NCBI GenBank assembly: GCA_951406725.2
Contig: OX597828.1
Coordinates: 29,450,001-29,514,000, forward strand
Direction: 5' to 3'
Origin: Octopus vulgaris
Lineage: Eukaryota
Length of the DNA: 64,000 bases
In this document: one piece after another, positions 1 through 64,000 of the stretch
Position numbering within the stretch: the first letter of the stretch is position 1
Layout of the letters: each line of letters opens with the position of its first letter
The notes under the pieces: generated by a model
What the model saw: only the letters and a program-made list of their open reading frames with translations
Databases searched by the model: none
Told to the model about the DNA's origin: nothing
Program-made: the position numbers and the translations under genes

Positions 1-11
1 TCCCGAGTCCT

Positions 12-95
12 TCAAAACATCACGTCCAGTCCGAATTTTTCTCTCAGTTCCTCAAGTCCTACTTTTACCGGTATCCTTTTCAGGCTAGCATCAGT
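12..95 (-). CDS. Candidate terminal coding exon of an unidentified gene (TDASLKRIPVKVGLEELREKFGLDVMF*)
   Basis: Minus-strand acceptor tttactcattttcag at 96-110, followed by 27 open phase-0 codons and TGA at 14-12; non-repetitive, protein-like composition; no homology recognised. Confidence 0.35.
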   Translation of the reverse strand, partial: TDASLKRIPVKVGLEELREKFGLDVMF

Positions 96-175
96 CTGAA
101 AATGAGTAAAGATAGCTTTTTTTTTCATTTTAATCTTAATGATTTCAAATTTTTGCAATAAGGGTGGCTTGGGGG

Positions 176-381
176 GAAGGGATTAAGTCGATCACATCGA
201 CCCCAGTGCGTAACTGGTACTTAGTTAATCAATCCCGAAAGGATGAAAGGCAAAGTCGACCTCAGCAGAATTTGAACTCAGAACGTAGCAGCTGACGAAA
301 TACCTATTTCTTTACTACCCACAAGGGGCTATAGACAGAGCTTTTCGCCTGGCGTGCTAATGATTCTACCATATTGCTGCC
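176..381 (-). mobile_element. Rearranged copy of SINE family B
   Basis: Contains the reverse complement of the family B core (ggatgaaaggcaaagtcgacctc...gaactcagaacgta) plus an internally placed tail fragment. Confidence 0.75.
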
Positions 382-564
382 TTATTTTAATCTTAATAAT
401 GTTTACTGTGAGTTACTCTGATATGAGTTTCGAGCTTTAAGTAGCCGTTTTTAAACTTTAATCTTGACTGTCCATAAAGGACAAAATAAAAAGGGGGACG
501 TTACAAAGACAAGCAATTGCGGGTGAAATCATATAACAATATGAAGATATATATAGTTAAGAAT

Positions 565-830
565 TTATGATAAATGTATATAAAAAACGAACGAGTCAAC
601 AAATATGGAGTGAGGGACACAGCACGTTCCAACACTAACCCCTTTGGTTTCACTTTTTGATCTCTCCTGATTCGGTTCGTTCACTCTTAACATGCTCGCC
701 ACGTTCTTCCATCTTTTCCCGAATACTCTAGATGGAAAGCATCTCTTCTTCGGCCTTATTTTCCTTTTAAGGTGGAAAACGAAACAGTTGACCAACCCAA
801 GGCTGGAGATGAAGATGCCCGCCCGCACAC
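565..830 (-). mobile_element. Decayed 3' end of a Tx1/L1-like LINE ORF2
   Basis: LVNCFVFHLKRKIR...FGKRWKNVASM aligns by eye with [14 protein letters not shown]...FKKRCVNVARM at 37.0-37.2 kb. Confidence 0.55.
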
Positions 831-1459
831 ATACAGACACACATATGGTCGAGTTTAATAAATATATTACTAGGCAGTGTATAATAATTCACATTGTGGT
901 AAACTCACAAATTTCTCTGCTTCATTCGAAAGGATCGATTAGATTCGAGTTTTGTTAAAACCATAGTAAGGATTCTATTACTTTTCCTTTGACTGCCAAG
1001 AAATCGTAGTAATCATTGCCTTGTTGAAGCTAGGCCCGACCTTATTTACACAGCGGTACAAAGTAGGCCTCACATATTTATTAGCTGGCACCAACGCAAC
1101 TTATTTGTGATTACATTTTAAAACATGGTTAAATGTTTAGAAAAACAGCGTAATGATCTCTACGGTCTCTTGGCTATCAAATGACAGTAAGAGAAAACCT
1201 ACGATGGCTTTAACGAAAGCTGAACTTAATTGTTTGGCCGACTCGATTTTTCTCCCCGGTTACTGAGAGGACTGTAGTTTATCCACAGTGTCTTATTCAT
1301 GGCGAAAGACTAAAAATATGTTTATCAAATAAATAGTTTTAACATTGATTATGAATTTGATTCCAAATACGATGTTTTGGTGGACTAATTACTACATACA
1401 TACATGCATACATGCACGCACGTGCACATACATACATGCACCACGCCCCTCCCCACATA

Positions 1460-2060
<601 letters not shown>

Positions 2061-4019
2061 GGAAAGGAAGAAGGAAATCTATGGTGTGTTATTAATATCT
2101 CCGCAAACCGAGTTTGCAGCATGGTTTATATTCCTAGTCAGTTGGAACTGCGTTTTCTTGCATCACTAACGACCTTGTAATACAAGACCGTCATAGATTT
2201 TCCCCCACTTCCTTCACTATAAACATTAATGCTTTTACGACTATATACAAACATTGGCTGGTATTGTATATATTTTTTCTATCGAACAAGATGGACGTGG
2301 CTTTTGAATACGTTTTTGCTTCGTCTTCATCGCTAATACAGTTGAAAAAAAACATGAACGTCAATCTGTAGTTTTCCCTCTCCAAATTATATTAGTTTTA
2401 TTTTCCTACTGGTTACATTATCGTGTCTTGCAAAATACAATCACAACAGCAAATCACAAATATATTAATGCTTTACACAGTAAAGTCTGTGGAGTTCTAT
2501 CGAGCTTCGTCTGCTGTGAAGTGAAGAGAATACTGTTGCTACGTACTGCACTTTTGCCCTTCAAACGGACTTGTCCCAGATCTCGAAATTCACCATCTAT
2601 GTTCTGCCCATAGAAACCACTACTAGTTTCTCTAGGCCTTCTTTTCCTTTGTACTTGATATTTCACACATTATTATTTCGATATATTTTGGCTGATAAAG
2701 ATTGCTACGTATGTAATGACTTGCTTGAACACTTTAACTGCTAATACTGTTGTAAATCCATAGAGCAGGTATCTAAATTCTGTGTTTGCCGCAAATAACT
2801 AGGTATGAGTCATTTTGGCGCCGCCTTTTTGGCGTTGCTGTTTCGACGCTGACTTATTTGACATCAGACGTTTCATTGTTTTTCTCATTCTCTCTCCCTC
2901 CTCTCTCGCACTGTCTTTCAGTTTATGCGTTAGAGAATCTAGCTATGTTTGTATATGCATATGTTATGCACAAGGTTTCTCACCCTTGCCCCTCTCCTTC
3001 TCTTTCCCTCACGCTATTTGCATGTGTACATTTCTGCTCACGCGTACTTGCGTGTGTATGTATGTATGTTATGTATGTATGTTATGTACGTATGTGTGTA
3101 TGTTATGTTATGTATGTGTGTGTATGTGCGTGCGTGTGCGTATGCATGGCCGCGTGGTTACCTTTAGGGCGAAAGTGCCGTCGATAAAACCGGTTCAATG
3201 TCCAGTTAGCCGTGCAAAATCGGCTGCATCCAAATAGCTATGCCCAATCGTCTCATTTCGACAATAACTACATAATAGAAACCGTTGTAAAATTGCGGTT
3301 TTCATTGCTTTTGCACCACCTCGGATCGAAGCGTTTATAACTAAGTGTACCCAGTAGTTGTGAAGTAACTCGGATATGCATAACAATACGCTTGTTTCAA
3401 GTCAAGGATATTCGCGAATTATGTCAAAATGTGTTCGATACATACTGTCGGATATATGGTTTATGAAACCATATAACCTTAGATAAACTTAGATATGTTT
3501 CGACCAAAGATTGGTCCAGGCCATGGCTGTCTATGTATCAATCGATCTATTTATCTATCTATTTATAAGCACCTTTTCTTTTATTCTTTTATATGTTTCA
3601 GCTCTGAGGCTGTGGCCATGCTAGGGCACCGCCATTATTACGAATAATATCTAAATGCTGTTATATTATCAATAGATTATCCTTCATATAATTTCTTTTG
3701 CTTTTATATTTATTTTAGATCTGGATTAAGTCTTTGCACTACGAAGCACAGGAAGAAAGAGAATTCCAATTTATAATTTCCATAGACATATAATTGACTC
3801 AATTTGGGGCTGCCATACCAAAGTACGTAATAACGTCAGGTAAGCTTCGCTTCATTCTTTAACTTTGACTTGTAATACAAATTTTACTGCTTATATCTGT
3901 TCATCCATAAACAGCTCTTTGTCTCTGCAATATTCCTTAATTTTTCTTAACTAGAGAAATTTGGCAAGGTGAAACAAGACTGCTTTTAGGACCCGGAGTA
4001 GGCGGTGATCCTTTCAAAA

Positions 4020-4259
4020 GATTACGAAGGCGGCGAGCTGGCAGAAACGTTAGCACGCCGGGCGAAAAGCTCAGCAGTATTTCGTCTGCCGTTACGTTCT
4101 GAGTTCAAATTCCGCCCAGGTCGACTTTGCCTTTCATCCTTTCGGGGTCGATTAAATAAGTACCAGTTACGCACTGGGGTCGATATAATCGATTAAATCC
4201 GTTTGTCTGTCCTTGTTTGTCCCTTCTGTGTTTAGCCCCTTGAGGGTAGTAAAGAAATA
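4020..4259 (+). mobile_element. Full-length tRNA-derived SINE family B with 16-bp target-site duplication
   Basis: Head ggcggcgagctggcagaa (A-box-like), gagttcaaattcc (B-box-like), core gcctttcatcctttcggggtcgat, tail gtagtaaagaaata; TSD ggtgatcctttcaaaa (4004-4019) / ggtaatcctttcaaaa (4260-4275). Confidence 0.9.
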
Positions 4260-5202
4260 GGTAATCCTTTCAAAATTCAAGAGCGTGAAGCTTTTATTAG
4301 GGATGGCCCAGCAGAGTTACGGGCTCCTCCTTGGCTTTTTAGGTCTCGAATCGGTATATCGACTGAATCTTCTGTGATAGGCCATGCACAGAGGCAATAT
4401 CGTAAAATAGCTAAAACATTGGACTGCCTCTTTAGGGGTTGGAAGTTCAAGCCTGCTGTTTGTGTTTTGGTGTGTATCCGAACAGAAACACGTTAATTTA
4501 CATTACCTAGGTTCGCTCCGCTGTCAAAGGTAACATGTTTACCTGACAATGTTCATTTTCAAATCAGAATCGACCAATTGTCTCCTTTCACACTACCATT
4601 GGCTTCAAATTATGGAGTTGTTAACGATCTGTATATGATGGCTAGTGTTGCGCACAACGTGGTACCCTATAGATTTCTTTGCATAGCTATAAGTCTCCTA
4701 TGTTGCCCTGCACGTGGGTCACATAACTGCATTGCTTCAGTCTGAAGAAATGCTTTGGTTACAACGTCTCATCTGCCTTTACCATTCTCGTGGAGTAGTC
4801 ATTCTCTCCGTATCTGTCCGAGTCCAAACCTTGTGTTTAAAAGTCAATGTTCCCACTTATTTCTCTCTCCACCGCTACACAAAATTGTGACTGGATCTAC
4901 CGTCGGTTACCACGATGTCAATTTCGGGAGTATAGTTAATAGGATTAGCAATTTATTGAATTACATTGTAAGTGGTGGAGTATTCCTCAGCTAATCGTTC
5001 CTTTATTGCAAAAGTGAAATAAATCTTGCACAGTGTGTGCCACGGGTTAGGTTTTTCAATTGCAGATCTAGTGTGTTAGATGAGCTTCCTCACGGTTTTC
5101 GCCTATACTCTTTCTTCCACAAGGTCGAGGATCCACCCTAAGCTATGGTAGAAGGCATGTACGAAATGGAATCGAATCGAAAATCTCAATTGCGAAGCAA
5201 AC

Positions 5203-5704
5203 CTCTTAACTAATCGGCTGTCACTTACCTCTTAATCTCTTAACTAATTGGCTGTCTCTTACCTCTTAATCTCTTAATCGGTCGTCTCTCATCTTTTAAT
5301 CTCTTAACTAATCGGCTGTCTCTTACATCTTAATCTCTTAACTAATTTGCTGTCTCTTACCTCTTAATCTCTTAAGTAATCGGCTGTCTCTCACCTATTA
5401 ATCTCTTAACTAATGGGCTATCTCTTATTTCTTAATCTCTTAACTAATCGGTTGTCTCTTACCTCTTAATCTCTTAACTAATCGGTTGTCTCTCACCTCT
5501 TAATTTCTTAACTAATCGGTTGTCTCTCATCTTTTAATCTCTTAACTAGTCGGCTGTCTCTCACCTATTAATCTCTTAACTAATCGGTTGTCTCTCACCT
5601 CTTAATCTCTTAACTAATCGGTTGTCTCTCACCTCTTAATCTCTTAACTAATCGGTTATCTCTCACCTCTTAATCTCTTAACTAATCGGTTGTCTCTTAC
5701 CTCT
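5203..5704. repeat. 34-bp minisatellite, about 15 copies
   Basis: Unit ctcttaactaatcgg(c/t)tgtctct(t/c)acctcttaat with period 34 (e.g. 5211 to 5245). Confidence 0.95.
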
Positions 5705-6909
5705 TTATATAAATACAAACTAATTCTAACGGGATTCTATACAGTTTCCGTGTAATGAATTTCACTCACAAGTTAGGGGTCTACCCCAAGCTATAGAAAC
5801 TGACTATTGCACATGAAGCCGTGCAATGGGTTTGAACGCAAGACCTCGTGATTATGTAGCGAATTTCTTGACCATACTGCACCTACATATTAATTCACCT
5901 GGACACACAAACACGATGGCTTTCTATAATCTCTCTCTCTCATCTCCGTAGATTTACTTATTTATCTTCTAACCAGTGTAATCACTTCACCGTACTCCTC
6001 CATTAGCACAATCAATTATGCTCTTTACTCAATAAGTCTTCATTCAACTGGTGATTCGAAGCTTATGTCAATTTATAAATTAGAGTTTAAACACCAAATT
6101 AGGTTCCGTTAATTTCCAATCCATCATCGTCGTCTCCTCTCAGAAACAAACAGACAAATAAACAGTTATTTAACTTCTTGAAATATATAACGTTTCCAAT
6201 ATTTGCTGCTTATATTATATTCTAATTGGAAATTTGTGCATACGCGATGTTATAAAACTGAATAGGAAAATAATATATGATTTCTTTTGCGTACAAATAG
6301 CAAATGTAAAATGTGGGAAAATATAATGGTAACGTTATTTAGAAAAGCGACAAGCTGTAGTTGTAGGCGCGTAATCATTCGGATAGTCTTTAAGAAAGGA
6401 TTTACGTTCCTTCCACGCTAATGTTTAAAATGGCCATTTATCACGTCATCGCATTTCAGCCAATATTTATTACGTAAGAGTTATGGGAAAATAAAATAAC
6501 CGCCGATAACATTACTGACGTAGTTAAGATATAAAACACACATGTACCCAATAATCATGACTTTAAATGCAGGCGGCGTATGTTTGCGTGTGTTCTAAAC
6601 AAATGTTATGGTTTATAGTGTTTGTTGTGTTCGTCTCATTTGAAAATTAAGCATGTCATTGGTTGATATTTAAACAAGCGAAGGAGAAATATCAAATGCG
6701 AATGAGATTAAATTGCCAGAAAATCTAATTGATTTAAATGCAGATAGTTTACTATAATAAAATACATTAAATATATTATAATGGAAATCCGAAAGCATTA
6801 ATTTTCTTCACACAGATGCCTTCATTTCATTTATTCTATTTGGAAACGCATGAACATCATAACATCCAGTACTAATGTAATGTGTCAATAAAAGAGAATT
6901 GACGTCTCA

Positions 6910-7289
6910 TCTCTCTATATAAACGGCAGTTTGTCTGTGCGTGTTTCTGTGTGTCTGTTTGCTTGTACCCTCACCCTGACCACGGCTTTCAACCGATTCT
7001 GATGAAACTTGACACACACATAGCCCAATGTCATAATTCAAAACTAACGCAGCGAAAATTTTGAAAAGTTCCCCCAGTTCTGAAAAAAATCGATAAATTC
7101 GACATGGGGTCGAGAATGAGAAACCCAAACCGCAAACTGTCTAGGGGACGCAACTCCACCTTTTTTAACTAAAAAAAAATTTACCATCATTTTTTTCCAT
7201 TTTTTTGCTATTTTTTGGCTATAACTCTCTAAAAATGCTTTATAGTTATTTCCCTTACAAACCTGAGCAACGCCGGGCGATACTGCTAG
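6910..7289 (+). mobile_element. Non-autonomous Helitron
   Basis: 5' TC after A, 3' GC-rich hairpin-like cctgagcaacgccggg followed by CTAG and a T (A|T insertion site); 3' ~120 bp shared with 57457-57855. Confidence 0.8.
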
Positions 7290-7778
7290 TTTAACATAAA
7301 AGGTTTCTTTTTTTTTCTACAAAAGTGATCTCCATCATTAAAACGCCCAAAATATATAATTGCAAAAATATTTATAATGCAGAAGTTATGGGAAAATAAA
7401 ACAGTTGTATCCAAAATTAATGAGGTATTAAAGCGTAAAACACGTGACCTGACGACCAAGACTTCAAACTGCAAGTGGCGTGTTTGCATACACTCTAGTC
7501 AACTAATGTCCTTTCAGGAAGGCATCTACGTGTGTGTGCGTGTGCGTGTGTGTGTGTGGTATCTACAGATACCATACACACACACAGACACACACACGCG
7601 CACACAGGCACACACAAACATATGTACACACAAATATACATACATACATACATATATACATGCATGCATACATACAGATGTCTGTAAATATACGTGCATG
7701 TGCATGTGTTTGTATACGTTTATATATATCTATATGTATATACATGTATATACATATATTTGTATATATATATATATA

Positions 7779-7936
7779 GGTGTAGGAGTGGCTGTGTGGT
7801 AAGTAACTTACTTACGAACCACATGATTCCGGATTCAGTCCCACTGCGTGGTACCTTGGGCAAGTGTCTTCTACTATAGCCCCGGGTCGACCAAAGCCTT
7901 GTGAGTGCAGGTGGAAGCCGGAAACTGAAAGAAGCC
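7779..7936 (+). mobile_element. SINE family A, 5' half
   Basis: ggagtggctgtgtggtaag head, ggattcagtccc B-box-like motif, ccttgggcaagtgtctt core. Confidence 0.85.
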
Positions 7937-8100
7937 CTGGAAAATTGGGCGAAAACTGCCTGGAAAGTTCCAAGCATTTTCTAACTTCTTGGAAAATTGA
8001 TCAAAAACTTCCTGGAAAGTTCCATGGATTTCCCAACTTCCTGGGAAATTGGTCGAAAACTTCCTGGAAAATTCCAAGGATTTCCTATCTTCCTGGAAAA
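7936..8100. repeat. 52-bp tandem repeat, about 3.2 copies, rich in TTCCTGGAA and GGAAAGTTCC motifs
   Basis: GGAAA(G/A)TTCC recurs at 7962, 8014 and 8066 (period 52). Confidence 0.85.
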
Positions 8101-9013
8101 TAATTCGTGTAAGATATTTTTGTGAATAGGGGCGTTTTCAATTTTCGAGTTTTATTAGAGTTACTTCCCTTAGTTTATTTACTCTGTGTAGCTCGTTTTA
8201 GGATTTCATTAACTGTTGTAAGAATTTTATCTTGAGTCGTATTCCAACACGGCTTAAAAATAATTCCAGAGAAAGATGTCTTCAAAACTGAAGTAAATAA
8301 ATAGATAGAATCAATAATAAATAATACAGTATAAAAATAAATCAAAAACTTAGTCATCCGAATTTGTTCTTTATTCTTCATTTTAAATTTTTGTTTTAAA
8401 AGCTAAAATTACTGAGATTTCAGGACCGGCAGGTTATTAAAGGCAGATAACTTGCCATGAACAAGAGATCTGAAAGTGATCTTATTATACGAGATAGCTT
8501 ATGTAAATGTAGTAATCGATACATTCTAGCGATTAATAAATATCGATTTCCTTACACCAAGTTCAAGGACATTTTCCCTAGGAAAGTCTATAAAACAGAT
8601 TTAATGAATTCTATTATATTAGCGATGCTTGTCTATTAAGATCACTATAACTTCTCAGCTGCTCTGTTTCCTTTATGTAATCCCTGTCCCACGAGGCCTA
8701 ACTACAATTAAAGCAAGGTTCAAAGACGAATTAACAATTGCAAATACCAGAAATACGACGTGAACATTTCCAAAATGAAACTTCAATAACGTGTCAACGA
8801 TGATAACACTAAATATATCGGTGATATTTATGTCTTTCAGTGATTTGGGATAAAATGAGATTTCGGGTAAGATGGCAGGGGCAAAAGTGCACCCTGGAAG
8901 ACATTTATATTAGGTTTCACCAGCTGCTGACAATATGTGACTAGTAATATGAATGTGTGTATGTGTGTGTGCGCGTGCGTGCGTACATAGTATATATGTA
9001 TATATATATACAA

Positions 9014-9244
9014 GGCGGAGAGCTGGCAGAAACGTTAGCACGCCGGGCGAAATGCGTACCCGTATTTCGTCTGTCGTTACGTTCCGAGTTCAAATTCCGC
9101 CGAGGTCGACTTTGCCTTTCATCCTTTCGGGGTCGATAAATTAAGTACCAGTTACGCACTGGGGTCGATATAATAGACTTAATCCCTTTGTCTGTCCTTG
9201 TTTGTCCCCTCAGTGTTTAGCCCCTTGTGGGTAGTAAAGAAATA
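9014..9244 (+). mobile_element. SINE family B, full length
   Basis: Near-identical to 4028-4259 and 38323-38554; inserted in a (TA)n tract. Confidence 0.9.
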
Positions 9245-9272
9245 TATGTATATATATACATGTGTGTGTGAA

Positions 9273-9600
9273 GGCGCATGGCTCAGTGGTTAGAGCATCG
9301 AGCTTACGATCATGAATTTATGAGTTCGATTCCCAGACCGGGCTGTGTGTTGTGTTCTTGAACTAGACACTTTATTTCACGTTGCTCCAGTTCACTCAGC
9401 TGTAGAAATGAGTTGCTACGTCACAGGTACCAAACTGTATTGGTCTTTGCCTTTCCCTTGGATAGCATCAGTGGTGTGGAGAGGGGAGGCCGGTATGCAT
9501 GGGCGACTGCTGGTCTTCCATAAACGACCTTGCCCGGACTTGTGCCTGGGAGGGTAACTTTCTAGGTGCAATACCATGGTCATTCTTGACCGAAAGTGGT
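9273..9600 (+). mobile_element. tRNA-derived SINE family D
   Basis: ggcgcatggctcagtggttagagc (A box), gagttcgattccc (B box), then gtgttcttga..agacacttt core and a distinct tail. Confidence 0.8.
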
Positions 9601-9608
9601 CTCCTCTT

Positions 9609-9684
<76 letters not shown>

Positions 9685-9731
9685 CATACATACATATACA
9701 TACAGAGAGAGAGAGTGTGTGCGTGAGAGGG

Positions 9732-9812
<81 letters not shown>

Positions 9813-10594
9813 AGTTCCGAACTCAGCGATTCGGCCAAAGAGAACGGTAAAATAAGTACCAAATATTTTTATGGAAAAAAAAATCTCAAGTACTGGAGTT
9901 CATTTATTCGTCTAGAATCGTTCTAGGCAGTGCCCCAGCATGGTCGCACTCCAATGAATAAGAAAACTAAAATATAAAAAGAATGTAGAACTTGAAAATT
10001 TGTTTTAAGCTGAAATAACATTGCTTAATGTTTATTAGATTCACGTTTTACCGATAGCACACGCCACGCATGCGCACACACTCATGCACGCGCACACGCA
10101 CACACATACACACCAAACACATATAGTCACACACACATATAAGGTGGTGGACTAGAATAATCCGTAGAGCATCACACAATACGACTTGTGGCATTTCGTG
10201 ATGTTTCTGTACTTTCTGAGTCCAGATTCTATCGAGTTAATCTTTGATTCATACCCTTCGAGAGTTGATAAAACAAGTTCTCGCAACATAATGAGGATCG
10301 ATATAATACGCTGCAGCCTTTGACACAGAAATATATGGCATTGTGCTAATGTTAGAAATTAATGCTTCACGTATTTTCAAATAATATATAATTCCATGGT
10401 TTCGTTCCTCAGTAATTACTAGTAGTTCTCTCATTTTGCCGAAGGTCACCATGCCGTCATAGTAATTTCTTTTCAAACCTAATATGGTCAAGACTTACAT
10501 GACTCTTTCACATTGCACATACATACATACATACATACACAAACACATATGCTTATGTATATGTATATACGTATGTATTATAGTCATACATACA

Positions 10595-10680
<86 letters not shown>

Positions 10681-10936
10681 AGTCCAAGGTAGAGAGGCAT
10701 AGGTACTGATGATCGTGACGTTCAGACCTTTGGAGAGAGCGAGTTGCAGCGTGATGAGAACTTTATGCTGTCTCCAACAAGACGAAACATTGCCATTTGA
10801 TTTGCAATGGAGGTCTTAACAACGAAGGCCACTCCACGAGTTCTATGGTTGCCATCTAACACTAACACACACACACACATATCGAAGAGGGAGAGTGGGA
10901 TGAAAAAGATAGCGTATGTGTACATATGTATGTATG

Positions 10937-10968
<32 letters not shown>

Positions 10969-12822
10969 TGTATGTATGTATGTATGTATGTATGCATGTA
11001 TGTATTTATATGAATATATGTCTATTATTATGTGTGGATGCGCGTGTCTGTATGTATTAATTTACATATAGGTTTATTGGTATTTAGCCAACACAAATTC
11101 CCATAGAATAGAATAAGTTCAAAGCAAGCTATCATATTTCAGTAGGTGGATGAAATATGTAGAAAAGAAAGGAAAAGAAAAAGAACAACACTGATACCGC
11201 TTATGGATTTCCCGAATTTAACGAGAAAAATCGATGAAAAAACTTTTAGTAAATAAAATATTACTTTACTGTTTAAGAAAGCGGTTTCCAAAATATACAT
11301 TTCTACCTGTTTGGCAAGACAAGCTCAAAATATTTTATTTTAGCACACATCTATTACACTCGTTTTCCTTGAATAAGTTTTAACTCCCTATATTTCAACA
11401 GCAATTATTCAAGATTTTTAGGACACTGATCTAATTTTACGAGTTTTATTAAAACAATACAAATAAATGATAAAAATTAGGAGAAAAATACGAATAAATT
11501 ACAATGTCATACAAAATAAATTATGAAGGAATGCAAGATAGAAACACTATAAAAGTCTCACTTATGATAATATTAATAATAACAAGTACAGCAGAAAAAC
11601 CTGTTATGTAATATTTATCTCTTATTCTAAAGCTATTTTTTTGTGCTTCTTGCTTATCCTTATGAATTCTTCAGCAGACTTTCTCACAGTAATAATAAAT
11701 TTATAAAATAGGCGCCATAAAATATTTAGGCCTTAATATAAACCAACTTAGACATAGGCCGCCTGCCACTTATATTCTTTTGGCATTTTCATAGATTTCT
11801 TTGCACAAACTTTATCAAAATTTTATGCCATTGTTCTTGAATCATCGTTTTAATGATAAATTCGGTTTATTATTTTCTAATCCATTGTCTCCGTTAAATT
11901 ATAAATACTAAAAAATAATCATACAAATACAACACGCGTGTAACACCCACCCACACACAGTCTCATGCAGACATCCCTCCTCTCTCTATACACATAAACG
12001 CACAATCAACTATAACTAATTGTTAGTTAATATCTACCCCAATAAATCTTGTAAACCACAAAACAATTTCGCAACCCGACTCTGATAAAAAACTAAACTC
12101 TTGGTCTAGGTCCAAGTAAATATAAGACCGTGTTTAACCTTAGTATAAAAATAAGAGGCAAGAGAAGCAATTGTATTAGACCTTGGGCCCTACCAGAAGA
12201 TACAAGAATCCTAAGAAACTAGAACTGCAATCAGGGTTAACATTGATATACTGAAGAACTTAAGACTACACAAAAGGATGAACCAAAAATGGGAATATAC
12301 AAACATCTACTTAAACATTACAGTAACAATAATATATAAATAAACATAGACATCCCATCATCAGCTGCTGTACTGGAAATCATTACGGTTTCGACATCAT
12401 GCGGTACCTTTTAACTCGACGGTGTATACAACGTTAAAAATGTTTAAACGCTGTCTAGAAATAACAAAACCTAACAAACAACGATTATAGTTGTTGACCA
12501 AAGTTCAAACAAATGTCTGCTTAACAAGAAGTCTAGATTCCCAATTATGCTGTGCGCATATTTATTAATACATAGTGATTGAACTTATATTTGTACAAGA
12601 GTTTCAAGATACCAGCATATTTGCATATTTTCATAATTAATAGCTTTGATACCTTTGAAATAGCGTATTGAAACACGCGCAATTGCCAGACGTATAATTA
12701 TATAATTATACATACATACATACATACATACATACATACATACATACATACATACATACATACATACATACATACATACATAAATAAATAATACATAGAT
12801 ATATATACATACAAGAAGAGAA

Positions 12823-12856
<34 letters not shown>

Positions 12857-13328
12857 TTACAGAGTACTCATACAGTAAATGTTGTTCACCCATTTGAAGC
12901 GTGTAACATCATCACATACTGATGACGAGTGTGTAGACAGTAAAAACAAGAGATTCTGACCAGAAATAGCCATTGGGAACACTGATGCGTTTAAAGACAG
13001 TTGACTTCAAAGTTCAAATCTCGCCGAGGTCAAATTTGCCTTTCATCCTTCCGAGAATGATAAATTAAGTACAGTCAAATATTGGCTTCGATATAATCGA
13101 TTGTTCCCCACATCTGAAATTTCATACTATTTACTGGCAAAATCGATGTAATGGCGATGAAATGCCAATTCGGTGGTTACGTACGTTTATGTCCTGTCTT
13201 CATATCTTACCAAGATCAGCTTTCTCATTCATCCTTCCAGCATCGATGTACCATGTGAGTATTATAAGCTATATTACAAGCTATACTCATAGTCTCGTGC
13301 CAATGCTGGTAGTCTATATCCGTACAAT

Positions 13329-13747
13329 CTATTCAGTTGTCAGGTATTTCGTGAGTTTTTCTCCAATTATTTTAATCCTCGTTTGTAACAAATCAATCAG
13401 TGGTATATTCTCCTTCACTGATCCCAACTTCTTGTCAAAGTTTTTCTTGCCTGTCCATGCGTTGACCGTGGAAATCACCGGATCTGGACTCGAACTATTA
13501 GCATTAATCGAACCATGTTTACAGCTCCAAGTTGGTGAGGGACCAAAATAAAAAAAAAGAAGAGAATACGAAGGTGTTATACCAGGAGAATACGATGGAT
13601 GCAGTGAAACTTCCCAACCGAACTCTTGTGTGTGTGGTGGCGGTGGTGGTGGTGGTGGGCAGCGCTAGCGTTGTTTTATTGCAGAAGCTCGTCGTGTGGC
13701 CGATTGGGTCGTTTCAGCAGGGTTACCCCGTTGAGCAGGTGCATTTG
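13329..13747 (-). other. Candidate exon: acceptor, 27 codons, single in-frame TAG, then 111 further open codons
   Basis: Acceptor ggttttctaacag at 13748-13760; phase-1 frame xNAPAQRGNPAETTQSATRRASAIKQR*RCPPPPPPPPHTQ...KIIGEKLTKYLTTE*; locally higher GC. Confidence 0.25.
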
Positions 13748-14099
13748 CTGTTAGAAAACCTTCCTTAATTCACATCCTGTCGTCTAATAAAAAGGATATT
13801 TTAGGGCACGGTCTAGCGAGATTTTTTGACGTTAATGTCTTTTATAAAAGGTATTTTTCTCATTTCATTTATCTTTCTTGGGCCCTAGGACTCATAGGGC
13901 CGGTTAGTCGGTTTCCATGACAATATAAGTGACCGAGATCACAACATTCCCCTGGACGGAACGAAGGTCTGTTGCAGGGTTCAGGGTCAGCGTTTTTGAG
14001 GTGGGTAGGGGACAAAACAATTATATCAAACCCTCTACTTGACTGGTACTTTGTTTCAGTGGTTCACAAACTTTTTCGGGATGCCACCCCCTTGACACA

Positions 14100-14450
14100 G
14101 GAGCCGCATTCAGTCCCACTGTGTGGCACTTTGGGCAAATGTCTTCTACAATAGCCTTGGGCCGACCAAGGCCTTGTGAATGGATTTGGTAGACGGAAAC
14201 TGAAAGAAGGCCGTCGTGTATAGGTATATGTATATATATATGTGTGTGTTTGTCCCCCCACCAAATCGCTTGACAACCGATACTGGTGTGTTTACGTCCC
14301 TGTAACTAAGCAGCTCGGCAAAAGAAACCGATAGAATAACTACTAGGCTTACAAAGAATAAGTCCTGGGGTTGATTTCCTCGACTAAAGGCGGTGCTCTA
14401 GCGGTGCTCCAGCATGGCCGCAGTCAAATGACTGAAACAATTAAAAGAGT
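14100..14450 (+). mobile_element. SINE family A, 5'-truncated
   Basis: Core, internal (TA/TG) tract and tail ggcggtgctccagcatggccgcagtcaaatgactgaaac. Confidence 0.85.
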
Positions 14451-15521
14451 AATTAACCCATTATTTATTATTTATTTTTTTGGAGGTGTAGTGTGTGTGC
14501 ATGTGTGTGTGTGTGTGTGTGGGGGGGGTTAAATCCACTGCTCCCTTTTGGTCACCCTATTATTGCCACACCTTTCTTTAAAGTCCTTGTTGATCTTTCC
14601 GCCGCCCACAGAAAGGCAGTACCACCCACTTTGGGAATCACTGGTTTATTCTATCGGCCCCGAAGCGACAACTCACCGGCATTTGAACTTCGAACATAAA
14701 GAGCCTGAATAAATACTACTTAGCCTTTTGTCCGGCGTTGAAGCGGTTTTGCAAGCTGGTCGCCCTACATAGGAAGCATGAGAGAGTACAAGTGTACCAT
14801 AGGAAAAAAAAGTGCTTCGTCGTCGTTACGTGGTGATCATACTGGCTATGCTTAAGGTGTGGCCATTTGTGTGGCGTTGGTGTCTGAGTTCAGTTCTTTT
14901 GACAGCAATGGTGAGTCATTGGATAGTAACGTTGGTTGTTTGTTTGGGGTTCTGTTGACCTGTCTTATTGTTACACTGACTTGAAGACTAAAAGAAACGA
15001 GCACAAAAGAACCTCGCAAAGAACGAAATATCGACGGCAATAAATAAAAAAAACATAAATAACTAAAGAAATAAAGAAAAGAAAAACGACAACAATAATA
15101 TAAGCAAATAAAGTGCTGCTGCAACAACATAACCACCATCAAAATCCCCACCACCACCACCACTCCCACAAACAACAACAACAACAGCCACAACAAATCT
15201 ATGAGGCCTGGCTGTGCGGTTAAGTAGCTCGCTTTGCAACCACATGGTTTCGGGTTCAGTCCCACTGCGTGACACCTTGGACAAGGGGAAAGTGTGTCTT
15301 CCTACAGTCCTGGGATGAGGTGGGGTGATACCAGCGACATTGATAACAACGATTATAGGAGCAGGTGTGGCTGAGTGGTAAGAAGCCTGCTTCCCAATCA
15401 CATGGTACCGCGTTCAGTTCCATAGCGTAACACCTTCAGCAAGAATCTCCTACTCTATCCTCGAGCCGACCAAACCCTTGTGAGTAGATTTGTTAGATGG
15501 AAGCTGAACTAATACCCAACC

Positions 15522-15979
15522 AAGTGTGGCATCCCACACGGGACAGTGCTACTGGGGTTTATAGCCCTAGGAAGACATCTCTTTGAGCTGGCTAACGAAA
15601 CACATTCTGTGTCCGATTCGTATTTGCGAGGGGAGGTCGTCGCTCCCATCCCTAGCTGTACGTGATACACACGGACTCGAGTTTCTGGGTGGTTTTTCTT
15701 CTTTTTCGCGATCAGCGACGGTTCGTCGCTGGAAAAAAACATAGTATTTTGCGAGTGGAGTGAGTTTTCATCACTAGCTGGTGATTAACACACGCTGAGG
15801 ACGGGTAACCACCCAGAAACTCGAGTCCGTGTGTATCACGTAAGGCTAGGGATGGGAACAATGACCTCCCCTCGCAAATGCTAATCAGACACAGAATATG
15901 TGTCGTTAGCCAGCTGGAAGAGATATCTTCCAAGTGCTATAAAATTCAGTAGCACTGTCCTGTATAGGACGCCACATTT
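15522..15979 (+). mobile_element. Hammerhead-bearing GC-rich repeat with an inverted partial copy (fold-back)
   Basis: Arms 15522-15694 and 15807-15979 are reverse complements with scattered mismatches; homologous sequence at 17.7-18.0 kb and 61.6-62.07 kb. Confidence 0.8.
15788..15834 (+). ncRNA. Minimal type I hammerhead ribozyme motif
   Basis: acacacg CTGAGGA cgggt-aacc-accca GAAA ctcgag TC cgtgtgt: 7-bp stem I, canonical core, stem II with a C-A mismatch at the closing pair, palindromic stem III, GUC cleavage triplet. Confidence 0.85.
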
Positions 15980-16193
15980 AGCTGGCAAATATATGTTACG
16001 ATTCCGTATTGCTACTGTTTATATCTCGCTCAGAACAAAAGCGCAATAGAGTACAATAAAACATTCGGACAGTTAGACGATACAAGACGGACAAGAGATG
16101 CAACAATTAGAAGGACAGGCAAAAAAGACGGGTCATTCGTAGCCTTCTTTCCTCAGTCAAGTCACAGAAGTCATGACCGATTCGGGCAGTTAC

Positions 16194-16232
<39 letters not shown>

Positions 16233-16234
16233 AT

Positions 16235-16450
16235 GTACCTCTGTAGCGTGTTTGTACCCCCACCACCACTTCACATCCAGTGTTGGTTTGTTTATGTCTC
16301 CGTAACGTAGCGGTTCGGCGAAAAAGACCGATAGAATATGTACGAAGCTTAAAGAAACTAAGTCCTGGGGTCGATTTGTTCGACTAAAGCCTTGAAGGTG
16401 ATGCTCCAGCATGACCGCAGTCTAATGACTGAAACAAGTAAATAATAAAA
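16235..16450 (+). mobile_element. SINE family A, 3' half
   Basis: cgtaacgtagcggttcggcgaaaaagaccgatagaat...ccagcatgaccgcagtctaatgactgaaac. Confidence 0.8.
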
Positions 16451-16819
16451 GATCAGCAAAGTATGACAAACAACAACTGTAACAACATCACCACGACGGC
16501 AACAACGGTAGAAGGAAACACAGCAGACATAGAATCTGCTAATGAAAATATCAACATGGACAACAAAAACACCGATAACTGCAAAAAAAAACAGCGGTTG
16601 TTAAAACCACAACATAAACTATGCGATAACAGGAATAACAAGAGCACTCAGAGAGCGCAAACCTCCACCATGGCAACACCAACGTCCTCTCAATGATTAA
16701 CCAGAGATGATTTTTGAAATGAGAATATCTGAAATAAACTCGAATGCTCTCACAAACGAAAATGCTAAAAATGAAACCGATCGCTCTGAAAAGAAGAAAA
16801 AAAAAAACAAGAAAAATAT

Positions 16820-17005
16820 ATTCCACAATCTTTGTTCGATACCGGATCGATCCTAAAATCTAACCAGTTCGTGCTAGTCACGAGGCCGAACATCCCTGAA
16901 AGTTTCATCCGAATCCATTAAGCGGTTCTTGAGATATCTTGTCCTCGGATACACAAACAAGCAAACACATTTGGAAACAATGCGTCCGCTTTCGCTAAGG
17001 TAATA
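16820..17005 (-). mobile_element. Fragment of a DINE/Helentron-associated (HINE-like) non-autonomous element
   Basis: ttattacc start, gtttg microsatellite remnant, ggattcggatgaaacttt motif resembling the interior of the 6.9-kb Helitron. Confidence 0.45.
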
Positions 17006-17784
17006 AATATAAAAAAAAAAAAATAAAAAAAAAACGAAAGACAACGACGGTAATACAGCGGCGATATTAAGAACAAAAGCATGGGAAAGCATTAAACTGC
17101 AATATTAAGTTAATCATCAATGATGTTAACTAAAAACAAAGCAAAGCAAAAAGAACCGCAACATCAGAAGAAACATTAAAACGAAGTCATAACATCAGCG
17201 ACAACAGCTGCAACATTCAATATAAATAAAATGCCATTAATTCTAACAACAGAAATTACCAACAAGAAAGCATTAACGACAACAACAACAACAACAACAA
17301 CAACAACGCAGTGGCTTGATAAGCTAGAAATAACAGTCGAACTTTTTTTAATATATCTTATATTTTTAAATAAAGATATTTTGGGTCACGTCATTCAAGA
17401 TATTCCTCAAGTGGCGGGATGGTCGCGGCTAGAATGTCTTTGATCTTGGATCAGCTCAGTCAGACTTTCTATTATAGGCACGAGACCTAAATTTTGAAAT
17501 AGGTGGTCAGTTGGTTCGATCGAAAAGGGATGAAAGGCAAAATTGACCTCGGCGGAATTCGAACTCAGGTTGATGAAATGTCGGTAAGCATCCCTTTTAG
17601 GGTCGATAAAATAAGTACCAGTGAAACACTGGGGTCGATGTTATTGATTTCCTTTCTTCCCCGAACTTTCTGGTATCGTACCAAAATTTATAACCAACAA
17701 CAAGGATGACCAGTGAATAAATTTCACTGTAAATTGATATATTTGCAAAGGCTTGGTAAGTATCATCGCTAGCGGGGACACGCT

Positions 17785-17829
17785 ACCTTGAACTGATGAC
17801 AGGCAATACCCAGAAACATGCATTTAGGT
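17785..17829 (+). ncRNA. Degenerate hammerhead motif, same family as 15.8 kb
   Basis: accttgaa CTGATGA caggcaataccca GAAA catg CA tttaggt; palindromic stem III; cleavage-site U mutated to C. Confidence 0.55.
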
Positions 17830-18736
17830 TGCTAGTCCTAGCTTGTGGCGGTGCTTGCCTCCCCTTTGCAAATATAAGGACACAGGAAATGTGTCAAAGC
17901 CGACAGGAAGCGTTGATGCTTCCTAGGGCTATATAGCGGTGGTGTAATTCCCTCTACGGGACTGTCACGTTATGTTGACTTTATACAACCACTCAATAAC
18001 GATTTCTTTTATTTTAAATCATAAAGGTTTCTTTTATTTTCTTAAGGTCTCTATTATTGCGTCTAATTAAAGAATTTGGATTTAGGCACACGGCCAGTAA
18101 TGATGAGGGAAGAGGGAGAATCGCTATCACCTACTTCTAGTATTTCACTGGTACTCTATTTGATCAACCCCCTAAAAGGTGAAAGGCAAAGTTGATCTTG
18201 GCGGAATTTGAACTCAGAATGTACAAATATCGCAAAACATTTTCTCCGACACGCTGAAGATTCTACCGGCTCGCTGTCTTATTGTGTCTAAATTATTCTT
18301 TCTGACTTTTGGTACAGAGCAAGAAATTTTGAGGGAAAGGGGAAATCCAGTATATGGACTCCAGTGTTCAATTGGTACTTATTTTATCGACCTATAAAGG
18401 CAAAGTTGACCTCGGCCTCATTTAACAAAGAAATACATCAGCTGCAGGCGAAAATTGCCCAGTAATACGTTAGCATTGCTAAGTCCTGATTTCAGCTTTT
18501 CACCTTCATCAGAAGCAAACAACCACTGGCACCAGCATGCTAGGTGAAAATTGGCTGATAATTGAAGTAGTAAACAGTGACTGAAAAAGTCAACGATGTC
18601 TCATTTAGAAAGCAAGCTGAATAGAAATTCATTATTACTGACAGGTTTTCTTAACACTATAGATGCTTTCCCGAAACAAATACCGCAGTATAGAAGGCTT
18701 TCAACAGTGTATGCTTCAAGTATATGCAGATCACTC

Positions 18737-19250
<514 letters not shown>

Positions 19251-19924
19251 CCAGAAAACTGGATGAGCAATACGTAATTTCAACTATGAACATGTGTCCC
19301 GGTACATACATTACTGTGTCGGTTGGTTTTATAATGAATAATAGGAAAAAGGAAGGATTAAAAAAAAAAAAACTACACCAGAGAATGCCATTGTTTTAGA
19401 AATTTGTTTTGCTGTGTTTGTTCGTTTGTAGCGATAGAATCGGGGTAAATTCTATTCTGAATAGATTCTTGAAGCAAATTGAGATAACGGAGCAGAGCGT
19501 CATCCTTTTAGCTGTAACTAAGCAAAAGAACAAGAGAAAAGCGGATGAAAAGCAAAAAAGAAAATAAGACGAGAGACCGCTACTTTCTCTCGCAGGTACC
19601 ATTGTAAGGATAAATTAAAAAAAGGGGTTTTGTAGAAGGAATCTCTTCTTTTGTCATAAGGTCAATAAAACAGGTTAATAGCAAGCTGTATGTACGTACA
19701 TGTGTGTGTGTGTGTGCGTATGTGTGCGTTTGTGTGTGTTTATGTATGAATGCGTGTATACGTGTTTATACAAACATATATATATATATATGTGTGTGTG
19801 TGTGTATGTATATTTGCATAATCACCGAACTTGGAACTCAACTATGGTCTATCTATAGCACTTATTCAGCATTACCTGACACCTTTGGGTCTCACTGACA
19901 CCATTATCTCTCATAACCTCTCTT

Positions 19925-20004
<80 letters not shown>

Positions 20005-20005
<1 letters not shown>

Positions 20006-20225
20006 TATTTAAAGCAGCAGAAAATTCAAGAGAACCTGTTACTCTGAGTTTCACGTTCCCGTTCGTCGGACAGTTGCAAAAACTGTCCGACGAACGGGAA
20101 CGTGAAACTCCGAGTAACAGGTTTTGTTGAATTTTTCTGATGCTTTAAATAAAGCATATTACTCTACCACTGGTATTTGAGTACTCTTTTTTCCACCTTG
20201 TTTCACATTTATGTGTTTACTCCGG
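20005..20225 (+). mobile_element. (TA)n-embedded fold-back element, probably a Penelope-like terminal remnant
   Basis: Inverted arms 20005-20075 and 20081-20152 around a 5-nt loop; hammerhead motif at the turn; AATAAA downstream; (TA)n on both sides. Confidence 0.7.
20083..20120 (+). ncRNA. Minimal type I hammerhead motif, U4C core variant; mirrored on the minus strand at 20036-20073
   Basis: ctgt CCGACGA acg-ggaa-cgt GAAA ct-ccg-ag TA acag. Confidence 0.7.
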
Positions 20226-20597
20226 TATATATATATATATATGTATATATGTATAAACACACACATATGCATAGTACTATTCTTCGTCGATTGATTCCAC
20301 CTCTACGTATAAACAAACATTTGCGTGTATGTGTATATGGGTGTGCGCATGTGTGCATATTTCTATGTGTTCGTGTGTTTTGTGTGTGCGACGTGTGTGC
20401 ATGTGTGTACGTTGTGTTCCGAATATATACGACAAATAACCTATTCTGTACGGAATTCTTCCACGTAGGCGTACAGCTTAAACGGATTCCCTCACTGACA
20501 ATTATATAATAGGCTTGCGACTAAGAGACAGGATCTCTGTTGTATGAGCGCTCACATGCGCACCAGTGTGAATGTGAATGCGTGTGTGTGTGTGCGT

Positions 20598-20628
<31 letters not shown>

Positions 20629-21398
20629 CGTACGATTTAGGCAAGACATGTAAATACGTCAGGGCAATGAATACATTGAAAAGAATGGACTTTAAGACCT
20701 TGTTTATGTGTTTCTGTTTTTCTCTCTCTTTTTTTTTTTCTTGTCTTCGAAAATGTGTTTGTAAATTGTAATTAGTGTATTCATCATGCATCCTAATTAG
20801 TCAGAAGTTATTATTTAACCGATTCTCTGCCCATTTCCCACATTATAACATGACGTCTTACTTTTTACAGAATTGGAACATTGCACTCTAAATGTCGCCA
20901 AGAATCTGACACCAAACTCCTTCTTTCTCCCTCCCTCCCTCTCTCTCTCCTTCTCTTCTGTCTCTCTCCTCCCTCTTCTGTCTCTCTCCTCCCTCTCTTT
21001 CTCTTCCCTCTCTCTTTCTCTTCCCTCTTTTCATCCCAGTTTGAACGGAACTTTCTACAATATTTACATTCAATAAATTAAACTCGGACAAACTTACACA
21101 AACGATACAACGACACACCCACGCCCACGCCTGCCCGAGCCACACAAACGCCAATATAAACATATCTGTGTATTTAACGCATCATCTATCTATCTGAAAT
21201 TCTCTCCCCACTCTCGTTGTGTATATATATATTCTTTATTTTCTCTATTTTCTCTCCTTGTTCCTTTCTGTGTTCCTTTCTGTGGAAGAGCGTAGGCACG
21301 AAATGTTAAAGATTTTTTCCCTTCCCAAGTATTATATTAATACATCTGTTTGTTGTCTACGCCACCTGTCTTCGTCGTTTGTTTATTTTGTGAATTCT

Positions 21399-21457
<59 letters not shown>

Positions 21458-21693
21458 TATATATGGCTAATAGGTTAAATGGGACATACCTGTCTTCACG
21501 GCCGAAACAGCTGTCTGCTACAATGTAATTGTATTTTCTATTTCTATTTCTATGTCTAGTTATATTTGTAATATATTATGTATAATGTCTTTGCTGTTGT
21601 GTAATGGTTTAATAAAGTATTGATTGGGTATTATCTGATAGTTGATGATTGATTTAGGTATGTTTCTCCATTTTCTCATTTTGTATATATAAA

Positions 21694-21729
<36 letters not shown>

Positions 21730-21737
21730 TTTATATA

Positions 21738-22650
21738 TTGGGTCATCCCATAAATAATGCGATTTTTATACTTTTATTTTTCAAAATTAAGATAAACAAA
21801 TCCTTTTTTTAATCTACAATATATTCTCCTTAATTTTTTTTACAATGCTCTTCCATCTAACTGGTAGACTTGTAAGGCCCATCTTCCAAAATTCACTTGT
21901 CCGTGACAAAAAAATACTCCTCCAGTACTGTTCTGATTTCGTCTACAGAATTCATATTTTTCCGTCCAAATGATTTTGAAGACTGCCGAATAAATGATAA
22001 TCAGACGGGGCAATGTCTGGCGAATATGGTGGGTGGTTCATCGTTTCCCATTCAAATTGTTCCAGCCTTTGGAATGTCATCCTCACTGTATGAGGCCAAG
22101 CGTTATCCTGATGGAAGAACACCTTTCGTCTTGAAACTAAACATGGACCTTTTTCTTCTAACGCTGGCTTAAGCCGCTCAAGCTGCTCGCAGTAGATCTC
22201 CCTTGTTATCATTTGGTTTGGATTTAAAAGTTCAAAGTGGACTAAACCCTTCATATCCCACCAAGCAGATAACAACACGTTATGTGAGTGAAGTCCTTCT
22301 TTATAGCCTGAGGTGCAGGTGTTTTTCCTTTCCCTACCCACTGACTTCGGCGCTTAACATTTTTCTAGAGGACCCATTTCTCGTCACCAGTCACTATTCA
22401 GTCCAAAAACGGGTCATTCGTGAAACGTGACAGCAAAGAAGAGCACACATTCACTCTCTGCGCGCGATTAGACTCATTTTGCTAACTTTTCCGATGCCAC
22501 GCAGGTGTCGATGAATAGTTGAATGACCAAATCTAAGCTTCTCTGCTGATTCCTCGACAGTTACAATGTAATTTTGCTCCACCAGGGTTTACAGGACGTC
22601 ATCGTCGAGCTTTACAGACCTTCCAGGACGAGGCTTGTCTTCTTGGCTAG
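21738..22650 (-). mobile_element. Decayed mariner (Tc1/mariner) transposon, 5' part lost
   Basis: TA followed by TIR ttgggtcatcccataaataatgcg; peptide with WWDMKGLVHFELL, HQDNAWPH and HPPYSPDIAPSDYHLF (mariner YSPDLAP motif); frameshifted. Confidence 0.92.
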
Positions 22651-22651
22651 T

Positions 22652-22918
22652 CTTTCACTGAACCGCTAAGTTACAGGGATATAAGCACACCAACATCGGT
22701 TGTCAAGCGGTGGTGGGATGGGGGACGCAGACACAAAAACATATATATATATATATATATACGACGGGCTTCTTTCAGTTTCCGTCTACCAAATACTCTC
22801 ACAAGGGTTTGGTCGGCCCGAGGCTATAGTAGAAGACACTTGCCCAACGTGCCACGCAGTGGGACTGAACGTAGAACCATATAGTTAGGAAGCAAGCTAC
22901 TTACCACACAGCCACTCT
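22652..22918 (-). mobile_element. SINE family A abutting the truncated mariner
   Basis: Reverse complement of family A head and core (gacacttgcccaa...cttaccacacagccact). Confidence 0.85.
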
Positions 22919-25900
22919 ATATGTTCAAAATTTATATAGAAGGGATGCTGCAGCATGGCCGGAATCTAATGACTGAAACAAGTAAAACATAAAAGATGAA
23001 AAAAGTACAAACAAATGGCAGAAACGGAAAAGACAGACATAGAAAGTCGCTGCATCCTCATCCGCCATCGTTTGGAAGATCGTAACGGTGTAAATATTTC
23101 TTCTGATTGTATAATGTATTGAGAGTTGTGCAAAGAGTTGGTTAGTTCTCTGGATAAGCACCTCCATAAAGACACGCACATGCAAGCACTCTCTCACTCA
23201 CCCCACCCCCACACACAACGGGCTTCCACATCGTTTCCGTCTACCAACTTCACTCTAAAGACGTTGGTTGGCCCAGAGCTATAGTACAAGCCACTTGGCC
23301 ACGGCACCGCGCTCTAGGACTGAACGCGAGACCACATGGTTGCTAAGTGTGCTTCTTAACCCCCCAACCATGCCCAACCAAAAATCAGGAGGATTCCAGC
23401 TACAATCATTGCATTCTTTTATGCAGAAACATTGTAGCTAACTTTTATCTGATATATCCTTTCCATTTTTAAAGACGGCATCCTGCTAATTTGAGGAAGA
23501 TTTGGCTGTTATCTCTTGTAGATCATGTGATTCGGACAGTATTGATTTGTCCGTCTTTCCAATGAAATGCGTTTCAGTAGTTCAATATATTCTTGTGGGT
23601 GAGCCTTGATGTAACCAATTATACTCGCCTTCTCATTTATTTCAACAATCGGTGCCAATGAATAAGCAAGTAGATAAATAAAATAAAATGAATAGAAATA
23701 AATAAATAAATAAATGAATAAATAAATATATTTTCAAGACAATTATTAAAATATCAATTAGTTCATTGATTCTTCTGAGACTAATTTTGTTTCGCATCTC
23801 GTTCTTATTTTCTTGGATATTTGACAAATATCAAGCTTTATTCAAAATCAATATACAAGGCCGATCTCTCTCGTGTCTTTATATATATATATATATGAAT
23901 TAGTGTGTGTGTATGAGTGTTTTGTTTGTTAAACTAATGAAATATAAAGAAGACTAATGCTTTAATGCAGGAAGAAATAAAGAAATGTCATTTTTAAAAT
24001 AAAAAAAAACAACCTTCTGAACCGGTTTTTCGAAGGGATAAAACAAGCATAGATATTATGACGATGATGATGACCTTATTGTTGTTGTAGCAGATCAGTC
24101 CTGGTCTTAAAGACATTTGATGAAAGGTGTCTCTATCGCATCTTTTATTTCGGTAAAGTAGTTCAAGGACTGTGTGTATTGACCATTATTTTTAAAGAAG
24201 GCAGAGTTAGATTTGAGCGAAATAGGGTTACTACTTTTAGCACCAATGACCTGGCAGGAGAAGCTCTATTTTTACTAAGTAATAAAGGTCGGTGAGCTGG
24301 TAGAAACCGTCAGCATGTCAGACAAAATGTTTATCAGAATTTCTTCCGGCTCATTATGTTCGGTGTTCAAATTTCGTCGTGGCCTTCTTTGCCTGTCAAT
24401 CTTTTCGGTGTCAATAAAAAAAAAAGGTACCAGTTGAACAATGGTGCCAGTGTAACCGACTTCCTCTCTCTCCTCTCAAAATTGCCGTGACTTGGTGTCA
24501 AAATTGAAAATTATCATTACTGTGTAATGTTTCTAATATCGGCTTCCTTTCAATGTACACAAGATTTTAATCTTTTATACAAATAAGGGCTAACGGGTTA
24601 TCAGGCATTTCTCAAGGGCAATAGCAACAGGCGCTAGGTGGCTTACTTTTAAAATAAATGGCTTGTCCTGAAATCAGATTCTACTTTATTGTGCTCTTCT
24701 GAGACATTTTATTGTATCATGAAACAACTAGTGAATGTCACCGTGATCGCTCGTTCTGATACAAATTGCGACCAAATTTCCTTTAAATTATACTCTGCCA
24801 TCGTAAAAAAATAGATGGGCAGACTGGATTATAAAGACTTAAAATATTCAAAAGCTTTGGGTGGTCATGGTGGGAATTTCTTTAATCATAGGTCATTAAA
24901 AACACAATATATGCATTATTACAAGGGTAGAAACACAAGAGCCCCGAAATAAAAAGATGCGTGGCAGTGAAGTAATTATACAGTCTAGTTTCTATAAGTT
25001 CCATAAATACAGTTCTGGACTTCATAACTTCAATCATTCAGACACTGATAAATTATATACCAGTGACATAATGCGGTCCAGAGAATTGACTACAGGCCTA
25101 CATTAGGAAAATTCAAGTTTCCTAATTTAATCAAAAGAAATCGATATTTATGACTTTATAGAAGATAACGTGTTCAATTAGATTTAGCAAACCAGTTATT
25201 TTCATAACAAATGTCGAAAGAATCAAAATAATGAATGGTGTATAAGAAGTTGAATGGAAAGTCTTATCAACAATGAAACTAAAACATTTTAATTGCCTGT
25301 ATTCATTTCATTCTACACATTACCTCACACTTTATCTACTCTCTCCATTATTAACTGATATTGTTGTAAATTGTGAAATGCGTTTTAACAGAATAACAGA
25401 GATTGGCAAGTCTTATGCCAGATAATAACTTTGATAGTTTACATAGAAATATTTCCGTTGTTTTACGTTGTGAGTCTAGATCTAAGCGGTGTAGATGGTG
25501 GAGGAGTTTTCCTCATAGCTTTTCACTCCTGAAGGGCCAATAAAATGAGAACCAGTTATCGTTGCTGACCTCTGACTGTAAAAACTTATAACTGAAAGCC
25601 TTCCAGCCGTGAACATTCTATCTTTTCTTCTGATGTATTATTTCTAAGACAGTATTACTTTTTTGAAGCCAGGAGGATATGATGAAAGAAAAACAAAATG
25701 ACTGTTATTTCTAGTATGACGAGTTACTACGCAGAAGTTTTTTCTTTGTCTTGTGCAGGACTGATTGAACCAGTTATACAACCCACAGAAGATTGTAAGC
25801 TGGCGGCCATATTACACATCACCATTATAATCTATGAAAATGACAGAGTGAGCAAAGGGCCTTCGAAATACCTTACGGTGTTTAGGTCCTCATTACTTTA

Positions 25901-26144
25901 CAGTCTGAGTCCAAATAGCACCAAGTTTAGCTTTGTACTTTTATAGGCGATGGTGGGGGTGGGGGGAAACTAGTCAGTAACCTCGGCGAACTACTTGACT
26001 GGTACTTTATTTCATCAGCTCAGAAACGAGGAAAAGCAAAACTGACCTCGGCGGGATTTGAACTCAGAACATTAGGAGCCAGAAGAAATTACAGCTGAGC
26101 AGATTTTCTCGAAGCTCTAACGGACAAAAAAAAGTTATAAATAT

Positions 26145-26295
26145 TTATTTCTTTATTGCCCTCAGGGGTCTAAACATAGAGGAGACAAACAAGGACAGAC
26201 AAAGGGATTAAGCCGATTACATCGACCTCAGTACGTAACGGGTACTTAATTTATCGACCCCGAAAGGCAAAGTCAACCTCGGTGGAATTTGAACT
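26145..26295 (-). mobile_element. SINE family B, 3' part
   Basis: tatttctttattgccc...gacaaacaaggacagacaaagggattaag. Confidence 0.8.
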
Positions 26296-26318
26296 GTATG
26301 TATGTATGTATGTATGTA

Positions 26319-26367
<49 letters not shown>

Positions 26368-26754
26368 ATGTATGTGTGTATGTATGTTATCGCAAAGTAT
26401 TTTGTCTTCTGTTCTAAAGATTCTATAAATAATATAACTGAAAAATCTGGTGTAAAAATAACAGCGCAGTATTTATTTCGGAGTTATATACTGCAGGCAA
26501 TCTCGGTTGCTTTTAAATAGGTGAATGAATGATAAATTATCTTGTCAATAATCAGAGACAACACCATTTGCTATCGCTCTCTATCTCTTCACTCTTAGAC
26601 AAAGGGTGAGGATCTAAAAATGCTAGATACTTATCTGAATTCTTACTTATCTGAATTCATCGAATGAAATGTTTAAGTATACAATTGTATAAACTAGTAT
26701 TAGAAGTTTACCCACTACTGTTCTCTCCAAATGTATCTAGGTATGCACGTCGAC

Positions 26755-27062
<308 letters not shown>

Positions 27063-27407
27063 CCTCTAGCTATTTATATAAAGCAGGTATCTTGCTTAGG
27101 CTACTTATTTTTATGTATCGACGTAACTACTAGCAAAAACAGACAGCTTGTTACCTTCCTAACGTAATCCTGTGGGAAATGAAGAATGTGGCAGAGGACG
27201 TGGGAAATGAAGGTTGAAGGACAGAGGGCGGCGTGCCACTGATAATGAGCCTTGGTTATCGACCCCGAAAGGATGGAAGGCAAAGTAAATATTGGTCGAA
27301 TTTGAACTCAGCGTACATAAGCCAGGACAAATATCGCGAAACTTATTATCGAACTCTCATAGCTGTATATCAATCAATTAATCAATATATATATATATAA
27401 ATATATA

Positions 27408-27663
27408 TCACGTGATCACGTGACCGACCAGTCCATCAGATGTAGTTACACATCGCTGGTCACAATGCGTTCGCATTGTTTTAGCATTCGAATGACGCCA
27501 CCCCGCTGGCTAAGCGAGCAGGCCAACAGAAGAAAGAGTGGTGAAAGAGTACAGCAGGGATCACCCCCCCTGCTGGAGCCTCGTGGAGCTTTTAGGTGCT
27601 TTCGCTCAAACCGCGATCCTACGACCGCGAGTCCGCTGCCCTAACCACTGGGCCATTGCGCCT
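27408..27663 (-). mobile_element. SINE family C variant with internal deletion and a different 3' half
   Basis: Head identical to 46785 (ggcgcaatggcccagtggttagggcagcggactcgcgg) but 3' region unrelated to the other copies. Confidence 0.8.
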
Positions 27664-27664
27664 C

Positions 27665-27720
<56 letters not shown>

Positions 27721-27945
27721 AATGCTTGTATGTATATATTTTTTTATCAAAAGTGCCCTTATTGACCTCCAAAACTGTTGAAAAATGCATAATTAATATA
27801 AAGAACCCCAATCATTGTTTAGATTTTCCTCCATTCTCCTTCTCTCTCCCTCTCCCTTCTATTCTTCTTTGTTCTACGCACCATCTCATTGCCTGAACAT
27901 TATCACTTTCTCTTTTATAATCTTTTTCCTTTTCCCACGGCTTAC

Positions 27946-28104
27946 AGTGTTGTTTTTTTTCCAATGTTTTGTAATCTTTTTTCTTTATTCTTCCACCGTT
28001 TCCCAGTAGATTTTCTGGTTGTTTAGCTCTGCCTTTATACATATCCCACGGTGTCAGATACGGCCCATTGAAACTTCGATTTTCTTCCAATTTAGGTTCT
28101 TCAT
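27946..28104 (-). CDS. Candidate internal coding exon, 159 nt, phase 1-1 (xEEPKLEENRSFNGPYLTPWDMYKGRAKQPENLLGNGGRIKKKDYKTLEKKQH)
   Basis: Acceptor ctgttttaag, donor GTAAGC, length divisible by 3, open frame, non-repetitive; no homology recognised. Confidence 0.45.
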
Positions 28105-29236
28105 CTTAAAACAGAGGCTCATGGGAAAATCTGCTCTGAAATTCATTCTCACTTCTAATTGATATTTAGGACTGAATTAACGATTTGCTGGTTCTTTTTT
28201 CGCCTTTGATTTAGTTTTTATGCGACTTATATCAAAGATTTCCTTTAACTGGAATTTCAGTGTGTAGTTTGTCAGAACTGATGAGTGTTGTTGTTATTTG
28301 TGCTGTTGTTGATTCGTGCCTTCACCGAAATTATAAACCACTGAAAAAAATTAACCATTAATCATTTTTACAGCTAGCAGAACTCCCCATCATTACATCA
28401 TTACTCTCTGTTTCTACGTTTCTTTTTACTATTTCATATTTGTGTTTCAGTTATGTAAATAGGATAATAATTGTTTAAGTACTTTGAAATTTAGCAAATT
28501 AGCTAGCTGATCTAGTTAGTTATGTAGTTAGAGTCTAAAAGTTATTCAAAGAAACTTTAGCCTTGTGTCCACTTCTAGCTGTAATCCAAAACTAAATCGC
28601 TTCGACAGTAAGTTTAGAGAAGGTTGACGTGTTATAATTTGAAATATTTTGAATGTCAAGGAAGAATCTATTGAGTAGAAGGAGACCAAACGTTGGTGAA
28701 AACCAGCAACGCGGTTTCAGTTCTTGGTTATGATTATTCAAGTTCATTTTCTTCGCTGATAACTTATGTTAGTCTACATTCGGGTAACAATTTCAGCTTG
28801 GAGGAATTTCCATTAAGTTGTGTAGATCTAAGAAATTAATTGATTTTTCACATTGGTAGGGATCACACAAACGTAGTGATTGATATATAAATCTGCTGCC
28901 ACTTTTATTGAAATACTTACCTCTACCACCAGTGGCGGATTTGAACTACAAACGGAAAGGCATGTAATTAAATATTGAATGGCATCTAATTCGACAGATC
29001 ATCGGCCACTGAGGTATTCTGGAATATGAACCAAGTGGGACGGGACTAAATACTTAATGGTATCTACTCGAACACTCCACCGCTCTCGGTGGGACTTGAA
29101 CCAAGAACGTAAGAGATCTAACTGAACAGCAGCTAGTCTAATACCTTTATATATACATAATACATACATACGTACGTACGTACATACATACATACATACA
29201 TACATACATACATACATACATACATACATACATACA

Positions 29237-29272
<36 letters not shown>

Positions 29273-29294
29273 TAAATATAAATATAGATATATA

Positions 29295-29720
29295 GAGGGT
29301 TCGTTGGACACTGTGAGACGACTGTTGTTATCGCTAGGCCTAACTCATCGTAAAGTCAATACCACCATGACCGATATCCAATCTACAGTGCAGAAGGCTA
29401 GCCACTGGATTTGGTTAAAAAGAGACGATGAGCGATGGCTAGAGGGATATTGGGGTTTAATTTTATAACCAGCTGATCTAGCAAGCGGGGCCTCATATCA
29501 GTGAGGGGGGCCGGTGCGCATTGATGCCGTCCAGAGGTAGGCCCCGAAACGGCGCGCATTCTCTCCTAATGACCCCATACACTTGCTGGCTTCCGGTATA
29601 CGGAGTTATTGACTGGTAGCACTTGCATGTGCAAGTTGTTTGCAAGACATCAGCCGAAACGTTGTGTTAACAACAAACAAGATGAGAACAAATATCCGCC
29701 AAATGTAAATAATGTAAATA
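29295..29720 (+). mobile_element. 3' end of a Hero/NeSL-like (restriction-like endonuclease) non-LTR retrotransposon
   Basis: RGFVGH, then a frameshift to VRRLLLSLGLTHRKVNTTMTDIQSTVQKASHWIWLKRDDERW; GC-rich 3' UTR and (tgtaaataa)2 tail. Confidence 0.65.
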
Positions 29721-30175
29721 ATATACTAAGAAGATATTTTAATTATTTTTGGGTTTTTTATGTGTGCACGGTAGTCTCATTTTCATAAAATGTGCTCAGC
29801 AGGCCTTGCTGTGTAAGTGCCATTCCCAGCGCTTTATGGGTTAATGACAAAAAGGAGACAAAAGTCATGGCTTTATTTGAGTGGAGCGACAATAATATTT
29901 CCATTTTATCTTCGTAATCGTTTCCCGTTCAAACAAATTTCATACTTGGTCCCCACAAATCTTAACGGATTACTACGCAGTCCAACACTTTATTCAATAT
30001 GTTTCTACATTGTGTCTTGGCTCCGGGATAGCTCTGTTAAATGATTCCCATTTGTCAAAGACGTTCCGAACCTGCTCGTCCCAGGCATCCTGTTTTCTAG
30101 CGTCCAATATTTATATGTTCATATTTCAAGTCCCTAAGGTGAGGTCTTGAAGGAGAACTGGTTGCAGTTCAGGAC

Positions 30176-30176
30176 A

Positions 30177-30252
<76 letters not shown>

Positions 30253-30329
30253 GTCTATCTGTCTATCTGTCTGTCTGTCTATCTGTGTGTGTGTGTGTAT
30301 GTAGTATATGTATTATCTTCTGACATTAT

Positions 30330-30386
<57 letters not shown>

Positions 30387-30495
30387 ACCACAATCACTAC
30401 TACTACACCACAACCACCACCACCACCACTACTAGTACTACACGACGACGACGACGACCACCACCACCACCACCACGACCACCACGACCACCACC

Positions 30496-30564
<69 letters not shown>

Positions 30565-30580
30565 GCTCCTACGACGACGA
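30176..30580. repeat. (ATCT)n followed by compound trinucleotide repeats (CTA)n/(CCA)n/(CGA)n
   Basis: Directly visible; source of the poly-L/P/S/G ORF artefacts. Confidence 0.95.
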
Positions 30581-31064
30581 TTTTCACTTTTGTTTTGTAT
30601 GTATTTATTCTGAACATGTCTTCTCCTTAAACATGTCTGACTCGTTGAAACTTGCAAGCATCAAGCGGCCGATAATAATCAATTGGATATAAGGCTTCTA
30701 TTACCATTGCCATTATTTTATTCATACAATGATTGTTGTTTTGTTGGCATCTCCTATACGCATAAATTCAGAGGCATCAAATACACACAGATATTTCTCC
30801 GCCTCTTTCTCTCTCTCTCTCTCTGCAAGTTCTGTTCATTTGTAAGTGTATTCATATTGCTCACGATTTGCAGTTGTCACGGAATATAACGTTTTTACAG
30901 TTTGGCATAGACATTATTGTGGATTAATTGAACATATATGAGTTTATGGTACATTTCTGGCCTGGACAAGAGATACAATTGAATTAGAAAGAGGGAGGGA
31001 AAGATAACAAAAGAAAAAGAGAGAGAAAAAGAAAGATTGATGAAAGACGCGGAGAGGAAGGAGT

Positions 31065-31120
<56 letters not shown>

Positions 31121-31625
31121 GTCAACATAGAGTGTTTGGTGCAGGGAATTCGCTTGATTTTCTATCGACTGAAAAAATCACAACGATATCATTGCTGGAA
31201 AAGAAATTGATGAGCGACCATCGCTAGTGATTACTTTAGCTTTGTTGCGCATGAAAATAGCTTAAAAACCAGGGCTCAGAGCAAGAGCACGAACACACGC
31301 ACACACACACACACACAAACGCGCGCGCACACACAAACACACATCGTACTCCCACTCTGTAGTGGTGAGTCTATAACCATTAATAAAATTGTAAAGACAT
31401 TGTTAAACATAATTTTCTACAATACGCTGGTACATTGCAAAGTGGGGTATTAATAAACTTGTACCATTTGTACTATTTCATTTAAATTGTTTACGTAAAT
31501 TTGATCATTTAGAGACAACCACACCTGGTTCGCAAAAACTCAGTAACCTGGAAAAGCATTGGATCCAGAAAAATCGATGTTGTTCCTTCGTTTGAAAGGA
31601 GCTGTAAGCTATCCTCCTCTTCCGC

Positions 31626-31698
<73 letters not shown>

Positions 31699-31722
31699 AT
31701 TTATTTAAATTAGAATTAATAC

Positions 31723-31759
31723 ACTTAACCGGTTTCACATTCATGTTATTTTCAAAAGT
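31723..31759 (-). ncRNA. Hammerhead-like motif with U3-A8 core; decayed inverted partner at 31841-31877 (+)
   Basis: actt TTGAAAA ta aca-tgaa-tgt GAAA ccgg TT aagt; 2-nt insertion before stem II. Confidence 0.5.
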
Positions 31760-32205
31760 AAAAAGTTTTGAGGAACGTGGAAATGTGTAGCAAACTGCTT
31801 CGTTTCTAGTCGACACAGCTCTACATTCCACAAAACTATGATTGTGAAAAATCACACGCTTGTGAAACCGGTTAAGTGTATTGACTTGTAACAAATCTTT
31901 AAAATGCATAAACTCTTTGTGCATTTTCAATTCCATTTACTTCTATAATGCTACTTGCATGGATTATCAACGATGTACTCACACCCCCCACACACACCCA
32001 CACATACATACATGCACACACATGCACATATGTATATACGTGTGCAAATGTCGAACATTGAGAATGAGTGCTCAACACCGCATTGGTGGATAATATTCCT
32101 TAATTTCTGAATTAAAGTTACCATTGTTTTCATGTAAGAATACAAGATATTTTTGTTAACATGAAACCAATGGCAGCCTTAATATATACATATGTGTGTG
32201 GCGTA

Positions 32206-32256
<51 letters not shown>

Positions 32257-32295
32257 ACATATATGTATGCATATATATATATGTATATGTATATG

Positions 32296-32379
<84 letters not shown>

Positions 32380-32530
32380 GAGTAGTTGAATGAATTATCT
32401 TATTATGGAAAATTCGGTTAACCGATACCTGGGTAGCAAATTCACGTCAGAAAAACACGGTTGAAGATACATGCCTAGGGCAGAGATCACGTGCTATCGT
32501 GTGGAAATTTGTGTGTTTTTGGGAATACAG

Positions 32531-32623
32531 ATAAATGAAAGAATGGAGTTGAACGACGAATTAACAAAATTCGAAAATAAAATAAAGGAATTTTGTTAAT
32601 TCGTCGTTCAACTCCATTCTTTC

Positions 32624-32629
<6 letters not shown>
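32531..32629. repeat. Perfect 42-bp inverted repeat next to (TA)n
   Basis: 32531-32572 is the exact reverse complement of 32588-32629. Confidence 0.9.
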
Positions 32630-32659
<30 letters not shown>

Positions 32660-32661
<2 letters not shown>

Positions 32662-32888
32662 ACATTATATATAAGGGCTTAGTAAAATAAATTACTTTGC
32701 CACATACTGAACTCATTAGAAATAGCAGCTAAAGAAAATTCTTCAGCTATTTCTAATACTTAAAGAAGATCTCTCTCAGATATTTTAAGTATTAGAAATA
32801 GCTGAAGAAATTTCTTTAGCTGCTATTTCTAATGAGTTCAGTATGTGGCAAAGTAATTTATTTTACTAAGCCCTTATATATAATGTAA
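32660..32888. repeat. 105-bp inverted repeat (fold-back) within (TA)n
   Basis: Arms 32660-32764 and 32784-32888, one mismatch seen. Confidence 0.9.
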
Positions 32889-33834
32889 TATTTTGAATTC
32901 GCCTAAAATGGTCCCTTTACATACTGAATACTTGGTGAAATTGATTAATAATTAATTAATTTTACCCTCAATTGTTGAAATATATATATATATATATATT
33001 TATATATATGTATAAATATATGTGTGTATGTATATATTTGTATTTATATACGCTAATACAAAAACCAATATTTCTCTATACTAATCCTTATTAGAGAGTT
33101 AAGTGTTTTATGGTTCCAGAAGTGTTTTATAACCAAGGACACTGCGGTGGCCGATAAGAAAATAAGAGCAATCAAACATTCTAGTCTGGTCATTTAGTAC
33201 ACTGTCAACTCGCATTTTGAAATTCTTTCTTCCTCAGCTTGTAATAAATAATTTACGAGAAATTCTACGTGTTGATAACCTTATATTCAATTCACTAATA
33301 ATACCACTGTTAACTTTATGAGTAAAACCAATGCCAGCTACGTAATTTATCGTGGAAATAGCGACAAACATGTTATACAATAACCGTACCACAGAAAGGA
33401 GCAGTGTATGTTACACACACGCGCACACACACATGTATGTATTTGTGTGTGCGTATATGTGTATGTATGTGTGTGTGTGTGTGTGTTTACGGTTCGTTTA
33501 CACAGTAAATTGCTTTCGAACGTCATTGTGCGGATCGATGGGGATTAAGTTTTTAATGCTATCAACAAAAACACACAAACAGTAGAAACAATTATTGAAA
33601 TAGAGATAAAGTACGATTACGTAGAAAAACCTCAATTAAAAAAAAGCAAATACTTCAAGCCATCTCTTACTACTTGCGCTGTATTCTACTAAATGTTTGA
33701 CTTGTAATGTTGATTTGGTTAAACATTGTTAGCTCGTTGTATCGTATAGCAAAGATGGCTAGAGTAAATCGTTCTGGGGATTTAAGTTCTCTTCCATATA
33801 ATAGACCAATTTTTTATTTTGTTTCTCCATCATG

Positions 33835-34290
33835 CTGCTAAGTATAAAGTAGACGGCTGCCTTTTGCATGGCGTGTGTAGAGAACATTCTTCATTATGGT
33901 TCCGAAACATGGACTTTAGAGAAAGAACTACAAGATTACGTTCATAATTCATACGCCACTCTTCTAAAGAGAGCTCAAAATATCTCCCAGTTTTAGCTTA
34001 AGACGAAAGATTTATGGACACATTTCACCTATCTCTACTGTTGCTGCAAAAACTAAGGGATGCTTTATTATTAGCCACAGTTATCTGTATTTCAGACCAT
34101 ATTGAAAGTTATATTTTGGAGACTTCCGTAACCTTACAGAGAACAAAACCTGCTGAAGTACACTAACAGTATTGACAGAGATATACAAAATCAAACTGAA
34201 GATTTACCACAGCTAATAGGACGAAGAGATGCTTAGTGAAGCGTGGTGAAATGCATCTCGGTTGCAGTCGAGCAAAACAAAAGAAGAATG
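33835..34290 (+). mobile_element. Decayed RTE-clade LINE 3' fragment
   Basis: ACVENILHYGSETWTLEKEL (LLYGxETWT motif), then LLKRAQNIS. Confidence 0.7.
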
Positions 34291-34919
34291 GATGATGGAT
34301 GCTTGGAATTTGTGGAAAAGACTACCGGCTACGATACGTTTTCTTTTCCATTAATTCTTCTAAAAGGCCTTTCATTTATATTCAACTGTTTCGTAGGTTT
34401 TGTCGAGCACTTTTCAAAGTTTGATATTTTAATTTTCATTTCGAAATAATTGTCTTCCTTGTTTGGTTTTGATTTGAAATTTCAGACATCATTAGGGCGA
34501 CGAGTTTGCAGAATTGTTAGCGCACCGGGAAGAACAAAATGTTTTGTGGCATTTCGTCCGTCTTTACATTGTCAGTACAAAATCTGTTGTGGTCGACTTT
34601 ATCTTTCATCCTGTGGGGGACGATAAAATAAGTACCAGTTGAGTACTGCGGCCGATGTAATCGACTTACCTCGTCCCCCGAAATTGTTGGCCTTTTGTGA
34701 AAATTTGAAACCAGTTTAAAACACCAATATTTTGTTTCAATAATATTCAACTAAATACGGAAAACATTCACGGTTGTGACAGCTCGAAGGTGAAAGGATT
34801 TGACTTAGCAGTCCGTTGCTATTCATTTTTAGCTGAGTAGTTTGTAGCGACATGAAGTGATGTAGCTTACTGAAGGACACAAAGCGATGTCCTATTGTCA
34901 CCCTTACCACTAGATAATG

Positions 34920-35011
<92 letters not shown>

Positions 35012-36133
35012 TTAGTGTTAACTGCAGGAAGAAAGAGTACGCAATACCAGCGTAGAAATTATATTTTATTTTGCTTATATTGGCTGTATTTTTCAATATT
35101 GTTTTAGCAAGAATAACTAACCTTAACAATGCGCACATTAGATAGCTTACTAAGGCTTATTGTGAGATATTGATGAGATTTGGTGGATGATTGCATTGGG
35201 TGAGGATGTAAAATGGCTACTATCGAGTTACTTAAAGTACTGATCAATTTCAGTTTAGCTTAAATGCAGCGTTTGTGAAGTTTTACATTTAAATATGTTG
35301 TTCAAAGGCATGTGTATATATTTATTATAAATACTAATGCAGATTCCACTTAAAGAGAGGTCCGTTTAAAATCTCCCTTTCTGCCCTTTTAAAACTTAGC
35401 AATGGACCTTATTATAAAGGAGAGCTCTCATCGCATGCATAATAATCTACAGGTAATATGTGATATTAGTGTATCTTTTGGCGAAAGGGATGGGTTTTAG
35501 ATCTCGGCTCATGGAAACGATATCATCAACGATATCGAATTGGATAAATTTGTTTCCGGTACCATTAGACTATATAAAATCGCGGTGTTATAGCGCAAAT
35601 TCAAGTTCACAGACCGCTCTCAACCAGCGCTAGGTTTACTAAATATATCAAGATCATCTCTTTACATTATTAATCTTCTTTTAAGTGATTTCGACCCCCA
35701 CTTTTTGTTGTCATTCTCGGAGCTAATGGAATTCCAGTGAGCCTTTTAAGATTGTCTTATATGTTATGTTTTGCGACTATCTGTTGTATTCTATGATGAC
35801 GTCGTTGCATGAGTCGCTGCTGCTGCTGGTTCCATTAGAATGGGTTTCATGGTGTCTTAGCTTACCTTATATATATATTCTTTGCTTTGGATACAAATAC
35901 AAATTGGATTTGGATGATTTTAAATCCAAGATTATTAAGAGTAGAATTATTCACTCTGTATCACATATTACACGCATGCAACACAAAATTATATTAAAAG
36001 CTTTCATATTATTGTATCATAAAATAACTAAAATCATTCTGTGTGTCTCTATATATGTATATACCAAAATTATAGCCTCTGTGTGTGTGTGTGCGCGCGC
36101 GCGCGTTTGTTTATATATATTTATGTATATATA

Positions 36134-36610
36134 GGCGCAGGTGTGGCTGTGTAGTAACAAGTTTGCCTTCCATCTACATGATTCCAGGTTCAGTCCCACT
36201 GCGTGGAACCTTGGGCAAGTGTCGTATACTATAGTCTCGGGCCAACCAAAGCCTTGCGAGTGGATTTGGTAGACGGAAACTAAAAGAAGCCTGTCATACA
36301 GACACACACACACAAATATATATATACATACATACATACACACATACATACATACATATATATATATATACATATATATATGTGAGTATGTATGTATATA
36401 TCTATGTATATATGTGTCTTCGTATGTGTTTGTCCTCCTTCCACCGATTGACAACCTGCGTTGGTGTGTTTACGTTCTCGTAACTTAGCACTTCGGCAAA
36501 AGGATCGATAGAATAAGTAGCAGGTTTAAAAAACTACTGGGGTCGATTTATTCGACTAAAAATTCTTCAAGGCGGTGTCCCAGCATGGCCACAGTCTAAG
36601 GACTGAAACA
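36134..36610 (+). mobile_element. SINE family A, full length with expanded internal microsatellite
   Basis: Head, core and tail all present. Confidence 0.88.
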
Positions 36611-36782
36611 TGCTCAAGATAAAAGATACAAGATATGCTTATTTATGTATGTATGTATGTATGTATGTATGTATGTATGTATGTATGTATGTATGTATGT
36701 ATGTATGTATGTATGTATCTGTCTGCTTGTTTGTTTGTCTGTCTGTCTTTTTTTCTGTCTGCCTGTCTGTCTGTCTGTCTGA

Positions 36783-36840
<58 letters not shown>

Positions 36841-36886
36841 GTCTGTCTATCTATCTAACTATATGTCTGTCTGTCTGTCTGCCTAT

Positions 36887-36949
<63 letters not shown>

Positions 36950-36950
<1 letters not shown>

Positions 36951-37533
36951 ATCATACTTGTGGCTATGGCGAAAGAATGTATCTGGTGGACGCGCCTGAA
37001 AGGATTAGAGACAAACACTTTCCTCTCTGGTCAATCTCTCATCAACTTCTTCAAGTATCACTTGAGGAGGAAAGTGAGAGTAGAGAGGCAAGTTTTGTCT
37101 AGTGAATGTTTTAAAAAAAGATGTGTGAATGTAGCAAGGATGGCACGTATGAATGACGAAGCCACCTTGACTATGATTCTATGAACCATAAAAATTAATA
37201 GAGAGTTGCTTATTTGCAAAAAAAAAATAAAAGAAAGAAATATAACATGTGACTTCATTGACCGAGGTTACCGTGGTCTTTTCCGTAGGCTTTTCTTTCC
37301 ACAGGTAAACCTCACCTGTCCTCCCCTTTACACTTCATATTGACATTTCTGTGATAACGATCCCTATTGATCAATTTTTTCCTCTCCCCCTTTTTTTACC
37401 CCCCCTTTTTTGTCCTCTTTCTCTCCTTTTACGATCCCTTTTGATCGAACCCCCCCTTTTTTTTTCAAAAGAAAAGCTCTACCTTGTAATTTGTTCTATC
37501 TGTGTGCAGCCCTGTGTGGCTAATAAAGAAACA
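36950..37533 (+). mobile_element. 5'-truncated Tx1/L1-like LINE inserted in a (TCTA)n tract
   Basis: [14 protein letters not shown]...FKKRCVNVARM...* ORF2-like C-terminus, pyrimidine-rich 3' UTR, AATAAA tail; (TCTA)n on both flanks. Confidence 0.65.
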
Positions 37534-37697
<164 letters not shown>

Positions 37698-37705
37698 CGT
37701 CTGTC

Positions 37706-37736
<31 letters not shown>

Positions 37737-37755
37737 TTGTTTGCCTGTTTGACTG

Positions 37756-37825
<70 letters not shown>

Positions 37826-38322
37826 CATCCATAGGGTGTGTCTAGATGTGTGTATGTGTGGGGGTGCATTCATGTATAAATGACTATATATGTTTATACA
37901 TACATTCACGTTTGCTTCTATGCATGTATGAGTGTGCATATATTCAAAGAATTTTTCAACTAAATGAATAGCCGCATATATCAACACTCAGCGCTCTCTT
38001 GTGTTACGTGTTTATTGCACACTCATGTCAGCCATGTCTTGGCAGAATTAAGGTTAATCTTCTTACACCCACACAACTTTAGCTTATATCTTTTATCACG
38101 TTTCTTTCATGAAGTAAACTTACGTGGATCACCTTATCTATGTATTTAAAGTTAGCTTTTTTTGTAAATTTTTAAGAATAAAATTTTCAACATAATAAAT
38201 ACAAGACAAACATAATAAAAACAAAACAAAACAAAACAAAACAAAGCAACAAAGGAAATCTTGCAGAAGTCTCATCGGATTTATTCTGTTATATGTAATA
38301 TATATAATTATATAATATATAA

Positions 38323-38554
38323 GGCGGCGAGCTGGCAGAAACGTTAGCACGCCGGGCGAAATGCTTAGCGGTATTTCGTCTGCCGTTACGTTGTGAGTTC
38401 AAAATCCCGCCGAGGTCGACTTTGCCTTTCATCCTTTCGGGGTCGATAAATTAAGTACCAGTTACGCACTGGGGTCGATATAATCGACATAATACCTATG
38501 TCTGTCCTTGTTTGTCCCCTCTGTGTTTAGCCCCTTGTGGGTAGTAAAGAAATA
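38323..38554 (+). mobile_element. SINE family B, full length
   Basis: Matches 4028-4259. Confidence 0.9.
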
Positions 38555-38841
38555 GATATATAATATATACCGTAAATGATGGAGTATCAAAGATTCTGTA
38601 ACACAAATAGCAGCGGAAACATATCATTAATTTACATTGCCCCACCACACACACACACACACATACACACACACATATATATGTACAGGAAAAATTATGA
38701 GTTAGAGGTTATGCAACCGTCTAAGGGATTAATTTATCCGTAGGCCCTACTGGTGTATTACCTAACTATGTATAGGCCTTGCTATAAGGTTAACAATAGT
38801 TGGTAATTTAAATGGTAAAACCGTGGTTTAATATATGCTGA

Positions 38842-38978
38842 TAAGAAAAGAATTGGAACAGCAGTTAAGAACTAGAAGTTGATCATTGGTATTAAATGGT
38901 CATAGTTTCATTGACCATTTAATACCAATGATGAACTTCTAATTGTTAATTGTTGTTCCATTTCTTTCCTTATCAGTA
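38842..38978. repeat. Imperfect ~64-bp inverted repeat
   Basis: ctgataag...aaatggtca / tgaccattt...cttatcag around a 9-nt loop. Confidence 0.8.
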
Positions 38979-39010
38979 CTGAAAAAACCCCGTTATATAT
39001 ATATATATAT

Positions 39011-39148
39011 ATGTATTTGGAAAAAGTCAAGATAGAAAATGCTAAAATAATTTTATAAAAACATTTCGTTGATTGAAAAGTCTCAATCACTGACTGGTAC
39101 TGAAATGTTTTTTATAAATTATTTTAGCATTTCTATCTTGACTTTCAA

Positions 39149-39220
<72 letters not shown>

Positions 39221-39345
39221 TTGAAAAAAAGTCAAGATAGAAAATGCTAAAATAATTTTATAAAAAACATTTCAGTACCGGTTTCAGTCATTGAGACTTT
39301 TTCAACTGTAACAACTAAACAATTAAATTTAGAAAAATTAAAAGA
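39011..39345. mobile_element. Three alternately oriented copies of a Penelope-like terminal fragment around (TA)n
   Basis: aaagtcaagatagaaaatgctaaaataattttataaaaa in +, - and + orientation; hammerhead motif included. Confidence 0.7.
39273..39308 (-). ncRNA. Minimal type I hammerhead motif with U3-A8 core
   Basis: cag TTGAAAA agtc-tcaat-gact GAAA ccgg TA ctg. Confidence 0.7.
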
Positions 39346-39420
39346 AAAGTCCCTTTAAAAGAATATTTGTAGAGTGTTCAAATACAAGTGGCACCTTCCC
39401 TGGTTCTGCCCGTCTCTGTC

Positions 39421-39467
<47 letters not shown>

Positions 39468-39469
39468 AT

Positions 39470-39672
39470 GCATTTGTGTGTCTGTGCTTGTCGCCCTACT
39501 ATCGATTGACAACCGATGCTGGTGTGTTTACGTTCCCGTAAACTAGCGGTTCGGCAGAAGATACCGATAGGATAAGTACCAGGATTACAAAGAATAATTC
39601 CTGGGGTCAATTTCTTCGACTAAAAGGTGATGCTCCAGAATGGCCCCAGTCAAATGCCTGAAACAAGTACAA
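39470..39672 (+). mobile_element. SINE family A, 3' half
   Basis: tgacaaccgatgctggtgtgtttacg...ctgaaacaagta. Confidence 0.8.
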
Positions 39673-39690
39673 GAATAATCCATACATACA

Positions 39691-39749
<59 letters not shown>

Positions 39750-39883
39750 TCACATACGCATACATAGATACACACACGCGCGCACACACACACAACCTGC
39801 ACAGATGATTTTCTTAAAGTCATCAAAGTGCTTGTGCTGTTCATTAGTTCACTCCCCACTCAATCAAATCGACTTTGCCTGTA

Positions 39884-40117
39884 CAGTTGCACGGTGTTCC
39901 ATGCATCAGATGCCAAAGCGATCGTAGATCAACGTGAAATGAAGTCTTTTGCTGAAGAACACTACGTACCGCCGGGTGCGGGAATTGAAACCAAGATCTT
40001 GCGGTCGTGAGTGCAACCTTCTAAATATTAGGCCACTAGAGAGAGAGAGGGAAAGAGAGAGTGAGAGAGAGAGAGAGATGGGTGTAGGTGTGTGTATGTA
40101 TAGTATGCCCTTAACTC
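39884..40117. repeat. ~235-bp segment duplicated in inverted orientation at 45744-45989
   Basis: Near-identical reverse complement including a decayed SINE head, a (GA)n tract and unique flank. Confidence 0.9.
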
Positions 40118-40265
40118 TTAATAAAGTTCCTAGGGGCGCCGTCGTTTGACTCTTTGTTTGAAGCATTTTAAACCTCTTCAGGTCTGAACTCAGCCAATTT
40201 TTTTTTCCAGGTAGAAATTGAATGAATAAAAAACGCAGCAGTACCGTATTGGTGGCGTTTCTTAC

Positions 40266-40295
40266 CAATCTCATTATCGGCCATTCAATTTCTAT
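40266..40295 (-). other. Candidate 30-nt exon (IEIEWPIMRL in phase 0, or start MADNEI with a phase-1 end)
   Basis: Acceptor cattttttccag, donor GTAAGA; lies inside a nested inverted-repeat element (40101-40363). Confidence 0.3.
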
Positions 40296-40594
40296 CTGGA
40301 AAAAATGCCCATTGATCACGATGGCGCTTTTAGAAGTTCATTAGCAGAGTTAAGGGCATACTAAATACCCACAATGTAGACCGCAATATAGAAGGAATTG
40401 GTACCATGACACCAGCTACTTTTTTAAAGTTTACTGATGGTGGTACGCTATGAAGAGAGTTCTTGAAAACAGTTTCAACGCACCAGTTGCAGTTGCTTGG
40501 GAATCAAGTTGCAGTTGCTTTAGAATCTAACACATCCACATGGCTCTTGACAAACTTTGTGTAGTTTGCATTTTCTGCTTTTCCTGTTAGTGTT

Positions 40595-40639
<45 letters not shown>

Positions 40640-41953
40640 GTGCGGTTACCAGGCTGTATCTAAACTATTTTACCCCGCTGTTAGGTTCTTCTGGCATTCG
40701 ACCTGATCTAAGGATACATTAATTATTTTGAAGACACTTGACCTTTAACCTACCTACCTATCTGCAGACAAAAACAACCTGTTCTTCCACCCTGTGATAC
40801 CAATCTCTTCTTTCTTTCTCTACTTTTATCTCTTCTTCATTATTATATTTCCATTGTTTCCTTCTTATGTAAACCTTTCTTTTTATGAAAAAATTGTCTG
40901 ATTTCTGGATATACGGCGAATTTACGTCCTCAAACTTCACTGGTTCAACAAGGCGAAACTTGAAATCCGAATCAGAACAATATTATCAATAAACTTTACT
41001 ACACACACACACGCACACACAAACACACGTACACATACACATACAAACATAGCCCCACCGCCAGTAAATGTTTTGTTTATTTTCAATAATACCAAATGAT
41101 AGATATAAATGCATATAAATATATGTGCACGCATATGTGTATACGCACACACAAACATATATCACTGCACGAGTGTTGTTTTGAAAAAAAGGTTGGTTTG
41201 TCTCGACCCTAAAGGCTCGTTAGTCCGGAGCTTAACCTAACTTTAACGGGACACCAGTCCACTGCAGGATCAATCTCGCCAGCAGTCACTGACCTCAGTG
41301 AACTGAAGTGATATAAAATAAAGTACATGGAGCAGTACCAAAGGGCACTGTTTTTGAGTACGTCAGCAAAAACATTTTAATTAAATAAATTGGCAAACCT
41401 AATTTTGCTTCGTGACTTTAAGCTATTTATTTAGATTTTACGGGGTTTCGTTTTTATTTATTTATTGTATTCTATATGACACCCCCACACACACAAACAC
41501 ATACACACACACACATACGTTTTGTAATACAATTGTTCTCGGAACAAATTTTAGTTTAAGATGAAATTACTAAAGATATTCCACCCTTGTGGGTGTCAAT
41601 TTTATTCATACCTTCGAAGTTAACTCCCCCCGGAGACGTAAGTATTCACTCTTTCTCACAACACACGAATATATTTTACTTTATAAATGCTAGCATTCAG
41701 TTCTTGTGGGAATATGCGTATTTATTTAGTGATTATAATTTCGAAGCCATTTATTCTTGAATGCAACAAGCAGCCAAACATTTCACTCTTATTTTTGCAT
41801 ACAATGGTGTGACTTCATTACAATTGTTAATGACAAAGGACAGTTGTTACCATTAAATACATTTAAATATTTGTTCTCTTTCTCAAAACAATTTGGCGGA
41901 TTGATGACAAAATCGGCGACAAAATATGTTGTGACATTTAGTTACACCTCCTT

Positions 41954-42326
41954 AGGCACAATGGCCCAGTGGTTAGGGCAGCGGACTCGCGGTCGTAGGA
42001 TCGTGGTTTCGATTCTCAGACCGGGCGTTGTGAGTGTTTATTGAGCGAAAAAACACTTGGAGCTCCACGAGGCTCCGGCAGGGTGGGTGGGTGGTGGTGA
42101 ACCCTACTGAAGACTTTTACCACAACTTTCTCTCACTCTTTCCTCCTGTTTCTGTTGTACCTGTATTTCAAAGGGCTAGTCTGGTCACACTCTGTTTCAC
42201 GCTGAATCTCCACGGGAACTATTTTAAAGGTACACGTGTCTGCGGAGTGCTCAGCCACTTGCACGTTAATTTCACGAGCAAGTTGTTCCGTTGATCGGAT
42301 CTACTGGAACCCTCGTCGTCGTAACC
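41954..42326 (+). mobile_element. SINE family C
   Basis: Matches 46785-47165 over its length. Confidence 0.88.
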
Positions 42327-44292
42327 TACTTACCTTTTGAATTCAAATATCGCCCATGTTCACTTTTCTTGATTTCTTTCTGTGGTCGACAAAATCGACT
42401 TTATTGTGGAAGACCGTACCCCCGTATGACCAGACCAGAGTACACTAAACGAATCTAGTGAAACTCGTAACAACCGAACAAATAAATTATACAATAAAAT
42501 ATAAGCAAAGAAGTAAAAAAAAATTGTCTATCTAAAGAAGGCGAATGATCTTAGAAGCAATCAAGTAATGAACCAGTATGAGTTTTATATATATTTATTG
42601 CTTGGTCGATGAATTATTTAACATTTACATTTTGTTAGACGTGCAGTAAAAAGAAAATCAATCGAATATTTTATACATCTCTTTATCATGGCTTCTCATT
42701 TTAAAATCGATTCTAGAATCACAGCTTGATAATCTTAGTGGAGATGTTGGTTTCGGTAATGTTCTCATACTATGTATGTGCTTTACTTCTGAACCACCAT
42801 GAATCTTGCTTTTGTCAGGCAAAGAAGGACAGCATCTACGATGTTTTAAAAAGATTCCGAGGCTAATAGGAGAATGGAAAGTATTTATATTCTGGTGAAA
42901 AAAAAATCTGAACTCTATGCTTCCGTTTGAATATTAAATTTCTTTAAATTAATTATCCTATAACTAATATGCTTCGTCGTTTCCATAAATTCTTTCTGTG
43001 TCTAAACTTAGTTTTTGAAGCGCTTTTCCAGTAAAGAAGCTACGACGAAAAAATCGAACAATTTATGTTTTTGTCTTAATTTTTATTACTTGTTATGAAG
43101 AGTGGTGAGAAAACTCGTCAATGTTCACTTTGAGGTACCTCCAGGATGTTGACAGATAGCGGTGGGGGGGATGTTGCACCAGCACTCTGGATAGAACTCA
43201 TTCTTCAGTGAAGTAGAGCGAAGCAACGTGAAACAAAGTGCTCTACTGAAGAACACACATGACAACGGGGTCTAGAAATCGAACCCACGTTCTTGCGATC
43301 AAGAGTCATATACTTTAAACTTCTGGCTACGTGCCCTCACATATACACAAATACGCACACACAAGTAAGTGCATAAAGAACAGCATAAACGCTTCTTAGG
43401 TCTTTTAATCCAAGGGATAAAAGCATCGCTTATGACCCCTTTCAGGGTCCCCGAGACTAATGGGGAGGCAGGAAAGAAGAAGTTCCCCTTCAACAACGAC
43501 CTAGTTTGAATACTTGCAACATAGTCGACTCTGCTAAAGGCACCTAAGATGCCACGAAATGGTAAGAAACTGGGCGATGGATTAAATCTGCCACTTAAGT
43601 AGGTCATGGCAGATTTGAACTTAGAACACAGAAAACCAGAACAAATACTGCGAGGCATCCAGTCTGAGATTCTTACCATTCCACCAATCCACTGTTCTGA
43701 ATTATACCATTTTTAATGGAACCTGAAAGAATGAAAGGCAAAGTTGACCTATGCAGGATTTGAACTCGGAGCGTAGAGTCGGCACAAATCTCATACGGCG
43801 TCCTGCTTGAAATTTTATTTGTTTAGACGCTTATTAGCTGTAGGATTCTACCAATTCGCTGCATAACTTGTTGTAAGGTAAGTAATTTAGATTAACGGAG
43901 GAAAACTGTTTTTGCATATTCGGCAGCAACGCTGGGTCCATCGGCTACTAAGAGATATTGGGTAAGTTCCCTTTGATATAAATGGTAGCACCATATGTAT
44001 TTCGATTCCAATTTGGGTGTTCAATGTTATTTCTTTGTGATTATTCTTTTCTAAATGGAGAAATAGTTGTAGATCTATGCCAATTCTGTACCCACGAAAG
44101 TATTTAGTTGTATTCCTCTATGTTTTGAGTTCGAAATTCCTTTAGGGGTTCTGAATTCTCAACGGAGTCAAAATTGTATCACCCATGTATTGAGGCCAGT
44201 TTAAAAGACTAGAGATTTTACCATCAATTTCCCTTATAAATATTCCTCCTTGGGTTATTGTAACAAATTCCTATTTGAGATGAGGTAATTAC

Positions 44293-44363
44293 CAACGATT
44301 AGAAGTATTCCAAATTCCATTTTCCAGTGTTTACATTTCGTTTTCCTTTCATCAATATCGCTT
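44293..44363 (-). other. Candidate exon with possible start MEFGILLIV (phase-1 end)
   Basis: Acceptor tcttgtctttcccag, aaaATGG at 44320, donor GTAATT; 100-nt intron to the upstream candidate exon. Confidence 0.35.
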
Positions 44364-44463
44364 CTGGGAAAGACAAGACCGTCACACAACCCTCTATAAC
44401 ATCTCCATATAAACTTTGTAGATTGTGAACTTCGTCAATTTCTCATTATCCGATAGTACTCAC

Positions 44464-44641
44464 AACCGGATACTCCGGACATGTTTGAGGAGACTATCTT
44501 CCCGCAACAGATTGAAATATAAACAACCATGACGTCCATGTCAGCCAGAAAGTTTTGATAGCAGAAGATTTCACTTAATAACGAAGACTTGTTAAACAAC
44601 AGCTTGAGTAACGGGTGTAATCGTTGACAATGACAGATACC
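44464..44641 (-). other. Candidate 178-nt exon (5' UTR or coding)
   Basis: Acceptor attatacag, donor GTGAGT; frame 0 open throughout. Confidence 0.35.
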
Positions 44642-45168
44642 CTGTATAATAAATACAGTTCATTTAAATGAAATATGTTAATATCTATTTTTATAATGAG
44701 GTCGATGAATAGGGAGGGAAGAAATATCAACAGATTGACGCAGTTGATTCTAGCTTAGGAAAACAGTAAGCCTGCACCATACGAGAAAATCGGTGACGGT
44801 CGTTATTGTTTTGGTAGGAGGGAAAAGTTGCTGTGAGCTGCACTAGAGTTTTCAAATAAATTAGATGATATGAACGATTTAAATATTTCTATTTTTAATC
44901 ATGAACCATCACAAATATAACGATTGAGATTTTTTTAATATTTAGATCTGATATTTCATTTAAATGTTTGAAATGTCTTTTTCTTTATTCGTAATTTATG
45001 AAATAATTTATTCTTTAATATTTTAAAAATAAATCTTAGTTTCTTCGTGACCATTTGCCATTTCACTATATTTTGCAGATGGAGAGAAATAGAGGGGGAA
45101 ATAGAAAATGTATTTTTCTTATTTTCATCTTAAAGACATCAAGCAACGTAAAATAAACTGGAAATTAC

Positions 45169-45205
45169 CTTAATTAGCGATTTGAATTTTAACGGTTTCT
45201 TCTGT
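45169..45205 (-). other. Candidate 37-nt exon
   Basis: Acceptor tttgttttgcag, donor AG|GTAATT. Confidence 0.3.
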
Positions 45206-46195
45206 CTGCAAAACAAACTGTACTATTTTGCTAAACAGAAAACTTATCTTTAGAATGGGATGTTGCAGCACTCATGCTTTTTCTGAAAAGCATTATCGAG
45301 ATAAAGAAAATGAAATGGTCTAAGGCTGGTCGCCGATTGTTGGAGGCTTGTCTTTTGTTCCACACAATTCGTAATTTTATGCTTCCTCAGTTATTGGACT
45401 GCGACCATGCTGAGGCACCGCCTTGAAGGGCTTTAGTCGAACGAATCGACTCCACTACTTATGTTTTTAATGTCAGGTTCTTATTCTATTGATCTCTTTT
45501 GCCGAATCGCCAAGTATGCCAAGAAATATAATTTGACACTTTTATTGGCTTCGATCATTGGTTTTATTATTTGAAGTTTTCTTCTGGCCGTTTCAGAGTT
45601 CAAATCTTGCCGACGTCAGTTTTGCTTTTCGTCACTTAGGGCTACTTAAATCGGATTAATCTACCAAAAACCTCTCAAAACTGCTGGCCGTATTCCTAAA
45701 CTAGAAACAATTTCTATATTTTGAAGTATGAACAATACATTAGGAGTTAAGGGCATACTATACATACACACACCTACACCCATCTCTCTCTCTCTCTCTT
45801 TCTCTCTCTCTCACTCTCTCTTTCCCTCTCTCTCTAGTGGCCTAATATTTAGAAGGTTGCACTCACGACCGCAAGATCTTGGTTTCAATTCTCGCACTGA
45901 GCGGTACGTAATGTTCTTCAGCAAAAGACTTCATTTCACGTTGATCTACGATCGCTTTGGCATCTGATGCATGGAACACCGTGCAACTGAATAGAAATGG
46001 GTCTTCAAGGACAAAGTTAATGATCGGACAACATCGAACACAATAGCTACATGAAATGCATTTGAGTTTAATCAACTTAATACAACACATCTTCTCCAAG
46101 TGATACACGTTAGGGGAAAACTGAAAGTCACTACTGCAAACTAAGAATGAGAACCTGACATTAAAAACATAAGTACTGGAGTCGATTCGTTCGAC

Positions 46196-46580
46196 TAGTT
46201 AGTTAGTTAGTTAGTTAGTTAATTTGGCTCAAAAGCAAATAGCAAGGCCATGTAGGGGGACATGGAGTTAAGTACAGGGTGGTGTTCATGTAAAGAGTTC
46301 AGGCCACTTGAGGTCCAGGGAGGCTTTGAACAAAGCGGTCGTCGGCATCTTCACCATCTCGTCTGGCAGCTTGTTCCACGGATCCGCAACCCGGACGGAG
46401 AAAGCTCCTCTCCTTCGATTGAGATGAAATCGTCGTAGGTAGAGCTTTTCGGAATGACCCCGCAGCCGACGCTCTGGAGCAGGAGTGAAGAACAGCTCTT
46501 TCGAGAGGTTACACTTTCCGCTTATGATTTTGTGGGGGAGAATGAGATCACCACGGCGGCGGCGTTTTTCAAGAGAATAA
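46196..46580 (-). mobile_element. 5'-truncated CR1-clade LINE (RT C-terminus and 3' tail) inserted into a SINE A tail
   Basis: LYSLEKRRRRGDLI...RLRGHSEKL...FSVRVADPWNKLP...FKASLD; (AACT)n tail; splits gtcgattcgttcgacta from aaggtggtg. Confidence 0.9.
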
Positions 46581-46781
46581 AGGTGGTGACCCAGCATGGT
46601 CGCAGTCGAATAACTGAAACGAGTAAGATAAAGGCCAGCAGTTTTGAAAGGTTTTGGTAGATAATTTGTAAGTGTCGGTACTGTTCACTGTGACGAATTT
46701 GTCTTACCATTCCTAAGATCAACTTACAGCATGGTGGAATTCTGAAATTTACCTGTTTTGACTACTTTATTATTTTCGCTA

Positions 46782-47184
46782 GGGGGCGCAATGGCCCAGT
46801 GGTTAGGGCAGCGGACTCGCGGTCGTAGGATCGCGGTTTCGATTCCCAGACCGGGCGTTGTGAGTGTTTATTGAGCAAAAACACCTAAAGCTCCACGAGG
46901 CTCCGGCAGGGGATGGTGGTGATCCCTGCTGTACTCTTTCACCACAACTTTCTCTCACTCTTACTTCCTGTTTCTATTGTACCTGTATTTCAAAGGGCCG
47001 GCCTTGTCCCTCTCTGTGTCACGCTGAATATCCCCGAGAACTACGTTAAGGGTACACGTGTCTGTGGAGTGCTCAGCCACTTGCATGTTAATTTCACGAG
47101 CAGGCTGTTCCGTTGATTCGGATCAACCGGAACCCTCATCGTCGTAACCGAGGGAGTGCTTCCACTCCAAAAAAATAAAAAAAA
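46782..47184 (+). mobile_element. Full-length tRNA-derived SINE family C with A-rich tail and 13-bp TSD
   Basis: A box tggcccagtgg, B box gtttcgattcc; TSD attattttcgcta at 46769-46781 and 47185-47197. Confidence 0.92.
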
Positions 47185-47719
47185 ATTATTTTCGCTATTT
47201 GTGCCCTCGCCATTCGATAATAACAACTTTCCACTGCAAAGAAATTAGTAAAAGGATAAATAAATATAATAAAAGTAAATTTGGTTTCGTTCTCGAATAA
47301 GAAAATGATATTTCTAATCAATCAGACCATTAAGAAAATATTAAGAAACAGTAACACATTCAGTGTTAGGTTTAGATAAATCAAAATTGTCATGAAAAAC
47401 ATTTTCATGTACCGAAATGTATAGTTTAATAATTAGCTAATAATTAATTCGTCGTGTAACTAAGGTTAGTGGTAGGGGTTGGGGGTTGGTGTGACGGGGT
47501 AGCGTTAACTTTCTCCAGTCCCAGGGGTCGCTTTTATGGGAGTGGCACTTTTGGATATGCTATATAAGCATTGATGGCAGCAAATTCGGAGCCACCAGTT
47601 TAACTAACATATACATGGATAGCACACACACACACACACACACAGTTTGAAAAAAACCAATAGAAATGGCTGATGTGATAATTTTTCCATTTTAATAATT
47701 AGAGGTAACGTCTAATTAT

Positions 47720-47776
<57 letters not shown>

Positions 47777-47861
47777 CATATACATATATTTGTATATATA
47801 TGTATGTACATATATATATATATATATATACGTATATACATATGTATGTATGCTATGTATG

Positions 47862-47929
<68 letters not shown>

Positions 47930-48059
47930 AGAGAGACCGAAGCATTTGTTTATTGATTTTCTATAATAATGAAGCTGGATCCCTTAATTTACTGCTTTTG
48001 TATACATATACCGAGAAGACTTGCGGAACAGGCGTTATTTTAACGAGATACATCTTATA

Positions 48060-48158
48060 ATCACCTGAAGAGACACATCTACATCCTAAACCAGTTAGTT
48101 GATCAGTATCCCACCCGTGAGGGATCGATAGTAGGTGGGTTGAAGCAATTGTAGGGAT
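48060..48158 (+). ncRNA. Degenerate hammerhead motif with long stem II in a (TA)n-flanked repeat remnant
   Basis: atcac CTGAAGA gac-acatctac...gtaggtgg-gtt GAAG caattg TA gggat; GAAA mutated to GAAG; palindromic stem III. Confidence 0.5.
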
Positions 48159-48259
48159 CAATAAACATTCTCGTATCTTCCATCTTCCGTCTCTCTCATT
48201 AATCAAATACCCAACGAAAACTGTGAAAGTGGACGTGGATATATATATATGTTAATATA

Positions 48260-48294
<35 letters not shown>

Positions 48295-48295
48295 T

Positions 48296-48326
<31 letters not shown>

Positions 48327-48333
48327 TAATATA

Positions 48334-48366
<33 letters not shown>

Positions 48367-48859
48367 TAATATATATATTAATATATATATATATTAACCT
48401 ATATATATATATTAATATATATATGGTTATTTTACGTGATATAAGGAATGCTAATGAATTATTTTTTTCCAGTGTTAAAAGAAACATGTTTAAACGTGTT
48501 ACTTGTGATATTGTTCAATTTATGTTTTTTGAACTGTGCTAGTAAAAATTTAGATTGAAGTGAGTCGTTACAAGTTAGAGCAATCTAATTCGTTATTCAA
48601 ATTTTACTGATCAGGTCTTCGCCATTAGGATGAGTTGTTCAGCTTTAGTAATTTATTAAGGTCTGGAAACATTTTAGCATATCTCTCAGTGGGAATTGAA
48701 TCCAATAAACTTAGACATAAAAATTTATTCTAACTACATTCTCTCTCTGACTACATTTGTGAATCAGCCTTTTTAGAGTAACATCTTAGAAATAGGTCTC
48801 ATAATCCAGGTGCCTTCCTTGTATCTAGACGTCATCTTGAAAACAATCCCCAGCTCCCT

Positions 48860-49420
48860 CCGTTGTGCTGCATGCAATCAACCACACTCTTGTTTGAAGC
48901 TTATACTTTGATGTCGGCAGTTCACAAACATCATTGGCAACTTCCTTCTCTTTTCCCCTCCAATCAGGATGGTCTTGGGCAGTGATACGTAACACATTGT
49001 ACACCCAAACTATGATAGTTTGGGGACTTGATTCTCGACAATGAAGGTCTTTCGGCTTTTAGCTGTTTTTAGTACTGCAGCGTTTGTTACCCTGTCTTTC
49101 CAGCTTATTCTCTCCAATTTGCGCAAGACCCACATCTTAAAGGTTTCTATCTTTTTCTCCATTACAATGTACACTGTCCAAGTTTCTGCTCTGTAAAGCA
49201 CGAATGACATACTATAACAGGCTTTTGGTTAAATATTAGTTGCGGTGTGGTCTTTTTACGGTGAAGATCTGTTTAATAGTACAATCAGGTTCCTTGCACT
49301 ATTAAGAGATACGAATCTTGATCATAGATAGAATACGGTGCTGGTGACAAATTCCAAATCGCCGACTTCCCTAATGGGGTCCCTAAAATCGTCTGTTGCA
49401 TTAACATGAAATGCTTCTTT
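48860..49420 (-). mobile_element. Decayed RTE-clade LINE fragment
   Basis: VLYRAETWTV...KKIETFKMWVLRKLERISWKDRVTNAAVL. Confidence 0.8.
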
Positions 49421-51269
49421 TCTTGTAAGCTCCACGGAACAGAGGAATGTTCTAGTTAGGAAAGGTCAATGATAAATATTTTTAAAATTCCTTGTTCAAA
49501 TATTATCTCTTAGTTTTGTAAACATTTTTAATGCATCACGAAGAACTTCATTTCCCCCCGCCGCCATATCTGACTCTTTGAAACGTGAAGTCAAATACAC
49601 CAACTCATTAATTCTCTGCAGGGATATATATTTAAATTTTGGAAAAGTTTGGCTCGAATGTGGAAATTACGATTTCGAGCGATATAAAAACCCGTTGAAC
49701 TTTGATAAACATCAAGATTACCATTGTACAATAATCAAACGTAAAACATGAGCTTGAAGCAGCCGTCTCTCGCAAGAATTCTTCAAAAGGAGCGTAAATA
49801 TAAGCCTTATATTCATACCTTTTATACAATATTAAAAAAAAAATTAAACAGCAAATAATCCAACAGAAAACATGACTCGGATTACCAACTAATGATCGGA
49901 AACCTGTTACTCAGAGGACTGGACTTCTGAACTTAGGAGCCCTTCAGTTGTAATACATTAAATACACTTGTGTAATGCTTTAAATACACTCTACACTTAT
50001 GAATTGAATCCTGCAATTTATCGCTTCTGATGTATACACACACACACACACTCCTGTTGTACAGGTTTGTCAATAAGTGTACGAGAAATACCTTACAAGA
50101 CTCTAGGGTGTATATGAATTAAATAAAATTCTACTTAAGATTATACCTATATTCGACTATTTTCAAAAATTATTTCTGCATTATAACTCCAAGTGAAAAT
50201 ACGCAGAGTGAGTCTGAGAAATTAAGTTTCGGTTAAAATATATATTAAAATACATTAAAAAAAATTGCATTAAAAATATTTATTGTAATTTATTGAAAAT
50301 CAATAAAATAGACATTTAAATATGAATTTATATGATTAAGTGTGTATTTTATTAAGAATAAAATACTTAAGTTGTTTGGTTTGACACATATGTGACTCCA
50401 TTGCCGTGCAGAGTGCAAAACAATATTGTATGTGTGTGTGTGTGTGTGTGTATGTGTGTGTGTGTGTGTGTGTGTATGTGTGTGTGTGTGTGTGTGTTAG
50501 TATCTTAGCTTCAATATCACAGAGCTGCAGACATTTTATTTTCCGTTTAAAATTTTTGCTTTTCTCAAGGAGGAAATTCAGTAAAAAATATCTTCTCACG
50601 GTCCTGATCATAGGTAGACCACACGCACATATATGTATACATGACAAATACATGCACACAACTTAAGCAAACAGAACATATATCATATGAACAAATCGCA
50701 AAGGTTTGTTCAAATAGGTTGACAAAAGAGTAAAAACTAAAATTGACGTTTACTATGTTTATATATATATAAATATTCAACGTGATTCTGTCGCACACAG
50801 TGATAACATGAAATCAAATACAGAAACATTAGCCATTATACAAGATCAATCAATATGTCTCAGCTATATATCACAATGTTTTGCGTGTCTGTGTGTGAAT
50901 GTGTGTATGTTGGTGTGTATTATGTTAATGTTTGCTTTGGCGAATTATAAAAACAATTTTACATTAAACTGAAGCACTACTCAACACTTTTCGAAGAATG
51001 CATATTTATAATACTTTCACGAGAATACTGGTAACTATATATATATGTATATGTATATGTATATACTACGAAACTATAAAAAGGTTCAAACTACCCACAA
51101 CTGATTTGATTTGAAAACCCACTAGAATGGGAGCAAGCGCTAATCCGAATGATATGATATATATGTAAAAAATGTAATATATAAATAAATATCTACAAAT
51201 ATGAACCATCTGATCTGATTACCTCAATTTTTCTAATATATAATACCTGTACATCATCTCCAAACCTTC

Positions 51270-51309
<40 letters not shown>

Positions 51310-51373
51310 GAAATGAAGAAAATGCTGACAAAATAATTGAAGTAATTTAAGTAATTTAATTAGGTGAAAGTTC

Positions 51374-51409
51374 TTTTTACCGGTTGCGCATTTGTTATGC
51401 TTATCAAAA
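51374..51409 (-). ncRNA. Degenerate hammerhead-like motif with U3-A8 core
   Basis: tt TTGATAA gcat-aacaa-atgc GCAA ccgg TA aa; weak stem I, GAAA mutated to GCAA. Confidence 0.4.
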
Positions 51410-51531
51410 TATAAAAGAGAGATTAGAGTTCCTTCTGATAGATATTTTCCTGTTATCTTCATTTCCTTTTTTATATATCACAACTCGTGTTCGACTTCTC
51501 CTTTTTTTAATATATATATATATATATATAT

Positions 51532-51735
51532 ACGCCGGACGAAATGCGTAGCTGTATTTCGTCTGTCGTTACGTTCTGAGTTTAAATTCCGTCGAGGTCG
51601 ACTTTGCCTTTCATCCTTTCGGGGTCGATAACTAAAGTACCAGTTTCGCACTGGGGTCGATGTAAACGACTTTATCCCTTTGTCTGTCCACGTTTGTCCC
51701 CTCCATGTTTAGCCCCTTGTGGGCAATAAAGAAAT
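51532..51735 (+). mobile_element. SINE family B, 5'-truncated
   Basis: Core and tail match the other copies. Confidence 0.88.
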
Positions 51736-51768
51736 ATATATATATATATGTATATATATATGTATATA

Positions 51769-51813
<45 letters not shown>

Positions 51814-52055
51814 GTATATATATATATGTATATATATATGTATATATATATATATATGTATGTATATATATATATATATATGTATAAATATATATATATA
51901 TATGTATATATATATTACGGAGATGTACTCGCATAGCAAGTAATTTGATCTGAGATCGTGTGCTGAAACGAAAACAATTGCAGCGTGGGAGGTGTTTATA
52001 AGCCATTTAAGAAACACACAAAAGCCGTTCGATTCACTCCAACATTTAAGTTTAA

Positions 52056-52105
52056 TTTGTCAAAATATTTTCGTCGCTAAAATCCGCGACCTGTTCACTG
52101 ACAAA
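52056..52105 (-). ncRNA. Minimal type I hammerhead motif with G3-C8 swapped core
   Basis: tttgtca GTGAACA g gtcgc-ggatttta-gcgac GAAA atat TT tgacaaa: perfect 7-bp stem I, 5-bp stem II, palindromic AATATT stem III. Confidence 0.7.
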
Positions 52106-52946
52106 GTCCGTGCTGCATCTAAGAAAGTAACAGTTAGTTCGTCATATATATGTATGTACGTATGTATGTGTGTATGTATGCATACATGTGTGTATGTATG
52201 TACGTATTCATGTCCGCACATACGCCTGTGTATGCATGTATGTATGTATGTATGCATGTATGTATGTATATATGTATGTGTGTGTATAAGCACGCACATA
52301 CACTCTATAAAACATAAAGTTATAAACCTGTAGCGATGGATGGATGTAGAGTGACCACTCATCACAACGCTATCAAATTTCAACTCCCTACGGCCGAGGC
52401 TAGAAAGTGAATTTATGACGCTTGCTCACAAGAACTATACCCTAAAATCTATTATCAGATTTTTATCTCTATATCACAGAACTAATGTTTTACTATTGTT
52501 CGTATGTATGTATGTATGTGCGTATGTATGTATGTATGTATGTATGTATGTATGTATGTATGTATGTATGTATGTATGTATGTATGTACATACGTACGCA
52601 TGTGCGTATGTATGTATACGCGCCCGTATGCATGTGCCCATGTATGTGTGTGTGTACATGTACGTGCGTATGTACGTGTGTATGCCCATACGTAGGTATG
52701 TATGTATGTTTGTATTCATGTGCTACGTATGTATGTGAGTGTCTAGGAGAATGGGCAGATGTGTCCGTGAGAGTGTGTACATGTGTATGTGTATGTGAAC
52801 GTATGTCCGTGTACTGGCATGTGTCCGTCCAAGTTGTGTACATGACTGTGTATATATATATATATGTATAAATATATATATATATATGTATGTATATATA
52901 TATGTATAAATATATATATATATATATGTATGTATATATATATATG

Positions 52947-52985
<39 letters not shown>

Positions 52986-53106
52986 ATATATATGTATATA
53001 TGTATGTATATATATATGTATATATGTATGTATATATATATGTATATATGTATATATATATATGTATACAAATATATATATATATATGTATGTATATATG
53101 TATATA

Positions 53107-53368
53107 CTCTTTACTCTTTTACTCTTTTACTTGTTTCAGTAATTTGACTGCGGCCATGCTGGAGCACCGCCTTTAATCGAGCAACTCGACACCGGGACTT
53201 ATTCTTTTGTAAGCCCAGTACTTATTCTATCGGTCTCTTTTGCCGAACCGCTAAGTAACGGGGACATAAACACACCAGCATCGGTTGTCAAGCAATGCTA
53301 GGGGGACAAACACAGACACAAAAACACACACACGCATATATATATATACATATATACGACGGGCTTCT
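53107..53368 (-). mobile_element. SINE family A, 3' half
   Basis: (tactcttt)n tail and gtttcagtaatttgactgcggccatgctggagcaccgcc. Confidence 0.88.
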
Positions 53369-54020
53369 TTCATAAAAAGCAAAGTTGATCCTACGGAATT
53401 TGAACTTGATACTTTGAAGGAAAAAACTAAATACTGTATAGCATTAAGTCCCATTTTGTCAATTCTCTGCTCTGCCACATAAAAAAACTATGACGATTCC
53501 TTTCATTTGTACCTTTTCAGGATAGGGTTAATATCGCTTAAATTGACTTTATATTTCAGTGGTATATATTGTATTAAGCTTTTATGTCGATATTAAAACA
53601 TAATAGACTCCACTGTGGTTTAAAACCCACAACAGAACTAAGCTGTGAAAGTAATTTAATCTTTGTGCTCACCCTCGATGGCCTGGTACTCTTTGAGCGC
53701 CAAAAGCAATAAAAATAAGTAGCGTATGCATGTGAGGAACTCGTGAAAGTTGAAAGGAATCGTATCAGGTCGCACTTGAGCGAGGGGTGAGAGAGAGAGA
53801 GAAACGATAGATAGACAGGTAGACAAATAGGTAGATATAGGTACTGAGAAAGAAGGTAAAGTTGTTTGTTTGGATCTTGTAAACAAACTAGCAAAAGTTT
53901 CAGACCTTGGATGGCTTCATAAAAAGTATCAGGGAAAGGCATAGAGCTTCTGACCTTATCCATCAAAAAGCCTGCGAAATTCTTTCTTGGTTCTACAATT
54001 GTGGCCTACAACTCGGAACG

Positions 54021-54101
<81 letters not shown>

Positions 54102-54137
54102 GTATGTATGTATGTATGTATGTATGTATGTACGTAC

Positions 54138-54187
<50 letters not shown>

Positions 54188-54192
54188 GTCTA

Positions 54193-54241
<49 letters not shown>

Positions 54242-57200
54242 TAACGATATTACAAATAACAACACAGTTGAAAGATAATCTAAGACTACAGATGTTATGT
54301 CGAGACATTTTCTATATAAGTCAGTGTCGTGTAATTATTATGATCCTACCAATCAACTTTTACTGCTAAACAATTCAGCCAACCGTTACAGCGACCGCAT
54401 TCGTGAAAACAGCGGGAAATTGTTTTTACTTGTTACGTGCTATGTAAATGGATATCCGTCTGTTTCGACGATGGGTGTTTATACAGTTGTTCGGTTAATT
54501 GAATTACCTGCACATTGAATTAGCGTGGTTGAGTATTCCGCAAACACAACAATCATCGATGCAATACTCAGGTAGAATCTACGTCGTGCAGTGCATAACA
54601 AGGCTGTATCTTTGGTTGTCAGGCAAAATCTGATAGGCTTCTGCACAGTTTCCATCTGCCCAGTTTCCTCTCTATCCGAGGCAGCGACAAAAGACACTTG
54701 CTCATAGTGCCATGCTGTGGGATTGAGCCCAGTACCTTGTAATAACGAAGCTAGTTTCATAACCATTCGGCCATACTGCGTCTACATTATAACCATACAC
54801 TGAAGTCGGTCAATAATTAATGGTGTAAGTCAACGACGAAGCCTATTCGCCAAAAGAGTACAAGAAACTGTTGTGCGAGATGGGGTTCACGTTCGTACTT
54901 AGAAAAATAACGAATGTTTGATTTTACAAATTCATAGACATCTAACAACCTGAAGTAGGTCTAGAGTCGAGAGGGCATGCCATTAACGAGTTCGTGATTT
55001 GCGACGAAAGGTCTTTGACAAACTTACCTGATACAATGATTAAGGGAACGATTAATTAAACAATGGATTAGTTAGTTGGCTAACCAACTGAACAATAACA
55101 ATAAAAGAAGTGAAAGAGAACCGGTGCCTGTATTTATTATTTGTATAATGACCCTCCCGAGATGCAAAAAACTATACTGAACTATTACTTTTGGTTTTGA
55201 GGTTCAATTAATTAGTCTTTCTTTTTTATAAGTTTTTTTTATGGGTTTTTGAAGATTTCCTCGGGAGCATTTGGTTCAGCACTTCACCCCTTAAAGGTCG
55301 ATCGAATTGCTAAATGTCATTAAATAGCATCTTACTGTCTCCAAAAAAGGACACATTGGATAACGCAGTCTAAAAGATTTGATGGCCAGAAACCAAATGA
55401 CTTTGATCATAAAGCGAATCGATTCGAGCGGATTTCGGGCCAAGCAGCAGCAGCAGCAGCTGTAGTAGCAACAACAACAGCAACAACAAATCGTTGAAAT
55501 ATTTTGTTCTTATAAAGTTTATATGTCAGATTGATGTTGTATAAATCATTTCTTTCGTTTATACTCGAAGTCGTTTTGTTTATTGGGAAGAAAGGTTACC
55601 GAATATTGAACCGAAAGTAGTAAATTATTGATATATCGTTCATCGATTCTGGACAAATGAAATGTAAATTAAAAACCTAACCACTGTTTGTAATGGTCTA
55701 AATTTATTGCACTAACGAAATGTAAGAGGTAGGGTTGTTGTTTCACTACAAGTAAGCGCAGATCATGCAGACCAATGATCAAAGAAGTTCCACCTGAAAC
55801 TCCCTGACATTTTTTGTTTTTGCTTTTTAGCTATAAAGTATGTAGGACTCGTTTCTTTTGTAATACTTTAGCTCTTCATTCCCTTTGGAGTATTGACCAT
55901 TGAAGAGACTTTTCCAAAGTTCTCAACCCTGGGTTGTCCTTTTGTGGCCTTTACATCCTTATTGAGAGAAGGCTTTCCGGCCTTCCTCTCCCAGAGATTA
56001 TTGGTTTTGATTTGTTACCAATGCTTCTGTAAATTTGCTTTATTCTAAGCAAGGGTCTTGACCTTAGGCAAACCCAATTTTTTTATCTCTGAGAAGTGTT
56101 CCGCATTAGTTTGGCCTCTATACTTTAACCTTCCCAGCACGAGGGGGTGGGGAATCAGGAACTTGCACTCCGTTGGCTATAGTTCTCAGGGCCATTGAAG
56201 CTCACAAGCCAGTAAACAACAACCAAGGTGAACCTTGTGGTGGTTTTTGAAATACGGTAAGGAATTATTTGAGGCAAGTTTGCTTTTTAACTGTTCGAGA
56301 TCATTACGCAGAGGTTCCATTGTTGGCTCATGAAAACATGGATTTCGATTTTGCTGGTTCTAAATTCCTAGTAATAACGTTCGTTCGGTCAATTCCTTGT
56401 GGGAATTCTCTTAACAGTGATTTTTAATGACTTAATCAGAGGGGAAGGAACTGGACCCTCGACGTTTTCCATTTACTGCAGGACTGGCAACAGAATCATT
56501 AGCGTATTTAACAAAATGCTTGAAAGCATTTCTTTCGTGATCAACTTTACCTTTCATCCTTTCTGAGTCAATAAAATAAATTACTGACAATGTTGGGGTC
56601 GACTTGTTCCCTCCCATCAAAACTGCTGCCTTGGTACACTGTCCTGTGTTGGAGGAATGATGTAATCTCGCTCACTTATCTGGGCCATGGAAATTGGCTA
56701 ACCAGTCCTATAAGTTCGAGGGCATCGGCCCTAATGCTCAACTGCTCCTTATTTCATCGATCCTGAAAGGATGAAAGGCGAACTCGATCTCGGCGGAATT
56801 TGAATTCAGAACGTTGAGACGGGCGAAATGCCGCCAATCATTTTGTCCAGCGAGCTTGTCTCTTTAATAATAATAATAATAATCCTGCCAGCTCGTCTCT
56901 TTAATAATAACAATAATAATAAAGGCTTGTGGCATGAAGGGAAGCAGTTATTCTCAGACCTTAGACCTCATCCGAATGTTATAGAAATAAAGGTTTATGC
57001 AAGTGAACATCCGGTAAAAAGTTTATGTTCGGAGAGTAATAAACTAACATTCAGGTATATAGTTATATAAAGTTTCATACGGCGAATGATGCAAACGATA
57101 TTACCTCATTACTTATCTATTTTAAAGACAAGAAATAACATCTACTGACTGAGTAAAAAAGAAAAGAAAAACAAACAAAGAGCCATTTCATAAATGTGTT

Positions 57201-57456
57201 AACACAATAAATAAAAATAAAATAAAAATAAATAACCAATCTAGATCGAATTACGTATAGTAATTTGTCAAGGTTTTTATTTATACGCCGGCTGTGGTAT
57301 ATTTTTTTTATTATTATTAGAAGCTATACAAATATCAGAGGAAGTAAAGTCTACCTGACACCTTACAAAACACGAAAGCGGTTGAAAAGAAATGTGCTCC
57401 AATTCCTTTAATGTCTTCGAATAACAGATGCCTAATAATATGGGCTTTCGAGTATA

Positions 57457-57855
57457 TCTTTATATATAAAAGTCAAGTTGTGTGTCTGTCTCCTACGATT
57501 TAGATTCCTAACTACTCCCACATTTTGCGGTGCAGTTTAACCAAAACCGGGTATCTTATAGTCGTGATTCATATCGAGCCCTTCTGGGTATTAGCGCGCG
57601 TCTACGATGAGTCTACAATTTTAAAACAAATTTACCATCATTTTTTTCCATTTTAATGCATTTTTTTCGCTATTATATAAGGGAAGTAACTCTCTAAAAA
57701 TGTCTACGATGAGGCAACGATTTTAAAAAAAATTTACCATAATTTTTTTCCCATTTTTTATGCATTTTTTTGCTATTTTTTGGCTATAACTCTCTAAAAA
57801 TGCTTATATAGTTATTTCCCTTACAAACCCGAGCAACGCCGGGCGATACTGCTAG
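57457..57855 (+). mobile_element. Non-autonomous Helitron with an internal ~102-bp tandem duplication
   Basis: A|TC start, cccgagcaacgccggg hairpin, CTAG|T end; 3' end shared with 6910-7289. Confidence 0.8.
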
Positions 57856-58118
57856 TCGTAACTAAAACAACGTTAGGTACGGCAAAGTGAATTGTGGTAA
57901 ACAGCTTTTAAGTACAAGCTTTTAGCAATCTCACTTCACTGAGAATCGCTAATTTTCTTCAGAGAAAAGAGGAGAGTATATTTTCACATTGATTTCATAA
58001 TTTCTATTCATTGAAACGATAAATGAACCTAGCATAAAGCACGCGTGCGCGCGGACACACACACGCTCAACTATTCTGTGAAGGTGACGTGTGTGCGCGC
58101 GTATGTGTGTGTGTATAC

Positions 58119-58283
58119 TTATTTCTTTATTGCCCACAGGGGGCTAAACATAGAGGGGACAAACAAAGGGATTAAGTCGATTACATCGACTCCAGTGCGT
58201 AACTGGTACTTATTTAATCGACCCCGAAAGGATGAAAGGCAAAGTCGACCTCGGCTTGCTAACGTTTCTGCCAGCTCGCAGCC
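58119..58283 (-). mobile_element. SINE family B with internal deletion
   Basis: Head joined directly to the core. Confidence 0.85.
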
Positions 58284-58291
58284 CTCATAGA

Positions 58292-58356
<65 letters not shown>

Positions 58357-58451
58357 CATACACGCACACATATATATACATATACATACACGCACACATA
58401 TATAAACATACACACACACACACACATATATATATATACACATATACACTC

Positions 58452-58484
<33 letters not shown>

Positions 58485-58635
58485 TACAAATATACATACA
58501 TATATATATATATATATATACAAATATACATATAAACATAAATATATATACATATATAAATAAAACACATATATAAACATACACACACATATATATATAT
58601 ATATATACACATATACACTCATATATATATATATA

Positions 58636-58779
58636 TATTGTTATATTTCGGAATGGTCATATTGCCAAGTTTAGCCAATAAAAACACACGCACTATATAT
58701 TTGGTGTTATTTTGCTTCAGTGATATTTATTTTTATTGGCTAAACTGGCAATATGACCATTCCGAAATATAACAATATC
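58636..58779. repeat. ~48-bp inverted repeat within TA-rich microsatellite
   Basis: attgttatatttcggaatggtcatattgcca..tttagccaataaaaa and its reverse complement. Confidence 0.85.
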
Positions 58780-58944
58780 TGTTTCAACACACGACTTCAC
58801 ATAAAAAATCTTGCACAACAAATATTTAAACGTATATATATATATATATAAAAATATATATATACAAATATACATATAAACATAAATATATATCCATGTA
58901 TAAATAAAACACATAAACATACATACACACTCGTATATATAAAC

Positions 58945-59225
58945 TCTTCTTTTTATTCTTTTATATATTTTAGTCGAAAGTCTATGGCCATACTGGGGCA
59001 CCACAAGCACCATCTCCTTTTCAATGGTCATTCTTATACAGTTGGCTTTTAGTGAAGGACGGTCTTTGATTAGTCACCTCCTTTTGAATTTCTTGCCGTG
59101 ATATAGAATCATTTGGGATCTAGGCCAGGAAAAGGCCAAGGTGCTACTTCCACACCCTGTCGATCTCTCAGGCTTTTTGTAAGAGATCAAATAGTTGTGA
59201 GTCTCTGAAAGGGAGACATTCGACA
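58945..59225 (-). mobile_element. Old LINE 3' fragment related to 62105-62807
   Basis: SFRDSQLFDLL...IPNDSISRQEIQ and tail gtggtgccccagtatggcc. Confidence 0.55.
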
Positions 59226-59282
59226 GTAGTATAATTTGATATAGAATTTCAAAACAACATATATGAAAGAAAGATAACTATT

Positions 59283-59448
59283 AGGAGTGGCTGTGTGGTA
59301 AGTAGCTTGCTAACCAACCACATGGTTCCGGGTTCAGTCCCACTGCGTGGCATCTTGGGCAAGTGTCTTCTGCTATAGCCCCGGGCCGACCAATGCCTTG
59401 TGAGTGGATTTGGTAGACGGAAACTGAAAGAAGCCTGTCGTATATATG

Positions 59449-59481
<33 letters not shown>

Positions 59482-59689
59482 ATATGTTTGTGTGTCTGTG
59501 TTTGTCCCCTTAGCATTGCTTGACAACCGATGCTGGTGTGTTTACGTCCCCGTAACTTAGCGGTTCGGCAAAATAGACCGATGGAATAAGTACTGGGATT
59601 ACAAAGAATAAGTCCTGGGATCGATTTGCTCGACTAAAGGCGGTGCTTCAGCATGGCCGCAGTCAAATGACTGAAACAAGTAAAAGAGT
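59283..59689 (+). mobile_element. SINE family A, near full length
   Basis: Head, core, internal microsatellite and tail. Confidence 0.92.
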
Positions 59690-60213
59690 ATTGAAATTTT
59701 TCTCATAGCAAAATATCAAGCAAAAATCAACGTTGAAATACATTATACGCTAACGAAATCATAAAATCTAAAACGATTTACCGTCGTATAGTTTTTTTTT
59801 TAGTTTCCGGTGTTAATGATTTTATCAATTACAATAATGTTTCCATAATTCTTTGCTACTAACTGTAAAGTGTGTGAACAGCGCATCTTTGTTACCTCCC
59901 TTTTATTCTGCTGATGAGGCTCTGAGGTCCCCGAAGCATCATAGGGTTAATAGACTGAGAAATGCTGTCGTTTCGAAATAGATATGGAAGATAATAAGGA
60001 AATTTATTTAAAAATATCCTCGAAAATAGACAAACGCACAGGCGCACGTGCGCTCGCGTATACACAATAAATTACCTTCTATGCGGCACCACTGGAAACG
60101 AGGTTGGGAGCTGCTGGATAACAGGAATTTCCGGATATCTGATGATCACTTTTTAAATTACCATAGCGCCGTACAGAACGCATGAAAATTATCTCTCTTT
60201 ATATATTTATATA

Positions 60214-60388
60214 GGCGCAGGAGTGGCTGTGTGGTAAGTAGCTTGCTAACCAGCCACATGGTTCCGGGTTCAGTCCCACTGCGTGGCATCTTGGGCAAGT
60301 GTCTCCTGCTATAGCTCAGGGCCGACCAATGCCTTGTGAGTGGATTTGGTAGACGGAAACTGAAAGAAGCCTGTCGTATATATGCATG

Positions 60389-60419
<31 letters not shown>

Positions 60420-60640
60420 TTGTGTGTCTGTGTTTGTCCCCCTAGCATTGCTTGACAACAGATGCTGGTGTGTTTACGTTCCCGTCACTTAGCGGTTCGG
60501 CAAAAGAGACCGATAGAATAAGTACTGGGCTTACAAAGAATATGTCCCGGGGTCGATTTGCTCGACTAAAAAAAGGTGGTGCTCCAGCATGGCCGCAGTC
60601 AAATGACTAAAACAAGTAAAAGAGTAAAGAGTAAAAGAGT
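60214..60640 (+). mobile_element. SINE family A, full length
   Basis: ggcgcaggagtggctgtgtggtaag head through (taaaagag)n tail. Confidence 0.92.
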
Positions 60641-61602
60641 ATATATATATATATACATACATCAGTTTTCTCATTTATATTCTGAATATATTAAAAATAA
60701 GAAAAATAGGGCGAAATAAAAATATGATTTAAGTAAAAAAAATGTTATATTAACCAAATAAAATACGGGTGCAGTGAATATAGACAAATAAAACATTATA
60801 CTGTCTTTTGAGAAACAGCGATAGATTTTTGATATATTAGGAATCTTTTTAATGGCAATTAATTAATTAACACAAATTAGCACTTCTTCTCTTGACTCTA
60901 ACAATGTAATATCTGGGTTCCGGTTGTTTGAGAGTTCCAGTTATTTGAGTACCGGATGAAAGGATGTTTACTGTACTTTCATAGCTGCCCTACTAAACAT
61001 GGTTGCAGAATTTTATATGAGGGTTAGCTACATTAGCGCCGTTCCAGTATCAACGGTAGAGATTATTAGATTAATAATATCCGCTCGACCTCGTTTCTAA
61101 CTGTACATCCGTACCATCCAACTCAAAGACGATTTAGTTAATTTGCTTGGAATTTCTCATTAATTATATCTCTGTTGTCCACGACAATATCATGAATATC
61201 ATATGATTACATTAACACATGAACATCCATATACGAGGCTAGATGATAATGACAAATCGATATTTAGTGTAGATGAAGAATACAATGGGAGTACAGAACA
61301 CAATTCCATACTCCTAAATCTATGCTGATGCTACTACATGCGTAGATACCCTAGACCGCATACAAGACAAAAATATAAGTGCTGACCATCCAACTGAAGG
61401 CTGTGATGTCGTTCACAAATAAACTACAGTTTCAAGCCCAGAGATATGCTGTTCTCTCATTCTGTATGTTCTGTCATTGCTGCGGTCGCATCCACTCGGG
61501 ACCTCTCGACAGTCTCGCCCCTCCTCTCATCAACAGTTATGTGTTCCCACCGCTGAAGACATGCGCTAACGCTCACTCCTGTCTTTCTTGAATCTCAGTC
61601 CT

Positions 61603-62070
61603 CAGCTGGAGACGATGATCTCCTGGGGCTAAAAGCTACAGTAACACCCACCCTTAGTGGTTAGCCATATTGAGATGGCTAGTATACTTTACGGTGTCGA
61701 GCGGTTACTGTTTACATCTCGTTCAGAGATTTATTATTGCTTGCAGACAGTTTTTCGAAATCAGTGACAGTAGTTACTGGGAAAAACATTAAATAGATAT
61801 TTGCAAACAGGTCTCCCTTCATCGAAAACCGGTGATTACCGTACGTTGACAAGAGGCAAATACCTCGAAACTACAGTCTGTGCGTATCACTTAGGTTTAC
61901 GAGAGAGGGATGACCTCCCTTTGCAAATATCATAAGGGCACAGAAAGTGTACCTAAAGCCAGCTGGAGACGATGATCTCCTGGGGCTAAAAGCTACAGTA
62001 ATACCCACCCTTAGTGGTTAGCCATATTGAGATGGGGCTAAAAGCTATAGTAACTACTGAGATGGGGCTA
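61603..62070 (+). mobile_element. Retrozyme-like element: 357-bp unit with a 76-bp terminal direct repeat and one internal hammerhead
   Basis: 61603-61678 repeats at 61960-62035 (one mismatch); homologous to the 15.7-16.0 and 17.7-18.0 kb repeats. Confidence 0.7.
61840..61884 (+). ncRNA. Minimal type I hammerhead ribozyme motif with U3-A8 core
   Basis: cgtacg TTGACAA gagg-caaata-cctc GAAA ct-ac-ag TC tgtgcg; all stems pair (two G-U in stem I); GUC triplet. Confidence 0.8.
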
Positions 62071-62104
62071 TATCTATTGATATATATATATATATAATCA
62101 ATAT

Positions 62105-62807
62105 GGCAACACTGTACAGGCGAGTGGCTGGCTGGATTGTGAGGACATTCAGAACGAGGAAAAACGGAAGCCCTGCTACTCCTATGGAAGACTTTCGTTC
62201 TTAATCGCTTGGTTTACTGCTCCCAACTATAGTCTCTAGAAAGGGTGAAAGAAACTCTGGAAATCGAAGCAATCCTGGCCAATACACAAAGAAAATTAAC
62301 TCGATGCAAAATATGGGCTACTGGGAGAGGCTAAAGGAGGTGAGTCTCTATTCCCCGGAGAGAAGAGAGATATGCGGTGATATATATTTTGAATATCTTG
62401 GTGGGTTTAGCTCCCAATTTTGTAATTGACAGCTATACCAGTCCTCGACCTGGACGCCACTGCATCATACCAAAGTTCCTGTCTTCCCCATCTACAAAAA
62501 AAAAAAAAAAAAAAGGACACAGTACTGCAATAGTCTGGGTTTCAATGGCCCGCAATTATTCAACATCCTTCAAGGCAACCTTAGAGATCTACATGGTGTT
62601 GATGTGGAAGTTTTCAAGGAACCTCTGGACAGGATTCTATCTGAGATACCAGACGAACCCACATCACGGCAGGAAACGCAAAGAAGAGCAGCTCCGTCCA
62701 ACTCGCTACTTCACCAAAATCAGTATCGGAAACAACATCCAGTAACTACAGGTGGTGCACCACCATGACCTCAGCCCTGGGCTGAAACCAGTAAAAGATA
62801 AAAGATA
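62105..62807 (+). mobile_element. Decayed CR1/L2-group LINE 3' portion with 3' tail
   Basis: GWIVRTFRTR...NSLGFNGPQLFNIL...LDRILSEIPDEP...RAAPSNSLLHQ; multiple frameshifts; (taaaaga)n tail. Confidence 0.82.
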
Positions 62808-62812
62808 ATGAA

Positions 62813-62882
<70 letters not shown>

Positions 62883-63043
62883 TTATGAATTTGTGTTGCA
62901 AGATACCGGATTTGAAAACGTGTGTTTAAGTTTAATAATAAAATATACGCCTAAGAGGAAGGTGCTGCCATCGGTGTCAGTATCGCTGGCGATGTGGCTA
63001 ACCTATAACAAAAGCACTACCACAAGACTATGTCGATGATGTA

Positions 63044-63947
63044 TTGGGTCATCTCATAAATAATGAGGTTTTTCAATTGCATGAAGTAAAAGGGGGACGG
63101 GATAAACTACCTGTATCAACTTGCTATAAAAGCAGGTAGTAATTTTATTTTGTACTTATTCTTAGTGCACATTTTGAAGAGTGCAGTTCGATGTAAATAG
63201 TTATTTTTTCCAAGCTTTGAAGGAAGTGACCAAGGAGCATATTCGACATATTTTGCTTTATGAGTTCAATAAAGGCGACAGTGCATTATAAAGTGTGAGG
63301 AATATTAATGCAGTATATGGGGATCGGACAATAAGTGTAAGCCAGTGTCAACGGTGGTTCCAGAGGTTCCGAGCCGGAAACTACAGCCTAGAAGACAAAC
63401 TTCGTCCTGAAAGATCTGTAGAGCTCGATGAAGACGTCCTGCAAACGTTGGCGGAAAAAATCCCATTGTAACTGTTACGGACTAGCAGAGAAGCTTGGAT
63501 TTGGACATTCAACCAGTCATTCAAGTCAGCGCTAGAAGAAAAACGACCGTCTTTAGTTTCAAGACAAAAGGTGTTCTTCCATCAGGATGCATACAGCGAG
63601 GATAACATTCCAAAGGACGGAGCACTTTGAATAGGAAACGATGACCCACCCACCATATTCGCCGGACATTGCTCCATCTGATTATCATTTATTCCGCAGT
63701 CTTCAGAATCATTTGGACAGAAAAAATGTGAATTCTGTATACAAGGTTAGAACAGTACTGGATGAGTATTTTTCGTGACAGACAAATGAATTTTGGAAGA
63801 GGGGCCTTGCAAGTTTACCAGGTAGATGGAAGAGCATTGTAGAAAACCAAGAAGGGTATATCTTAGATTAAACAAGAACTTTGTTTAACATAATTTTGAA
63901 CAATAAAAGAAGTATATGAAAACCGCATTGTTTATGGGATGACCTAA
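63044..63947 (+). mobile_element. Internally deleted mariner transposon with both TIRs and TA target duplication
   Basis: TA-ttgggtcatctcataaataatg ... cattgtttatgggatgacctaa-TA; EHIRHILLYEFNKG, QRWFQRFRAGNYSLED and HPPYSPDIAPSDYHLF; same family as 21738-22650. Confidence 0.93.
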
Positions 63948-64000
63948 TAGAAGCTAACACTAAAGAGAGCATCCAGCCAATAGCTAACTCCTTCCACCAG

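Follow-up and report, generated by a model that had tools for sequence, protein, structure and literature searches.

Non-LTR retrozymes are short, non-coding repeats that carry a type I hammerhead ribozyme. In mussels, the hammerhead repeats are 350-390 nt long, self-cleave, and form circles, and the axolotl units are 330/350 nt (Cervera and de la Pena 2020, PMC7229834). Type I motifs of metazoans are described as dimer hammerheads (PMC4209133; PMC6765202), and natural hammerheads with a U3-A8 pair are published (PMC3088659, PMC4209133). In Xenopus, eight of nine retrozyme dimers were without cleavage in vitro (preprint 10.64898/2026.07.22.740005). Penelope-like elements leave a characteristic insertion pattern (PMC8557442), which matches the tandem pieces, inverted pieces, and TA targets described below. 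LINEs of the Tx1 clade are target-specific, e.g., Tx1L inserts into Tx1D, Keno into U2 genes, and Tx1-Mar into Mariner-N4; for the clade as a whole, known targets are satellites, LTR elements, DNA transposons, and U2 genes (PMC4494074).

The window is the whole stretch of Octopus vulgaris DNA analyzed here, 64,000 nucleotides of contig OX597828.1. An earlier note on this window described three diverged copies of one structured RNA family with covarying pairs. That observation holds in part. The strings, the shared family, and the structure are found again, but copy 2 is broken and the three copies are separate subfamilies. The copies are read here, with good confidence, as subfamilies of one protein-free hammerhead repeat of ~357 nt, whose likely mode of spread is that of a non-autonomous Penelope-type retroelement, i.e., a non-LTR retrozyme.

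The copies in the window and their family

Copy 1 is a direct piece at 15695-16034 on the forward strand (profile match 15695-16011, homology to 16034) and belongs to F1, the oldest subfamily. It contains an upstream hairpin at 15713-15731 (arms 15713-15719 and 15725-15731) and a type I hammerhead at 15780-15839, with the core CUGAGGA at 15795-15801 and G12-A14 at 15816-15818. Palindromic stem-loop III is located at 15819-15826, and cleavage is predicted after 15827 from the hammerhead consensus. The conserved downstream block (15863-15879) is the predicted 3' strand of an extended stem I, with its partner at ~15746-15755. F1 has a C3-G8 core and a C.A mismatch at 10.1/11.1; the mismatch in copy 1, compared with G-C in copy 3, was overlooked earlier. 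An inverted, 5'-truncated piece of copy 1 lies on the reverse strand at 15510-15694, is 86% identical to the direct piece, and has the form of a Penelope-type 5' inversion. A dispersed repeat at 15400-15508 abuts this inverted piece and has at least six more copies in the window (7822, 14104, 22880, 36177, 59321, and 60257). Minisatellites are also present in the window, at 5203-5705 (period 34, 15 copies) and 7936-8101 (period 52, 3 copies).

Copy 2 (17708-18003, forward strand) belongs to F2, the most distant of the three subfamilies. Its upstream hairpin is at 17711-17729 (arms 17711-17717 and 17723-17729) and its core at 17793-17799, both on the forward strand. A hammerhead had been noted in all three copies. 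This is correct for copies 1 and 3, but in copy 2 a deletion of 4 nt after 17822, around U16.1/N17, breaks it. The missing 4 nt are present in the other F2 copies compared. The G17 listed for F2 is an alignment artefact of a longer stem III; mostly C or A is found there. On either side of copy 2, at 17520-17640 and 18170-18260, lie two pieces of a SINE-like repeat that presumably resembles cephalopod tRNA-head SINEs. A further F2-like subfamily (L333:5851-7259) is 76% identical to F2, has a U4C core, and also carries an insertion of LINE family A, described below.

Copy 3 (61695-62035, forward strand) belongs to F3a and has a U3-A8 core, G10.1-C11.1, and a rearranged 3' end followed by a (TA)n run. 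It is preceded on the same strand by a partial tandem unit at 61603-61694, which is 98.7% identical to 61960-62035 at a period of 357. The remaining features are also on the forward strand: the upstream hairpin at 61762-61779 (arms 61762-61768 and 61773-61779), an empty 14-bp LINE target site (ATCG-N4-CYGGTG) at 61821-61834 with the LINE itself absent from the window, the type I hammerhead at 61831-61890 (core UUGACAA at 61846-61852, G12-A14 at 61867-61869), and stem-loop III at 61870-61877 with predicted cleavage after 61878. Copy 3 has private changes at 61873, where the stem III palindrome is broken, and at 61879. Read depth at both positions mostly shows the other letters.

On re-reading the sequence, all strings quoted in the earlier note are in place, and stems I and II of copies 1 and 3 are as written there. 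The proposed common family is borne out by profile E-values of 3e-64, 2e-50, and 6e-91 at the three places, far beyond chance. Scanned on both strands for the hammerhead pattern, the window gives exactly two matches, copies 1 and 3 (15795 and 61846). Both have the type I core N3-U4-G5-A6-N7-R8-A9, G12-A13-A14, A15.1-U16.1, and H17 with three stems. Most subfamily majorities have this core as well; window copy 2 does not, and U4C is found in two subfamilies. A comparison with the Rfam hammerhead models, as had been suggested, gives no match: nothing in the window reaches the gathering score, and no hammerhead family appears within 15400-18300 at E up to 10.

Genome-wide, the unit is 354-360 nt long (~357), and most self-comparisons give a period of 350-359. 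The exact pattern of the downstream block has 1,400 matches, compared with 0 for the control, and a core-side pattern has 1,591, compared with 2. The copy number is at least 1,400 in the 2.8 Gb searched. DNA searches with each window copy returned about 3,000 first-look candidates, of which the best 40 were scored. Homology is confined to the ~357-nt unit and to tandem or inverted pieces of it. Tandem pieces are found in 117 of 223 uncut insertions and an inverted piece in 97 of 223 (some loci were fetched twice), and the longest pure tandem array found has 10 units. (TA)4 adjoins 73 of 235 3' ends, compared with 10% of background positions. The unit thus has the marks of a non-LTR retrozyme, i.e., a non-coding unit within 150-450 nt, a type I hammerhead, and both tandem and dispersed copies. 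Its insertions have the structure of Penelope-type insertions, with partial tandems, inverted 5'-truncated pieces, and microsatellite targets.

No reading frame is present in the unit, so the RT and GIY-YIG frame of an autonomous Penelope element is lacking. Among 120 loci, no Penelope frame lies next to the unit except for one decayed fragment beyond a (TA)n run. Where 5' flanks are shared among 126 insertions, this mostly traces to refetched loci, unit ends, or LINE tails. The genome also has two Penelope-like families with many intact frames, of 781 aa and 775 aa (L151:1245-3590; L364, L365, L377), and the unit resembles neither their ends nor those of 30 GIY-YIG loci. The 781-aa family has an upstream frame of over 300 aa and, near its 3' end, a hammerhead-like motif of the U3-A8 type whose stem III is palindromic. 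The 775-aa family has no hammerhead-like motif within 1 kb behind its frame. The repeat sequence is also found in contigs of several sequencing runs, whose type (RNA) is guessed.

Predicted fold, covariation, and history of the core

When natural monomers are folded as circles, 54-65% of the sequence is paired, with z-scores of -3 to -9 for seven of eight F3-type units and one of three older units (25 shuffles each). Stem I extends as a long rod, both in the fold of the family alignment and in monomer folds. The 'ctccc.t.gcaaat' part of the downstream block is predicted, from folds and pair counts, to pair with an 'atttgc' tract that follows the upstream hairpin. The downstream block cctccc.t.gcaaat, previously listed as an element of its own, is therefore conserved but probably not separate. 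Further hairpins are predicted downstream of it. The interior of stem-loop III has lengths of 4, 6, and 8 and is self-complementary in nine of nine subfamily types, seven of them fully Watson-Crick (15/17 inner pairs). Stem III forms no stable hairpin in the predicted monomer, while self-duplexes of -4.8 to -14.9 kcal/mol are predicted in all types. A self-complementary stem III without a monomer hairpin points to hammerheads that act as dimers via this stem.

Selection on RNA structure in the source lineages, as the earlier note proposed, is supported. The three window copies represent different subfamilies, so these three sequences cannot themselves show covariation. The sample used here is composed of 233 core-covering copies, grouped by near-core motifs into 13 subfamilies (at least two rows are mislabelled), and 104 pairs, defined by the hammerhead consensus together with folds of F3-type units. 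Among the 13 subfamily majorities, pairing is kept in 71 of 142 changed pair states (null fraction 0.35), a count reached by 0/2000 partner shuffles. Double changes number 42 against a null mean of 17.4 and a maximum of 28, again reached by 0/2000. Pairing is kept in 13/21 states for the hammerhead helices alone (0/2000 shuffles), in 20/42 for the 3' hairpins (1/2000), and in 32/66 for the stem I rod (16/2000; 223/2000 without F2). The upstream hairpin, put forward as a second conserved structure, is found in all subfamilies for which data exist, yet taken by itself it does not covary significantly (5/7, 108/2000 shuffles), and the case does not rest on it. A count on 21 chosen copies agrees, with 88% paired, 13 pairs changed on both sides, and 7/500 shuffles, a result to be read with the relatedness of the copies in mind.

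Tree-aware covariation gives a more restricted result. In an all-against-all test of 82 copies, where the earlier note had expected covariation, no pair of 68,635 reaches E<0.05. The top pair of that test, position 3 with 10.1 (E 0.27), reflects a shared branch and is not a base pair. Restricted to the 104 pairs, the test finds only two significant pairs, both in stem II (E 0.001 and 0.008). Most changes arose a single time, on a tree shaped like a ladder, and the power of the test is limited by this. The covariation is real, but it is expected for Penelope-type hammerheads. A small compensatory series that includes a wobble (A-U, G.U, and G-C) is seen in F2 (L062-L090) at stem I position 2.2/1.2.

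The core is conserved more strongly than the rest of the unit. All 13 subfamily majorities have the same letter at G5, A6, A9, G12, A13, A14, A15.1, and U16.1, a constancy seen in 89 of 335 columns overall; three of these eight positions are required by the core-side search pattern and five are not. In single copies, core changes occur at 19/824, about half the rate elsewhere (1,342/27,639), so the decay of inserted copies may not be purely neutral.

The subfamilies form a ladder in the trees, also with the core columns removed, in the order F1, F6, F3c, F3b, F3a, F5, and F4. In approximately this order, the within-subfamily divergence declines (non-CpG medians 0.092, 0.075-0.085, 0.026-0.053, and 0.019-0.030). 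C3-G8 together with C.A at 10.1/11.1 is the state of the older subfamilies, and U4C is the majority in two, F3b among them. All 29 rows with U3 form one clade (support 94/88), and 25 of them have G-C at 10.1/11.1. The change from C3-G8 to U3-A8 was accompanied by a change from C.A to G-C at the base of stem II. The double change proposed at 3-8 did occur, but as a single event and not as statistical covariation (tree-aware E=0.66 among the 104 pairs). In F4b and F4c, position 17 is U17 and stem I contains a C.A mismatch.

U3.G8 has two origins, F3x within F3a and F4c at the tip of the ladder, and a joint clade is rejected (p-AU 6e-45). As a surviving intermediate between C3-G8 and U3-A8 it is rejected as well, because both U3.G8 groups nest inside U3-A8 subfamilies. 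Exact matches genome-wide number 295 for U3.G8 and 411 for Y3-A8. F3x accounts for 13 of the 100 U3.G8 matches listed, and C3.A8 for none of the 100 Y3-A8 matches listed. Among 233 copies, 197 have C-G or U-A at 3-8, 25 have U.G (two whole subfamilies), six have C.A, and five have another state; C3.A8 is the majority in none of the 13 subfamilies. The pair is therefore kept as Watson-Crick or wobble and is never fixed as C.A. A Watson-Crick 3-8 pair had been called required. With U3.G8 fixed independently in two subfamilies that spread, a strict Watson-Crick pair is not required for spreading. With a core that was retuned as the lineage evolved, pairing at 3-8, whether Watson-Crick or wobble, appears to suffice, perhaps with modest activity. 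The literature search found no report of spreading U3.G8 families, within an incomplete coverage of papers on 3-8 exchanges. The ladder is an ordered series of natural hammerhead cores, each of which has spread, including two independent U3.G8 lineages. It makes testable whether, and how much, ribozymes must cleave for an element to move.

A LINE inserted in the repeat

At two loci, a LINE is found between paired copies of the repeat. It has zinc knuckle, APE, RT, and zf-RVT domains, with the zinc knuckle in ORF1 and the other three in ORF2 (the frames are broken in the copy examined). No complete ORF2 is present in the copies examined, and the longest piece has 1,069 aa. The closest named relative of the protein is from Argonauta; other homologues are unnamed or hypothetical proteins. 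The LINE is classed as Tx1-like by its domains and targeting. It is absent from the window.

Searches with repeat-free 3' ends gave two families. In family A (best 30 of 244 candidates), the repeat directly follows the LINE at one fixed site in 26 of 30 loci by strict matching and in 30 of 30 on inspection; of the other four, one involves a diverged subfamily, two have deletions at the junction, and one has a second LINE in tandem behind the same target. Family A copies (L251:1199-6470; L334-L337; L340-L359) are ~5.3 kb long, mostly have a complete 5' end, have no poly(A) tail, and are 95-98% alike at their 3' ends. Family B (best 30 of 208 candidates) has 19 strict repeat junctions and one tandem insertion after the target; four others precede full U2 snRNA (Rfam), one precedes a 5' piece of U2, and five lie elsewhere. 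In some family B copies (L330-L332, G000:C3:20811000-20841000; L309, L312, L313, L316), the LINE runs straight into the first base of full-length U2 snRNA; these copies are in a local array, and the U2 start and the retrozyme target have their first bases in common. The junction pattern between LINE and repeat has 73 matches genome-wide, compared with 3 for controls. Six junctions of one type lie within 85 kb (G000:C12:28513680-28598051), which suggests a local array or duplication.

The target is a 14-bp site with four variable bases in the middle, located in the 5' strand of extended stem I just upstream of the hammerhead. Across 28 family A loci, the LINE 5' end is reached in 25, and the 14 bp are duplicated on both sides in 23, identically in 15. 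The flanking parts of the repeat belong to the same (19) or a neighboring (7) subfamily in 26 of 26 assignable loci. Together, the two-sided duplication and the matching flanks mean that the LINE inserts into existing repeat copies. With more than 20% of its copies flanked by one target and with target duplication, it is target-specific as defined in PMC4494074. After the duplication, the hammerhead on the downstream side is still complete.

The LINE preys, at a single site, on a retroelement that itself bears a ribozyme, and is in this sense a parasite of a parasite; the habit is possibly unreported, and the literature search found no paper on a hammerhead or Penelope target of Tx1-clade LINEs. 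An unlikely further possibility is that the LINE, which inserts 25 nt upstream of the core and duplicates the stem I arm, is more than a passenger and makes use of the complete host hammerhead that comes to lie behind its tail-less 3' end. The hammerhead would then cut the LINE read-through RNA and leave a target-matching sequence for priming. A combined account, in which the lineage is an ordered record of a core rewired under selection, the U3.G8 dimers are active, and the LINE uses the host hammerhead on read-through RNA, is likewise unlikely.

Explanations and comparison with known systems

Spreading as a non-LTR retrozyme would proceed as in related systems. A tandem copy of the repeat would be transcribed, and two hammerheads, joined by their palindromic stems III, would cut the transcript to unit-length pieces, which are probably circularized. 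A Penelope reverse transcriptase/GIY-YIG protein made elsewhere may then copy more than one unit into TA-rich DNA. Catalysis by the hammerheads is presumed here from their sequence. Selection acted on a small number of source copies, and the bulk of the genomic copies, window copy 2 among them, decay. Along the lineage the core was retuned in order, from C3-G8 with C.A through a U4C phase to U3-A8 with G-C, and then twice to U3.G8. Separately, a Tx1-like LINE takes the 14-bp stem I site as its target, sparing the downstream hammerhead. Counting against the retrozyme reading are the successful subfamilies with likely weakening changes, i.e., U4C, U3.G8, C.A at 10.1/11.1, and the stem I mismatch. 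The lack of an autonomous partner among the Penelope families compared, the few significant pairs in the tree-aware tests, the Xenopus dimers without cleavage, and the lower mutation rate of core positions in single copies also speak against it.

A possible but unlikely alternative is that the ribozyme is weak or dispensable in young subfamilies and that selection keeps a fold recognized by the reverse transcriptase, not catalysis. U3.G8, fixed twice and with its 295 exact matches, fits this explanation, as do the U4C majority in two subfamilies and U17 with the stem I C.A mismatch in F4b/F4c. Hammerhead-less Penelope clades spread well (PMC8557442), and most Xenopus dimers assayed were inactive (10.64898/2026.07.22.740005). 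It does not account well for G5, A6, A9, G12-A14, and A15.1-U16.1 fixed in 13 of 13 subfamilies, for C3.A8, which is never a subfamily state (6/233 single copies; 0/100 matches listed), or for a stem III palindrome that was rebuilt repeatedly. A further alternative is that 5'-truncated insertions of an autonomous Penelope element left the copies behind as its terminal repeats, and that no RNA element spreads by itself. No Penelope frame adjoins the unit in the 120 loci, bar the one decayed fragment, the 5' flanks common to 126 insertions have mostly the trivial sources given above, and pure tandem arrays reach 10 units, all of which makes this improbable, even though the insertion pattern is that of Penelope elements and Xenopus retrozymes are close to pseudo-LTRs (10.64898/2026.07.22.740005). 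With the best 40 of about 3,000 candidates scored per search, a rare full-length master could be missed.

Mobilization of the repeat by the Tx1-like LINE, or a LINE that carries the repeat as its own 3' end, is suggested by the joined 3' ends in 26/30 and 19/30 loci (best 30 of each family). It is largely refuted by the target duplication on both sides in 23 of 28 loci (identical in 15). The flanking parts also agree in subfamily, same or neighboring, in 26 of 26 assignable loci, while the LINE copies are 95-98% alike, and the great majority of repeat copies are without a LINE; this explanation is very improbable. A host non-coding RNA with a cellular job, with the three copies as paralogous genes, is scarcely plausible. 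Its sequence is present in several runs guessed to be RNA, but these are contigs of guessed type and silent on expression; thousands of copies are dispersed, truncated, and decaying, and window copies 2 and 3 have disabling or weakening private changes.

The LINE is like those of PMC4494074 in having two frames, one fixed site in a multicopy target, a target duplication, and occasional tandem insertions. Unlike those LINEs, one of the two families here is in addition found next to U2 snRNA copies, at their first base. Its hammerhead retrozyme target is not among the targets named in that paper, of which Fig. 3 includes unnamed 'satellites'. Non-autonomous Penelope derivatives (10.64898/2026.07.22.740005; Chlamys MRC1, PMC8557442) are likewise pseudo-LTR-like units with partial tandems, and have inverted 5' copies and microsatellite targets in common with the unit. 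Unlike for those derivatives, no matching autonomous family was found here; the preprint sampled no mollusc.

The hammerheads of Penelope elements (Cervera and de la Pena 2014, PMC4209133) also have a palindromic short helix III, predicted dimers, and many compensatory changes. U3-A8 is found there as well, in about 1,300 matches of Schistosoma Cercyon. In contrast to those hammerheads, the unit has no reading frame, a long rather than minimal stem I, and a stem II of 3-4 bp. U3.G8 subfamilies are present here, and no description of them was found in the available text of that paper. The Dolichopoda pDo500 satellite hammerhead (PMC2837043) has a conserved core and compensatory stem changes that were read as selection on the ribozyme; pDo500 is a satellite across species, whereas the lineage here is a dispersed retroelement within one genome.

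The closest systems are the metazoan retrozymes of PMC7229834. They share short non-coding units, tandem and dispersed, with a type I hammerhead, a highly self-paired predicted circle, and co-existence with Penelope elements. In axolotl, helix III of the motifs is weak and the ribozymes act as dimers; one motif has a mismatch at the base of stem II, likewise seen here. Circles and cleavage were demonstrated for the mussel repeats and are predicted for the unit here. Unlike those retrozymes, the unit has a subfamily ladder with core changes (U4C, U3-A8, U3.G8, and C.A/G-C at 10.1/11.1) and frequent 5' inversions. The element is of a known kind, and its ordered core series and targeting LINE set it apart as a variant.
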